A stretch of DNA of 64,000 bases from Paraphysomonas bandaiensis. Lineage: Eukaryota; Protista; Chrysophyceae. The position numbers and the translations under genes are program-made. The DNA is taken from NCBI GenBank assembly GCA_965644295.1, contig CBFFRP010000395.1, positions 62,001 through 126,000 of the forward strand. The letters run 5' to 3'. Below are positions 1 to 64,000 of the stretch, piece after piece. Each line of letters starts with the position of its first letter. Positions within the stretch are counted from its first letter, which is position 1. The notes beneath the pieces are model-generated. The model saw only the letters and a program-made list of their open reading frames with translations. It ran no database searches and had not been told where the DNA came from.

Positions 1-252
1 AGCCCACAGCATATCTTGAAGAGGTACTAGTTTCAGTTTCAATACTTTCTTGAACAAATAGGGTATATTTTTGGTAATATTTCTAGATGTATCATATTTC
101 CTGAATTTCATATCCTGAAAACTGAAAACAGACGATTTTTATATGCCACAGTATGAGAATTTTATCACTTAAGATGGAACACAAGTGTACATATACATAT
201 ATATAGACAGACGATGAGTCAAATTCAGAGGATTCAATTTAAATAATAGAAT

Positions 253-2620
253 ATGAGACCAGTGAAGATTGAGATTGCAACATATGATGATGATGATTGT
301 TATAAGACTGCTAATGTTGTAATTAAAGCTAAACCAAAAGATAAAAGAAGTCAATTAGTGAATAGAGATCGTGCACCATTGCAAGTGTTGTGTTATATAT
401 GTAAGTCAATTACTACAATATGGTATGAATGGTAGATATAACAATATACGTATATATATATATATGTTACTACAATATGAATGTATGGTAGATATATACA
501 TACATAGAGATAGATATACATATATATATACGTCACAGTGTACTTGAATTCATATGAATATATATACAAGTTCATTAACTATATATTTTATAGGTTGTGC
601 AGAATTTGGACCTTCATCTATTGGAATACATAAGAAAACATGTTTACAGAAACATGCATGGGCTCTAGAAGCTAATGTATTAAACGAAGAAGGGGTATCG
701 AAAAAAAGGGGAATACGAAACCTTAAAAAATGTTGTGTACCTGGTGATGGTCCATCTAGTGACTTTCCTATTCCAACAAGTTCGACACCTATAGAAAAAT
801 TCATTGAATATAACAATGAAGCCTTACGAATTTTCTTTGAACATTCTGAGAATTGTTTATTTTGTCGTACACCATATGGTACAAGTGTAGAAGCACAACG
901 ACAAAAAGAAGTTGCATTTATAAAAGCAAAGATAGAAGAAGAAGAACGAAGAAAGAAAGAAGAAGAAGATGCTTCAAGAATAAGAATGGAATTATCTATG
1001 AAACGAAGACAATTAGAAGCAAGTAGAAGAGCTGAAGAAGAAGCTAGACTTAAAGAGGAAGAAGAGGCGGAGGAGGCTAGAAAGAAAGCAGAGGAGGAGG
1101 AGGCTAGAATGAAAGCAGAGGAGGAGGCTAGAAAGAAAGCAGAGGAGGAGGAGGCTAGAAGGAAAGCAGAGGAGGAGGAGGCTAGAAAGAAAGCTGAGGA
1201 GGAGGAGGCTAGAAAGAAAGCAGAGGAGGAGGAGGCTAGAAGGAAAGCAGAGGAGGAGGAAGCTAGAAGGAAAGCAGAGGAGGAGGAGGAGGCTAGAAGG
1301 AAAGCAGAGGAGGAGGCTAGAAAGAAAGCAGAGGAGGAGGAAGCTAGAAGGAAAGCAGAGGAGGAGGAGGCTAGAAAGAAAGCAGAGGAGGAGGAGGCTA
1401 GAAAGAAAGCTGAGGAGGAGGAGGCTAGAAGTAAAGCAGAGGAGGAGGAGGCTAGAAAGAAAGCAGAGGAGGAGGAAGCTAGAAGGAAAGCAGAGGAGGA
1501 GGAGGCTAGAAAGAAAGCAGAGGAGGAGGAGGCTAGAAGGAAAGCAGAGGAGGAAGAGGCTAGAAAGAAAGCAGAGGAGGAGGAGGCTAGAAGGAAAGCA
1601 GAGGAGGAGGAGGCTAGAATGAAAGCAGAGGAGGAGGAAGCTAGAAGGAAAGCAGAGGAGGAGGCTAGAAAGAAAGCAGAGGAGGAGGAGGCTAGAAGGA
1701 AAGCAGAGGAGGAGGAGGCTAGAAAGAAAGCAGAGGAGGAGGAAGCTAGAAGGAAAGCAGAGGAGGAGGAGGCTAGAAAGAAAGCAGAAGAGGAGGAGGA
1801 GGCTAGAAGGAAAGCAGAGGAGGAGGCTAGAAAGAAAGCAGAGGAGGAGGAGGCTAGAAAGAAAGCAGAGGAGGAGGAGGCTAGAAGGAAAGCAGAGGAG
1901 GAGGCTAGAAAGAAAGCAGAGGAGGAGGAGGAGGCTAGAAAGAAAGCAGAGGAGGAGGAGGCTAGAAGGAAAGCAGAGGAGGAGGCTAGAAAGAAAGCAG
2001 AGGAGGAGGAGGCTAGAAAGAAAGCAGAGGAGGAGGAGGCTAGAAGGAAAGCAGAGGAGGAGGCTAGAAAGAAAGCAGAGGAGGAGGAGGCTAGAAGGAA
2101 AGCAGAGGAGGAGGAGGCTAGAAGGAAAGCAGAGGAGGAGGCTAGAAGGAAAGCAGAAGCCGAAGAGGCCAGACTCTTAGCTATGCTAGAGGAATTGCGT
2201 CGTAAGAAGGAGGAAGCTGAAATTCGAAGGCTGGAGGAAGAAAGAAGAAAGGCTGAAGAAGATGAGCGGTTGCGTAAAATTGCCGAGGAAGAGGAACGTT
2301 TGGCGGAGCTAGCTGCAATGGAGAGAAGGAGACTACGTGCAGAAATGGATGCTGCACGGAGATTAGCTCGAGAGCGAGAGGAACAAGCACAGAGAGAAGC
2401 GGAAGAAGAAGCTAGACGCAAGGCAGAGGCTGAGGCCGCTGCTGCAGCATTACGCGCATCGATTGAAGCTGAAGAAGCTAGGCGTAGGCACTATGCAGAG
2501 CTAGAGCGTCGAGCTGAGTGCCGAAAGCAAGGGAAGTGGGAGCCGGGCTGGAATATTTTAGAGCTTCAAAATTATTTGCAAATGAAAAAAGAAGGTCGAA
2601 TTCCAGAGTTCCGTGAATAG
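253..2620 (+). CDS. C2HC zinc-finger (ZNF474-like) protein with a very long E/R/K single-alpha-helix repeat; exons 253-400 and 594-2620
   Basis: Splicing GTAAGT(401)..TAG(593) joins the ORFs into LCYICCAEFGPSSIGIHKKTC, a zf-C2HC motif like ZNF474 CYICGREFG..SI.IH...C. About 40 AEEEEARR/KK repeats follow. Confidence 0.75.
1066..2160 (+). repeat. Coding minisatellite, 27-bp unit (24- and 30-bp variants) GCAGAGGAGGAGGAGGCTAGAAG/AGAAA
   Basis: Directly visible tandem array; length variants differ by whole GAG codons. Confidence 0.95.
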
Positions 2621-4067
2621 AGCATGTAATATGTTACATTTGTATACATGTATGTATATAATAGTGCTTGTGTTGTGTTATTTTTGTTACTGGATATTAT
2701 TCGAAGTGAATGCACTATTATGACTGCGATAGGGTTGCCATAATCTAATGTCAGCACTATTGAGACAACTTTATCCGCAGAAATTTCTACGAGATTAAAG
2801 TACACACAATGATGAAATGAAGATTTAATGTCATATGCTGTATACATTTTATAGTGTTGCGAGTGTATTGCCTCAGTCTACATTCTACATAGATATGTAC
2901 GTAGTTTCTCTCCGACGTTTATCCAGTATCCAGTTTGACTTGGCTGAATAATGTATCTCATCCGTAACCCTCGTGCAAACAATTTATATGTAATATTTTC
3001 TGTGTACGTTCTTCTCCTAGGCTGCGGCCAGAGCACAATCGCCTGGTATATTGTAGTTAGGAATAAGCGTGTTTCTGTGAGCTTCAATAGAGGTGCTCAT
3101 TCAGGGCGGCCACCACTGTGGTAGCATTCTAATAAGCTTTAACAAAACCAGTTACCGTAGGAGGTGGTGTCATTTTTAAGCCTACTAAGCTAAAAATAGC
3201 AGTTGAGCCGTACTTAAATTTAATAGAATACATTACCGCCGTATGAGTTGTAGCGTTAGCAATTAACAACAAAACTGGCATCACCTAGTAGAGCCGTTCA
3301 AGTGAAGAGAAAATAATAGATGTTACGCTCGTATCAAAATAGTTCACATTTACTGTCGTATATAAAGATGGATCTTTATATAATGGTAAGAAAATTCTAC
3401 TTATTGTTGCTTCTATGCCTAAATGACTATCCATCATCTTACCATAATCTGTATGAGTTATCTTATATCTTATATATGACACAACTCAGATAAACACAAT
3501 CTGATATTATCATTTAATACCCTCTTTGAAATATATTTATTAATGATATGTGTTGGTGCATGCGTGGATGCATATCTACAACTGATCCAGAGCAGTGTAT
3601 TGCTAATGGTTATATATGTATCTGATTGTATGAGATAGGCTGCATTTAATTGACAGGATATTCACCCGCTGCTTCTCTCCTCACGAAACTCAGTAAGTAA
3701 CTTATGGCTTTGAAATGATATAATAATTAAAATAATGCGATTAGATTGAAACGCGAGAACTCCAACTATGCTTTTACCTTCTGATATGCACAAGCGACTT
3801 GGACTATACTCGTCATACTATGGAACTGTAACGTCTTAACATAAGGGATTTCAATTACAGTGCAGCCATTCGTATATATTCCTCCAACAGAAGTGTTCTA
3901 TGTGACATCAATATGAAAAACTAGTTAAAATTTGCTGTAAATGTGATACACTTTTATGAATATTAATTTTTGGTTATTGTATAATACAGTGACTAAAATA
4001 TTTGTAAAAGCAGAGTATTTATATGTATATATACATGTATATTATCGCCTTTAACCTGTAGCGGTTT

Positions 4068-4201
4068 CCCTTATTAAGTATAGCGTCCACTACAGTATCG
4101 ATACTATACCGTTGCTGCAAGAGATTATGGTATTGGGAGTACTTGTTGTAGAGCAACGGTATAGTATCGATATTGTAACCCGGAGTTGCACTTAATAAGG
4201 G
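4068..4201. repeat. ~134-bp imperfect palindrome (MITE-like or hairpin RNA)
   Basis: CCCTTATTAAGT/ACTTAATAAGGG outer arms and TACAGTATCGATACTATACCGTTGCT/AGCAACGGTATAGTATCGATATTGTA inner arms. Confidence 0.75.
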
Positions 4202-4271
4202 TCAAACAGCAAAGGGTGAAGGCGTTAATATGGTAATGGGTGCCATGGAATGCCTATATATAGCCTGCTGC

Positions 4272-4412
4272 TGTATGTATGTATGTATGTATGTATGTAT
4301 GTATGTATGTATGTATGTATGTATGTATGTATGTATGTATGTATGTATGTATGTATGTATGTATGTATGTATGTATGTATGTATGTATGTATGTATGTAT
4401 GTACGTATGTAC
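4272..4412. repeat. (TATG)n microsatellite upstream of MAT1
   Basis: Direct observation. Confidence 0.98.
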
Positions 4413-4624
4413 AGTATGACGGTACATCTATTCTTCATACACTCCTGCTGTCATATATACTGCTGCTATATACATATATATATACTGTACATATATAGTC
4501 AATCAGACTCAATCTAATCACACTGTACCCAGCCACCACATCACACTCTCTACACTCTTCCATGTATATATCATTTCAATGCTTCTATAATTACTAGTCA
4601 TCATATACATATATCTTATTCATA

Positions 4625-5867
4625 ATGTTACAATCTAATGATACCTTTAGCGATGTATGTGCTATGTGTAATATCGCACAGGTTACTCTCCATATACATA
4701 CATATATATACATACTAATCATATTATTATTTTATAGTCTGCAGCTGGAAATTTAACTCAAACTGTTTTATTAGTTAGTTCATTATGTGGTCATAAATTG
4801 TAAGTATCTGTATATATATGATAATGTATGATGTATTATAGTAATGAGTTTCATTTTTTGTAGTTGTCGCAAATGTACAGAAAGAACATTTGCAATGAAA
4901 CGACAATTTGCATGTCCACTATGTGGAGTTAATGTAAAAAGAAATACTTTATCTGAAAAATCACTTGATGAATTAGAAGTATCAAAAGATTTTCAGATCA
5001 GAAAACGTGTAAAATCAATGTAAGTGATATGGGCGCAACTGATTACTATAACTTATGTGTACAGATTTAACAAAAAGGAAAGTGATTTTTCTACTTTAAA
5101 AGAATATTGCGATTATCAAGAGATGGCAGAAGATATTGGTGAGTGATATGGTCGACAATCGTCGTATCTGATCAACCGTGTTTTAGTATATAATTTACTT
5201 CATGGTATTGATATCGAGATGACGGAATCACAAATTGAGTTCTACCAAAGTCAAAACTTGAGTCAGATCAGGGAAAACCAAGCTCGAGAAGCAGAAGAAG
5301 ATCGTAAAGTTTCTGAACGAATACGACAAGAAGCGAAGGAAACAGATACGAATTTACAAAGGCTACAGGAATTAGATGCGCTAAAGCGTCAACAGGAGCA
5401 AGAGCTTGAGCGCCAGAGGATGCAAATTATGATGGGGGTGAACTAAACTGCTATGCGTCTGCAATCGTCTGATGTATTTACTGTGTAGGAAAGGGACCAC
5501 CTGTCTGCAGAGGTTGCCAGCTTGGATGAAGCAGGTAAATCAATGTCGCGGTTCATGACCTTGGCATCGGGTCCAGAAGATGGCGGTGCACAGTTTAATT
5601 CCCACAATGCTTCAAATCTTCTTGAGCAGCTGCGCCGAATGCATCCACTTCCCAAGGTTGTTCCCCAGGTATACGGTCCTGTTCTTGTTGCTTTATGTAC
5701 TCTAATCTTCAATGTAGGAGCGTATTGTTATAACAGCTGGAGACCAACCTCGAAGAAGTGCTGCTGGTGGATTCTCGATTTTAATACATCAACAGAAGAA
5801 CTGGAAAGAAGCCATGTCATCGTTGGGATGCGTTGCTTCGTTGTGTGGAAATATAACGGACGTATAG
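4625..5867 (+). CDS. MNAT1: CDK-activating kinase assembly factor MAT1 (RING finger), about 7 exons
   Basis: Spliced reading CAMC..CGHKFCRKC..FACPLC..EVSKDFQIRKRVKSIFNKKESDF..EYCDYQEMAEDIVYNL and C-terminal AGG motif; GT-AG introns, e.g. at 4682, 4800, 5020, 5139. Confidence 0.88.
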
Positions 5868-6418
5868 TACGTGGATGAGCATATAGTGTATATATATGTA
5901 GCCGGTTAAGTTTTGCGTAGAAGTATGTGTCGTATTTGCTTCAAACTTTGTCAGTGAGAGCAAATTCGCCATACGCATATGAAGGACATACAATGACCAT
6001 ATCGGGGGAATGACTAGTGTGTTGTGAAAAATATGTAATACACAGCTACAAGATGTCATCGTGTGACTAGGCCATTGCAGCCTGCTGCCAAACACAATAT
6101 TTATCTCTGAAAATATTGGCATTTCAATTATTGATGTTTGATGGCATGCTCTTAATTGTACAGTTCAATGTAATGCCCAATTCTGACAGAATGAACAGCT
6201 GAATATTCTCAGCAGATTATACGGCTAATGAAAAATGAAAACATTAATTCATTTATTGTTTTCTATTACACCACTACCACAGCACAAGACATTTCAATAT
6301 TATTCACTATGATGAGCTGTCAGATATATAAACCAGCCAGTCAATACCAATGCCTCTAATTGCATTTAGATGCAACAATTTAACCGATACAATATATGTC
6401 CTCTACTTCCCTAACACC

Positions 6419-7474
6419 CTAGTTGGCTTCATCAATTTCCATGACAACATTATGTCGTTGTTTAATTAGGGTAGTAGCCTTTCCTTGGAAATACATCAGT
6501 ACAGCGAGACCAATAATGATAATCCCGCCTCCTCCGTAGATGTACTTCGCATGAAATTCCTTCTCGTCAACTGCCTTGGAAGCCACGAAAGGCGTGGGCT
6601 TAAAAGTGATAGTAGGAATACTGGTCGGGGCATGTGTGGGTGAATTGGTAGGGTAGTAAGTAAGTGTAGGTTCGGGAGTTGGTCTAGGAGTAGGCTGTGA
6701 AGTTGGTTTCTTCGTCGTCGGCTTCTTCGATGGAGCAGCAGTGGGTGCGCACTCATATGACTGGCACGTACACCAGGTGTTGGCATTTTTCACTACATAC
6801 TCCCCATCTAAGAAGCAGCAGGTCTGAGATGCGTGGCGGTACGGAATCCCATCGCAGCAGCCGTAGGTCGCCCACGTCAACAGCAGGTTGTAACAAGGAT
6901 AGTGCGTGACATATTTGTATTCGTAGGTATTGAAGCAGCCCACTTTGTCTGTCATTTCCACGCATGGTGTGGGGCTTGGTCCATTGGCAATAGTGTCAAA
7001 AGGACTAGAAGTCGGCCAAGTTGCCAGACCGCGCCTTAGGTTGTGCCCTTCTTCATCATTATCGATCTCCTCGATATCCATATTTTCTTCTGATGCATCT
7101 TGAATTCCAAGGGCCTGCTTATACTCACTGAGAGCCCTATTCGGGTTGACACTGCAATCATAACACTCAGGATATTTCTCTTCTTCAGATCTTAACCAAC
7201 GAACACATTGTCCCGCACCAAGTGGATATAATTTATTTGCACAACAAAATTCAAGATCTTTTGAATAAGGTTGACCTTGATTACAACACCCTTGAGTGGC
7301 CTTATCATATATAGGTGCTACATTCCCAGCTTGAATAGATCCACATACAAATTGAGTTTCAAGATCATATGATGTACTATGAATACATCCTGTAGTTTCT
7401 GTCATTACACATGTATTTTCAGCAGCATAAATAATATGAAACATAAGAGATAATAGAGATATAGATACTAACAT
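6419..7474 (-). CDS. Type I membrane/surface protein: signal peptide, two galaxin-like Cys-rich (CC) modules, PTxxPT mucin-like stalk, TM helix
   Basis: MLVSISLLSLMFHIIYA signal; GCCNQGQPY, FCCANKLY, GCCDGIPY, TCC; PT repeats; YIYGGGGIIIIGLAVLMYF TM. ATG at 7474 preferred over the track's alternative start. Confidence 0.75.
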   Translation of the reverse strand: MLVSISLLSLMFHIIYAAENTCVMTETTGCIHSTSYDLETQFVCGSIQAGNVAPIYDKATQGCCNQGQPYSKDLEFCCANKLYPLGAGQCVRWLRSEEEKYPECYDCSVNPNRALSEYKQALGIQDASEENMDIEEIDNDEEGHNLRRGLATWPTSSPFDTIANGPSPTPCVEMTDKVGCFNTYEYKYVTHYPCYNLLLTWATYGCCDGIPYRHASQTCCFLDGEYVVKNANTWCTCQSYECAPTAAPSKKPTTKKPTSQPTPRPTPEPTLTYYPTNSPTHAPTSIPTITFKPTPFVASKAVDEKEFHAKYIYGGGGIIIIGLAVLMYFQGKATTLIKQRHNVVMEIDEAN

Positions 7475-7783
7475 CTTATGCTGTGAATTCAACTGATATA
7501 TTCAATTATCTATAAATATTATATATGGATTGAATATACACAGTCAAGAGAATGATGTTGGATACTCTTGAATGATGTTGGATATAATGGGGTTATATTA
7601 TATAGCGTGTATAGTTTAAGTGAGTGGGGTATTGTAACAACCGAATGGTCCCGGTATACATACATATATACAATATAGCAGTGCACTGTATACAGAAAAT
7701 TTGATTTTCATGATAAGGATGGTATTACAGTATACCGGTATACAGTACGTATACGCAATATATAACTGTACCTGTATGAAATT

Positions 7784-10700
7784 ATATCCAGTCGCCGTCA
7801 AAAGTCCGAACAACCGTTTTTTGATCAAAAGTCCAAAAATGTCGTTCGAAACTCTCATATTTCTCTCACTTCAGTGACATTGAAATCCAATTAACACAAC
7901 ACTTTAACTGACCTGACACTGGAGACTTATCATTCTATGGCAATCATGGACCACTGGACACGAATATGCAACCAGATTTTCATTTCATACACTGCTTCTC
8001 TCAATATCACAAGGTTTCTTATATCGTTCCAATTCATCGAGTACCCCTCACATCCGGCACCATTTCTCAAAATCCCTACATTGAATTTTCAACATGACGA
8101 TCTTGAAAGGTTTGTATACAGATGGACTCTCACATATATGAGTGCTGTGCAATTCCTACGACTTGTTTTTGAATAATGTCTGATTTGTGTTCTTTCAGTG
8201 ACTCGTCTATGCGACTACAAGAATCTTCGCAAAAAGAACCGACAAGACGCCATAGACAAGCTCCGGGCAGCTAAATTTGCAAAAGCACAGTCGAAAGACA
8301 GCTATGGATCTGATGTTGACCTCAATAATGACTTTAGTTGGTCAAGGTTGCGCAGTTAAGCAGTGTGAACCAGTACTGCTGAGAGCAAAATATTTCTCGA
8401 AGAGTGCTCCTCAGGTAGCTGTTTTTGTCTATCTATGCGTTTATACATATTTATGAGGAACAATCTATCTTATAGGACGTAGACAAATGGTAATTGTAGC
8501 TATTCGGGTCTAGAATTGGAAGAATGAAGCGCGTGTGTTCGTTCCGGCTGGCCAGGCGTATGAGGAAGCTGTTACTGTGATCTTGTCCACTTCTGTGCCC
8601 TACGGGGATTACATAGAGACACGAAGGAGTGTAAAGAGTGTCAACATTCAAGGGAGCAAGTTTTTTAAGCAGTTCATGATAACCTCTTGGATAATATCAC
8701 TCTACCTAAAGACCAAATTAGACAATGCAAACAAGAACTAGATAGTACTATCTACATATTCGTTGCTGAATTCTTATTAACAACTGGAGTGGTAATCCGA
8801 TTAATTCGTAAGTTTTATTTCTTCATGCTCCACTCTCTTGAATTTGTAGACATAGCTAGCTAGGTTGTGGTATCATGATAGGTGATAACAGACAGTGGCT
8901 ACATAAAATCGTTTGATTGTACTACCAGCTATGCGACACATATCATGCAGCAGCACAAAATTAACTTTATTATAGTAATATACAATAACGATTGCTAATA
9001 TATTTAGTGACGATAGCTATTAGTGTACCACTACAAGAAGAAAATAATCATACAAGAGAAAAGAAATTCTCTATACTCGAGTAATTCACATCGAGTTTCT
9101 TCAATGTTCTCTCTTTTCGGTCTCTGTTTTTAACAACTACAGGGAGAATGTGTTCATCAATAATAAACATTCCGAAAGTTGCCTCTGCACTGAGTGGTTT
9201 CTTTTGTGTAGCATGTGCCTCTTCCAGCTTATCACATTCACGGTCGTCATGCTGCTCCCGAAGGGCTCGCATTTGATCCCGTGTGTCCAAGTCAGGACCG
9301 GAGCAATAATCATCCCCATTTCCGCTTGGGTTTAGTCCTTTATCATCGTTACTTTTACATTTTGAACCTTTATCATCTTGAGCAATTTCTTCCTTCTCAT
9401 CACTACCCTCAACTTCCTTCAAACCCGGCATAGCTTCATCACTCTCCTCCATATCAACGTCCTCCCAGACTGTTTCAGCGTCATCTGTAGTTTTGCTCTC
9501 AGTGCACTGTTTGATCCTGTGTGCAGGACGAAAAATAATGCTCTGTACCCATCCATTCATGTTGAACTTGAAACACTTCAACTCCTTGCATTTTCGTTCC
9601 CGGATGACAACAATATGGCTGAGTAGAGCAGGCTCTGCACTCATAGTAGCCGTGCACTCAACGGATCGTATCTTCTTCTTCTTGTTGGTAATGGCGACAG
9701 AAAGGCGGTTAAGTTTCATCAGTTTTTTCATATTCTATGTCAAAATTTTGTAAATAAAGTAACCACGAATCGCCAACTATACATACCTGTGGACAACGTG
9801 CCCGCCTCTGCTTACTATATCCTAGCATGATGTTGTGAGTATCCGAATTGGTCTTGTTCCACGGATGAAATCGGTTGCCTTGAGGATTTTCTGGTGATAC
9901 CCCTAAGATGGCACCTACTATGGCTACGCTGGATAAGGGATTGAATGCATCATTGATGGCCTCCTGCCTTCGCGCATTGACTGTGGACGGAGCATCCACA
10001 CTTTCAGGTGACACCTTTTTCAAATACCTGCCTATGGTGGAATTTGAGGGTGCCTTACGATTCTTAAGGAAGTTCCCCCCTTGCTTGTTGACAGTCCCTG
10101 CACTGGTCAGTGCTTTAACAAAATCCCCATCGGATGCAGAAGTGAATGAGTTCCCAGTTGCAGTGGCCTCATGGCTCATGTCGGACAACATTGCCACACC
10201 GTCTTCGTCCGTCCAGGTCGGGCGCCCAAGATAGCTACGATTGGGATCTAGCCCTCTTTCTCGTTTATCTTTGGCCCTACAAAGCAGATATTCCATCAGA
10301 AATACGTATGTTATGACAATAAAGAGTTACCTGAAGAACACTCCACGAGTGATGTTGTGATTGCGACAAAACTCACTAACATTACTAGGTTTATCCTTTT
10401 CATATTCATCGAGAATAGCATTGAGGTCAACATCAGATCCATAGCTGTCTTTCGACTGTGCTTTTGCAAATTTAGCTGCCCGGAGCTTGTCTATGGCGTC
10501 TTGTCGGTTCTTTTTGCGAAGATTCTTGTAGTCGCATAGACGAGTCACTGAAAGAACACAAATCAGACATTATTCAAAAACAAGTCGTAGGAATTGCACA
10601 GCACTCATATATGTGAGAGTCCATCTGTATACAAACCTTTCAAGATCGTCATGTTGAAAATTCAATGTAGGGATTTTGAGAAATGGTGCCGGATGTGAGG

Positions 10701-10979
10701 GGTACTCGATGAATTGGAACGATATAAGAAACCTTGTGATATTGAGAGAAGCAGTGTATGAAATGAAAATCTGGTTGCATATTCGTGTCCAGTGGTCCAT
10801 GATTGCCATAGAATGATAAGTCTCCAGTGTCAGGTCAGTTAAAGTGTTGTGTTAATTGGATTTCAATGTCACTGAAGTGAGAGAAATATGAGAGTTTCGA
10901 ACGACATTTTTGGACTTTTGATCAAAAAACGGTTGTTCGGACTTTTGACTTGTTCGGACTTTTGACGGCGACTGGATAT
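7784..10979. mobile_element. pogo-like (Tc1/mariner superfamily) fold-back element with ~550-bp inverted arms
   Basis: Arm 7784-8326 is the reverse complement of 10420-10979; the right arm has an extra 17-bp tandem duplication near 10933-10966. Ends are ATATCCAGTCGCCGTC..GACGGCGACTGGATAT (TA or ATAT target). Internal transposase-like gene. Confidence 0.88.
9048..10652 (-). pseudogene. Spliced, C-terminally truncated pogo-like transposase; predicted exons 10652-10637, 10547-10331, 10276-9787, 9734-9048
   Basis: All junctions are GT-AG and in frame. HTH-psq-like NVSEFCRNHNITRGVFFR, GRPT linker, PSNSTIGRYLKK, first catalytic-region HPWNKTNSDT, KIRSVECTATMSA..LLSHIVVI, NGW. No second or third catalytic Asp motif seen. 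Confidence 0.65.
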
Positions 10980-10984
10980 GTATT

Positions 10985-11475
10985 TGTATGTATGTATGTA
11001 TGTATGTATGTATGTATGTATGTATGTATGTATGTATGTATGTATGTATGTATGTATGTATGTATGTATGTATGTATGTATGTATGTATGTATGTATGTA
11101 TGTATGTATGTATGTATGTATGTATGTATGTATGTATGTATGTATGTATGTATGTATGTATGTATGTATGTATGTATGTATGTATGTATGTATGTATGTA
11201 TGTATGTATGTATGTATGTATGTATGTATGTATGTATGTATGTATGTATGTATGTATGTATGTATGTATGTATGTATGTATGTATGTATGTATGTATGTA
11301 TGTATGTATGTATGTATGTATGTATGTATGTATGTATGTATGTATGTATGTATGTATGTATGTATGTATGTATGTATGTATGTATGTATGTATGTATGTA
11401 TATATGTATGTTGTATGTATGTATGTATGTATGTATGTATGTATGTATGTATGTATGTATGTATGTATGTATGTA
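10985..11475. repeat. (TATG)n microsatellite, ~490 bp, upstream of SF3B3
   Basis: Direct observation. Confidence 0.98.
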
Positions 11476-11763
11476 CAGACAGTGTATGTGTATATGGGGT
11501 CTGTACTTTGCACATGTCGTGTGTTTGGTTTACTTCACGGTATACCAGAATACGCATTGGTATATCTCTGTGTATGTAAGGTGTATGTGAGGTGTTTATT
11601 ATTTTATTGTTTGGTAGTGAAAAGATGAGGATTCACTTATCATACATACTTGACCTCACTACTCTTTTGCACTTCAATTGACATACTGTCTATTGCATCC
11701 TTTCATACTTCAATTTTTGCATAGTGTACGAGTCATATTTGATTCACGTATTTACACTTCAGG

Positions 11764-14700
11764 ATGCATTTGTTGTCACTGAATTTGCAAAAGTCTTCTG
11801 CAATAGTTACTGCTATATATGGTAAACTCCCCTATATAAATATCCATATATATATCCTATTTAATATATATATATAGGGAATTTTTCAGCTCCAAAAAAC
11901 CAAGAAATTGTGATTGCAAGAGGAAGTACACTGGAATTATTAAGACCTGATGATACAGGAAAACTTATATCAATATGTGAAACTCCACTATTTGCTGTCA
12001 TTCGATCACTTCTTCCTTTTCGTCTTGCAGGTATCATATATATATGTATGTATGTGTATGTATGAGTGTGTGTGTGTGTATGTGTATGTTTGAGTGTGTG
12101 TGTATGTATGTAGTGTATGAGTGTGTATATATAGATAGTGTTTAGTTATATAGTAGCTGTATAGTGTGTAGTTGTATTGTAGCAATCTACTAAATATTAT
12201 GTAGTTAGTTCACTAATTATTTGTATATATATGTATGTATGTTTAGTTATCTAGTTGATGTTATCTACTGTATAATATAACACTAATATGAATCTATAGG
12301 AGCTAATAAAGATTATGTTGTTGTTGGATCTGATTCTGGAAAGATCACAATACTTGAATTTAATGCGGATGCAAATGATTGGAAAAGTGTTCATTGTGAA
12401 GTTTTTGGTAAAACGGGTTGCCGTCGTATTGTACCTGGACAATATGTTGCTGCTGATCCTAAAGGACGAGCATTAATGATAGGTAAACAATTGATATATA
12501 TATGATTTCTTTTTAAAGTTTTGCACAGGAAGTATTGAGAAGCAAAAGTTTGTCTATATCATGAATCGTGATTCGGCAAACAGATTAACCATATCTTCTC
12601 CATTGGAAGCCCACAAAACAGAAACAGTTATTTTTTCAATATGTGGAGTTGATGTGGGGTTTGACAACCCTGTATTCGCTATGATAGAGTTGGAATATAA
12701 GGACGCTGATGAGGACCCAACAGGGGAGGCAGCTATGGAGGCGGAGAAGAGGCTCACTTACTATGAGCTTGATCTTGGTCTCAATCATGTTGTGCGTAAA
12801 TGGTCAGAACCAATATCTCGAACCGCTAATATGCTACTGACTGTTCCGGGGGGCGACGATGGACCCTCTGGTGTACTAATATGCGGAGAGAACTGGGTGG
12901 GATATAAGAACCAAGGCCACCCTGAGGTGCGCACAGCTCTGCCACGGCGGCGTGACATGCCCATCCAGAGGGGGCTGCTTATCACATCAGCTGCTGTGCA
13001 CAAGCAGAGAGGACTCTTCTTTTTCATGCTTCAGTCCGAGCTGGGTGACCTCTACAAGGTATCTCTCACACTGAGCCCCACCGACAAGAAGGTGGTGACG
13101 GATGTTGTGGTAACTGTATTCGATACACTTCCTCCAGCCGTTTCTTTTTGTATTACCAAGACAGGACTTATGTTTTCCGCAAGTGAATTTGGAAATCATA
13201 TGTTGCTTCAGTTTCAGAATTTAGGTGACGATGAGAACGCAGTGGTTGCCCATTGTGTTGGCGAAGAAATAAACGAGGAGCTCGGCGACGACTCCGTGTC
13301 TGCCTGTCGTGTGGCCCTCTCCTTCACACCGTCTCCTGTTTTGAAAAACCTTGCTGTGACAGATGAAATTGAGTCTATGGCACCGGTTACCGATATGATT
13401 ATCGATGATATTGGTGGCGAAGGAACTCCTCAGATATATTCTCTCTGTGGACGAGGAAATAGATCTACGATGCGTGTGCTGCGACACGGCGTCTCGGTAA
13501 CTGAGATGGCAGTCTCTGAGTTGCCAGGAAGACCCAACGCCGTTTGGACAGTGCGCGACCACCAGGAGAGTGAAAACGATAAATACATCATCGTATCATT
13601 CAGTAACGCAACACTCGTTCTTTCTATCGGAGATGACGTAGAAGAGGTTACAGACTCCGGCTTCCTAGCATCTGTTCCAACATTAGACGTTGCACTAATG
13701 GCAGACAACGCTCTGCTCCAGGTAAATGCCGAATCAACCACAGTGTACATATTTATTGATACCGTGATGTCGTTAGGTTCACCCGACAGGAATCAGGCAC
13801 ATTCGTCGTGATCCTCATAGTGGCAATGAAAAGCGCATTAGTGAGTGGAAGACACCAGGGAAGCGGCAAATTGAAAGAGCCTCCGCTAATTCTAGACAGG
13901 TCGCCATTTCGCTTGCTGGAGGAGAAATTACATACTTTGAGATCGACCAAGCAGGGCAATTAGTTGAGATGAAGACACATGATTTTGGGCATCAGGTTGC
14001 ATGCCTTGATGTCGGTGAAGTGCCCGCGGGGCGGTCAAGATCATCGTTTCTTGCTGTAGGCGGGTACGACAACACTGTCCAAATCCTTTCACTGGAGCCC
14101 AACGACCTGCTTGTAATGCGGTCGACCATGATGTTGCCAAAACGTCCTGAGTCTGTGTGTCTAGTTCATATGGACAGCGAGGCGAGTGCAGCTGCACCGG
14201 AAGCAGGAAGCTCATCAGCTGGCCAGAAGAAAGGCTACACTTCGGCTATGTATTTGAACATTGGTCTCGTCAATGGTGTACTGCACAGAGTCGCAGTAGA
14301 TAGTACCGCGGGGACAATGTCGGACTCTAGATGTCGCTTATTGGGAATAAAGCCGGTGAAGCTTTTCCGAGTGATGGTTCGTGGCCGTCGAGGAGTCCTG
14401 GCGCTGTCTACTAGGACATGGCTACTCTATAATTACCAGGGTAGGTACTTTCAGGCACCTATTTCATATGAGACGCTGGAGTTTGCATCGAATTTTGCCT
14501 CTGAGGTCTGTCCTGAAGGTATTGTCGCGATAGCGTCGAATACTCTGCGCATTATTACAGTCGACAACCTTGGTGCCATGTTCAATCAGACTGTACATCC
14601 CCTGCGTTATACACCGAGAAAGATGCTTCGATTACCAGGCACTTCACACGTAGCTGTAATCGAAACGGATCACAACGAGTACGGGGAGGCCGAAAAGGAG

Positions 14701-16171
14701 AAATTAGCTGCTGCCATGGCCGCAGAATCATCTAGTTCTGAAAACAAAGAGCAAAATGGCGACGACGATATGGAGATCGATAGTGAATCGACTACGAACG
14801 GACAACCTGTTGAGAATACAGTGAATGGCACAGATGATGATGCCGAAGGTGACGAAGAGGTACGTTTGCCTGTTCGAGGTCCGTTGCCACCGACAGAAGG
14901 GCATTGGGCCTCCTGCATTCGAATTATGGACCCTGTTTCGGGCAATGCTTTGGAGCTTCTAGAGTTGACAGACAACGAAGCCGCGTTCTCTATCTGTACA
15001 TGTGTCTTTTCGCATATCTCCGAGGAGATGTTTATAGTTGTAGGGACCGCAAAAGATATGACTCTTCATCCCAGAAAAGTCACTTGTGGTAATATGTTTG
15101 ATTAAAAGTAACTTTTCCCTGTGGTGTAATTGGTGGAATTAGGGTACATTAATGTATATCGACTCCTTGGTGATAGACTACAACTGCTCCACAAGACCCC
15201 ACTGGAAGATGTCCCGTTGGCTCTATGCGAGTTCCACGGAAAGCTTCTCGTTGGTAATTTATTTTTGTACTTGACTACATACACTCTTTGAAACTACTTT
15301 TCAGGTGTAGGGAGATCGATTCGAATGTTTGAGCTTGGTAAGAAGAAGCTATTGAGAAAATGTGAGAACAAAGGGTTTCCGAGTGGTATTATGAAACTTC
15401 ATGTCAATGGAGATCGGATATATGCCAGCGACATGTCTGAGTCTGTACATTTCGTAAAATATAGGAGGCAAGACAACTCCTTGGTGATATTTGCAGATGA
15501 GTACTCTCCAAGGTATGATCTCTGTGTATCTACTTCAGGATGTAACCACTGTACTTTTCTTAGATACATGACTACTTCCTGTATCCTCGATTACGACACT
15601 GTTGCTGGAGCCGATAAATTTGGAAATGTTTGGGTTCTTCAGCTTCCTTTCAAAGCAAACGATGATATTGACAACCCAACTGGGTCCCGATTACTATGGG
15701 ATCAAGGGTTATTAAATGGTGCTCCCACAAAGGCTCAGGTACGTGGTCGACAATGTGTCTGCTGTGTTGACGTCACGTTCGTTTTTTCAGCTCCTAACGC
15801 ACTTCCATTTGGGTGAAGCTGTCACTTCAATGGTAAAATGTTCGTTTGTACCCGGTGGCGAGGAAGCCATTATTGTAGCGACTGTGATGGGTGGTATATA
15901 CGCTTTTTTACCATTCCGTAGAAAGGACGATGTAGAGTTCTTCCAGCATCTGGAGATGTATATGCGGCAAGAATGGCCTAGTCTTGTCCAACGAGACCAT
16001 CTCTCATACAGATCTTATTTTCAACCGGTAAAGGATACTGTTGATGGCGACCTGTGTGAGCAGTATGGTCGTATGCCCCCGAGCAAACAGAAGGAAATTG
16101 CTGATGACCTCAACAGAACACCACCAGAGATGATGAAAAAACTCGAAGAAACCAGGAATAGCTTGCTCTAG
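11764..16171 (+). CDS. SF3B3: Splicing factor 3B subunit 3 (SAP130/Rse1), multi-exon
   Basis: MHLLSLNLQK..GNFSAPKNQEIV; GKTGCRRIVPGQY; LTISSPLEAHK; YYELDLGLNHVVRKWS; EMAVSELPG; GADKFGN; RDHLSYRSYF.PVKD.VDGDLCEQY. Confidence 0.97.
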
Positions 16172-17068
16172 AAATGAGACCAGAATACAGTTTGTCGAGA
16201 TGTCATAGCAGGTACTCAATTTCAAAACTTAAGGTGTGGGTGTGAGAAGTGCTTCGGCTGCAGTAATTAATAAGCATTTGAATAGTTTATTGTTGTTTAC
16301 TCTTTACAATAAGTTCACACATTATATTTTTCGCTATTGTTTCTATCTATTCTTACGATGACAACTTACTTGTGCTTCTTCGTTTTCATAAATCAAACAT
16401 TAGGCATTAGAGCATAATAAATTCGATTGAGTCTCTAGATATCATTTTCTGAAATACTGTAGAATAACAAACGTCTAAATAATATGTACATTTTCAATTA
16501 ACGAAATAACTAAGCACCTAATGTATTTGTGTATTTCACAACAGTAGTAGGAATCCATTTACAATGCAATCCCCACTCTCTTTGAGCTGTTGTTGAATTG
16601 AAATTGGGACATCAAATCATAATTGCAATTATAATTGACTCCAGCTTACGTCAATTAATTGATATAAAATACCACCTTTTTATACTAAAAAGTTGATAAA
16701 AAGCGAAAATCTAATTTTTACGATAAAATCGAAAATTGATAAAAACTATAATATCCATAGGATATAGGATTATATTACATAATAGTTCATTTAAATAATT
16801 GGCGATATGAGGGATAAACTGGTACCAGAAGTCACTGCACGAGTGTTCCTTGAGAAGAGAAGTGATAATAACGAAGAGGTTGCAATGTTTCCAATGCATT
16901 GTGGTTTCATTGTGGATGGGTGGACGTGCAGCAAGGAACATTAAGATTAAAATGATGACTTCAGAACATATGAGGAGACATATCGTTAATAGATTCAATA
17001 ATTTAATATATTCCAAAACAAGTATGGGCTATACTATGCACATATGTATTGAAATCAGAGCTTTAATG

Positions 17069-17847
17069 TTACAAAATACCATCATAGGTCGCGCTACTGT
17101 ATAACCCAGATGGGGTGGCAACAAAGTCCAGTACCCTACACACATATAATTAAAAACACAGAAATGTCGACATTCCTTACTAGCCTGTCATGTTCATCCA
17201 GTGGAACCTCATCAAGGAGCTGGTCATCAAAGCCGAGACCCTGATAACAGAATATTACAACGCTATTAAGTCAACTACAGAAACTCACCACAGTCAACGG
17301 AACTCTGCGTTGACGGCTGATGTTCGCCTCAGATAATGCCTCCAAGAAGCAGTCTACATAACAACATAAGTCTCCATAACTAATCAATATATTCCAATTT
17401 ACCATAATAACCCCTTCCATGTCCTACACGGCCACAGTTACGGTCAAATGCTACACCAGGTACTAATACCAAATCAATAGCTGTACATGTTTCCATTGAA
17501 CAACTTCTCATCGTATCAGGTGGTTCAGGTATACCCCATTTAGATAATGGAAACCCTTTAATTTGTTCCATAGAATCTAATTCATGTATTTCCATATCAG
17601 AACTATTCATTCCTATAACTTTAGGTACAAAAACACGTTTACCATTTTGAAAAGCATCTTTTAAAATTAAATCAGTATTAATTTCATTTGGCATTGATAA
17701 AAAACAACATATAGCAGATGCATTAAGATATGAAGATAACTGTTGAATACGATGAATACATTCATAACTTTGTGAGAGTTTGTTACTATCAGACAATGAT
17801 TTTAATGTTGTTTTAATTAATTTACGAATTTCTGATTTAGTTTTCAT
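17069..17847 (-). CDS. MTHFS: 5-formyltetrahydrofolate cyclo-ligase, 4 exons
   Basis: MKTKSEIRK..FLSMPNEINT..WGIPEP..DLVLVPGVAFDRNCGRVGHGRGYY; later exons give GLGFDDQLLDEVPLDEHDR|VLDFVATP. Confidence 0.92.
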
Positions 17848-17956
17848 GATTGTTATGAATGTATGTCTCACTCACTCTCTCTCTATATATACATACATAC
17901 ATGAGATAGAGAAGGAATAAGCAACATCACAATCCTACCAGAACATCTATATGCAC

Positions 17957-18188
17957 GTATGTATGTATGTATGTATGTATGTATGTATGTATGTATGTAT
18001 GTATGTATGTATGTATGTATGTATGTACGTATGTATGTATGTATGTATGTATGTATGTATGTATGTATGTATGTATGTATGTATGTATGTATGTATGTAT
18101 GTATGTATGTATGTATGTATGTATGTATGTATGTATGTATGTATGTATGTATGTATGTATGTATGTATGTATGTATGTATGTATGTAT
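17957..18188. repeat. (TATG)n microsatellite between divergent MTHFS and ZW10
   Basis: Direct observation. Confidence 0.98.
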
Positions 18189-18521
18189 ATTCAAATTTGT
18201 GAGTGTGTTGAGTCAAGGAGGCCATTTCACAGCTCCAACTCTGTTTAGAACTCCATCGTGCAGTCATATACAAGTGACTCGATAGGCGATTCACTGGATT
18301 AAACAGTCAATCACCAGGTAAGTCGCAGCATGTTTATTAGTAGGGCATTTAGCATTACATCATGTGTGGTTTTGTATTATTCAGTGACCTCTGCTTATAA
18401 TGTATGTATAATAACGTACAAAGGGTAGTATATGTATACAGTGCCATGTGAATACAGTATTATGATCAAATAATTCGATTATGTATGTATTGCACTTCGT
18501 ATTAAGGAATTGTCGTTTAAC

Positions 18522-19630
18522 GTGTATATGTATATGCAGTCGAAGTGTGTGTGATGTTCATGTATATGTATATGCAGTCGAAGTGTGTGTGATGTTCATG
18601 TATATGTATATGCAGTCGAAGTGTGTGTGATGTTCATGTGTATGTATATGCAATCGAAGTGTGTGTGATGTTCATGTGTGTGTGATGTTCATGTATATGT
18701 ATATGCAGTCGAAGTGTGTGTGATGTTCATGTATATGTATATGCAGTCGAAGTGTGTGTGATGTTCATGTATATGTATATGCAGTCGAAGTGTGTGTGAT
18801 GTTCATGTATATGTATATGCAGTCGAAGTGTGTGTGATGTTCATGTATATGTATATGCAGTCGAAGTGTGTGTGATGTTCATGTATATGTATATGCAGTC
18901 GAAGTGTGTGTGATGTTCATGTGTATGTATATGCAATCGAAGTGTGTGTGATGTTCATGTGTGTGTGATGTTCATGTATATGTATATGCAGTCGAAGTGT
19001 GTGTGATGTTCATGTATATGTATATGCAGTCGAAGTGTGTGTGATGTTCATGTGTATGTATATGCAGTCGAAGTGTGTGTGATGTTCATGTGTATGTATA
19101 TGCAATCGAAGTGTGTGTGATGTTCATGTGTGTGTGATGTTCATGTATATGTATATGCAGTCGAAGTGTGTGTGATGTTCATGTGTATGTATATGCAATC
19201 GAAGTGTGTGTGATGTTCATGTGTATGTATATGCAGTCGAAGTGTGTGTGATGTTCATGTGTATGTATATGCAATCGAAGTGTGTGTGATGTTCATGTGT
19301 ATGTATATGCAGTCGAAGTGTGTGTGATGTTCATGTGTGTGTATATGCAATCGAAGTGTGTGTGATGTTCATGTGTATGTATATGCAGTCGAAGTGTGTG
19401 TGATGTTCATGTGTGTGTATATGCAGTCGAAGTGTGTGTGATGTTCATGTGTATGTATATGCAGTCGAAGTGTGTGTGATGTTCATGTGTATGTATATGC
19501 AGTCGAAGTGTGTGTGATGTTCATGTGTGTGTATATGCAGTCGAAGTGTGTGTGATGTTCATGTGTATGTATATGCAGTCGAAGTGTGTGTGATGTTCAT
19601 GTGTGTGTATATGCAGTCGAAGTGTGTGTG
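18522..19630. repeat. 38-bp minisatellite GTATATGTATATGCAGTCGAAGTGTGTGTGATGTTCAT, about 28 units with a few half-units
   Basis: CGAAG recurs at 18541, 18579 and onward (period 38). Confidence 0.95.
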
Positions 19631-19724
19631 TATTGCTGTGTGTGCGTATTAATATAGCTGTATATGTATATATATGGAGATGTGTTATAAGATTGCTATA
19701 TATATATAGAGAGAGAGCTCTATT

Positions 19725-22700
19725 ATGGATCAGAGCATCAGCGAACAAATTACATCTCTCCGATCAGAGATCAAGTCTTATGGTTCTGATATTGTTAATC
19801 ATGTGAGTGCACTGTATTCTCAGCATAAAGGGACAGTTGACCTCAAGAGCGATCCACGAAACGTATTGAAGGTAACCACTACATACGAACAGTACATATA
19901 TACACACACACATATATATATGTATATGTCTTCTTAGAAAAATCTTAGACATGTATATATATATGTGTGTATCTATAGAGATGTATATATATGGATATGT
20001 ATGTATAGATATTTACTTAGAAGTTTACTGATGTTTACATGTATGTTGATGGATTGTTAGTATTACTATAATATTTATGTGTTCAACATTATAGATACTA
20101 CAGCATGATGTTCACCAACTGCTTCGGGAGGCTAGGGAATCAAGCGATTACAATTCGAAATATATGTCTGACATTGCTGAATGTGAGTCTATGGCATCAA
20201 CGCTCGAACAAATATCTGCTGCCAGTAAAAGTATAGCTCATTTTGAAGAAATGTTGGTTAGTTCTGATATTGATGCCGCTTGCAATGCTCTACACGAAAT
20301 GGATGAACATATCCGAGCTGTTCCCACAGAAAATTCAGTTGTAGGATCAGGGGCGGTATGCGACATGTTGCGGCGGGAGTCTAAGCTGCTTCGGTCGCGG
20401 TTTGTGTCTCGTGTGCGGCGACTACTGCGGGATTGTGTTCAGGTGTCACGTGGTCGTATTAATGTTCTCAAAGAGCTCAGTGGCATACTACGGAGCGACG
20501 ATACTCTACTCACGTCCTCGATCCCGCTTTCTAATATATGGACAGTTCTCCTGTCTTGTGGTGGTAGTGGGTGTGCGGAGGCTGTAGAGCGTGTTGTGAC
20601 AGAAGTATGGACGGATGTCATAGCTCCTCTATGGAGAGAGAAGAAATCGATTTCACCCAGAACAGTGAATGGCGATAACCGATCAGAGATGCTAATCGAG
20701 TTGTCGTGTGCTGAGATATCAGCAGTTGATGTTGGCAGTGGTAATTCGCTTGACTGCATCTATGGTGTGATAAATGATTGGTGTATAGATACTCTAACAT
20801 GTGGGACGTTGCCCCCTTGCCGCATGAAGTATGCGCATTTACTCGACACTCTGGGCCAAATTATGGGCTTCCTGTATTCGGAGGTCTTCTGCTCCGATGA
20901 GCGGGTTTGTATTTCTACCTAATCCTGTGTCTCTGTCCTAAGCTGTTTACAGGTATTGCAGCATGCTTGTGAGGCTTTTAATCGCCCTCCTTCTGGTGGA
21001 GGAATATGTCTGCTTCCCGCATTGCGGGACACTCTCGTGTCTATCATTCCTAAAACAGAGAGTGAAATGGAATTATTTCAAGGCGCTGTAACAGGGCCAA
21101 TTGCTGAGTTCGAGAAGAAAGTAGAGCTATTTGGCTTGCTTCCTGAAACAGAAGTAAGTGGAGAGGGCCTGTTGTCTGCTGCTGCAAGAGACATTCGTGG
21201 GAAGTTTCTAGAGGCTCGGTGCGGACTCTTGTTGTTGTTACTGCTACAAATGACATTTTTTCTGCTTCTATAGACGGTATGAGGTATTGACGAGAGCCCG
21301 CACGTTAGTGCTTGGTGACTATCACAACACGATGTTGGGCACAGGAGACGCTCTTGAAGACGATCAATCTACTGCCGGTACCATTGGTGACCCCAGAGAG
21401 ATGTTGGAACAGTCTGGATCCACCTTCTCTTTCCAGGCTCTGCCATTTGAGCCCTGTCAGATTTCTCTAGCTGCATGTAGACTTCTCAAGCTTGTACATG
21501 AGGTAATTTACATAAATAGCAAGTTCATTGTGGAGTGATGGTCCATACAGGTGATGAAGCAGGCGTGCTCATCAAAGACCCCTGAGTTGGCCTCCATGCT
21601 CTATCAGGTTTATTCTACATATTTTGAGCTGAATCACCACTTCGTGGCTCATATATTATCTATAGTCTGCAAGGGACTGCTTTGAGATATTCGCTGCCTG
21701 TGTACAATCCAAATTCGCTGATGTTATTGAGACCGTCCCTCGCATGGGTGCAGTGTGAGTGTTCATTCCGTTTTCTTAACTAGTGTTGTGATGACCAGTG
21801 CGATGCAGGTTCTATAACGACTGCTGCTACATTGCTCACAACGCAACACTCATCACACACGCCTATCGTCAGGTGTTTTGTTGATGTACTTCCTTGTATT
21901 CTTTTTGATTGTGATGCAGGATATTGGTGCAGTTAATCCCGACCTCCAGGGCTGTGTAGGGTTTGTTGATTTCATACCTCGCTTTAGGTGGCTGTCATGC
22001 ATTCCTGTGCACTTCGTCAATGTCATTCTGCCTGTCCTTCTGTATCTAGGGCAATGGGAGAGCGCTGTTTGCAGGGGCACGTAGAAGAGCAAAAGAAAAC
22101 CCTACTGGTGCTACTTGGTAAGGTTCGCGTATACGTAGCTGAAGAGGAGGAGGCGGATGAGTTTTCCGGTGGAGGACCTCTCGGTCCTGATATGGAAGGG
22201 AGCAATAGTGAAGAGGCTGCGGCAGTGTTAGTTAAACACATGGGTCGGCTCAAAGGACAATGGCAGAGTGTATTGCAGGAGTCTGTATACAATAGACTAG
22301 TTGGGTTTCTGCTGGAAGTAGTACTGCGCCGTGCCATGCGGCCTGTTCTAGAGGTGATAGTAGATATTCTCCTGGTGACTTTAGTTCTTCTGACGAATTT
22401 TTAACAAAGGCAAAGTATATATCGGAGAGTACTGCCACTGATGTGAGTCGTGTATTCAAGATCATTCAAAAGTCCAGGTCACTTTTTTCAGTGTTTTGTT
22501 GCTTTGTAAGGAATGACGAGTTTATTCTTAGGAGTGTTTTTTCTGACGCTAGGGACGATGAGAGCCTTCTTACTCTCGTAGGGTCGTGGGGAAAGTTTTG
22601 TGCCCTGTCTGATTTATTGGAATTCAGCTTAAGCGAAATTGCGGAATGGTTACCAAGGTGGTTATGTTGTGTATTCATCCTGAGTAGACGTCATTTTTTT

Positions 22701-22820
22701 CGTAGGCGGAAGTTCTCGTCATTTACAGGAAATGAGATGGCTTCTCTTGTTCGTGCTCTATTTGAAGACTCTGCAAGACGACAGAATATTTTGTCTTCCA
22801 TTCTTGAGATATCGAAGTAA
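19725..22820 (+). CDS. ZW10: Centromere/kinetochore protein ZW10, multi-exon
   Basis: FEPCQIS..LLKLVHE; VPRMGAVFYNDCCYIAH; GFVDFIPRFR; W.KF..L..LLE.SLSEI; FTGNEMASLVRALFEDSARRQNIL. Confidence 0.88.
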
Positions 22821-23793
22821 ATTTAAATAACTTCGGTGTAGGTACCGCAGGAAGAAGTCGTAATATATTGTAGTGCGTTAAGTATTGAGAAGTTGTATAG
22901 ATTCAGTGTGCGTTTTATATGACATACCTTATGCCAATACCAGAATTAAATAGTGAAAGTTGACTCGGTGATGGTGGATCACATATTAAATAATGGAGAA
23001 TCATGTCAAATGTGTCTATGACTCGCTTCTTTGAGTGCATATGCTGTTAGAAAAAGACATAACTGAACAATGCTTTCACTATGCTGATATTATAAGTTAG
23101 AAACACATAGTAAAATATAATAAACTTAAGATCAATACACTTGTCATGATGTCATTCATTGTCAATTGCGAAATTCATATTGCCTCAATTATCAACTACC
23201 AATAATTTCCGTACAATCTTGTTAGATATCACGATCTTTCAGTTTCGCTACTATGATTGCTATCATAACATTTTAGTTTTCATAATACAGTTAAACACTT
23301 AACATTCTTTCATTAACAGTCATAATAGAAATAGTTCTGAACTACAGCTTGTAAGCTTGTAATTGCTCTCAAACAGCAAAGCTCAAGTTATGCCGAATAA
23401 AATGTACGTACACTAATATAGAGTAGATAATATTCGTTCTAACTATTTAGAACGTTGTAGATAGTCATTCTCTCACAACGCACAACATATTCTACGGCAT
23501 CTAGTTACAGCTTTAAGTGCACTACACTGAGTAGTGAGTACACTGGAAGCGGAAGATAGGTAGATATTCTACTAGTTGATGTTGCCTGTGATTGGTACGT
23601 TGCTTGGTGTATTGTTTTTTGCATCAACTCATTCTACTTGCTCCAAAATTCTGTTTTTGTGAAGTACAAGGTGATTGGTATATCCTACTAGCCATCAAAT
23701 AGCTCTAAGAATATATCTGCTTATGGAAAAGGTGTTAGGGTTCCACCAATTCTAGCATACGTTATAAACTACAATTAATGAAATTTTACAATT

Positions 23794-26700
23794 CTACATC
23801 ACAGAAAAAGACCTATCCTGTCTGCTATATCCAAGCTTTGTCGCCGTTTTCTCGCTACCACCAGTTGAAGCTCTACGCAGTCGTGACTTAGATGACGAGA
23901 GAAAAGAATCTATACCACCTCGCGCAGACAAAAACTGACTGTAATTTCCCCTAGGAATTGTCAATATTTCTGAAGAGTCAGGTGTACACGACGAATCAGA
24001 TATATACGTTATAACTTCGTTCGGCATCGAGTCATCCACAGCATTTATATTAATGCTTTGCAACATACCCGATATAAATAGATGTTTTGCATTAGCAAAA
24101 ACCGAGTACGGCACAAAATATACTTCGCCAATAATGGTGGTCTTAATTGATCTAGCAATACCCGCTACAGGTTCAACAGTGACAAAAGGCAGGCCAGTAC
24201 GTGCATTGACGTACATGTAGTACTTGTCGCTTGTGGCTGTAGTGCCTAAATACGACACTCCCTCATTGTCTCTGATAATATTATGATTAAGTTGGTGGCG
24301 TCGCATACTTCCGAAGACAAATATATAGGTCGAAGAACGATTGCTAAGTTCAAATGTCTCATCACCAGTGGATATACCAGGCAATTCAATGTTATCAGTT
24401 CCCTCAGCATCACTCGAACTGCTTTCACTTTCACAGAAACTGTCCCCTGGAACGTGAAATTCTCTGATCGGACTTGAGGGTGATGAAGTATTGCTACTCT
24501 TTGCAAGATGCCTAGAAGAGAGTGGACTTGTCGATGATGCAATAATAGGGCTCGGAGGATTGATATGAGTTGGTACATAATATTCCTCTTCATTTGGATT
24601 TCTATTAATAGTGGGTGAACTATGTCTACGATGTATCACTATATCACTGTTGTCAATATTTGCAGTCGAATGATGAATACGATCTGACTGATTTGAAGAA
24701 GGTATTCCAACGCCACTGGTGTACTTTTGACTATTTTTTTCTAGCCCCTCTAGAATTTTCGCGGTTTGCCTCATTTTCGAAACCAACTGGCGACAGCTCT
24801 CCGGCGAGTCAAGCACAATACTTTCACCTTGTGGGCGGTATAGGACTGCACACTTTGGCTGATCAAAATTAATTGTTACTGTTGTCTCATAATGCTCAAA
24901 CAGAGTCGCGATTTCCTCCAACATGCGTGAGTAGTCTCCATAACTTCTGTCATTCACACAATCGCGGGATTTATCCATCATTCCCACGACATCAAAGAGT
25001 ATATGTGCTGCTTGCACATATAAACCTACAGATTCACTAAATCCGAAGGAATTATGTACTACAGTAGCTAATGTATAAGCTACCACAATCGCCTCTACCC
25101 GGTGATTGGATTGACGGGAAGATGCAGACATATCCATACTGAGAAACCCCTTCAGAGCTTTTTGGTAAAACTTTATTGCAAGTGTGGTATCTCCTGCATA
25201 CTCGTGCAAGTCTCCCAGTTTACTATAAGCACTCCACTTGATAACATTTTTCATGTCAGATGGAGGTAAAGAGCCGGCACTACAATCGAGTGCAGTTTCG
25301 GAGCTACTAGGATGTTCACTAATGATCTTCAAAGCCTTCATAATATACTTCTTTGCTTTCGCACAGTCACCTTTTTTCGTGATTCTGTCGGCCAGTGCAA
25401 CCAACAGAGCCGCGTCGTCCAGTGTACCTTGAACCTTTCGCCGAAGGGTATCTGTGCGCTCCCCAACTTCAACTGAATCTCGACTCTCTAACTTCTTTTT
25501 TTCTTTTACGTCTGCCAAGCGCAATAGGGATATCATTAGTGAGGCATCCGTTTCATCAGAGCACACAGCTCGACGAATTCCAATTGCCTTTTTCAGTACT
25601 TCTTCCGCGCGGGAGTAATTCTCTACTGAGACATATAGGTCTGCCATAAATTCCAACATGTCCGCAGTTGTGTGGTTGAAGTCTCCATAGAGCCGCCGAG
25701 TGATGCGAATGTTCTTGTTCATCATGTGAATTGCATCAGTACGCTTGTCGAGTGCGTGTATGGCCTTGGCAAGTCGGTAATACAAAATTGCGACCCGTGG
25801 GTGGTATGCAGTCGAATGAAACACCTTTCGTCTGTCCATAACCTGCTGTAGTGTGACAACGACATCTTCACCTTTCTTTCCTTTCAATGACTGGATTGAT
25901 GCGAGTAATAACATTGCCTGGTCCAAATAAAAAACAGACTCTGTGTAGTTCTCTGATTGCTTTGAAAACAACTGAATAGACTTCTTGCACATGGACTCCA
26001 TCTCCTTCACCCTTGCCTTCCAGGAATCATCTAGGTCATTATGACCACATCCACCCGCAAACATAGTTGCGGCGATCATATACGAGCTTGTCGCAATATC
26101 CTCCTCGTTTCCAGAAGCCTTCTGAATATCCAGGATACGAGTGCGCGAAGACACTGAATCTTCCGTGAACTCACATGCTTCTGACACCATGGCATGAAGT
26201 GTAAGAGTAGAGCAGAGACTAATGTCAGATTGATCAAACAGTAAAGAATAAATCTCAGACTTCGCCTCGAGTACTCGCTGAGTCCAGGTGTGTACCCACT
26301 GCAGTGGGTCCTGCAATGTCTCATCATCCGACCATATCACCTGATCTGCGTCACGACGAGATAATGCTGAAAACACAACATATAGAATTTTCTCTACGTC
26401 AACAACAGCTGCCAGCTGTATGGGTAAGTCCTTTAAATTATAATCTACTCTTTCAAACTCTTTTTCAAATAAAACAGAATAATTGTTGAGCAGGTCTGAG
26501 AGATTCCAGTTAATACTGCGCAAACAGTACAGAAAAGCATCCCTATGCTGATCGAGACCGAGAGAGACCAAGATCTCTCTGTCGTACATGGCAAAAGCTA
26601 AAAGACTTGTAGCCTCCTCTCTAATATCTTCCCTATGTGTAGCAAGCGTATCCAGAACGTGCATCGACTCCTGTGGTATTAGAAAAGAGTCTTTGGATGA

Positions 26701-27636
26701 GGACACCACAAGAAGAGAGAGGCGTTCAAGCTCGTCAAATACTCCTGACCACTTTTCTTCCATATCTTCGTCCTCTGGAAGAACTGGATCAAAGTGTGTC
26801 ACTACTGACTCCCACAGGAAATGGACTAACTCCATGGGTATAAAAACGTTGAAGGGAAGAGGACTAAGAATCAGGAACATGTGGAGGTTCCTTGGAGACA
26901 AGGATACAACATTCTTGAGAAGAACCATGGGAAGACGACCTCCTGATGTAGTGTTGCAATCAACCCCTAGTAAGAATGCAGACTCAATGAGAGCTTGAAC
27001 TGACAATACGTCATTTCTCTCAGTCATCCCACATATCTCACCGTCGCAAGCTGAGCAATCAAAAATAGAATTTCCGGATGATAACACACTAGATACGTAT
27101 ATTGTATTATCCAGTGCGATGCCACTACGAGTAGTGGCCAAAATAGCCATTCCTAAGGAAGTCAGTGGCTTCAAAAGAGCACAGTTCTCTATACCATCCA
27201 GAACAAGCAAAATATTACATGTAGGTCCCACTATAGACTGTATATCATGTATCCTATTTTCCCAATTCAATCTCATATGTGATTTATTTTTTCCATAATC
27301 AATAAATGAATATTCCATATTATACATTCTACTTAAATCTTTTGCAATAGTCTCTAATAACATATCAAGTGTCCATATAGAGTGATCCCCTTTATTCATA
27401 CATATCCATAATATCCCATCTTTATATTTTTCTTGTATTTGTTGACTATGACATATAAAGGATACTATAGATGTTTTACCAGTAGAAGATATGTCATCTG
27501 ATGTGTTTGATAGTATGATAATGGGTTGAATGTATGTAGATGTAGAAGGGCTGGATAATAGACGATTGAGGATTGTTTGTTCAATATCTGGTCGAGGAAT
27601 GTAATGTGGAGGTGGAGATGGTATAGGAAGATTCAT
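23794..27636 (-). CDS. STAND/NB-ARC (Apaf1-like) NTPase + TPR repeats + C-terminal gamma-glutamylcyclotransferase (GGACT/AIG2)-like domain; apparently intronless
   Basis: PSPPPHYIPRP pre-P-loop, STGKTS Walker A, YKDGILWI, LLVLDG Walker B, ILATTRS; kinesin-light-chain-type TPRs (HPRVAILYYRLA, YSRAEEVLKKAIGIRR); YIFVFGSMRRHQLNH..LPFV..IIGEVYFV. Confidence 0.75.
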   Translation of the reverse strand: MNLPIPSPPPHYIPRPDIEQTILNRLLSSPSTSTYIQPIIILSNTSDDISSTGKTSIVSFICHSQQIQEKYKDGILWICMNKGDHSIWTLDMLLETIAKDLSRMYNMEYSFIDYGKNKSHMRLNWENRIHDIQSIVGPTCNILLVLDGIENCALLKPLTSLGMAILATTRSGIALDNTIYVSSVLSSGNSIFDCSACDGEICGMTERNDVLSVQALIESAFLLGVDCNTTSGGRLPMVLLKNVVSLSPRNLHMFLILSPLPFNVFIPMELVHFLWESVVTHFDPVLPEDEDMEEKWSGVFDELERLSLLVVSSSKDSFLIPQESMHVLDTLATHREDIREEATSLLAFAMYDREILVSLGLDQHRDAFLYCLRSINWNLSDLLNNYSVLFEKEFERVDYNLKDLPIQLAAVVDVEKILYVVFSALSRRDADQVIWSDDETLQDPLQWVHTWTQRVLEAKSEIYSLLFDQSDISLCSTLTLHAMVSEACEFTEDSVSSRTRILDIQKASGNEEDIATSSYMIAATMFAGGCGHNDLDDSWKARVKEMESMCKKSIQLFSKQSENYTESVFYLDQAMLLLASIQSLKGKKGEDVVVTLQQVMDRRKVFHSTAYHPRVAILYYRLAKAIHALDKRTDAIHMMNKNIRITRRLYGDFNHTTADMLEFMADLYVSVENYSRAEEVLKKAIGIRRAVCSDETDASLMISLLRLADVKEKKKLESRDSVEVGERTDTLRRKVQGTLDDAALLVALADRITKKGDCAKAKKYIMKALKIISEHPSSSETALDCSAGSLPPSDMKNVIKWSAYSKLGDLHEYAGDTTLAIKFYQKALKGFLSMDMSASSRQSNHRVEAIVVAYTLATVVHNSFGFSESVGLYVQAAHILFDVVGMMDKSRDCVNDRSYGDYSRMLEEIATLFEHYETTVTINFDQPKCAVLYRPQGESIVLDSPESCRQLVSKMRQTAKILEGLEKNSQKYTSGVGIPSSNQSDRIHHSTANIDNSDIVIHRRHSSPTINRNPNEEEYYVPTHINPPSPIIASSTSPLSSRHLAKSSNTSSPSSPIREFHVPGDSFCESESSSSDAEGTDNIELPGISTGDETFELSNRSSTYIFVFGSMRRHQLNHNIIRDNEGVSYLGTTATSDKYYMYVNARTGLPFVTVEPVAGIARSIKTTIIGEVYFVPYSVFANAKHLFISGMLQSININAVDDSMPNEVITYISDSSCTPDSSEILTIPRGNYSQFLSARGGIDSFLSSSKSRLRRASTGGSEKTATKLGYSRQDRSFSVM

Positions 27637-27786
27637 GATGGGATGTGAATCGCACAATATGGCAGATAATGTAAATAATAGTGTGGTGATGTATATATGG
27701 ATGACCCTCAAGATACAACACAGCACAGCATACTGTACCATACACCCATATACACTATACACTATACACTATACACTGGCGATACA

Positions 27787-28194
27787 CACATACATACATA
27801 CATACATACATACATACATACATACATGCATACATACATACATACATACATACATACATACATACATACATACATACATACATACATACATACATACATA
27901 CATACATACATACATACATACATACATACATACATACATACATACATACATACATACATACATACATACATACATACATACATACATACATACATACATA
28001 CATACATACATACATACATACATACATACATACATACATACATACATACATACATACATACATACATACATACATACATACATACATACATACATACATA
28101 CATACATACATACATACATACATACATACATACATACATACATACATACATACATACATACATACATACATACATACATACATACATACATACA

Positions 28195-28224
<30 letters not shown>
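27787..28224. repeat. (CATA)n microsatellite between divergent genes
   Basis: Direct observation. Confidence 0.98.
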
Positions 28225-28225
<1 letters not shown>

Positions 28226-28415
28226 GCATCTAACGGTAATGTTCTCTGATGTTATGTTGTAGTTTCACTTTACAATCAGATCATCATCATAATCTAACTA
28301 CATACACTGATCTTCTATCTCATTCATCTCTATATTACCATCACATATCATCACAGATATCTATGTATACTACACCATAATCTTCTTATAATTCTATTAA
28401 TCTCGTTTCATTACT

Positions 28416-30008
28416 ATGGAATTTGATGATGTAGCTGATATACAAGATGATGAACCAAATAATTATGCTGATCCTGATGTTGAATTTGAAGAAGAATGTT
28501 GTTTTTGGTTAATGAAATTATTACGTGGAAGAAATTGTGGAAGAAAATTAAAAAGAAGAATATTTAAATATGGTTTAATTAATTTTATTGTGGGATTCTC
28601 GATGGTTACAATAACAACATTTCAAGGTATGAGTATATATATGTAAACTAATAGAAGGATATATGACTGATATAATTAATTTGTATAGATGGAAGTTATG
28701 GTGGATTAAGTTATTTTTCTAGTGCTGAACATGGCTTAACACTTATAAGTTTACAATATTGGTGTAGTATACTTGCCATTATTATCAGTTTTATTCTGTT
28801 TTTTGCTATTAAATACTGGGCAAGTTTAGTCACCAACCGAGATCTTCTTCAAAAGCTCCTGGCATGTTTTATGATGTATGGAACGCTTCAATTCATAATG
28901 ACCCTCTATTGTGTTTGTGTGCTTTTCTTACTCTTCAGAGGGGTTGACTGGGATGTAAGTGCATTACTACTAGTATATTGGTATATATTAGAGCTGATAT
29001 CGTTTCATAGGACGATCCTGTTCCCGAAGAGCTCTTGATAGCTTATGTGTTTTCAGTCATATTTCTGTGTCCGTATGTGGCAACAGTGTTCTATTATGTT
29101 CTCGATGTCTCCTACCTATCGGGTGAGATTGATCTGAGAGCTGATATATCAGAACCCGAAGTCCCAGAGGACACGGTGGATCTCAGTAATGTTATGCTGA
29201 AAGATCTTTGCGGGGCAGTCATTGCCCTCCCTTGCGTGTGTTGCATCCATCTGTCTTCTGTGTGCGACTGTTGGACGACTATTATGAAATTGTTCGAGAG
29301 GGACCCACGATCCTTGGAGGAGGAGGCGGAGAGGCAAGAGATGGAAAAACAACGCAGAGAACGTAGGGGAGCAAATATGCAGCAAGCATTTGCGTCTTTG
29401 ATGTCCCTTGTTAGGTAAACGAAGCACATCGTGTACCTACTTTTGTGCATTAACGTTATTCAATTGCTAGTGTTCCAGGACGACGTAGTCGTACAGTTGT
29501 TCCATCCCAGGAGGAGGAAGATGTGGAGGACGAGGAGAGTGGTCAGGTCCTCTATGGTCTCAGGCAGCCAGTCGAAGATCCCATTCCAGCCCCAAGCCCC
29601 CATTCTCAATCTCCACGTGACGAGTCAAAGGGCGACCTGAACTCAATGGCTGACGGTGGTTCTCGTACGCTGTCTGTCCATCAGTTCAAAGCGCTATGGC
29701 CGGCTCTGAGTGTGGCAGGATCATTCCAATGCAAGCTCCGTTCTGCGCCGAACTTGCAAACACTCACTCAACACCTAAGGAAACAAAACTTTCATATCGT
29801 ATTTGCGGCGAGCCCAACCGACAGAGAGACTGAGGTATCCATTTGCAACATACGTGAGTCACCGGAGGAGGTGTGGTTCATGGCACGGTTCCTGTTCTCG
29901 ACTTCTATGTTTTCAGCTGTAATGAAAGCTCAGGATCAAGATATAGTAGAGAAGCATGTGCGACGATTTGCACTCGCAAGAGTGCTGAAAATCGATACCT
30001 CCGGATAA
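28416..30008 (+). CDS. Multi-pass membrane protein (about 4 TM) with a C-terminal beta-adaptin appendage platform-like domain; 4 exons
   Basis: GT-AG introns near 28627, 28954 and 29415; hydrophobic helices in exons 1-3; C-terminal LSVHQFKALWPAL..LTQHLRKQNFHIVFAA..WFMARFLF..SAVMKAQD resembles B2-adapt-app_C. Confidence 0.6.
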
Positions 30009-31597
30009 CCTGCGTGTTAATATGCACGATCATTTGTATATAGTTTATTGACTGCAATTATATTTTATTAGGTATATAGGCAGTATTATTTGCATATAGA
30101 GATCGACTTCATAGTTGTATTCCTGTTTCGAGGTAATGGAATGTATGTCGTGAAAATACTACTCTCTTCAACTGCTTGCGATCTGCTCATATTATAGAGT
30201 TGTGTTCCATAATTTCAACTTCTTGTGGCTTATTATTTATCGTCATGGGAGTAACGAATATCGTACAAACGTACAAACATTGAATGATTCTGTTGTATGA
30301 TGTGGCACATATTGTGCAATGTGCAATAGCAGTGAATTTAGTATGTGTAAGTTGTAAAGGTTAAATATAGTACAAAGGAAGTAAATTTAGCAACTAATGT
30401 ATGTCTATATCAGAAATTTATGGATATGAGATTGACTGATGAAGATAAGACAAGCAGATATTAATGAGAACAGATGTTACATGAATTTGGTGAAGTGTTT
30501 TGATTGATAATTTTTATTCTTCCTGGAAGCATGTCATATGTTATGTACACCTTAAGGACAGAGAGCGAAAGGTTGCACCTTGGTCCTTGTAGTGACACAC
30601 AAGCAGCTTTCGTAGCGTTAAATTGTAGGATATCATTGCAGTTATTACTTGCTGTTTCAATTTCAATTATTGCAATTCAATAATAGACAATTAATTGATA
30701 AGCAGCCCTGCTATTGATGAGCTAGGGCACATCGGTGGGTCGAATTTAGTACCTATAGGTCGCTCGACCTACCTATAGGTCCATCGCAGGTACCTAATAG
30801 GTACCTACCTAATAGGTACCCACCTATAGGCATGCCTAAGGACCCTACCTATAGGTAGGTACCTAGCTGTCACCACCTATAGGTATACCTAGCTACCCTG
30901 CCTATAGGTGATAAGAGTTAGGTACCTACCTATAGGTACCTCAAGCCCCACCTATAGGTATCGCAGGCTTAGGTACTGTCTATAGGTAGTGCTTCTCGCT
31001 GCCTATAGGTATAAGACGAAAGACCTGTAGGTACCTGAATTCTGAACCTAAAGAGATTTGGCAACGCAGCGGTGAAGAGTATAATGTATCTATTATTATT
31101 AGATTATTTCTATATATGTATATATATACACCATTACTAAACAAGTAGACTGTGCATTCTACAATCAACAATAAGCACGCAATGTTAATAATGTGTCATT
31201 GCCATTATCAGACGAGTTACCAGTGACGTGCTGTAATCAGTACAGGAATTGCTATCACATTCTGAGGAGTCGCTGCTGCCATTCTCATTGTTGGCGTCTG
31301 AATCCAACGCCTGGCTGTGTCGTACTGTAGCATATACTCGTAGTACACTATACCACTGTACTGTGTACTTGTGTACCCCTGTACTGTGTACCTGTGTACC
31401 CCTGTGCTGTGTACTACCGTACGAAGGATATCACCACTATCCAACTTCGAGGAACAAGTACCACTATGCTGAAGTGAAGAGGCGAAGTGAGTGAAGTGTG
31501 AGGAAGTGTCTGCGTTAGTATGATTCGGAGAGTATGTGAATATTTGAATTTCAAACATGTGATGCCATCGTGACTCAATGCCACAATTTACTGTGAG

Positions 31598-32650
31598 ATG
31601 CCCGCGAAAACAAACTGCATCTGCTGCGCCTGCAAGAGCTCAGAAACAGCCCTGTCAACAGCGATCCATCGTGAACGACAACTTCGGCGCCGGACAGTCA
31701 GATGCTTCACCTCGAGAAGCCAGGATGCCTCCATATAACTCTTCGTCCAACTCGACAATTTACAAGAGTTTCAAGCACAAGAAAGTCCAGTCCAGGATAT
31801 TGGGCACGGTTCTCACGGCGAATGAGCTTATCATCGGACGCCAGAGCGCCGAAAAACTGTCCACACTTCCACGCTTATCACAAAGAGATGATGTATGAAC
31901 GCCTCTTAGTTTCAGTGGAAGAGCACTTTGACCTACTGATTCAGTTGATTCTGCTGGTGATTTCAAAGGAGGGGGTTGCAACTCAAGCGTCTCATAACAA
32001 GGTAATCCATGTTGTTTTCTCTGCCACATATCTTGAATTATATATAGCATTACATATTATCATATATTGTATACCCTCATATCATCATATACCATCCTTC
32101 TATTATCATATGTATTAATATATCGCACACCGTTATATTATACATATCATATCATTGTATTAGATACCTCTTGTGCATTTTGAACAACCATATCAAATAT
32201 TATGATATCGTATAACATATATCTTATACCATTCATTATTGTATCATTATGTTATATATATATATGTATATCATATCACACAGCACAGCATATCATATAT
32301 ATCGTGCAGCATCACATTTTACAGTGCCCTGTCATCTGCTACTATTATATATTATTGTGAATAACACACTAGTAGGAATTCTTTCTCGTTTCTAAAGAAG
32401 GTGCATTGCAAGCTAATGAAAAATTGTTAGCAAGTGAGGAAGTATCTGCATTTTCGGCGTGCAAGTATATACTGCTCGTATTATTTACTTTTTTCTAATA
32501 TCATTGCAGGTATGTAATGAAGTATATTCGCAAATTGTCGTGCAATTTGAAACCAAGATTAGATGTTGTCACACCAAGTTGTTTTCGGAACAGTCTTCGT
32601 GGGCGACTGTATCATTTGGACGGGAATTAGCCCAAGCATTGGAAAATGGT
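31598..32650 (+). pseudogene. Frameshifted, 3'-truncated tandem copy of the orphan gene at 32881
   Basis: Aligns with 32881-33975 including introns but has small deletions (near 31600, 31870, 31910) that break the frame; last exon absent. Confidence 0.75.
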
Positions 32651-32880
32651 AAGTATTGTATATACAGTGTTGTATATAAAAACGAGTGCACGATTATAGC
32701 ACACACTTCCTGGACTTCTCTCGAAGTTGACTTCGAAGAAGTGCATCACATAACTACATATATGAAAGAAAGAAGCAAAGAGGCGAAGTGTGAGTATGTG
32801 AATATATTCAGAGAGTATGCGAATATTTGAATTTCAAACATGTGAATTCATGGTGACTTAATGCCACAATTTACTCTGAG

Positions 32881-34433
32881 ATGCCCCTGCGAAAACGAAC
32901 TGCATCTGCTGTGTCTGCGAGGGCACAGAAAAGGCCTTGTCAACAGCAATCCATCGTGGACGACAACTTCGCCGCCGAACAGTCAGATGCTTCACCTCGA
33001 GAAGCCAGGATGCCTCCATGTAACTCTTCGTCCAACTCGACAGTGTACACGACTTTCAGGCATAAGAAAGTCCAGTCCAGGATATTGGCGACGGTTCTCA
33101 CAACGAATGAGCTGTGCATTGGACGCCAGAGCGCCGAAAAACTGTCCACTCTTCCAGGATTCCGTGCTTATCACAAAGAGATGATGTATGAACGTCTCTT
33201 TGTTAAACTGGACACAGGAGATGTGGTTTCAGTGGAAGAGCACTTCGACCTACTGATTCAGCTGATTTTGGTGGTGATTTCAAAGGAGGGGGTTGCAACT
33301 CAAGCTCCTCATAACAAGGTAATCCATGTTGTTTTCTCTGCCACATATCTTGAATCATATAGCATCACATATCATCATATATTGTATACCCTCACATCAT
33401 CAAATACCATCCTACTTTTATCATGTATTAACATATCGTACACCGTTATATTATACATTTCATATCTATCATTGTATTAGATACCTCTTGTGTTTTTTGA
33501 ACAACCATATCAAATATTATGATATCGTATGATATATATCGTATAACATATATTTTATACCATTCATTATTGTATCATTACGTTATATATATATCATATC
33601 ATACAGTACAGCATAATATATATATCGTGCCGCATCGCATTTTACAGTGCCCAGTCATCTGCTACTATTATATTATTATTGTGAATAACACACTAGTAGG
33701 CATTATCTCTCGCTTATAAAGAAGGTGCTTTGCAAGCTGATGAAAAATTGTTAGCAAGTGAGGTGGTGTCTGCATTTTCGGCGTGCAAGTATATACTGCT
33801 CATATTATTTACTTTTTTCTAATATCATTGCAGGTATGTCAAGAAGTATATTCGCAAATTGTCGTGTAATTTGAAGACCAAGATTAGATGTTGTCACGCC
33901 AAGCTGTTCTCCACACAGCCTTTGTGGGCGACTGCATCATTTAGACGGGAATTAGCCGAAGTATTGGAAAATGGTAAGTATTTATTATATTGTGCCAATT
34001 GATGTAATTCTGTTGAAAAGGTATTAGTCCACGAAAGTATCAAGTGGACAACAAGGGGTCATATATGCAGACTGCCATTGAGGCAGTATGCATCATGATT
34101 GGAGCCTACGATTTCGATGAAAATGAAGATCCTGAGGCCTTTATGGACCAGACTAGCATCATGGTTGAGTCAACGGCTCAACAAATGCTTTTAGGTCCTC
34201 CACGAGAAGCATGGACATCTGAAATTTGCTCCAGAGCGACCGACGGTATGAATCCTATTCGGGATTCCCGGCGTGAGCTTGTGATAAGTGACAGTGATTT
34301 GAATTTTTTCAAGAATGAAAGGTTAGTATGGTTCAAACGTTGGGGTATGGTTCAAACGTTGGGGAAGTCGAAGAAGGACGACGACAGTCTGAACAATGAC
34401 GATACTTCCCTGTTAACTTCAGATTGGCGGTGA
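32881..34433 (+). CDS. Orphan 4-exon gene carried inside the TIR element
   Basis: In-frame GT-AG splicing: ..APHNK|ALSLAYKEGALQADEKLLASEVVSAFSACK|YVKKYIRKLSCNLKTKIRCCHAKLF..VLENG|ISPRKYQVDNKGSYMQ..DWR*. Confidence 0.65.
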
Positions 34434-35356
34434 AGGCTTCTGAAGTGCACAATGCTTCTACTTCTTAGCAGGTGATTGGGAGCTAGCTTACGATGTGGTT
34501 CAAATTTGTCGTGGTATGTATTTTGTAGGTTCTAAGTAGTAATTGCCGTTAATTTTTACTTCGAACTATGTTAATGCCGTCTATATTAATTGAATACATA
34601 GTTTGTCTACTCATTCATGATTACAGATCTGCATTGCTTGCTTTTTCTACTTTGCAATATATATATTATACTGTGTTTATTATTGCTAATTATAGTACCT
34701 ATAGGTCGTATTGGTATTATATTTTTAGGTAGTACCTATAGGTAGTATTGATACATGTAGGCAGTACCTATAGGTACATTTTAATATAAATAGGGATACC
34801 TATCAGTAGGAAATCTAGAGGTCATAGGTACCACCTATAGGGAGACGAATAGGTACGTGTATTAGGGGGTACCTATAGGTATACTGGGTAGCTATAGGTG
34901 GTACCTATTCGAAAACCTTTAGGTACCACCTATTGCTCAAAAATGTACCTATAGGTAGACAGAGGTACCTAATAGGTACCTTCGATTTTAATTATAAAAG
35001 TACCTATAGGTATACCTATAGGTACGTACCTATAGGTACTCAGCGAGAGTCCCACCGATGCAAGATGGTTGGCTGCCACAGAGTTATGTCGACTAGAATG
35101 TGAGAAACACTGCACTCTCAATGAAAACGAGAAACTCAGTCCTACGTAGAGAAAATAATAACATCTAGCTGTGTAACGTATGTATAATAAGAAACGGGTA
35201 GACTATTATTTAATTACTACGATGCAGAATTCTCTTGGTGCAATCTCACTTCAGCACTATATTCGCCTAAGGTGTATCAAATACAATGCACAGAGTGCTG
35301 ATGCAATTCCGCAGTATTAAGGCACGACAGAAAGTACATCGGCATACCAGTCCAGT

Positions 35357-37967
35357 TTAATACATCGGCGGGAACGACGATACCGCGGCGACCTCTTCGA
35401 CCTGTTAAAGTCATTACATAAAGGTATCATGTAAAGCACGATCACTTACGGTCTGCCCATTTATTGAGTAGGATATTTTGAGTTTGAGCTTGATTGTGCT
35501 TTCACCCTGGGAGGAGTTGGTGAGTCGGATATCCTGAGTGACTTCCCCATTGCTATTCGGGGGGATAGTGGAGCTCGAAACAGGGTGAATTTCCAATTTC
35601 AAGAATTTAGGAACAGCTGCCTATAGAGAGGTCAAAAGAATACATGCATGCACTGAGAACAGGTACCTGCACTACTAGGTTGGACATGGGAGACTGTGTC
35701 TGGTTTGCGAATTTGCATAGCAGGTTTGTTACAGCAGGGTTGCTTGGGTTGGGTTTGGAGCACTCTATCACAATCTGAAGGCCGTTCTTGTTGAAAGCAT
35801 TCACAATCGGGTTCGTCGGCTGTGGTGGTGCCGCAGGGGGTGAAAATGACTGCTGCTGGGACTGAGCAGGAGCCGCGGGCACAGCCCCGAGTGAGAAAAT
35901 GTCAGACATGAAGTCATTAGTCGGCTGAGGAGCTGCCCCGCCGTTCGTGTTGTTGAACCCATTTGATGTCTGAGCAGCGGGAGCCGGGGCACCTCCACCA
36001 AATATGCTGTCGAGATCCAACAAATCTCCGCCCGAGGATGGGGCGGGGGCACTAACAGGATTCAGCAGGGACCCACCAGAGGGGTTGCTAGCTGGTGCTG
36101 ATAGGGTCTTATTTGGACTGGCAGCGCCAGCACGGGTAGGCATCAAATCACCAACAGAGTCATCATCCATTACAGCACGGCGCTTCTTGATTGTGGCCTC
36201 ATCAAGAACAGGCATTTTATCCAAGAGCTCGCCCCGGATACCATCCCATCTAGATGTCAATAATGTGGAGTATTCAGCTCCGCGCTGCTGTAGTTCAAGG
36301 ACCATCGAGCTCTTGAAAGAGCTTAGAATGCCTTGAATAGTACCGCGCATTCCTGGGGACACACGCACAGACAACTTCAACAAAGCATTCAGGATGAAAG
36401 CCTTGGTGGTGACTTCAGCGTTGTGGATGCGCAGACAGCTATCCAGGAAAGACACCACGGTCGCCTCAGGTACGGCGGGGAAGGTCTGATCCCCTTCAGT
36501 GCAAGATCGCACGAGCATCTCCCCGTACTCGCCAATGCACCATATACCGACGTGTACAAGAGTCAGCTGGGAAGTGTCCGATTGCAGGTTGGCAAATAGC
36601 CGGTGCACAGCGTAGGCTTGTAGAGAGCCGGACTGGGCAATGAATATGATAGCAGTACGGGGAATAGAGTCATCACACTGATTACCAGCCAAAGATAACA
36701 TTGTGATGATGGTATCGACACGCCATTTCTTATCCGGTGAGAACTTCTCAACAACCTCCATAAGACGAGACACAATGCTGGCCTTATGTTCGCTGTGCGC
36801 AACCACGAGATAATTGAGAAGCTCGGCGGTCAAAGCAACCACATTTTGCTCATTCACTAGCTGATAGATGAGTTCCAACGCTCGCTGTCTGATTGATATG
36901 TCAGAGTCCTTTAGACAATCAACGATGGTGGAACGGTGTCTCTGCACTGCTGCGATGTCCTCGCTCACAACACGGGATAGAGTGTTGAGTGCAACATATC
37001 GAATATTGTTATCGCGGTTCAAAAGGAAGCGACCGAGAATATTCACAGCAAGCACACGCAAGCCAGAGTCACTATGCACGTCCATGATGGTTACAACACA
37101 CTCATAAAGGATAGCATTGCCAGCGGTCTTAGCAGTCTCAGTGTTGGTGGCCACCTGCGCAAGAACATCGTTCATATGGTCGGAGGCTTCTTCATTGCCC
37201 TTGCCCAGGTACCGCAAAAGGCGGAGAAGCTTTACTTGCAAGAATGGATCCGTGATGCCCCCTACATCGTGCTCCGGAGAGTAGCCCATAGAAATAAAGT
37301 TGCGAAGCAATCTCACGAGAGAAGGGACTAAACGTCTGTACTCTTCCGCCATTTCTGGTGCAATTTCAATAACTTCGGTCATCAATTGTATGCCTGTGAT
37401 TAACACCCCGTGCGATCTATCCTTCAGCAGACCAACAATTCTCTCTGACATGTGTTCTATTAAATCAGGCTCACGCTTAAGTAGACGTATCGTTGCAAGT
37501 GCAGCTTTCTTTCGTAAATAGGAGTTATTAGCCCGCAACAATTTCTCAACATCCGATGCCAAATCACGTGCCATATCTTGTGTTGATAAATTCCCAATAG
37601 CAATCAAAGATAATGCAACAATATACTGATTCGAATTGGTCAAATCAACTTTAAGTGAATTAGTAACAAGTGTTAATACTTCCGCATGTTCAGTAAGTAA
37701 TAAGGTTAGTCCAAGATATCCAATACGTTTTTCTGGAAATGATTGTGCTGATATCAATTTTAAACATTCCATTTGACCAAAATGTGTAGGATATCCTAAC
37801 ATATGAATATACATTAATTTAGCCACATTTCTATGACGAAATGTTTCATTTTCTTCTTTAATTGCTGTACGTATTAATGCACATTCTTTGGATATAACAG
37901 CCCGTTCTTCTGCTGCTGTTTTACATGCACGTACAGCACGAATTAAATCACGTAATTTAATTGACAT
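35357..37967 (-). CDS. AP1G1: AP-1 complex gamma adaptin, 3 exons
   Basis: MSIKLRDLIRAVRACKTAAEERAVI; LGYPTHFGQMECLKL; PEHDVGGITDPFLQV; NRDNNIRYVAL; spliced GAE ear (AAVPKFLKLEI..VTQDIRLTN..SSFPPMY*). Confidence 0.97.
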
Positions 37968-38284
37968 AATGAAAAAATTTTATTATGAATTATATGAATA
38001 TGTTGACTATATATGTATGTATAGATTGCAGATTAGACTACAAGCATTTGATAGTGTTGTGAATGAGATATACATATATATGCAAATCCTGTACATACAA
38101 GTGAAGTGGATGTATGTATGTATGTATGTATGATGGAGAGGGTGTGTATGAGAGGGTTCAATTGGGTGTATTTTTTCATTATTATGATAAAAAAATCTTG
38201 AAAAGGCACACATTACAATAACTCATTTTCATGCAGTTACGAAAGGAATACAGAGACTACGGTTTGTGTGATATACCTACTTGT

Positions 38285-38858
38285 ACCTACCTACCTACAT
38301 GCATACATACATACATACATACATACATACATACATACATACATACATACATACATACATACATACATACATACCTACATACATACATACATACATACAT
38401 ACATACATACATACATACATACATACATACATACATACATACATACATACATACATACATACATACATACATACATACATACATACATACATACATACCT
38501 ACATACATACATACATACATACATACATACATACATACATACATACATACATACATACATACATACATACATACATACATACATACATACATACATACAT
38601 ACATACATACATACATACATACATACATACATACATACATACATACATACATACATACATACATACATACATACATACATACATACATACATACATACAT
38701 ACATACATACATACATACATACATACATACATACATACATACATACATACATACATACATACATACATACATACATACATACATACATACATACATACAT
38801 ACATACATACATACATACATACATACATACATACATACATACATACATACATACATAC
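38285..38858. repeat. (CATA)n microsatellite, ~570 bp, between divergent AP1G1 and the DUF4485 gene
   Basis: Direct observation. Confidence 0.98.
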
Positions 38859-39143
38859 AATAAAATTGGCGATTATTAGGTAGGGTGTATGGTATACCTA
38901 TAGCCTATAGCCTATAGCGTACATGTATGTACAGTGTATCATCAGATCACTGATTCCACTGCTGTAAGTACATGTATGTATCATCTAATCATATCATATC
39001 CACCATATCCTCTCCCTCATACATCATATTACTCCAATCAATCATTACATTCTTAACAATCTTCACTATTGAACTCTTCTGATATACCTCACAATTACAA
39101 GAATATGATCTGATTTATAGTGACATATACACATACACTGAAG

Positions 39144-41698
39144 ATGTCTTCAATTCGATTAGAATATACATTTTTATGTTGTTTAAAAGAAATTGAGTTA
39201 CGTTATACATCTCTATCAAAGCCACTTCGCTTAAGGTATATGTCAGATATACTGACTGTATATGTAACTCCTCATATGTATCTATAGATATACTGACTGT
39301 ATATGTAACTCCTCGTATGTGTCTATAGATATACTGACTGTATATGTAACTCCTCGTATGTATCTATTGATGTGCTAACTGTATATGTAACTCCTCGTAT
39401 GTGTCTATAGATATACTGACTCTATATGTAACTCCTCGTATGTATCTATTGATGTGCTAACTGTGCTGCTGTAGAGTTGAAAAATGGATCGAAAAGTTTT
39501 TAACTGTGGATAACAATGTGGTGTGGGTAAAAGAAAGGAATATGTATGCGAGACTACTTCTTGATACGGTGTTCAAAGCTGTGTCGGAGAGTGCGAAATG
39601 GTTTCCAGAGCCTTTTAATATATTACCACCAGATGGTCCATTGCCGGCTTTTCCCACTCACCTCAAATTGAAGCTTAAGAATACCATCGGCACCCATGAG
39701 AGCTATTTTTGGAGAGATTTATACGACCGTTTGATCCCACCTGCGGATGAGCCGTCTAATGCTGAGCTTAAGTTCCAACTGGAGGAAAAGGAACGCGCTC
39801 ATCTAGAATTGCAGAATAGGCTTTCTCTCCTCGAATGTACACTTAAGAAAATAAGTGTGGGGGCCGATCTTGACGAATCAATCGAATCTAAGGGTAATTT
39901 TGCAGAACAGTCTGCATGGTTGGATACTACCATGAATCTGTACGAAGAATACAAGAAACTCTATGACAGTTTGGACTCGAGGGTGCAACTAGCAGAACTG
40001 CTAAATCCTGATGATGTCAGTTTCGTGTCAGACAAGATACAGGTGAATCGTTTGCAATCCCGTCAACGAGAGGGTGTTATTCGCGAGCTGACCGCCCGTC
40101 TGGAGGAGGCAGGTCGTACACTGGAGGAGGAGGTAGCAGCGCGGGGTGCTGAGTACCGTGAGACCATCGACTACCTACAGTTTAAAATTGGGGCCGCTGA
40201 GCAGGAGCGAGACGATGCATTAAAACGGCTAGAAAAAGAATGTAATGAAAATATATCTCTGCGGAAGGAAATAGAGGATAATACCCGCAGCATTAAACAG
40301 CAGTGCGATGAAATCGAGGATCTACAGCGTGTGCTGCGGGCTGTTGATAGTGAACGTGCGGAAGCGATAAGTTGTTGTGAGCTTCTGGCCTCCGAATTTA
40401 AGGACGCACAAGCTCGTAGTGAAAAGTTGTCCGCTCAAGCAAACGAGAACACTGATAAAATAGCAACACTAGAAGAGAAATTGCGTGTCTCCGAGGTAGA
40501 GCTTGCGGAGACGAGGCGTGAGGTCGCTGATCGAGAGCGGAATGGTGCGTCGCTAAGGAATCAATGTGACGAACTGTGTGGGACGGTGGAGCGGCTGGTG
40601 GAAGAGAATAAGCAGTTGCATGCAACTGTGATGGATCTTAAAAGTGAAGCTAACGTGACTGCAAGTCGCTGTGGGGATCTTGAGGAGGAAAAAGCTGTAC
40701 TCATCAGCAGATACGAAGAACTCGTGAGTGAATTGGAGGTTAAAGAGCAGGCGTTCTGTACTCAGCTACGCAGTACTGAGACTGCAAAGGAAGAACTCTT
40801 CAGTCGTAACTGCAAACTTATGCGCGGGATTGAAGAGAGTCAAGGACATTTAAGAGAGATGGAGATAAAGCTGAAAAGAGAAAGTGGCGAGAAGGAGGAG
40901 TTAGAGAATGAGGTTGCGTCGCTGAAACGAGACGTGGGTCGTTTGGAAGTAGATATTAAGCGAGTTGTTTCACTTGGAGAAAATAAAGCATCAATGATAA
41001 ATGACTTGGAAAGAAAAGTTGAGCACCAAGAAGCTGAGATCACAGACTTAAGACGTGAAGCAACTCTATTGAAGGGCGATGTTTCCACTCTTGAGAACGA
41101 GGTTGATGATCTTGTGTCGCAGGGAAGAACAAAGAACAGTCGCATTCACGAGCTAGAGGCGAAATTGAAACGTGCTGAGGTAGAGGCCTCGGAAATGAGA
41201 CGGGAAACAGCACTTTTGAAGGGTCAGAAGCATGCATTAGAAGAAGAAGTTAAACGGTTGTTCAGTGCTGGTGAGGTCAAGAATAGCCATGTACGAGATC
41301 TGGAGTCTGCGGTACAGCATGCAGAGAGGGAGAAAACTGTGCTTCGACATGAAATCTGCAGTTTGATGGATCAGATCGATGCGATGCGGGACGATACTAG
41401 CCGACTGATGTCACTGAGAGATACCAAGGATAATACAATTGGTTCACTGGAGCGTAGCTTAGACACAGCAATAGAGGAAAGGGAACAGATCGAAGTTGAC
41501 AATAAACATCTGCGTGCTGATATTAATCGATTGGAGGATATTAACCAGAAGTTAAAGAGTGATTTATCTCTCTCGAAACATCGGGAGCAATTACTTCTCG
41601 AAGAAATGCATCGAATCAAAGGAGCGAAGGATAATGCCGCGCGTTATACGGAGGACTTGTTGGTGTATGTTTTGGATAAAATGGACATTCCAGGATAA
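39144..41698 (+). CDS. DUF4485 (CEP112 N-terminal-like) domain + long coiled coil; exons 39144-39235 and 39475-41698
   Basis: Spliced RLRVEKWIEKF...WVKERNMYARLLL..EPFNILPPDGPLP matches the DUF4485 pattern; heptad-rich remainder. Confidence 0.75.
39246..39465. repeat. 41-bp tandem repeat (about 5 copies) filling intron 1
   Basis: GATATACTGACTGTATATGTAACTCCTCRTATGTRTCTATA recurs at 39246, 39287 and onward. Confidence 0.9.
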
Positions 41699-43230
41699 CT
41701 GCAGAAATCTGAATTACAGTCTTTGTGACTGACTATGTTTGTGGTGTAGCAGCTGTGTAGTTACTGATCACTTACGTAACTCGCTCTTGTGCTGTCAGGA
41801 CTAAAATATATATTCCCAGTCGCAATTCGAACATTATCGAGAAGTAGGTTAAATTATTAGCTTGTTTTCTACTCATCTGTTCAATATAGCACTAGTAATG
41901 ACATCGCATTATATTAACTTTGACCTGTCTGACTTGATCGTTCTGTAATATGTAGTTATATGCGAGTACAATTTATGACTAAGTTTATAACTAAAATTGA
42001 CTAGGTTGAGTCATTTGTTACTTTGACTACACGTATTTATACCAAAAATAGTGTGAGTAGGTTATTCAACTAATTTGACTAGGTTGAATAATACTTCCCA
42101 AGAATTCCAAGCTTTTATAGTCGTGAAAATTTTGTTTCTACAATATAATACTCTTTAAGAATCAGAACTAAATTAGCATTGCAATTTAATATATAGTGTT
42201 ACTAAGTTGTTACTAAGTGTGAATAGAAGTAAGTGTTACTAAGTAACTAACTAGTCCTGAACTCTGATATCCTACTATTTAATTAACGCTGCGAAAGCTG
42301 CTTGTGCGTCACCGCTAGCGCCAAGGTACACTCACTTTAGCTCTATCGCCAAAATCAAACGCAGCGAGCAAGTGAGCAAGCAGAATGTTGCTATACCTGA
42401 CGTCTGCTGACTGAACTCAGGTGAGTCCTTATGGTGAACAGCCCGGATGCTTGACCTCAGCAAAGTTTTTGAGGTGGGCCCATTCCCGGAAACCTGTTTA
42501 TTCGTCTTCAAGAGGAGGAGCAGACGACTGTGCGTTTGTTGTTTCTGATGAATTGTGGGATCATCTCAGAGAGGTTTATTATCTCAGAAGATACTCAGAG
42601 AGAAATATCTCCGGTACTCTTATCCCCCAGAACCATGAAAAGGTGCGAGTCCGACTCTGGTGGGGGATAAACTTTAATCTTTAGTATACTAGAGTTCTAT
42701 TGAGATGCTGTTTAATTGTTTCGGATACTCTTCAATTATTTCGTTTTTCTTGCAAGATAATCAATCTAGTCTCAAACACTTTCTTTAGCTGTAGTAGTAG
42801 TTATCAGAAATCGACATGTTTGGATGATATAGCTTAACTTTAACTGAACGTAATATACACTCAATGCTTGAAATATAAATGTTGATCAATCTCAATCTCA
42901 CGTATCCATTTTCAATTGCTAAATTCATGTTTTCTTAACTACCAATCATTTTATACGATCTTATCTCTAATATAGACACATCTTATATTCCAGCTTCGCT
43001 ACTATTATTCCTATCATCTCAGCCAATAGCTAATAGCTCATTTAATACTGTTAATCGCTACTGTATTCTTCATGTAGCGGTCAAGAAAGAACTACAGCTT
43101 TTAATTTCTCTCAAACAGTAAAACTCAACAGTAATATATATGACTACAGTGGTTGGGAAACTAAAAAATGCACTGCATGACTAATATTTTATGGTTAATA
43201 ATTCGAGTAAATCCTAACTACTTTTCATTA

Positions 43231-46200
43231 CTATATCGAAGTTTTTTCTTCGATACTTTTGGTATTCTCTAACGCATCTCGAAAACCCTTTACACTTTCA
43301 GGGCAGCTTAAATTCAATTCAGGAATAGTCAAGTTTGTACTCTTATCGTGTACTCGCAATGTTCCAGTTGAGTGATTCACGCAGGACGCAGTCATTTGGA
43401 ATTTAACCGTCGGAGAAACGCTGACGTCTATACTAACATCGTTGCACGACCACACTTGCGCCCATATAGTTCCATCGTTACTGATGTCACTAGAGTAAAA
43501 ATGACGACAGATCATTGCAGTGAAAGCTAACAGTGGCATAGTAGACAAACACGCCAATTCTAGGTGCTTCACACTGTCAAATACTTGCCCATTCAGAGTT
43601 ATATCTTCCAACACACATCGAAATAAGTCACAAACAAAATTTCGATAAAAGTCTTCACACGAAGGCGGAATATCTACGGCGGTATACGAATGCAACGACA
43701 GAAACGAAAACGTTAGCGGGTCGCTCAAATGAAAGCAGTTCGGAGAAAACAACACCGAGACTGTGTGGGGATTACACGATCCCCCAGAGTTAATATCTCC
43801 ATAAAGTTTAAATGAAACAGAAGTACAAAGATATCCAGCTTTCAAAGTAAAGCACCCACTTGTATTCTCAACGTTTCTGGTATCCGTCACGCTACCACCT
43901 ACGCAATTTATGTATGACTTGAGCTGACCCCATACCTGCACAATATTCATTGCTATAGTCAGAACACCCCTGATAGGGGTACCAACATGGCATGATTTCA
44001 ATGAAATAGCCTCGATAAATATATCCTGAAGAGTGTTCATATATACGGTGATCCTGGTATCATCGTCTTCATAAACAGCAAAACTATTCGACACATTCGT
44101 TTCATCCGTTCTAGTTTTCGAAAGAAATGCATCAATCGAGCACTCATCATCTTTTTTCAAGAGTAGAAGAGAACACTTTTGCAAAGAACATAAGCAAGCA
44201 ACTGCCTTAGGTGAATCCCCCTTTTCTTCATTAGTTTCATTCAGAATGTTGTATACGGCCATAAACTGCAGATCAGATTCTTGTACAGGATAGACTGGCT
44301 CCTTGTTAAGTTGTACTATACCTGCCACTGCATGTCGAACAGATTCACGTAGAGTGAGGGCAATGCATTTTTTTTTCCATTCTGCAATACAAACAGAGAC
44401 ATCATGATCACACTGGAAATCATCCACCGATGATATGCACTCTGAGTACAATAAAGATGGTACACCAAGAGCACCAACTCTATCACCACTATCAGATTCG
44501 GAAATGCAAAAGTCGCACTTCAAATTTAAAAACTCTGACACATAGAGAGCAAAGTACGTAGATATCCCACTGCTGTGCTTGTGAAACGAACTACCATTCG
44601 ACACAGTCACGTTCATGCGCGGCCTCTTTTTCTGTGGTCCTGTGCTAATATCGTTCCCCGTGATTTCGTCCGAGGGTGGATTGAAATCTTTCCAGGAAAA
44701 TATCGGAAACAAGACGCCAACCTGCCTTTCAGGGAAGAGCCTTGTGAACCACAATGTATTAGGAGCGCAGCACAACTGAGTGGAAAACATCTTTATCCAG
44801 TCAGCGAGGAACATATGCGCCAACAAAGGACCAACGGTATCGAGGTCCTTCACACGAGAGGAAAGTGTCCCACTCTCGCCATTAATAGTACTTCCCCCAG
44901 CAAGTCCATCGAATGCAAGAACATCGACACCAAGCAGTGCACCATTCAACTCATTCTGCGTGGCCTCGCATGCAGTCTTCGCTGTGTCTATGTAGGCACA
45001 AGGTTAGCAACAGATGTGCTGGCGAAAAACAATATCGCACCTCCCAAGACGCCACAAAGGGCAAAAGACAGCACAACTACAGACCCATTCCTGGAATCAA
45101 CAGCAATTGTAACTTCCGTTGAGGATAATGTCAAAAGTATCCTGGACTCATCATCCGAAAGAGTGAGCCGCAAACCCTAGATAAAATTATTCAACCCAGA
45201 AATTTATACACAATCAAGCTCACCTTCAGTCGGGCAGATACAATGAGGTGGTTATTTGTCAGCATATGTTCTAAGCATCTAATTTTTTTCTGACAACACG
45301 CAAGTTGTGCCGAATCGAGAAGTGCATTAAAAGTTACGCCCTCAAAAACGAAACTATCACTAGCTAGTTTGAGGAAATGTCCAGTTGTGGTATGCTTGGA
45401 TTCACTGACCGCAGACACCACAGACATAGCATCGTCTACAGAAGCTGATGATGGCGCAGCAATTTGCGTGCGCCCTGAGCTACGAAGGGACTGTTGTAGT
45501 GTTTGCACCAACACATTAAGACCGCTGTGATCTCCGATTCTGTCATCAACGGAGAGATCTCTGGATAGAGATACTACAAGTTCGAATTGGTACTCTCGGC
45601 CACTGCAGTAGATGAGTCTAAATTATGGGTACGGATGATAGAAAAAACCTGTCGTTCTCGTCTACATCATCTGGAAGCTCGACGGACCTCTTCTCTGGTT
45701 CTTTCCGCCGCCAGAAACGGCAAGTCATAGTTGTGGCATCGTCTTTGTCTTCGTAAAATGCTTCGGCTGTCCATCGTCGAGTAGTACGTACCACGTCCAG
45801 AGCCTGTACGTAAAGCAGCCGCAGACATGCGCCTAAACTAGCATGATAGCACAGTCTGCAAGAAACGTAACTTGATAATAGTCAATCATATATTGCATAA
45901 AGTACCTAGACATTGTGCGCAATGGACTTGGACACTGTGCAGATACTAATCGATCCAGAAGTTCACGTAATTGATAGTTCAGCTGTACAGTGTTTATCTC
46001 CGCCTCTAACCCCTCATTTGGATGATTATGCACAAGAACTCTGACATCAATTATTTTCCATAATGCACTAGGATCATTCATATGAGATAAGGATAGATCA
46101 ACTTCAAACATATGTGGAACTCCAACAGTCAATATACCATCATTCAACACAGCATTATGTAAACCCTCTGGAATAGATTCTTCTGTTAATATTTTAGATC

Positions 46201-46681
46201 GTATCATTAAATCTAATCTTGAAGAAACTTCAGTATTATCAATTAATTTTGGAGTTGATTTCTTTCGACATAAAAATATTGATGTTGGAAGATGATCATA
46301 TCCACCACTCCATATAATATCACGTGCAGATATAATTGGTATCATATTTAAACGTTTTCCATATAAACTTTGATGTAAATAAAAGATTTTATCTAATTTA
46401 CAATTTAAACGATTATTTTGATTTGTGATATCAATTAATAAATTTGATGTATTATGTAAATATTTTTGTACATGATTTTCATTTAACCATAATAATATAG
46501 AATATAATTGTATAAATCTTTTTTTATTTTTTTTTATTAATATATTTAATTTTTCTGTACGTAATTCAGATGATTGGGATGACATGGCATGGATAGTTAA
46601 TTGAATTTCTTCATATGATTTTAATGCAATTTTTTGAAGAAAATCACCAAGTGTGATAGTATCAAGACGATGTGTTGTCAT
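43231..46681 (-). CDS. MED14: Mediator subunit MED14 (N-terminal Med14 domain), multi-exon
   Basis: ITLGDFLQKIALKSYEEIQL..RFIQLYSILLW..LH.SL..R...II.ARDII.SGGYDHLPT..V...FEVDLSL..W pattern; downstream exons linked by GT-AG introns. C-terminal extent less certain. Confidence 0.75.
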
Positions 46682-47331
46682 TAGTATAATAAGAGAATAA
46701 TAAGAATAAGAATATAATTGTTTGTGTTGTATATATATTGAAATATATTGCAATGTATGTATTGCTTGTTAATATGCATACAACACTGTGTCTGTGTAGG
46801 GGTAGCATAAGTATATAGTATGCATGTATACTATACGTGGACATCATGCCACATACCTCTATAGAATACTGTATATAGCTGTATAGCAGAACATACATGC
46901 ATAGATATGTCTATGTATAGTGTACAGCAGTATATAGTAGGAATACATACAGCAGCAGTACATACTCTATAAAAATGTTGTATATAGTCGAAAAGCTAAT
47001 ACAGAAAATTGTGAAGTTATTATGAAAATTCCATATTTTTCTCACAGAGATATAGAAAAAACTCGATTTCCTCCATACATTGAACTTGCTTTACCTCATA
47101 CATACCACTGTATATTCAAGTTGAAATTCCTCACTCTATATAAAAGCGTACATATGGATACCACTTTGGACTGTACACTCTACTATACACCACAATCCTA
47201 TACGTCAACTACACTCTACAAGATCCCATACCTTCTACATCTCACTATCTATACATATATATATATAACCATCATATATATCTTAATAGAAGGTATTATC
47301 ACATAAACTATACATAGATAGATATATTCAT

Positions 47332-50223
47332 ATGATAGAACTTAATGAAACATCTCAATTACTTCATAATCATACTTTTTTAGATAGAAATAATGACACT
47401 CTACCTACTAAACATACATACTCATATCAATCGATTCTATTATATATATTCTCTATAATCACACTCATCTTATTTATATTATGTCAATGGGGATGGCATA
47501 CAGATACCATATCAATCGAGTCTACTACACCACCAGATACTCTTCCATCTATTACTCATCCAATACAACCAAGTCTATATTGGGGAAAAGTCAGTAAACC
47601 ATATCCAACAGGAGCATTTTGGACTAATATGGTTATTGATAAAGGTGATGGAGCTGTGGCAGTGTTACCTTATGGCGTAAAGTGTGTGGATGATGGTGTC
47701 CAAGTGTCTTATGGTCCTACCAGAAGAAGTGTAACAGACAAATGGATAAGAGATACTTTTGATGTGGATTTGCAGTTGTCATCTGTCCAACCTTATTCTA
47801 ATCGAAAGGTGATATCGCATGATGACCTCTCTGTTACTATGCAATACGAGGTCGTCGGGGGATCATTTCACACACCCCTAGTTAAGGGTTCACCCTTTAT
47901 AACAGTTGTATACGAAGAATCGACTCCGGTAGTTTCGTCCACAACAATGCATATTACTAATGTAGAATCACGAGTAGTCGAAAATAGTCTGGGAATGCAC
48001 TATATTGTAACTCTTGGAAACTATCAAAAGTGGTATGTGTACTGCTCTGAGCCTAAGCCACTGGTATGGTCTGGAGACACACTTACCGCGGTCAGTGCGT
48101 TCTCCGGAGTTATTAGAGTGGCCATTCTACCACTACAGAATGTGGAGGCAGCTTTAAGTCAGCTTCTGCTGTATACTGATTCCTATCCGATTGGAGCGGA
48201 TGTAGACATGCGGTACAGTGATGATTCGAAGGCGACTCTGACATACACATTTAAAACTAAAGGATCTGGCCTTCTGCTCATGCTTGCCCTTCCGCATCAT
48301 GTAGATGTTATGACAGAAAAGGTTTCGGAATCAACCATGCGGGCGCGTGATGCTTATAGTCCTATTTGGAGCATTAAAGGGAAAATGCTGGCTATTGAAG
48401 GCAATGTCTGGCACCTGCATTATAAGCTTCTTTCGCCAGGATGGGTGTACGACTTAAAAGATCGAGTCATTAGTACAGATCAGCTCAATAGTATAGGCCA
48501 AGCACTACAGCTGGATGTACTTACCCTGCCCCCTGTTGCACCCGACCCTTATAACTTTGGAAAGGAGGTAGCCAGGTTGGCGACCCTGGCATTAATAGCG
48601 GACAATCTGGGCATAACCGATGCTCGTAAACGAGCCCTGAATACTATCGAGAACAGCTTAACCCCGTGGGTGCTCGGTAAGAACAATGATGCCCTAGTGT
48701 ATGATTCCACTTGGGGAGGGGTGGTGCCTTCAGCTGGGATCGCGGATAAGATGGCAGACTATGGGGCGGGGTGGTACAACGATCACCATTTTCACTACGG
48801 ATATATTATTCACACTGCTGCGGCACTTGCCAAGCTGGACCGTCCTTACTTCGATTTGCACAGACCAGTGTTTGACGCACTACTTAGAGATGTGTGCAAT
48901 AAAAATCGAGACGACTCAATGTACCCCTATGTCCGCCATAAAGATATGTTTGATGGGCACTCGTGGGCAAGTGGACTTTTCCAACAAGCCAATGGTAAGA
49001 GTCAGGAGAGTTCAAGCGAGGTAGGTACCGTCGTATGTAGTTTTGATGCTCACTTCTTGCAGGCCGTCAATGCGTATTACGCTGTTAAGTTGTACGCTGA
49101 TGCCACGGAAGACACTGAGCTTTCTAAATTTGCTGATTTGATGCTTTCGATGGAAATCCATTCGGTTAAGAAATACTGGCATGTTTCCAATTTTGATATA
49201 TACGACGAAGCTATTGGGAATATTCGAATGATCGGTACGCGCTGTTACAATCGTTCATCCTTTTACTCATATATTTGCAGGAAATGTTGGTGCTTTTGAC
49301 GTTACTACATCTACGGTAATCACTTAGATGATATATTTCATGTTACTAATCGATTGCTGTTAGTGGTTTGGATCCAAGGTCGAGTTTATTCACGGAATAA
49401 ATATGTATGTACTGAGTACATTTATAGCTTTAGATTTTGTTATTTATACGTTGGCTACAGTATTCCACTTTCCCCAGTGACGGAACACCTTTACAACAAG
49501 GACTACGTTGGCTTAGAATGGTCTGTCGTCGAACCCTCAGTGCCACACGATTCTTCGCCATTTACCATGGCTAAAGAATGCTCTAAAAATGATCGTATGT
49601 TTGATGTGATCTTAGCTTAAGTTAACTGACTTTTTGACAGATTGTGTTGCGCTCGGTATAACCGGAGACTGCTGTCCCACGTAAGCCTGTATACATGACT
49701 CGGCTGCTATACTGTCATTTGACTCTTCACTTTCAGGTCAGATAGTGTTGTACTAGCATGCTGCGATGGAGCGCCTGGAGTGGAGTCTGAGGCTAGGATG
49801 AATGGGGAATGGGCGGCGCTGTTATATGCTGTTCATGCTGGTAGGTCTGAATAAAGTAGAATGATGAGGTAGATTGTAATTTATATATGTTCAGTCATTG
49901 ATCCAGATTCTGCTTGGAATGAAATGATGTCGGTTAAGAATTACGGATCTGGAAATTCTCGGGCGAATAGTTTGTTTTGGGTAGCAAGTCGACCAACTGT
50001 ACAACCTACATCCATGCATAATTATTCGACAACGACAAGATGGAATCAGTCGTTCTCATTTTCGGCCTCCTGCTCTGAGAACAGTGCATGCGATGCAGCT
50101 GGTAGTGTTGTTGCCGTCGATTTAATTGCTAGTTAACATATCGTTTCAGGAATGATCGGCAAGTGTTGTCCTTCCGATAGTGGTATAAACTTGGGTTGTT
50201 GTCCAATAGAGGTTGCTGGGTAG
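47332..50223 (+). CDS. GH81 endo-1,3-beta-glucanase, N-terminal TM anchor, two Cys-rich CCP repeats, multi-exon
   Basis: PYPTGAFW; PLVKGSPFIT; LVYDSTWGG; YNDHHFHYGY; DMFDGHSWASG; SQESSSEAVNAYY. Confidence 0.93.
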
Positions 50224-50623
50224 AAAATTAAAAGGTGTTGGGGAATGTTTTGTTTTCAATTTTGGTGTGTATATTTTTGGGGTTTTGGATATAGTTATAT
50301 TTAATCACGGGTAATAAGGAGGCTATGTCGCCCCGCGCTCGAAAAAAGTCCGAATTTTATAATTTGGACCAGGGACGATACTCCTTATCTCTAGGTAAAT
50401 TATAGCTTAGCTATCCCCATGATGTTGAAAACTAGATATCTAAATTGTATGATTGTATAGCTATTTGTAGCTGACTTGCTGTAAGAAGAAATAGATATTC
50501 CCTGATTTACATTAAGCAAACAAATGCAAAATCAAAGTATTGTTTTAAATCAATCGTATTTACATGGCAAGGCAATTGTACTAGACTAACTCAAATTTCA
50601 ATAGTAGCTACAAGCTACAACTG

Positions 50624-51330
50624 ATGTACCCCTATCACAGAAGGATACTATGGGAACAGAAAACCCAAGATCGTTTACACTCTCTACGAAACGATCATCC
50701 AATTGAACCTGAAGAAGGAGAGAATTCAGTTGACGAAGATTATAAATATCGACTCGAGCAGTATCACAAACCGAAACGATATAATGATGAAGGTAATAAT
50801 TACCTATGGTCTGTCATTTCGAGCGCTATCATTGGCCAGGATGAAGAGGCCGAAGTGACAGAACTACTAAATCATTTCAAAGGAAAAACGTCAAATGACG
50901 TCATCACCGAACCGCTTGGACAGAACTACTAAATCATTTCAAAGGAAAAACGTCATCACCGAACTGATTGGTCAGTTCCAGAGTATAAAGATCAAAAATA
51001 GGTCAGTCCATCATCAATTTCCTCGACAATGTAGAAAAACTGAATAATTAGTTTATCAATTATGGTTACCGCATTAGCTATCAAGACCTAATATCACGAA
51101 TTCGACAAGGCATCGTATCAGTTAAAAATATGACATATCGCGTCCAGAACCGTCATTTCTATTAGTCCACTGGACGACCTCGGATATGAAATTATATTCA
51201 GAAACCAGTCTGTGAAGATAATCAAAGATGGTATACTGATATCGAAAGGCCAGCGAGTTGGAGGACTCTACGAAATTTCACTATCAGACCTAGATACTCA
51301 GGATACTATCCAAATGACAAATGACTGTCA
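50624..51330 (+). mobile_element. Degenerate Ty1/copia LTR-retrotransposon fragment (gag-like part plus the region between protease and integrase)
   Basis: 51143-51290 reads TVISISPLDDLGYEIIFRNQSVKIIKDGILISKGQRVGGLYEI, the copia LISV..L...GY...F..G.R..GLY motif; internal ~62-bp duplication at 50861-50965. Confidence 0.7.
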
Positions 51331-51949
51331 ACATTGTAGTTAAGATGGAAGATAGATTTTTCTCTAACTCAATATTGAAGTTGAATGTCGTAGTTGCAAA
51401 TATATGAGTGTTCTGTTGAGCCAAAAAATCATATAATCACATTTGCTTTATATTACGGAACATACGACTGATTTTAGCTGGTATATACCACAATTTGAAA
51501 CAATTCAATACAAGTACAGAACACTAGATGACATTATCATCGGTATTACGTATTCTTTAACTATGAGACAGCTAGAGTAATGATAATCCTTTATATCTCT
51601 GTATAGTGGCATTTATATGAACGACATGGAGATCAATTGACAAGATCACCGCAACAGAGTAAACAAATAGTTGAGAATGGCTATGAGCCTTAAAGAGCAA
51701 TTAGTGCTGGTTGAGAAATGAGAAGAGTTCCAGTGGAAAGAATATTGGACTTTGGTGTAGAAAGAAATGATGGTATCAAAGTTGCAGCAATGTGTGGTTA
51801 TCTGAAGGACGATCCTAAAGGGCCGCTATACAAACACTCTTGATAATAATACCCATAGTCAGAAAAAGTCGCAATTTTGAATAGAAAAACGACTGGTAGA
51901 ATACTTGACTCTTCGAAAAGCAAATTGAGTATATATCACACTTGATATT

Positions 51950-52240
51950 ACAAGAAAGATGTTTGCAGTTTTCAAAATTTTGCCAGTTGAGTCGCAATCC
52001 ACTTTTAGAGTCTCACCAGCAGTGTATGTGATGAATGTTCTCAAGAGAATATGGATAAATTGATGTTCATCTATATGATGAAACAAATAAAATGATCAAT
52101 GATGAAACTATAATGATTACTTCAAATTTCAAAGTAGAATTCATTAAGTTAATTAAAGAATAAGATATCCTCATAGAAAGAATATTTCATGCTGATCAGA
52201 CAGGATTGTTGTATATTAAGTTCTTGAATAGAGAGTGTAT
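51950..52240 (+). mobile_element. Decayed pogo/Tigger transposase relic
   Basis: FKVEFIKLIKE*DILIERIFHADQTGLLY matches IFNADETGL; upstream frameshifted NVLKR..VHLYDE; in-frame stops. Confidence 0.6.
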
Positions 52241-52892
52241 ATGATTGAGATTGAAACAATAACAAAAAAAAAACTATTGAATAATTTAATATAAAAGAAA
52301 TCTATTAGATTAAGATTAAATATTGTTTTTAATGATATATTATATACTTTAATGAACTTAAGATGTGAGTAAATGATACTGTAATAGCATATATATAGAT
52401 AGAGTGCTATATCATCACGTATGCATCTTATTTTTACGGTAATAAATTGAAGCAAATATTCTCTACATATCTGAAATACAACTACCGTTGGAATACAGAT
52501 AATTGTTGTCTCAATATTAGAGGCATCTTTGAACAAAAATATACAAAGGATGCCGATACGCATATCATGCATCATATGATGGTGCAGTTTTAAGTATTGT
52601 TCCTAATTTTAGGCTGAAAAAACTCCTATAATAGAGTTTTGATTGTAACAAATCGGCGATATTTACAGAATATAGGTATTTTTTCTACTCTATATCTGTC
52701 AGTGTACTATGTATAGATACTTACCTGTACCTACCTACTGTACCTACCTACTCTACCTACGGTACATACATAATATACATACTACACCACAATCTCAGCG
52801 CCGTTATATGTGTGTATGATGGATGTCACATATCTTGTTAGTGTTATTATTGATAACTTGAACAACCATATTAACAAGATATAGATTTACAC

Positions 52893-53286
52893 ATGTGTCG
52901 ACATGTTTTAAACTCACAGGTAATGTATTAGAAGTATGTTTATATATGTTTTATGGACTCTTTATGTATAGGTATATATACAATCGCCTTGTTGTAAGAA
53001 GTGGTTTGAATGTTCAGAGTGTCATGACGAAAATGTTGTAACACATTCATTTAAATTTGCTCCAAAATTAAGATTTGTATGCAAGAATTGTCGAAGTTGT
53101 TTCTTTCGTCATTTCAAACACTTATCTGAACGTGATAAGCTATGTCCAGTGTGTGGTAATCGATGGATACTTCCAGGTGTGACCCAAGAAAGCAAAATGT
53201 TTGAAGAAGTAAATGTACTTCTACAATCTTATATCGAAGAAATTTCAAGTACTCAAAACCCATATTTTGATTCATTTGATTTCTAG
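52893..53286 (+). CDS. Small CHY-type zinc-finger protein; exons 52893-52919 and 52972-53286
   Basis: MCRHVLNSQ|VYIQSPCCKKWFECSECHDE..H..FVCKNCRSCF..LCPVCGN; canonical 52-nt GT-AG intron; absent from the ORF track. Confidence 0.85.
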
Positions 53287-53830
53287 AACGCTGTAATATA
53301 TTCAATTCCTGTCGATACAAAGGTTTCAGCAATAGCTCTAAGCCAACTTTAATATAAATTACATTTAACAATTTTGTTTTACTGGCCATTATTTAGAATT
53401 CGACTTCTAGCTATCTATTGTACTGTAAATTGAGTCCTATATATTCATTTTTCAACTATACAAGATGTTATTCCTATAGTAACAATTGAACGTATGATCA
53501 CTTTTGCCTCCTTCATCAAGCAAACGCACCCACTAAACTACTGAAATTCTAATTGCAAGCAAAAACGATCCATGACCATAGTACTTTATGCACGGACTAT
53601 TAAAGCATATGTATTAAATTATATCCACAACAACATTATGCTCATTTCGTGTATCGATGACACTATCACAACATCACAACCGCACTGTGCTTACTTCTAT
53701 CAATCAAAGCACCCATTATACTAGCAGCACTACTTCTAACCAACTGTCTTGTTCACACCGCATCCTATATATTTATACGGTATGGACGACTCAACACCGC
53801 TAATGACTAACCCAAAAACCATATTCGTGT

Positions 53831-55573
53831 CTACGTTGGAACTGTTTGATATTCATTCGAAGTAATATCGGATGGAAAATGTATTGTTCCAGCATCGTGA
53901 ACATTCACAGCCAAATCTAACCCGTCCATTGACAGAAGTGGTGCCGTAGTATCAGTTGGTATTTGAGCATTTTCTTCAGTTATAGGAGGGAGCGCATTCA
54001 CAGTGTTGTAATTGCTTGGTGAGCCCTGGGTGCTCTCATTTTGAATAGGGCTGCAAAGCGCAGTATTGAAACAGCTATTCCATAATTCAGATGCTTCATA
54101 AAACATATCGCCGGTGAATGTAGATATTGACAAGTACACAATGTAGCCCACAATGACACCCTGGAGCACACTGTAGGTGAACGGAATGAAAAACAAAATA
54201 CAAAACGCCGGAACTGCGTCTTTCACAATTTTCCAATCCAGCCGGACAACATTCTGAAACAGCAAAACACCAACCATAATAAGGACAGGTGACGTCGCTG
54301 CACTAGGAATCGCCTCAAGAATAGGGAAAAAATATACCGACAACGCAAAACAAATTCCGCAGATTATAGAGCTGAGTCCAGTACGCGCACCAGCCTTAAT
54401 TCCCCCTGCTGACTCGGGGCTGAGAAGCATAGGAGTGCCACTCATAAGACCACTCAGGACAGTCGATATACCGCAAATGATGAATATCCATCGATTCCGA
54501 GGAGTTGTCCCATCCTCTCGGATCAACCCGGCGAGTCCAGAAAGCGACAGAACAAGTCCTGAGAGAGACAACACATACAGAAACAACAAGTCTACCGCCA
54601 GCGACATGTTGTATGCCTTCCATATACACTCTATAGATACTGGCCCGAATCCACTGAAGTCAAAGTGCGGAAGCTCTACAGCAGCAGACGGCCAGGTAGC
54701 ACTGTAGGTCCACCATATAAGGGTACAGACTCCAATCGACACACAGAATGCGCCCTTTAAGTGGTAGTGAAGAGAGATTGCAATCATAATGACTCCCGCT
54801 ACTCCCAACACAACCTCTGCATCTACTGCGCCCAATCCCACTACAGCATACGAACCAGTGGTGATCATGTCAATTTCAGTTACGCCAGCAAGAGCAGTGA
54901 GCAGACCTATACCTACCACTGTGCCAACCTGAATAGATGACGGTATCAACTGATACGCCGTCAGGTGAGCACACAGTCAAATATTTCACAATTGGCTCAC
55001 CCGTGTAAAAAATGTTCCAATCGGTCTCCATCCAAACATTATGAGAGCCACACCAGAGAGAATGATGGCTGCATTGCCGTCACTCTTGTGCAACCCAGCT
55101 TCTTCGAGATACAACGCCACGAATATCGATATTGCAGTCGGAGGTGCCACCACAAAAGGAAGATTGGTGAACAGTCCAGCCAGAATACTCCCAATTGCAG
55201 AAGCGAGTGCCTAATTGAATAGTATTACTAGTCACATATTTTAATTGCATGTCCTTTACCGCAGTGGCGAAAGTTGCGTCCGCATCATACCCAGCGGACA
55301 CCATTTTTTGTGGAATAACAGGAAGAACATACATACCTGTGCCGACAGTGTCATTTACATATAGTCGAATTCAAATTCGAGTCGCTTACATGATATAAAC
55401 TGTATAACTCCTGCATAGACTTCCATTTGAACGGTAGTGTTTCTCTCTTTTAATCGGAAGAGAACTTCTAGTAACTGATCATGCCAATCAGGTCGTTCCC
55501 AATCCCTTTGTTCAACAAACTCAGCTATTCTAGAAACTTTAGCATGTGATGCACCCTTTTTATCACTAGGCAT
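53831..55573 (-). CDS. AzgA-type xanthine/uracil/purine permease (NCS2 family), multi-exon
   Basis: FRLKERNTTVQMEVYAGVIQF; NLPFVVAP; GTVVGIGL; PESAGGIKAGARTGL; IPSAATSPVLIMVG; PAF..FFIPFTYSV.QG. Confidence 0.9.
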
Positions 55574-56097
55574 TATTATATAACTCTTCAGTTCACTGTT
55601 AGCACACAAAGTAGAAGTACTTAAGAGGGAAGATAATCAGACAATAAGCGAACTAGTGGATGACTAATTTATAAATTTTACTAGATAGTTTTGTTAATAT
55701 CTGTGAGACAAGACTATGAGCTTATCATCATATGGTAGAATATAAGGACACGAACCTCTAAATCTAACCATGGAACATACGAATTGTAATATATCTATAT
55801 GTATAGTACCTATGTACATTGCACATACATTATTGCTGTGTACATTATGTACCTATGTACAATGCCAAATATTGACACAAACAGCCAGGTACATAGCCTC
55901 CTATACACACAGCAGTATACCAGTATACATAAACTACTACACACAAACTCTCAAAATGAAAACACGTCCGCTAATGATACGAAAATTAACTCCCCAGGAT
56001 GCTATATATCTCCAACAAGAAAATTCAAAATCGATCATCCATAACATTCATTAACAAGTACTCAATACTTGCATTCTCACGTAATCTAATTGAAGAA

Positions 56098-56586
56098 ATG
56101 GATCTCGGTGGCGGTGGTAAAGGCGGCAAAGGCGGCAAAGGTGGTAAGGGTGGCAAAGGAGGTAAAGGTGGCAAAGCCCCTTCCTCTAAGAAGTCCCCAC
56201 AGTCTCGTTCTTCTAGGGCTGGTCTGCAGTTCCCTGTTGGACGTATTCACAGATTTCTCAAGCAGCGTGTGCACTCTCATCAGAGAGTAGGAGCAACTGC
56301 TGCTGTGTATACTGCAGCTATTATGGAGTATCTCACTGCTGAGGTTCTTGAGTTGGCTGGAAACGCCTGTAAGGATCTCAAGGTGAAGCGTATCACTCCC
56401 AGACACTTGCTCCTTGCGATTCGTGGAGATGAGGAGCTTGATGCTCTTATCAAGGCAACAATTGCTGGAGGAGGTGTTATCCCTCACATCCACAAGGCTC
56501 TTATTAACAAGTCTTCCTCTGCTGCTCAGAGTTCAGCACCTGTTGTGCCAAAGACAGGCGGAAAGAAGGGCGCTTCGTCGATGTAA
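56098..56586 (+). CDS. H2AZ: Histone H2A.Z with (GGK)7 N-terminal tail, intronless
   Basis: [63 protein letters not shown] is diagnostic of H2A.Z. Confidence 0.96.
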
Positions 56587-57249
56587 ATCAACATCCTTCA
56601 TTTCAAACTGGTGTTTTTCAACACCACCATTTGGTGGAATATACTTTTCATGGAATGTTTTGTTCCTGCTATGTGTTGGATGTTCACAGAAACGCTCTGG
56701 TGCATTGTCGTTAAAACCAGTTGTGGATTTTCCTTAGTACTATAGTTGCACAGATTTTAACACAGTCAGAAAATATAATATGCTACACAGTTTTACGTTA
56801 GTGTTATATAATAATACTTGCACGATATTCTGAAATTGTTAGAAACCAAAGCCAGAAAAGATGTCGCAATAACAGTAATATTATTGATGAAATTTTTTGG
56901 CTGTCGATATATATTTTACAATATATTGTTCCATAGCCCTGGTATATAATGATGTGGAAATGAAAACATCATACTATTATATATATTGTGCTAAAGGTCG
57001 CTGACAGTATATATATTGTTGACGAACGCTGACAGTAAGATTTCATACAATTAGTTAAGATTGAAACTCAAAGCTGAAGTAACAATGCTTATCGTCGCTA
57101 ATATCTCGAAACGCACATATATAATCACTGGTATTTCGCAGTAAACACCACATGCTATTGTGCACTACTACTACGTGGTAGATTTCACCACTTTCCTTAA
57201 GAATAAACTGGAAGACACAAATGATGGTATACGTATACGCAGTTGGCGC

Positions 57250-58324
57250 TTACGGCTGAATACAGTCGTCACCGGTCTTCTCCTGAGCACAAGGTTGGTC
57301 ACTGTTTTGAGTCTCACTTGCGTGTAAACACAACGCCACATCAAGAGCGGAGACCATTTCATTTATAGTTACTTTCGAAAACAGGTGGTTGTCTCTAATC
57401 TACGTAGCATGGTAAGAGACAACAGGGTTGTGGGGTACTCCTCACCTCATCAGAAAGAATCCGCAGCTCCTCGTATTCTTGGTCCGACAGCACCCCTGTG
57501 AGAGGCAGTGGGTGCGGCAGAGTTGTGGGTGGTTTCTGGCACACTACCATTGAATGTGCGATGCTACGGCGACACTGGTCTTCGTTATCCCAGCGTGGGT
57601 TACGGATTCTGAAGGTGGATACGTTCCACTCCAACCCCTCCAATCGAAAGTATTCAACGATTTCATCAACAGTATGTAATGAAAATGTTAACAAGATCCC
57701 TCCGGGGGCAAGGACTCTATACGACTCTCGAATAAGCTGCTTGGTACATGGGACACTGAGAAAGTGCATTGCAACAATTACGGATGGAATAGTATGCACA
57801 TAATAATTCATACCTGTTCTTGTAGCAAAAGACAGTATCGATCAGTGACTTATCAATGATATTTTCAATTGTGCCACTTTTGTAACTCATATCCAATGCA
57901 TCCATTACTTTCCATTCCATATCTGGAAACTTCTTCTGCATTTGAGCAACGACAACTGCACAAAACATTCATGACAAAATAATCCTACTCATCGCTATCG
58001 TTACCATCAGATAGATCGATGTTGGTAATCTTCTTAAATCCATCGTTATACCTATACATGGTTTCATACACATTACAGAATATAACATCATAGCACTTAC
58101 ATGTCTTGACTAAAAGTTGCATTCCCACTTCCAATCATCAGAATGGAATTGGAAGGTTTGAATATCTGGGAAATGACGTTTGCGACATCCTTATACTCAA
58201 ACAACCAATCAAAGGTTTCTGTATACTCCTGAGCATAGCGGTTGTTCCAATATCTGATATAAATGAGTATAATGACAATGGAATGATATGCAATGCCTCA
58301 CCCCACATCTCCATAGTCTGGCAT
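57250..58324 (-). CDS. Class I SAM-dependent methyltransferase, EEF1AKMT4/METTL13-N-like, about 6 exons
   Basis: MPDYGDV|YWNNRY..FDWL..ILMIGSGNATFS..|Y.DGFKKITNIDLS..VMDALDM..IIDKSLIDT..YRVLAPGG. Confidence 0.88.
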
Positions 58325-59274
58325 TGTTTGCAAGTCAATTGGTAATAGAATGTATCAAGTGTACACGGCTTGTCAAGAATCAATCTTATGCATTGTATAG
58401 CTGGAGATATGCTATTTTCAACTCTCGAATTTAAAATTGCTTTGATGTTCATCATTGACGATGATGCTCCATAAGTAACTGTTGTGATTGTTCTCGAAGA
58501 AATCTGAACCGGAGGAATGAACGTATAAATGGTATACAGCTGCAGGACAATCTCCATACATATACAATATATGTATGGTGCATGTACTACAGCAGAAGTA
58601 TGTACTTTTTACACAGCTGTCCTATATGAAAAAATCCAGACTTTCTGTACATAATACGGGAAACCGAGGATAAATGTATTTAAAATGCTAGAAAGTCAAG
58701 AAATTAAGAGCTAGAATATTGTTATGTTGAATATACAGAGTAGCATGCACTACGTACAGTACCACACATTGACTGCTCTTCGTGCGTACTCCGCATGTAC
58801 TGCTCTACAGTAGGTAAAAGTATGTCTTGGAAATTCGAAAAAATGGTCTTTTATTGTTAATTTCCAATATTTTTGTAGTAAAAATCTGTATATTTAAAAT
58901 ACTATTTTCCGACTTTTGTGGCAAAATGATGTCCTATAATATATGGAGTACTCTACAGCAGTACCATGGAGTATACAAAGTACGTAATTTTCATATGCTA
59001 CAATATACTCTCATGCCTCAAAAACAGGATAGATAATGACTGTATCATCTCACCATACTATACATACATATATATATATATGCTCATCATGATCTAGTTA
59101 TCTATACCCTTCTTGTAATATTAAGATCCCTAATAAGTGTATTATCATAGGGATAAACTATTAGTATAGATTTCTTATTTCAATTTGATTAATTTTATTC
59201 ATGTTTTAAGTTTTATATTGTATTAAATATCTATTAGTTTTAATACAAGGAATAGAACATAACAACATACCACT

Positions 59275-62200
59275 ATGGAAGAATCAAATAGTAAACATGC
59301 AATACAATATGGTGATTATATATATTTTCATGTTGATTCCACTGGTTTTTTTGCTTATCCATCACAAGATGAACCACTATGTGAAAGATCTGATACAATA
59401 AGTCATCTGCGTGCAATACGAGCCAAACCATCCAATTTTCCAAGTGACTTTAATTTGAGGTATTACACTATATTCGAATATCTACAAGCTAACAATACAT
59501 AGATGTACTTTTCAAATTGTAGGTGAAAAAGGACAAATTCGTGCGGCACCGATAACTTATGGCTCGTTTGTGCGATTGATTCATCAACCAACAGGACTTA
59601 TTGTTGTTGCAAGTAATCACGAAGATTCATACAACAGCTTAAACTCGTACAAGAGTGTATACTTGAGAAATAGTCTCACACCGTTTGAAGAAATGGCTGC
59701 ACAATGGCAAGTTCTATCGCGGTATCGCTTAAGAAACGAGGGCGATCAAGTCATATCGAGTGACTACATTGTGCTTCGAAGCTTTTTATTCAAGCGCAAG
59801 TACTTGACTCTGATCCCACCTAGCGTGGGACCGACAGGTTCGGAGCAACGAAGCAGCACTTTCGACAGTCTTGTTGGTTTACAAGAGAATGCATTCGAGA
59901 AACTAGGATGGCAAATCAATCATCTGATATCACACACAGATATGCTACAGTCGACTGGAGCTGTTGACATCATGAGCGGTAGTTTTATACGTTTGAACCA
60001 CCAGGAGGTAAGTGGTCACCTAATCGTCCGCAGTGACGATGCCTCTCTTCTTTGTGGTGGCCTGGCTCCTCTGGGCCGGGTGTGCGACAAGCTTTGCACA
60101 CCTGTTACCCACTCATCTGGCGTGTTCGTTCGATCCAAGAGCGTTTTGTCGGACCCGAAGTCTGCCCTTGGTGTGTGGCAACTGGTCCCGGAGGTGCTGA
60201 ATAGGCCAGGTCGGTTGAAGAGTGGCTCGGGTGTGCGGCTTAGACATGTCCTTACTGGGGGATACCTTTGCGTAAGACCTGTGAGCGCCGTGGACACCGA
60301 GGCTCTGCAAAAGGCTGCCACCAAGCCACGTAACGGAGATGGTATAACTGAGTCCAAAGAAATAATTCCGGATGGGAAAAGTGTGACAGTTGCCACGTGT
60401 GCTAGTGCTGATCGCTCCACTCTGTTTTTAATATATTCGGCTGACGTCTTTGAAGATATAGCGGTACAGCAGGGTGTCCAGGGGGAGGCTGCGTACATTA
60501 CTACCAGAGAGAATGTGTTCTTCGTACACGACCAGACGCAGATGGTACTGCAACTGAAGCGCAGTACTGGGGGGGGGAAGAGTCTCCTCTCTACCCCTAT
60601 GTCTCGATCCGAGACGAGTAAGAGAAAGGTATGGGAGGATTATGTGGATGACCTCCAGCTTAAACCACGGTCGATGGATGCGAGTGTAGCAGTACTGAGC
60701 GAGGCTTACCGCATTGAAGTGCTTGATGAAAACGATGTACAAGACATCATATATACCTCCCGGTTCTTACCACTAGCCCGGTCTGCTCTGTCTCTGATTC
60801 AGTTTACGCCTAGAATGGACACGCTATTTCTTCCGCTGTATAGACAGTTCAATGTGGCGCTGTACACTCTGGCAGGGTGGCTCTCTAGCCAATACGAGAG
60901 TGATGGATCTTTAGTGTTGCACCCTACAAAAATTGGAAGGCAAGTGGAGGCAGAGATTGGTGAAGAGGACAGTGTTTCTAGATCTGTGTCCCTTGGAGAT
61001 GACCAGTTATCAGATGATTCACGTTCCACCCATATGTCGGGACACTCACATAGACAAGGTGCAGTAATGCCGGAGCAGTTTACCTTCTCGCAGGATGTGT
61101 CGGCCATGAACCCATGGGTGGGAAGGGGATGTAGCCACTATGCGAAGTCATCAATACCAAGTCCTATACCGAGCTCAAGGGATTCCGATACAGCATCTAG
61201 GCCATTCGTAATTTTTCGGCAGAATCTGCTGAGTGATAGCCGCCTGATTGACCTTCTCATCCAGTTCACGATCGTTGTATTCCGCCTGGTGGGGGAGCAG
61301 ACCCGACGATTGAGCGACGAATCGAGCATTCAGAAAAAACCAAATGATGCCAGTGATAATGGCACGAGTCAACAGGAGCTAGAGGCCATTCATAAAGTCC
61401 CCGCCATTGTACTCGGATGTTGTGTCCTCATTCATGACATAATACATGGGTGCGTATATCAGAACCGGAGGAATGCAGTGCGAATCTTGAGTGTCAATGG
61501 CTGTTTGTTGAATCTGATGGACCAGGAGATTCTTGGATGGAAACCACCCATTGGAACCCTATTGGTTGCTTTACAAATGTCTAAATTGGGCACTGTTACA
61601 CGAGATGTCGACACGTTTAGTACCACTAATATCCTATCCAAACAAGATATCCATAATTTGTTAAAAAAAACGTACGAGTTATATATGCGTAACGATGAGT
61701 CCGCAGTGCATATCCTTGAGCTGGTTACTACTTTATGTTCACCAGGAGAGATTCCGAATAGAAATTTTCAAGATTTAATTGCTCACGTTGTATTTTCTGC
61801 GAAAAGGATTCACACCGATGATCACAATAGTCCAGATGCAGACACTGCATCCGACCATAGCTCTAGCGTTGTGTCAAGGTCAAATTTGAATCTTCTTCCT
61901 GATCAAGCGCATTGTTTACTGTTTTCGACTCGCTGTTTCAACAAGAGCGCTTGGGAGATACTCCTAAAGGTGAAGTTTGACATATCTCATGTTCCGACCC
62001 CGGAGGAGGTGGTTCGCCAGGCGGTATCGGAAGAAGTGCGTGGACTCAATGCGCTTTTTAATTCGACTACAGGTCGCCATGAATTCACAAAACTGACCGA
62101 ACAGCACGCTGAGCGTATCCTAGCCGCATTGGGATTGGCTGGCCATGCTCTTGCGGAGGAAACATCCAACTTAACAGGCTGTACATACGATGGACTAGAA

Positions 62201-64000
62201 AAATGGTGGTGGGATAACCGAAAGTATTATTTCCCGTCGTCTATGCAGGAACTTAATCAGATGTCTAAAGAAAAGGTTGAGAACGAGATAGTTTCTTCAT
62301 TGATGATGTTTGATGATGACTCTGATATGAGCGAACTTGATGATGGGGTTGATGCTGATGACACCCCATCTGTTCCTCTTCCTGTTCTTGCCCCTGGAAC
62401 TACATCATCGGTTGCTCGACCAGGCGTATTCAAACGATTGTTCGGGTTTCGCCAGGCAGAGAAGCGGCGTATCGCTGATGTACGAGTACCCACTCCCCCT
62501 CCTACTGTAGTATTAGAGAAAAAGTTAATGGATGATGCACCAAAGCAGCCGAAAGTAAAACCTGTTGCTGTTGCGGAATCGCATCCTCTTGATGCACACG
62601 GATTAGAAGGCGAAATAATCGCCAGTGTGCAACATTTCAGCAAACAAGATGCGGAACTTACAGCCTACCAGAGACTGAGAAATGCATTACTTCAACGCAG
62701 TAGGCTGTTCGACATTGGCACTTTTGGACAGTACCGTGCTGTCCTCTCTTTGAAGGGGTCTGTATCGTCAGTAGCTTTCGTTGAGAAAGATTCTCCGGGA
62801 GTTTACTCAGGATTATCAATAATGCTAAATACAACACTGGATGACGCCAAGAAACGGCTCTTATCGAGACAGCGCGACGATAGTAATGAAAATTGGATGA
62901 ATTATCGTACATGCTTGTCACGGGCATCATTTGAACGTGATTGGATGCGAAAAACCATTATTCTAATGTATGAATTATGTAGAGGAAAGAATATATATGC
63001 TCAGAATAAGGTGCGCCGTCTTCTTCCACCCGACTTGGTGTTGGAATTGTTCAACTATGGCGAAAATGTAGACAAAACTGCCGCTTGCAGCTTACTCTTG
63101 AATTTGTATGTAGACCATGACTTCGTATTCTCTGCCACTGCGATAACGTGTGAGCAAGGACAGGTACTTAGCTTTGGGGAGATTAATTATCAACCGAGGA
63201 TGGATGCAGGAATGTTATTCAATCAGATGACAAGGTATATAAACCCTTCTGATGAAATTACAGCACAGTCGTTAAGGAGGAAGCTTTGGGACTTTGTGAG
63301 ATCTCATCTTCAATCTCTTTCCCTATCTAAAGTATCAACGTCTCTCACTAAGTATAATGTTGGGTTTCTTCTACTACTTCGCAAATTATTGAGCATCGGG
63401 TTTTTTGACGAATCAAAGAAATTTTTGTCTGAATCAGAAAGTTTGGTTCGGGCTGCTCATGAAAATAAATTACTTGAGGAAGAGGGACGTAGCATATTCA
63501 CATGTGTTCGTGGACTTCATACGGAAAAGTTTGATTCGGAATACATTGAAAGAGTTTTAGTCAAAAAGATAATTGAGTGTATGGATGCACATGAAAATGA
63601 CATAGATACCATTAAACGTGGTGTACTTGGAATTCTTGGTTCTGATCGTGATTTAGGAAGAATATCTGAAGACGAGTACGAGCTGATCAATTATCGAGTT
63701 CAATCTAGTGGTAGTACTACGATAGGATCGGACAATATCGAATATGTTGATAAGTACTTTATGTCAGTGTTTGGAGACCCAAATCAAATTATGGCATTTC
63801 GTGAAGTTGTTTCAACTTTGTCACTTATTCACGATATGAAACAGGTGCATTTAGCGAAGAAAGTCATGGCAATGCTTGGCAATCCAGATAATTTCTTCTC
63901 CAAATCCCTTCTGTCATGTGATATTGACCCTAACTCATTACCTCAATCTAAGATTATTAGGTTTTCCAGCTCTGCAAAGTCTACAATATCCCATCTCTTT
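59275..64000 (+). CDS. IP3 receptor / ryanodine receptor-like channel, 5' part (runs off the window); intron 59460-59502
   Basis: IQYGD..; PSDF..CTFQI; ITYGSFVRLIH; RYRLRNEGDQV; IRLNHQEVSGHL; MIR-like SALGVWQL and VRLRHVLTGGYL; RIH-like FRQNLL....LIDLL and LCRGKN; no stop seen in the segments translated. Confidence 0.8.

Follow-up and report, generated by a model that had tools for sequence, protein, structure and literature searches.

A single gene in the window (the whole 64,000-nucleotide stretch of Paraphysomonas bandaiensis DNA that was analyzed) encodes a protein in which an NB-ARC ATPase switch and TPRs are followed by a tethered GGACT fold without the catalytic Glu, and other marine protists share this conserved NB-ARC/TPR/GGACT-like layout. 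We consider the chances about even that the protein is a conserved, single-copy STAND switch whose tethered pseudo-GGACT domain serves as a binding or adaptor (output) module. No paper in the literature searched unites NB-ARC/STAND and GGACT/AIG2-like domains in a single protein, in agreement with the original prediction that the architecture is an unfamiliar one.

The open reading frame has the position and length first given for it, as the ORF list and its translation yielded 1280 uninterrupted codons (1280 aa) on the minus strand, from an ATG at 27636 to a stop codon at 23794-23796. The proposed order of parts, namely NB-ARC, TPRs, Ser-rich linker and C-terminal GGCT-fold domain, was confirmed by Pfam, profile searches and hhalign (Table 1). 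The claimed absence of an N-terminal effector also held, as the NB-ARC module begins at about residue 5, no exon was seen upstream of residue 1 and the homologues begin at the equivalent position. Expression of the gene was indicated by RNA-type contigs, which cover both 23797-26018 and 25999-27647, with a single contig reaching from the TPRs through the stop codon. Coverage in a transcriptome-like run was confined to the CDS of this gene and, additionally, pieces of both the TPR part and the GGACT part in polyA marine metatranscriptomes match it at 99% identity or higher. No splice joint with canonical ends was found in the RNA-type contigs and polyA metatranscriptomes matching the gene. A 1194-base "skip" joint (23964/25159, metatranscriptome X4) was considered as an intron and rejected as an assembly chimera, because its ends are non-canonical (TA..GC), it occurs in one contig and one of its sides spans 29 letters. 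The gene is present as one copy in its genome.

Table 1. Features of the NB-ARC/TPR/GGACT-like gene, with positions counted along the window
Feature	Residues	Positions	Strand	Basis
Whole gene		23794..27636	-	1280 codons plus stop, intronless; colinear with four full-length homologues
NB-ARC / AP-ATPase module (NBD-HD1-WHD)	~5-300	26737..27624	-	Profile, Pfam, language-model features, hhalign
Walker A	48-56	27469..27495	-	Alignment of five members
Walker B (LLVLDG)	142-148	27193..27213	-	Alignment of five members; aligns to Apaf-1 LLILDD...LLTTR
Helical arm between NOD and repeats	301-590	25867..26736	-	All-helical in a poor model
TPR region	~591-920	24877..25866	-	Pfam TPR_12, TPR_8, TPR_10, TPR_NPHP3
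Ser/Pro-rich linker	966-1100	24337..24741	-	Composition; covered by polyA metatranscriptome contigs
GGACT/AIG2-fold pseudoenzyme domain	1101-1250	23887..24336	-	
Phe1187 at the catalytic Glu position	1187	24076..24078	-	MAFFT and hhalign agree; equals invariant E85 of the canonical GGACT alignment
Motif PRGNYxxFxxARGG	1228-1241	23914..23955	-	Invariant in 10/10 members
RRAS in the C-terminal tail	1254-1257	23866..23877	-	Alignment; RR[AK]S throughout subfamily A

Profile-level evidence points to NB-ARC membership of the N-terminus, which had been claimed to be of the Apaf1 type and is best described as a divergent module of that kind. Searched as a single sequence against Pfam, it gave E values of 0.04 for NB-ARC and 0.001 for NPHP3_N. 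Its NB-ARC (PF00931) scores of 13.5-15.7 bits fall below the gathering cut-off of 23.5 bits, and NB-ARC was matched by four of the five family members (best E 0.0012). A profile built from the N-termini of five homologues matched Apaf-1 (1z6t) with an E value of 3.2e-5, positions 6-297 corresponding to Apaf-1 residues 120-411, and this homology covers the NBD, HD1 and WHD; the same profile matched the plant RPW8-NLR 8zf0 with an E value of 0.011. By language-model features, residues 1-480 fall among NB-ARC/nSTAND clusters (0.94), and hhalign of the N-terminus with Pfam-positive NB-ARCs of the same genome reached 81%. A phmmer search of the N-terminus against the PDB returned noise only, and the AF2 model of residues 1-480 from the single sequence was unusable (pLDDT 36.8).

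In the alignment of five members, the GK[ST] of Walker A is found in all five (G53-K54-T55 here, with G53 and K54 invariant), while the first Gly is Asp or Glu in 5/5, giving the deviant form [DE]xxxxGK[ST]. Walker B retains D147 in every member and has G or N in place of the second acid; downstream, T168-x-R170 is invariant and contains Arg170, the sensor-1 "TTR" Arg. A candidate for the MHD motif is M-H-V at residues 325-327, a part where the 3D model is unreliable and whose His is not retained in the homologues. With the first Gly of Walker A and the second acid of Walker B missing family-wide, the NOD could bind nucleotide with poor hydrolysis, or there may be no nucleotide cycle. The deviant Walker A and Walker B (D[GN]) motifs are also consistent with a housekeeping TPR scaffold, similar to NPHP3 or kinesin light chain, in which the P-loop module would have degenerated and become inactive, the GGACT domain would be a relic and there would be no signaling switch. 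The sub-threshold Pfam matches to NPHP3_N and TPR_NPHP3 suit such a scaffold, as does the conservation of the gene in single copy. We nevertheless regard it as very improbable, because homologues only 27-29% identical all retain GK[ST], the Asp of Walker B and the Arg of sensor 1, which argues for selection on nucleotide binding, because the match continues through HD1 and WHD of Apaf-1, and because the strong constraint on the GGACT-like domain indicates that it is no relic. Even a mere scaffold would be a clean case of pseudoenzyme recruitment.

Between the NOD and the GGACT-like domain, the TPRs are the part with clear Pfam support, TPR_12 (PF13424) scoring 56.8 bits against a gathering cut-off of 30.1. 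No Pfam family matched the arm that precedes them. The linker that follows the repeats, of about 135 residues, consists of 21% Ser, is not conserved among the homologues, and is a long, flexible, disordered tether for the GGACT-like domain.

The C-terminal assignment to the GGACT/AIG2 family also proved correct. This sequence alone matched Pfam GGACT/AIG2-like (PF06094) with an E value of 0.08 and 13.9 bits, against a cut-off of 22.8 bits that was passed by family members P0002 (25.6 bits) and P0007 (23.4 bits). When the family was compared to canonical GGACTs by hhalign, the match reached 98.9% (E 3e-17). The domain was found to have the GGCT fold, HMMER tied it to bona fide GGACTs, and its PDB sequence matches at E<10 were GGACTs only. 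Amongst its best structural matches is the C-domain of allophanate hydrolase.

Loss of the catalytic Glu, another part of the original prediction, was seen throughout the family. Both MAFFT and hhalign place K1184 at the invariant Asp and F1187 at the catalytic Glu of the LDxxE motif, the latter site presumably corresponding to Glu82 of human GGACT. There are no acidic residues between E1171 and D1201, a Glu occupies the catalytic column in 0/10 family members, and the Asp/Glu pair has been lost in all ten; both residues are kept in nine canonical GGACTs and in the four canonical GGACT/GGCT paralogues of the same genome. In the equivalent of the substrate loop YG[ST]L, which reads F1108-G-S-M1111 here, every member has the Gly and the Tyr varies. 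Subfamily A has [FY]GS[LM] at this loop (MAFFT); subfamily B has xGCC and has replaced the NH motif as well. The invariant PRGNYxxFxxARGG goes back to PxGDW, a looser motif found in canonical GGACTs. Because the catalytic Glu is missing in all ten members, the known cyclotransferase chemistry is unlikely to be carried out by this domain, and these sequence comparisons support a non-catalytic binding module.

The loss of the Glu may still leave some enzyme activity possible, because other chemistry has evolved on the GGCT fold, as in the C-domain of allophanate hydrolase. The GGACT-like domain could thus be a neo-enzyme effector, its fold re-tooled through an invariant set of Arg, Tyr, Asn and Glu residues and activated by NOD-driven clustering, for example to deplete or modify a metabolite. 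Twelve polar residues are indeed invariant (R1112, R1113, Q1115, Y1129, T1132, T1133, R1229, N1231, Y1232 and R1239, together with E1171 and Y1173), including four Arg and part of PRGNYxxFxxARGG, and no other part of the protein is as well conserved. The sole family-invariant acidic residue, however, is E1171 of GEVY, which is invariant in canonical GGACTs too, nothing hints at a substrate, and domains that lose a catalytic base commonly end up as pseudoenzyme scaffolds, so we find such an effector improbable.

Four full-length homologues (P0004, P0006, P0009 and P0011) are colinear with the protein over residues 5-1254 and have an identical domain order at their low end-to-end identity, and these comparisons suggest that the fusion is old and fixed across the family. 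The mean pairwise identity is 43% in the GGACT-like domain, 40% in the TPRs, 38% in the NB-ARC module, 32% in the arm and 18% in the linker. Among the NB-ARC genes of the same genome that were examined, the GGACT-like end is unique to this one. A word-index search with the full protein gave no relatives, but the family shares few exact words and the result is uninformative on absence; the same applies to a search with a five-sequence full-length profile, which gave only a bacterial TPR-CHAT protein in a list swamped by TPR candidates. When metagenome contigs were scanned with back-translated motifs, none of 164 pattern matches was confirmed. PADLOC defense models gave no relevant match.

The original prediction described a sensor STAND protein with a ligand-binding or decoy module. 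Its non-catalytic binding part was strengthened by the loss of the Glu in 10/10 members, and its decoy part was weakened by a single-copy, old, unpaired gene whose domain is unlike the host GGACTs. An integrated sensor or decoy would either mimic a host GGACT/GGCT targeted by a pathogen effector or bind a metabolite of the gamma-glutamyl or isopeptide kind. Once occupied, it would trigger the NB-ARC module, and the NOD oligomer or a helper protein would provide the output. A dead catalytic site with a retained FGSM loop suits ligand binding without turnover, and the integrated domains of plant NLRs, such as RRS1-WRKY and RGA5-HMA, are likewise non-canonical globular domains that often lie at the C-terminus, past the repeats of an NB-ARC protein. 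Additionally, other NB-ARC/TPR genes of this genome are without an N-terminal effector, so sensors that lack an effector may be usual here. Several observations speak against this explanation, which we hold to be possible but doubtful. The four host GGACT/GGCT genes are the least similar to the domain, with no more than 10 bits compared to 35-41 bits for distant GGACTs, leaving no close host paralogue to mimic. Whereas a plant-style integrated decoy would be expected to be lineage-specific and to lie next to a paired helper NLR, the fusion here is ancient, conserved and single-copy, neither expanded nor variable, and no second NB-ARC gene was found on the contig at E <= 0.01. Finally, subfamily B replaces both the substrate-loop motif (GCC for GS[LM]) and the NH motif, which disfavors a conserved gamma-glutamyl pocket.

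From architecture and conservation, which also suggest the direction of signaling, an output or adaptor role was rated somewhat above a sensor or decoy role, because the protein has no globular, non-repeat domain other than the NOD and the GGACT-like domain, and the latter, its one candidate output domain, is the best conserved and was not copied from a GGACT of the host. If the domain is such an output module, the TPRs would be the sensing and autoinhibitory part, and binding of a ligand would lead to nucleotide exchange and oligomerization of the NB-ARC module. Oligomerization would in turn cluster the tethered pseudo-GGACT domains, which might then relay the signal non-catalytically, by recruiting a partner or by holding an anionic small ligand, and would not be expected to cleave gamma-glutamyl amides.

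A comparable arrangement of NOD, arm, TPR-like sensor and C-terminal output is found in STANDs of the MalT type (mechanism in PMC4381067). The output of MalT is a LuxR-type DNA-binding domain, whereas here a GGACT-fold pseudoenzyme lies on a long disordered tether and the NOD is of the AP-ATPase type. With Apaf-1, CED-4 and plant R proteins (1z6t, 8zf0), the protein shares the P-loop GK[ST], the Walker B Asp, the "TTR" sensor-1 Arg and the presence of C-terminal repeats; it differs from them in having no N-terminal CARD, CC or TIR, TPRs in place of WD40 or LRR, the two replaced Walker residues and the additional GGACT fold. The NB-ARC-TPR proteins of brown algae, which are candidate receptors (Zambounis et al. 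2012, PMC3341825), and L014, L015 and L016 of the same genome also have an NB-ARC followed by TPRs, often with the N-terminal effector missing, but these are multi-copy or variable with strong Pfam scores, whereas the gene described here is divergent and single-copy. Compared to mouse (1vkb) and human (3jub/3juc/3jud) GGACT, the domain has Lys and Phe for the LDxxE Asp and Glu, Phe for the Tyr of YGTL, the new invariant PRGNYxxFxxARGG and a fusion to a 1100-residue STAND protein. The C-terminal domain of allophanate hydrolase/urea amidolyase (4iss, 5i8i; Pfam AH_C) is partnered with an amidase in place of NB-ARC/TPR, and its kinship to the GGACT-like domain stops at the fold, with none at the sequence level.

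The family offers a defined, testable case, as it is conserved, single-copy and expressed at sea, with a pseudoenzyme of known fold on a switch. To our knowledge, infection and stress sensing and the triggering of cell death in diatoms and other marine protists are poorly understood, and the outputs of their NB-ARC/TPR proteins are unassigned. It is conceivable, though unlikely, that the dead GGACT fold serves STAND/NLR-like proteins of marine protists as a previously unrecognized signaling end, either as an adaptor similar to death folds that is clustered when the NB-ARC module oligomerizes, or as a sensor of gamma-glutamyl or other anionic metabolites. If the domain is an output or a metabolite sensor, it would add a new type of module to the STAND/NLR toolkit and a further non-enzymatic use of the GGCT fold. 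A metabolite sensor would, moreover, link a switch of the Apaf-1 type to glutathione or stress chemistry, with programmed cell death in diatoms or responses to viruses as examples.

A MINDY-3/4-like gene lies upstream in both P0011 and P0006 and was not found in the window. The RRAS of the C-terminal tail fits the consensus of basophilic kinases, and the tail may be phosphorylated at this site.

The C-terminal domain of the protein falls below the Pfam GGACT threshold (E 0.08), and only four PDB sequence matches were obtained at E<10, all of them mouse or human GGACT. An exhaustive HMMER search with residues 1090-1250 against 1.84 billion representatives returned 22 hits, including a fragment of this very protein (P0001) and nine members of the family (E 1e-16 to 1e-28); four of these are 1353-1466 residues long and carry the GGACT-like domain C-terminally. 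P0010 (E 1.9e-17) was not counted as a member, as it matched in eight short stretches and is apparently a repetitive protein. The remaining 11 hits were weaker (E 1e-5 to 1e-3), and all seven of those scanned with Pfam were bona fide GGACT proteins (62-154 bits). Additionally, family members P0002 and P0007 exceed the Pfam GGACT cut-off on their own, and profile-profile comparison of the ten-member domain family with nine canonical GGACTs (hhalign) gave 98.9% probability and E 3e-17. The AF2 model of the domain, built on an alignment of it, had a pLDDT of 89.5 and a pTM of 0.84; its Foldseek matches at E <1e-3 were all GGCT-fold entries, and ESM Atlas matches of the domain were to GGACT clusters only. 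The GGCT fold assigned to the C-terminus in the original prediction was thus confirmed.

The Asp and catalytic Glu of the LDxxE motif are invariant in the nine canonical GGACTs. The Glu had been predicted to be missing here, and indeed MAFFT and hhalign independently placed K1184 on the Asp and F1187 on the Glu. This register is kept in the AF2 model, where a helix (1177-1186) comes after the GEVY strand and F1187 lies directly past that helix, and the sequence of the protein contains no acidic residue between E1171 and D1201. Across the ten family members the catalytic column holds F, L, C, S or T and never Glu; E1171 of GEVY, shared with canonical enzymes, is the sole acidic residue that the whole family keeps. 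Because all ten members lack the Glu and the four canonical GGACT/GGCT-type genes elsewhere in the genome retain the D..E pair, the alignments indicate that loss of the catalytic pair is real, old and confined to the fused lineage, although another residue might conceivably take the place of the Glu in three dimensions. It is possible that the domain is a re-tooled enzyme, since GGCT folds have been reused before, for example in the allophanate hydrolase C-domain. In one of the canonical genes, L005, the GGACT frame comes after a D123/Cdc123-like frame.

Features of the gene and its surroundings, with related loci; identities are means over all pairs of five full-length proteins
Feature	Window coordinates or contig	Residues	Identity
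Studied gene, minus strand	23794-27636	1280 in length	
First ATG	27636		
Stop codon	23794-23796		
NB-ARC			38%
Walker A	27469-27495		
Walker B	27193-27213		
Arm (helical, between NB-ARC and TPRs)			32%
TPR		~590-830 (Pfam TPR models positive)	40%
Linker		966-1100	18%
GGACT-like domain			43%
RR[AK]S motif	23866-23877		
Microsatellite	27755-28250		
Contigs of run X1	23797-26018; 25999-27647		
Intergenic, uncovered by X1	23412-23723		
Junction in X1 and X12	29401-29426 to 25999 onward		
Approximately double depth	25999-27750		
Candidate tandem duplication	25999-29426		
NB-ARC/TPR gene L014	C80	1032 in length	
NB-ARC/TPR gene L015	C69	1405 in length	
NB-ARC/TPR gene L016	C351	769 in length	
Canonical GGACT/GGCT-type gene L004	C69		
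Canonical GGACT/GGCT-type gene L005	C433		
Canonical GGACT/GGCT-type gene L006	C74		
Canonical GGACT/GGCT-type gene L007	C360		
MINDY-3/4-type neighbour, L017	L017 (1-1436)		
MINDY-3/4-type neighbour, P0006	contig of P0006		

As a single sequence, the N-terminus gave weak Pfam matches (NPHP3_N, E 0.001; NB-ARC, E 0.04), and four of the five family members touch Pfam NB-ARC. Invariant among the five N-termini are G53-K54-[ST], the Walker B Asp147 (LLVLD), the T168-x-R170 'TTR' sensor-1 motif and an L-P pair at the position of the NB-ARC GLPL. Used as a profile, this alignment matched Apaf-1 (1z6t; E 3.2e-5), its positions 6-297 lying on Apaf-1 residues 120-411, which comprise the NBD, HD1 and winged helix, and matched a plant RPW8-NLR at E 0.011. 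Residues 1-480 also fall among NB-ARC/nSTAND clusters by language-model features, and hhalign against Pfam-positive NB-ARC genes of the same genome gave 81%, from P-loop to Walker B. Judged by these profiles and motifs, the N-terminus is probably an NB-ARC module. The predicted lack of an N-terminal effector was upheld, since the Apaf-1 alignment starts at a shared P-Q-x-P directly past the start codon and leaves no space for one. Family-wide, the first Gly of Walker A is replaced by Asp or Glu ([DE]xxxxGK[ST]) and the second acidic residue of Walker B by Gly or Asn (D[GN]); these deviations suggest that nucleotide is bound but hydrolysed weakly or not at all. Further along the protein, TPR_12 and related Pfam models are clearly positive, and the linker, with 21% Ser, is read as a disordered tether.

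Within the GGACT-like domain, residues invariant in all ten members are F1106, G1109, R1112, R1113 and Q1115 at its start, Y1129, G1131, T1132, T1133, G1170, E1171 and Y1173 in its middle, and the C-terminal block P1228-R-G-N-Y...F1235...R1239-G-G...F1245. Its mean pairwise identity compared with that of the NB-ARC indicates that it is constrained at least as much as the ATPase. Subfamily A, which holds this protein, has [FY]GS[LM]RRHQxNH and, just past the domain, RR[AK]S (also in P0002, P0003, P0004 and P0007), a basophilic-kinase consensus; in subfamily B the equivalents are xGCCRRNQLxS and a conserved carboxy-terminus, NSK[SC]xLK. The gene is single-copy in the 62.5 Mb, 669-contig genome, no second NB-ARC match was found on its own contig, and the domain scores at most 10 bits against the host's own GGACT/GGCT genes, whereas distant library GGACTs score 35-41 bits. 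The original prediction had offered either a ligand-binding or a plant-style integrated decoy role for the domain. The decoy part is weakened by the invariant residue set, the region-wise conservation and this genome context; ligand binding is retained among the roles considered below.

STAND proteins such as Apaf-1 and MalT use their repeats for sensing and autoinhibition, and nucleotide exchange makes their NOD oligomerise. By analogy, the TPR repeats here would play both parts, and nucleotide exchange would lead to NOD oligomerisation. The pseudo-GGACT domain may then act as a binding or adaptor module at the output end, or bind a conserved ligand that is small and probably anionic; either role would fit because it is the only other globular domain, is flexibly tethered, is the most conserved region and is rich in invariant Arg and Tyr.

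In the literature searched, no paper was found to describe a GGACT/AIG2-like domain in any NB-ARC or STAND protein. Database members of the family are of metagenome or metatranscriptome origin; those that have a name are called 'GGCT/AIG2-like YtfP' or 'TPR repeat protein', and one is a partial entry from a Symbiodinium microadriaticum assembly. NLR-like STANDs are a known class; new are the GGACT-fold accessory domain and, within the GGCT fold, this pseudoenzyme branch. At least three further NB-ARC/TPR genes are encoded in the genome, and each exceeds the cut-off of Pfam NB-ARC. They lack a GGACT end, and an N-terminal effector is missing from two of them. The N-terminal ~540 residues of L015 matched no Pfam family at E <= 0.01.

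The gene is a single long ORF, upstream of which 42 further ATG-less codons are open before a (TACATACA)n-type microsatellite. This microsatellite, of ~500 bp with an 8-base unit, adjoins the gene start and reads ...IHTY.../...MYVC... in all frames. Run X1 (same organism) is transcriptome-like: its contigs cover the gene, one of them starting in the TPR region, crossing the linker and C-terminal domain and reaching the stop codon, and leave an intergenic stretch uncovered, whereas the DNA-like run X12 covers everything. Two marine metatranscriptomes, one polyA-selected, contain pieces at least 99% identical from the TPR part and C-terminal domain; these reach 23752, so the 3' UTR is 42 nt or longer. 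Canonical splice joints were not seen in contigs matching the gene. The single joint observed, 23964/25159, was rejected as an intron, as it has TA..GC ends and occurs in one contig of run X4 with 29 letters on one side, which points to a chimera. Altogether, one transcript for the whole gene is strongly suggested by this evidence, which consists of contigs, not reads.

Several minor observations concern the surroundings. In two metagenome contigs, the homologue has a divergently oriented MINDY-3/4-type deubiquitinase gene upstream of it; no such gene lies beside the studied gene in the window. The genome also holds at least seven silicon-transporter loci over the Pfam cut-off, which suggests that the host is a diatom or a near relative that silicifies. 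X1 and X12 contigs carry a direct junction with 4-nt microhomology (CATC), the signature of a ~3.4 kb tandem duplication; the assembly contains neither the junction nor a second copy. Depth is single-copy at the junction unitig (91 vs 87) and approximately double over part of the region, where the microsatellite may inflate it. The putative unit includes the gene's 5' half (residues 1-546), the upstream region and the microsatellite.
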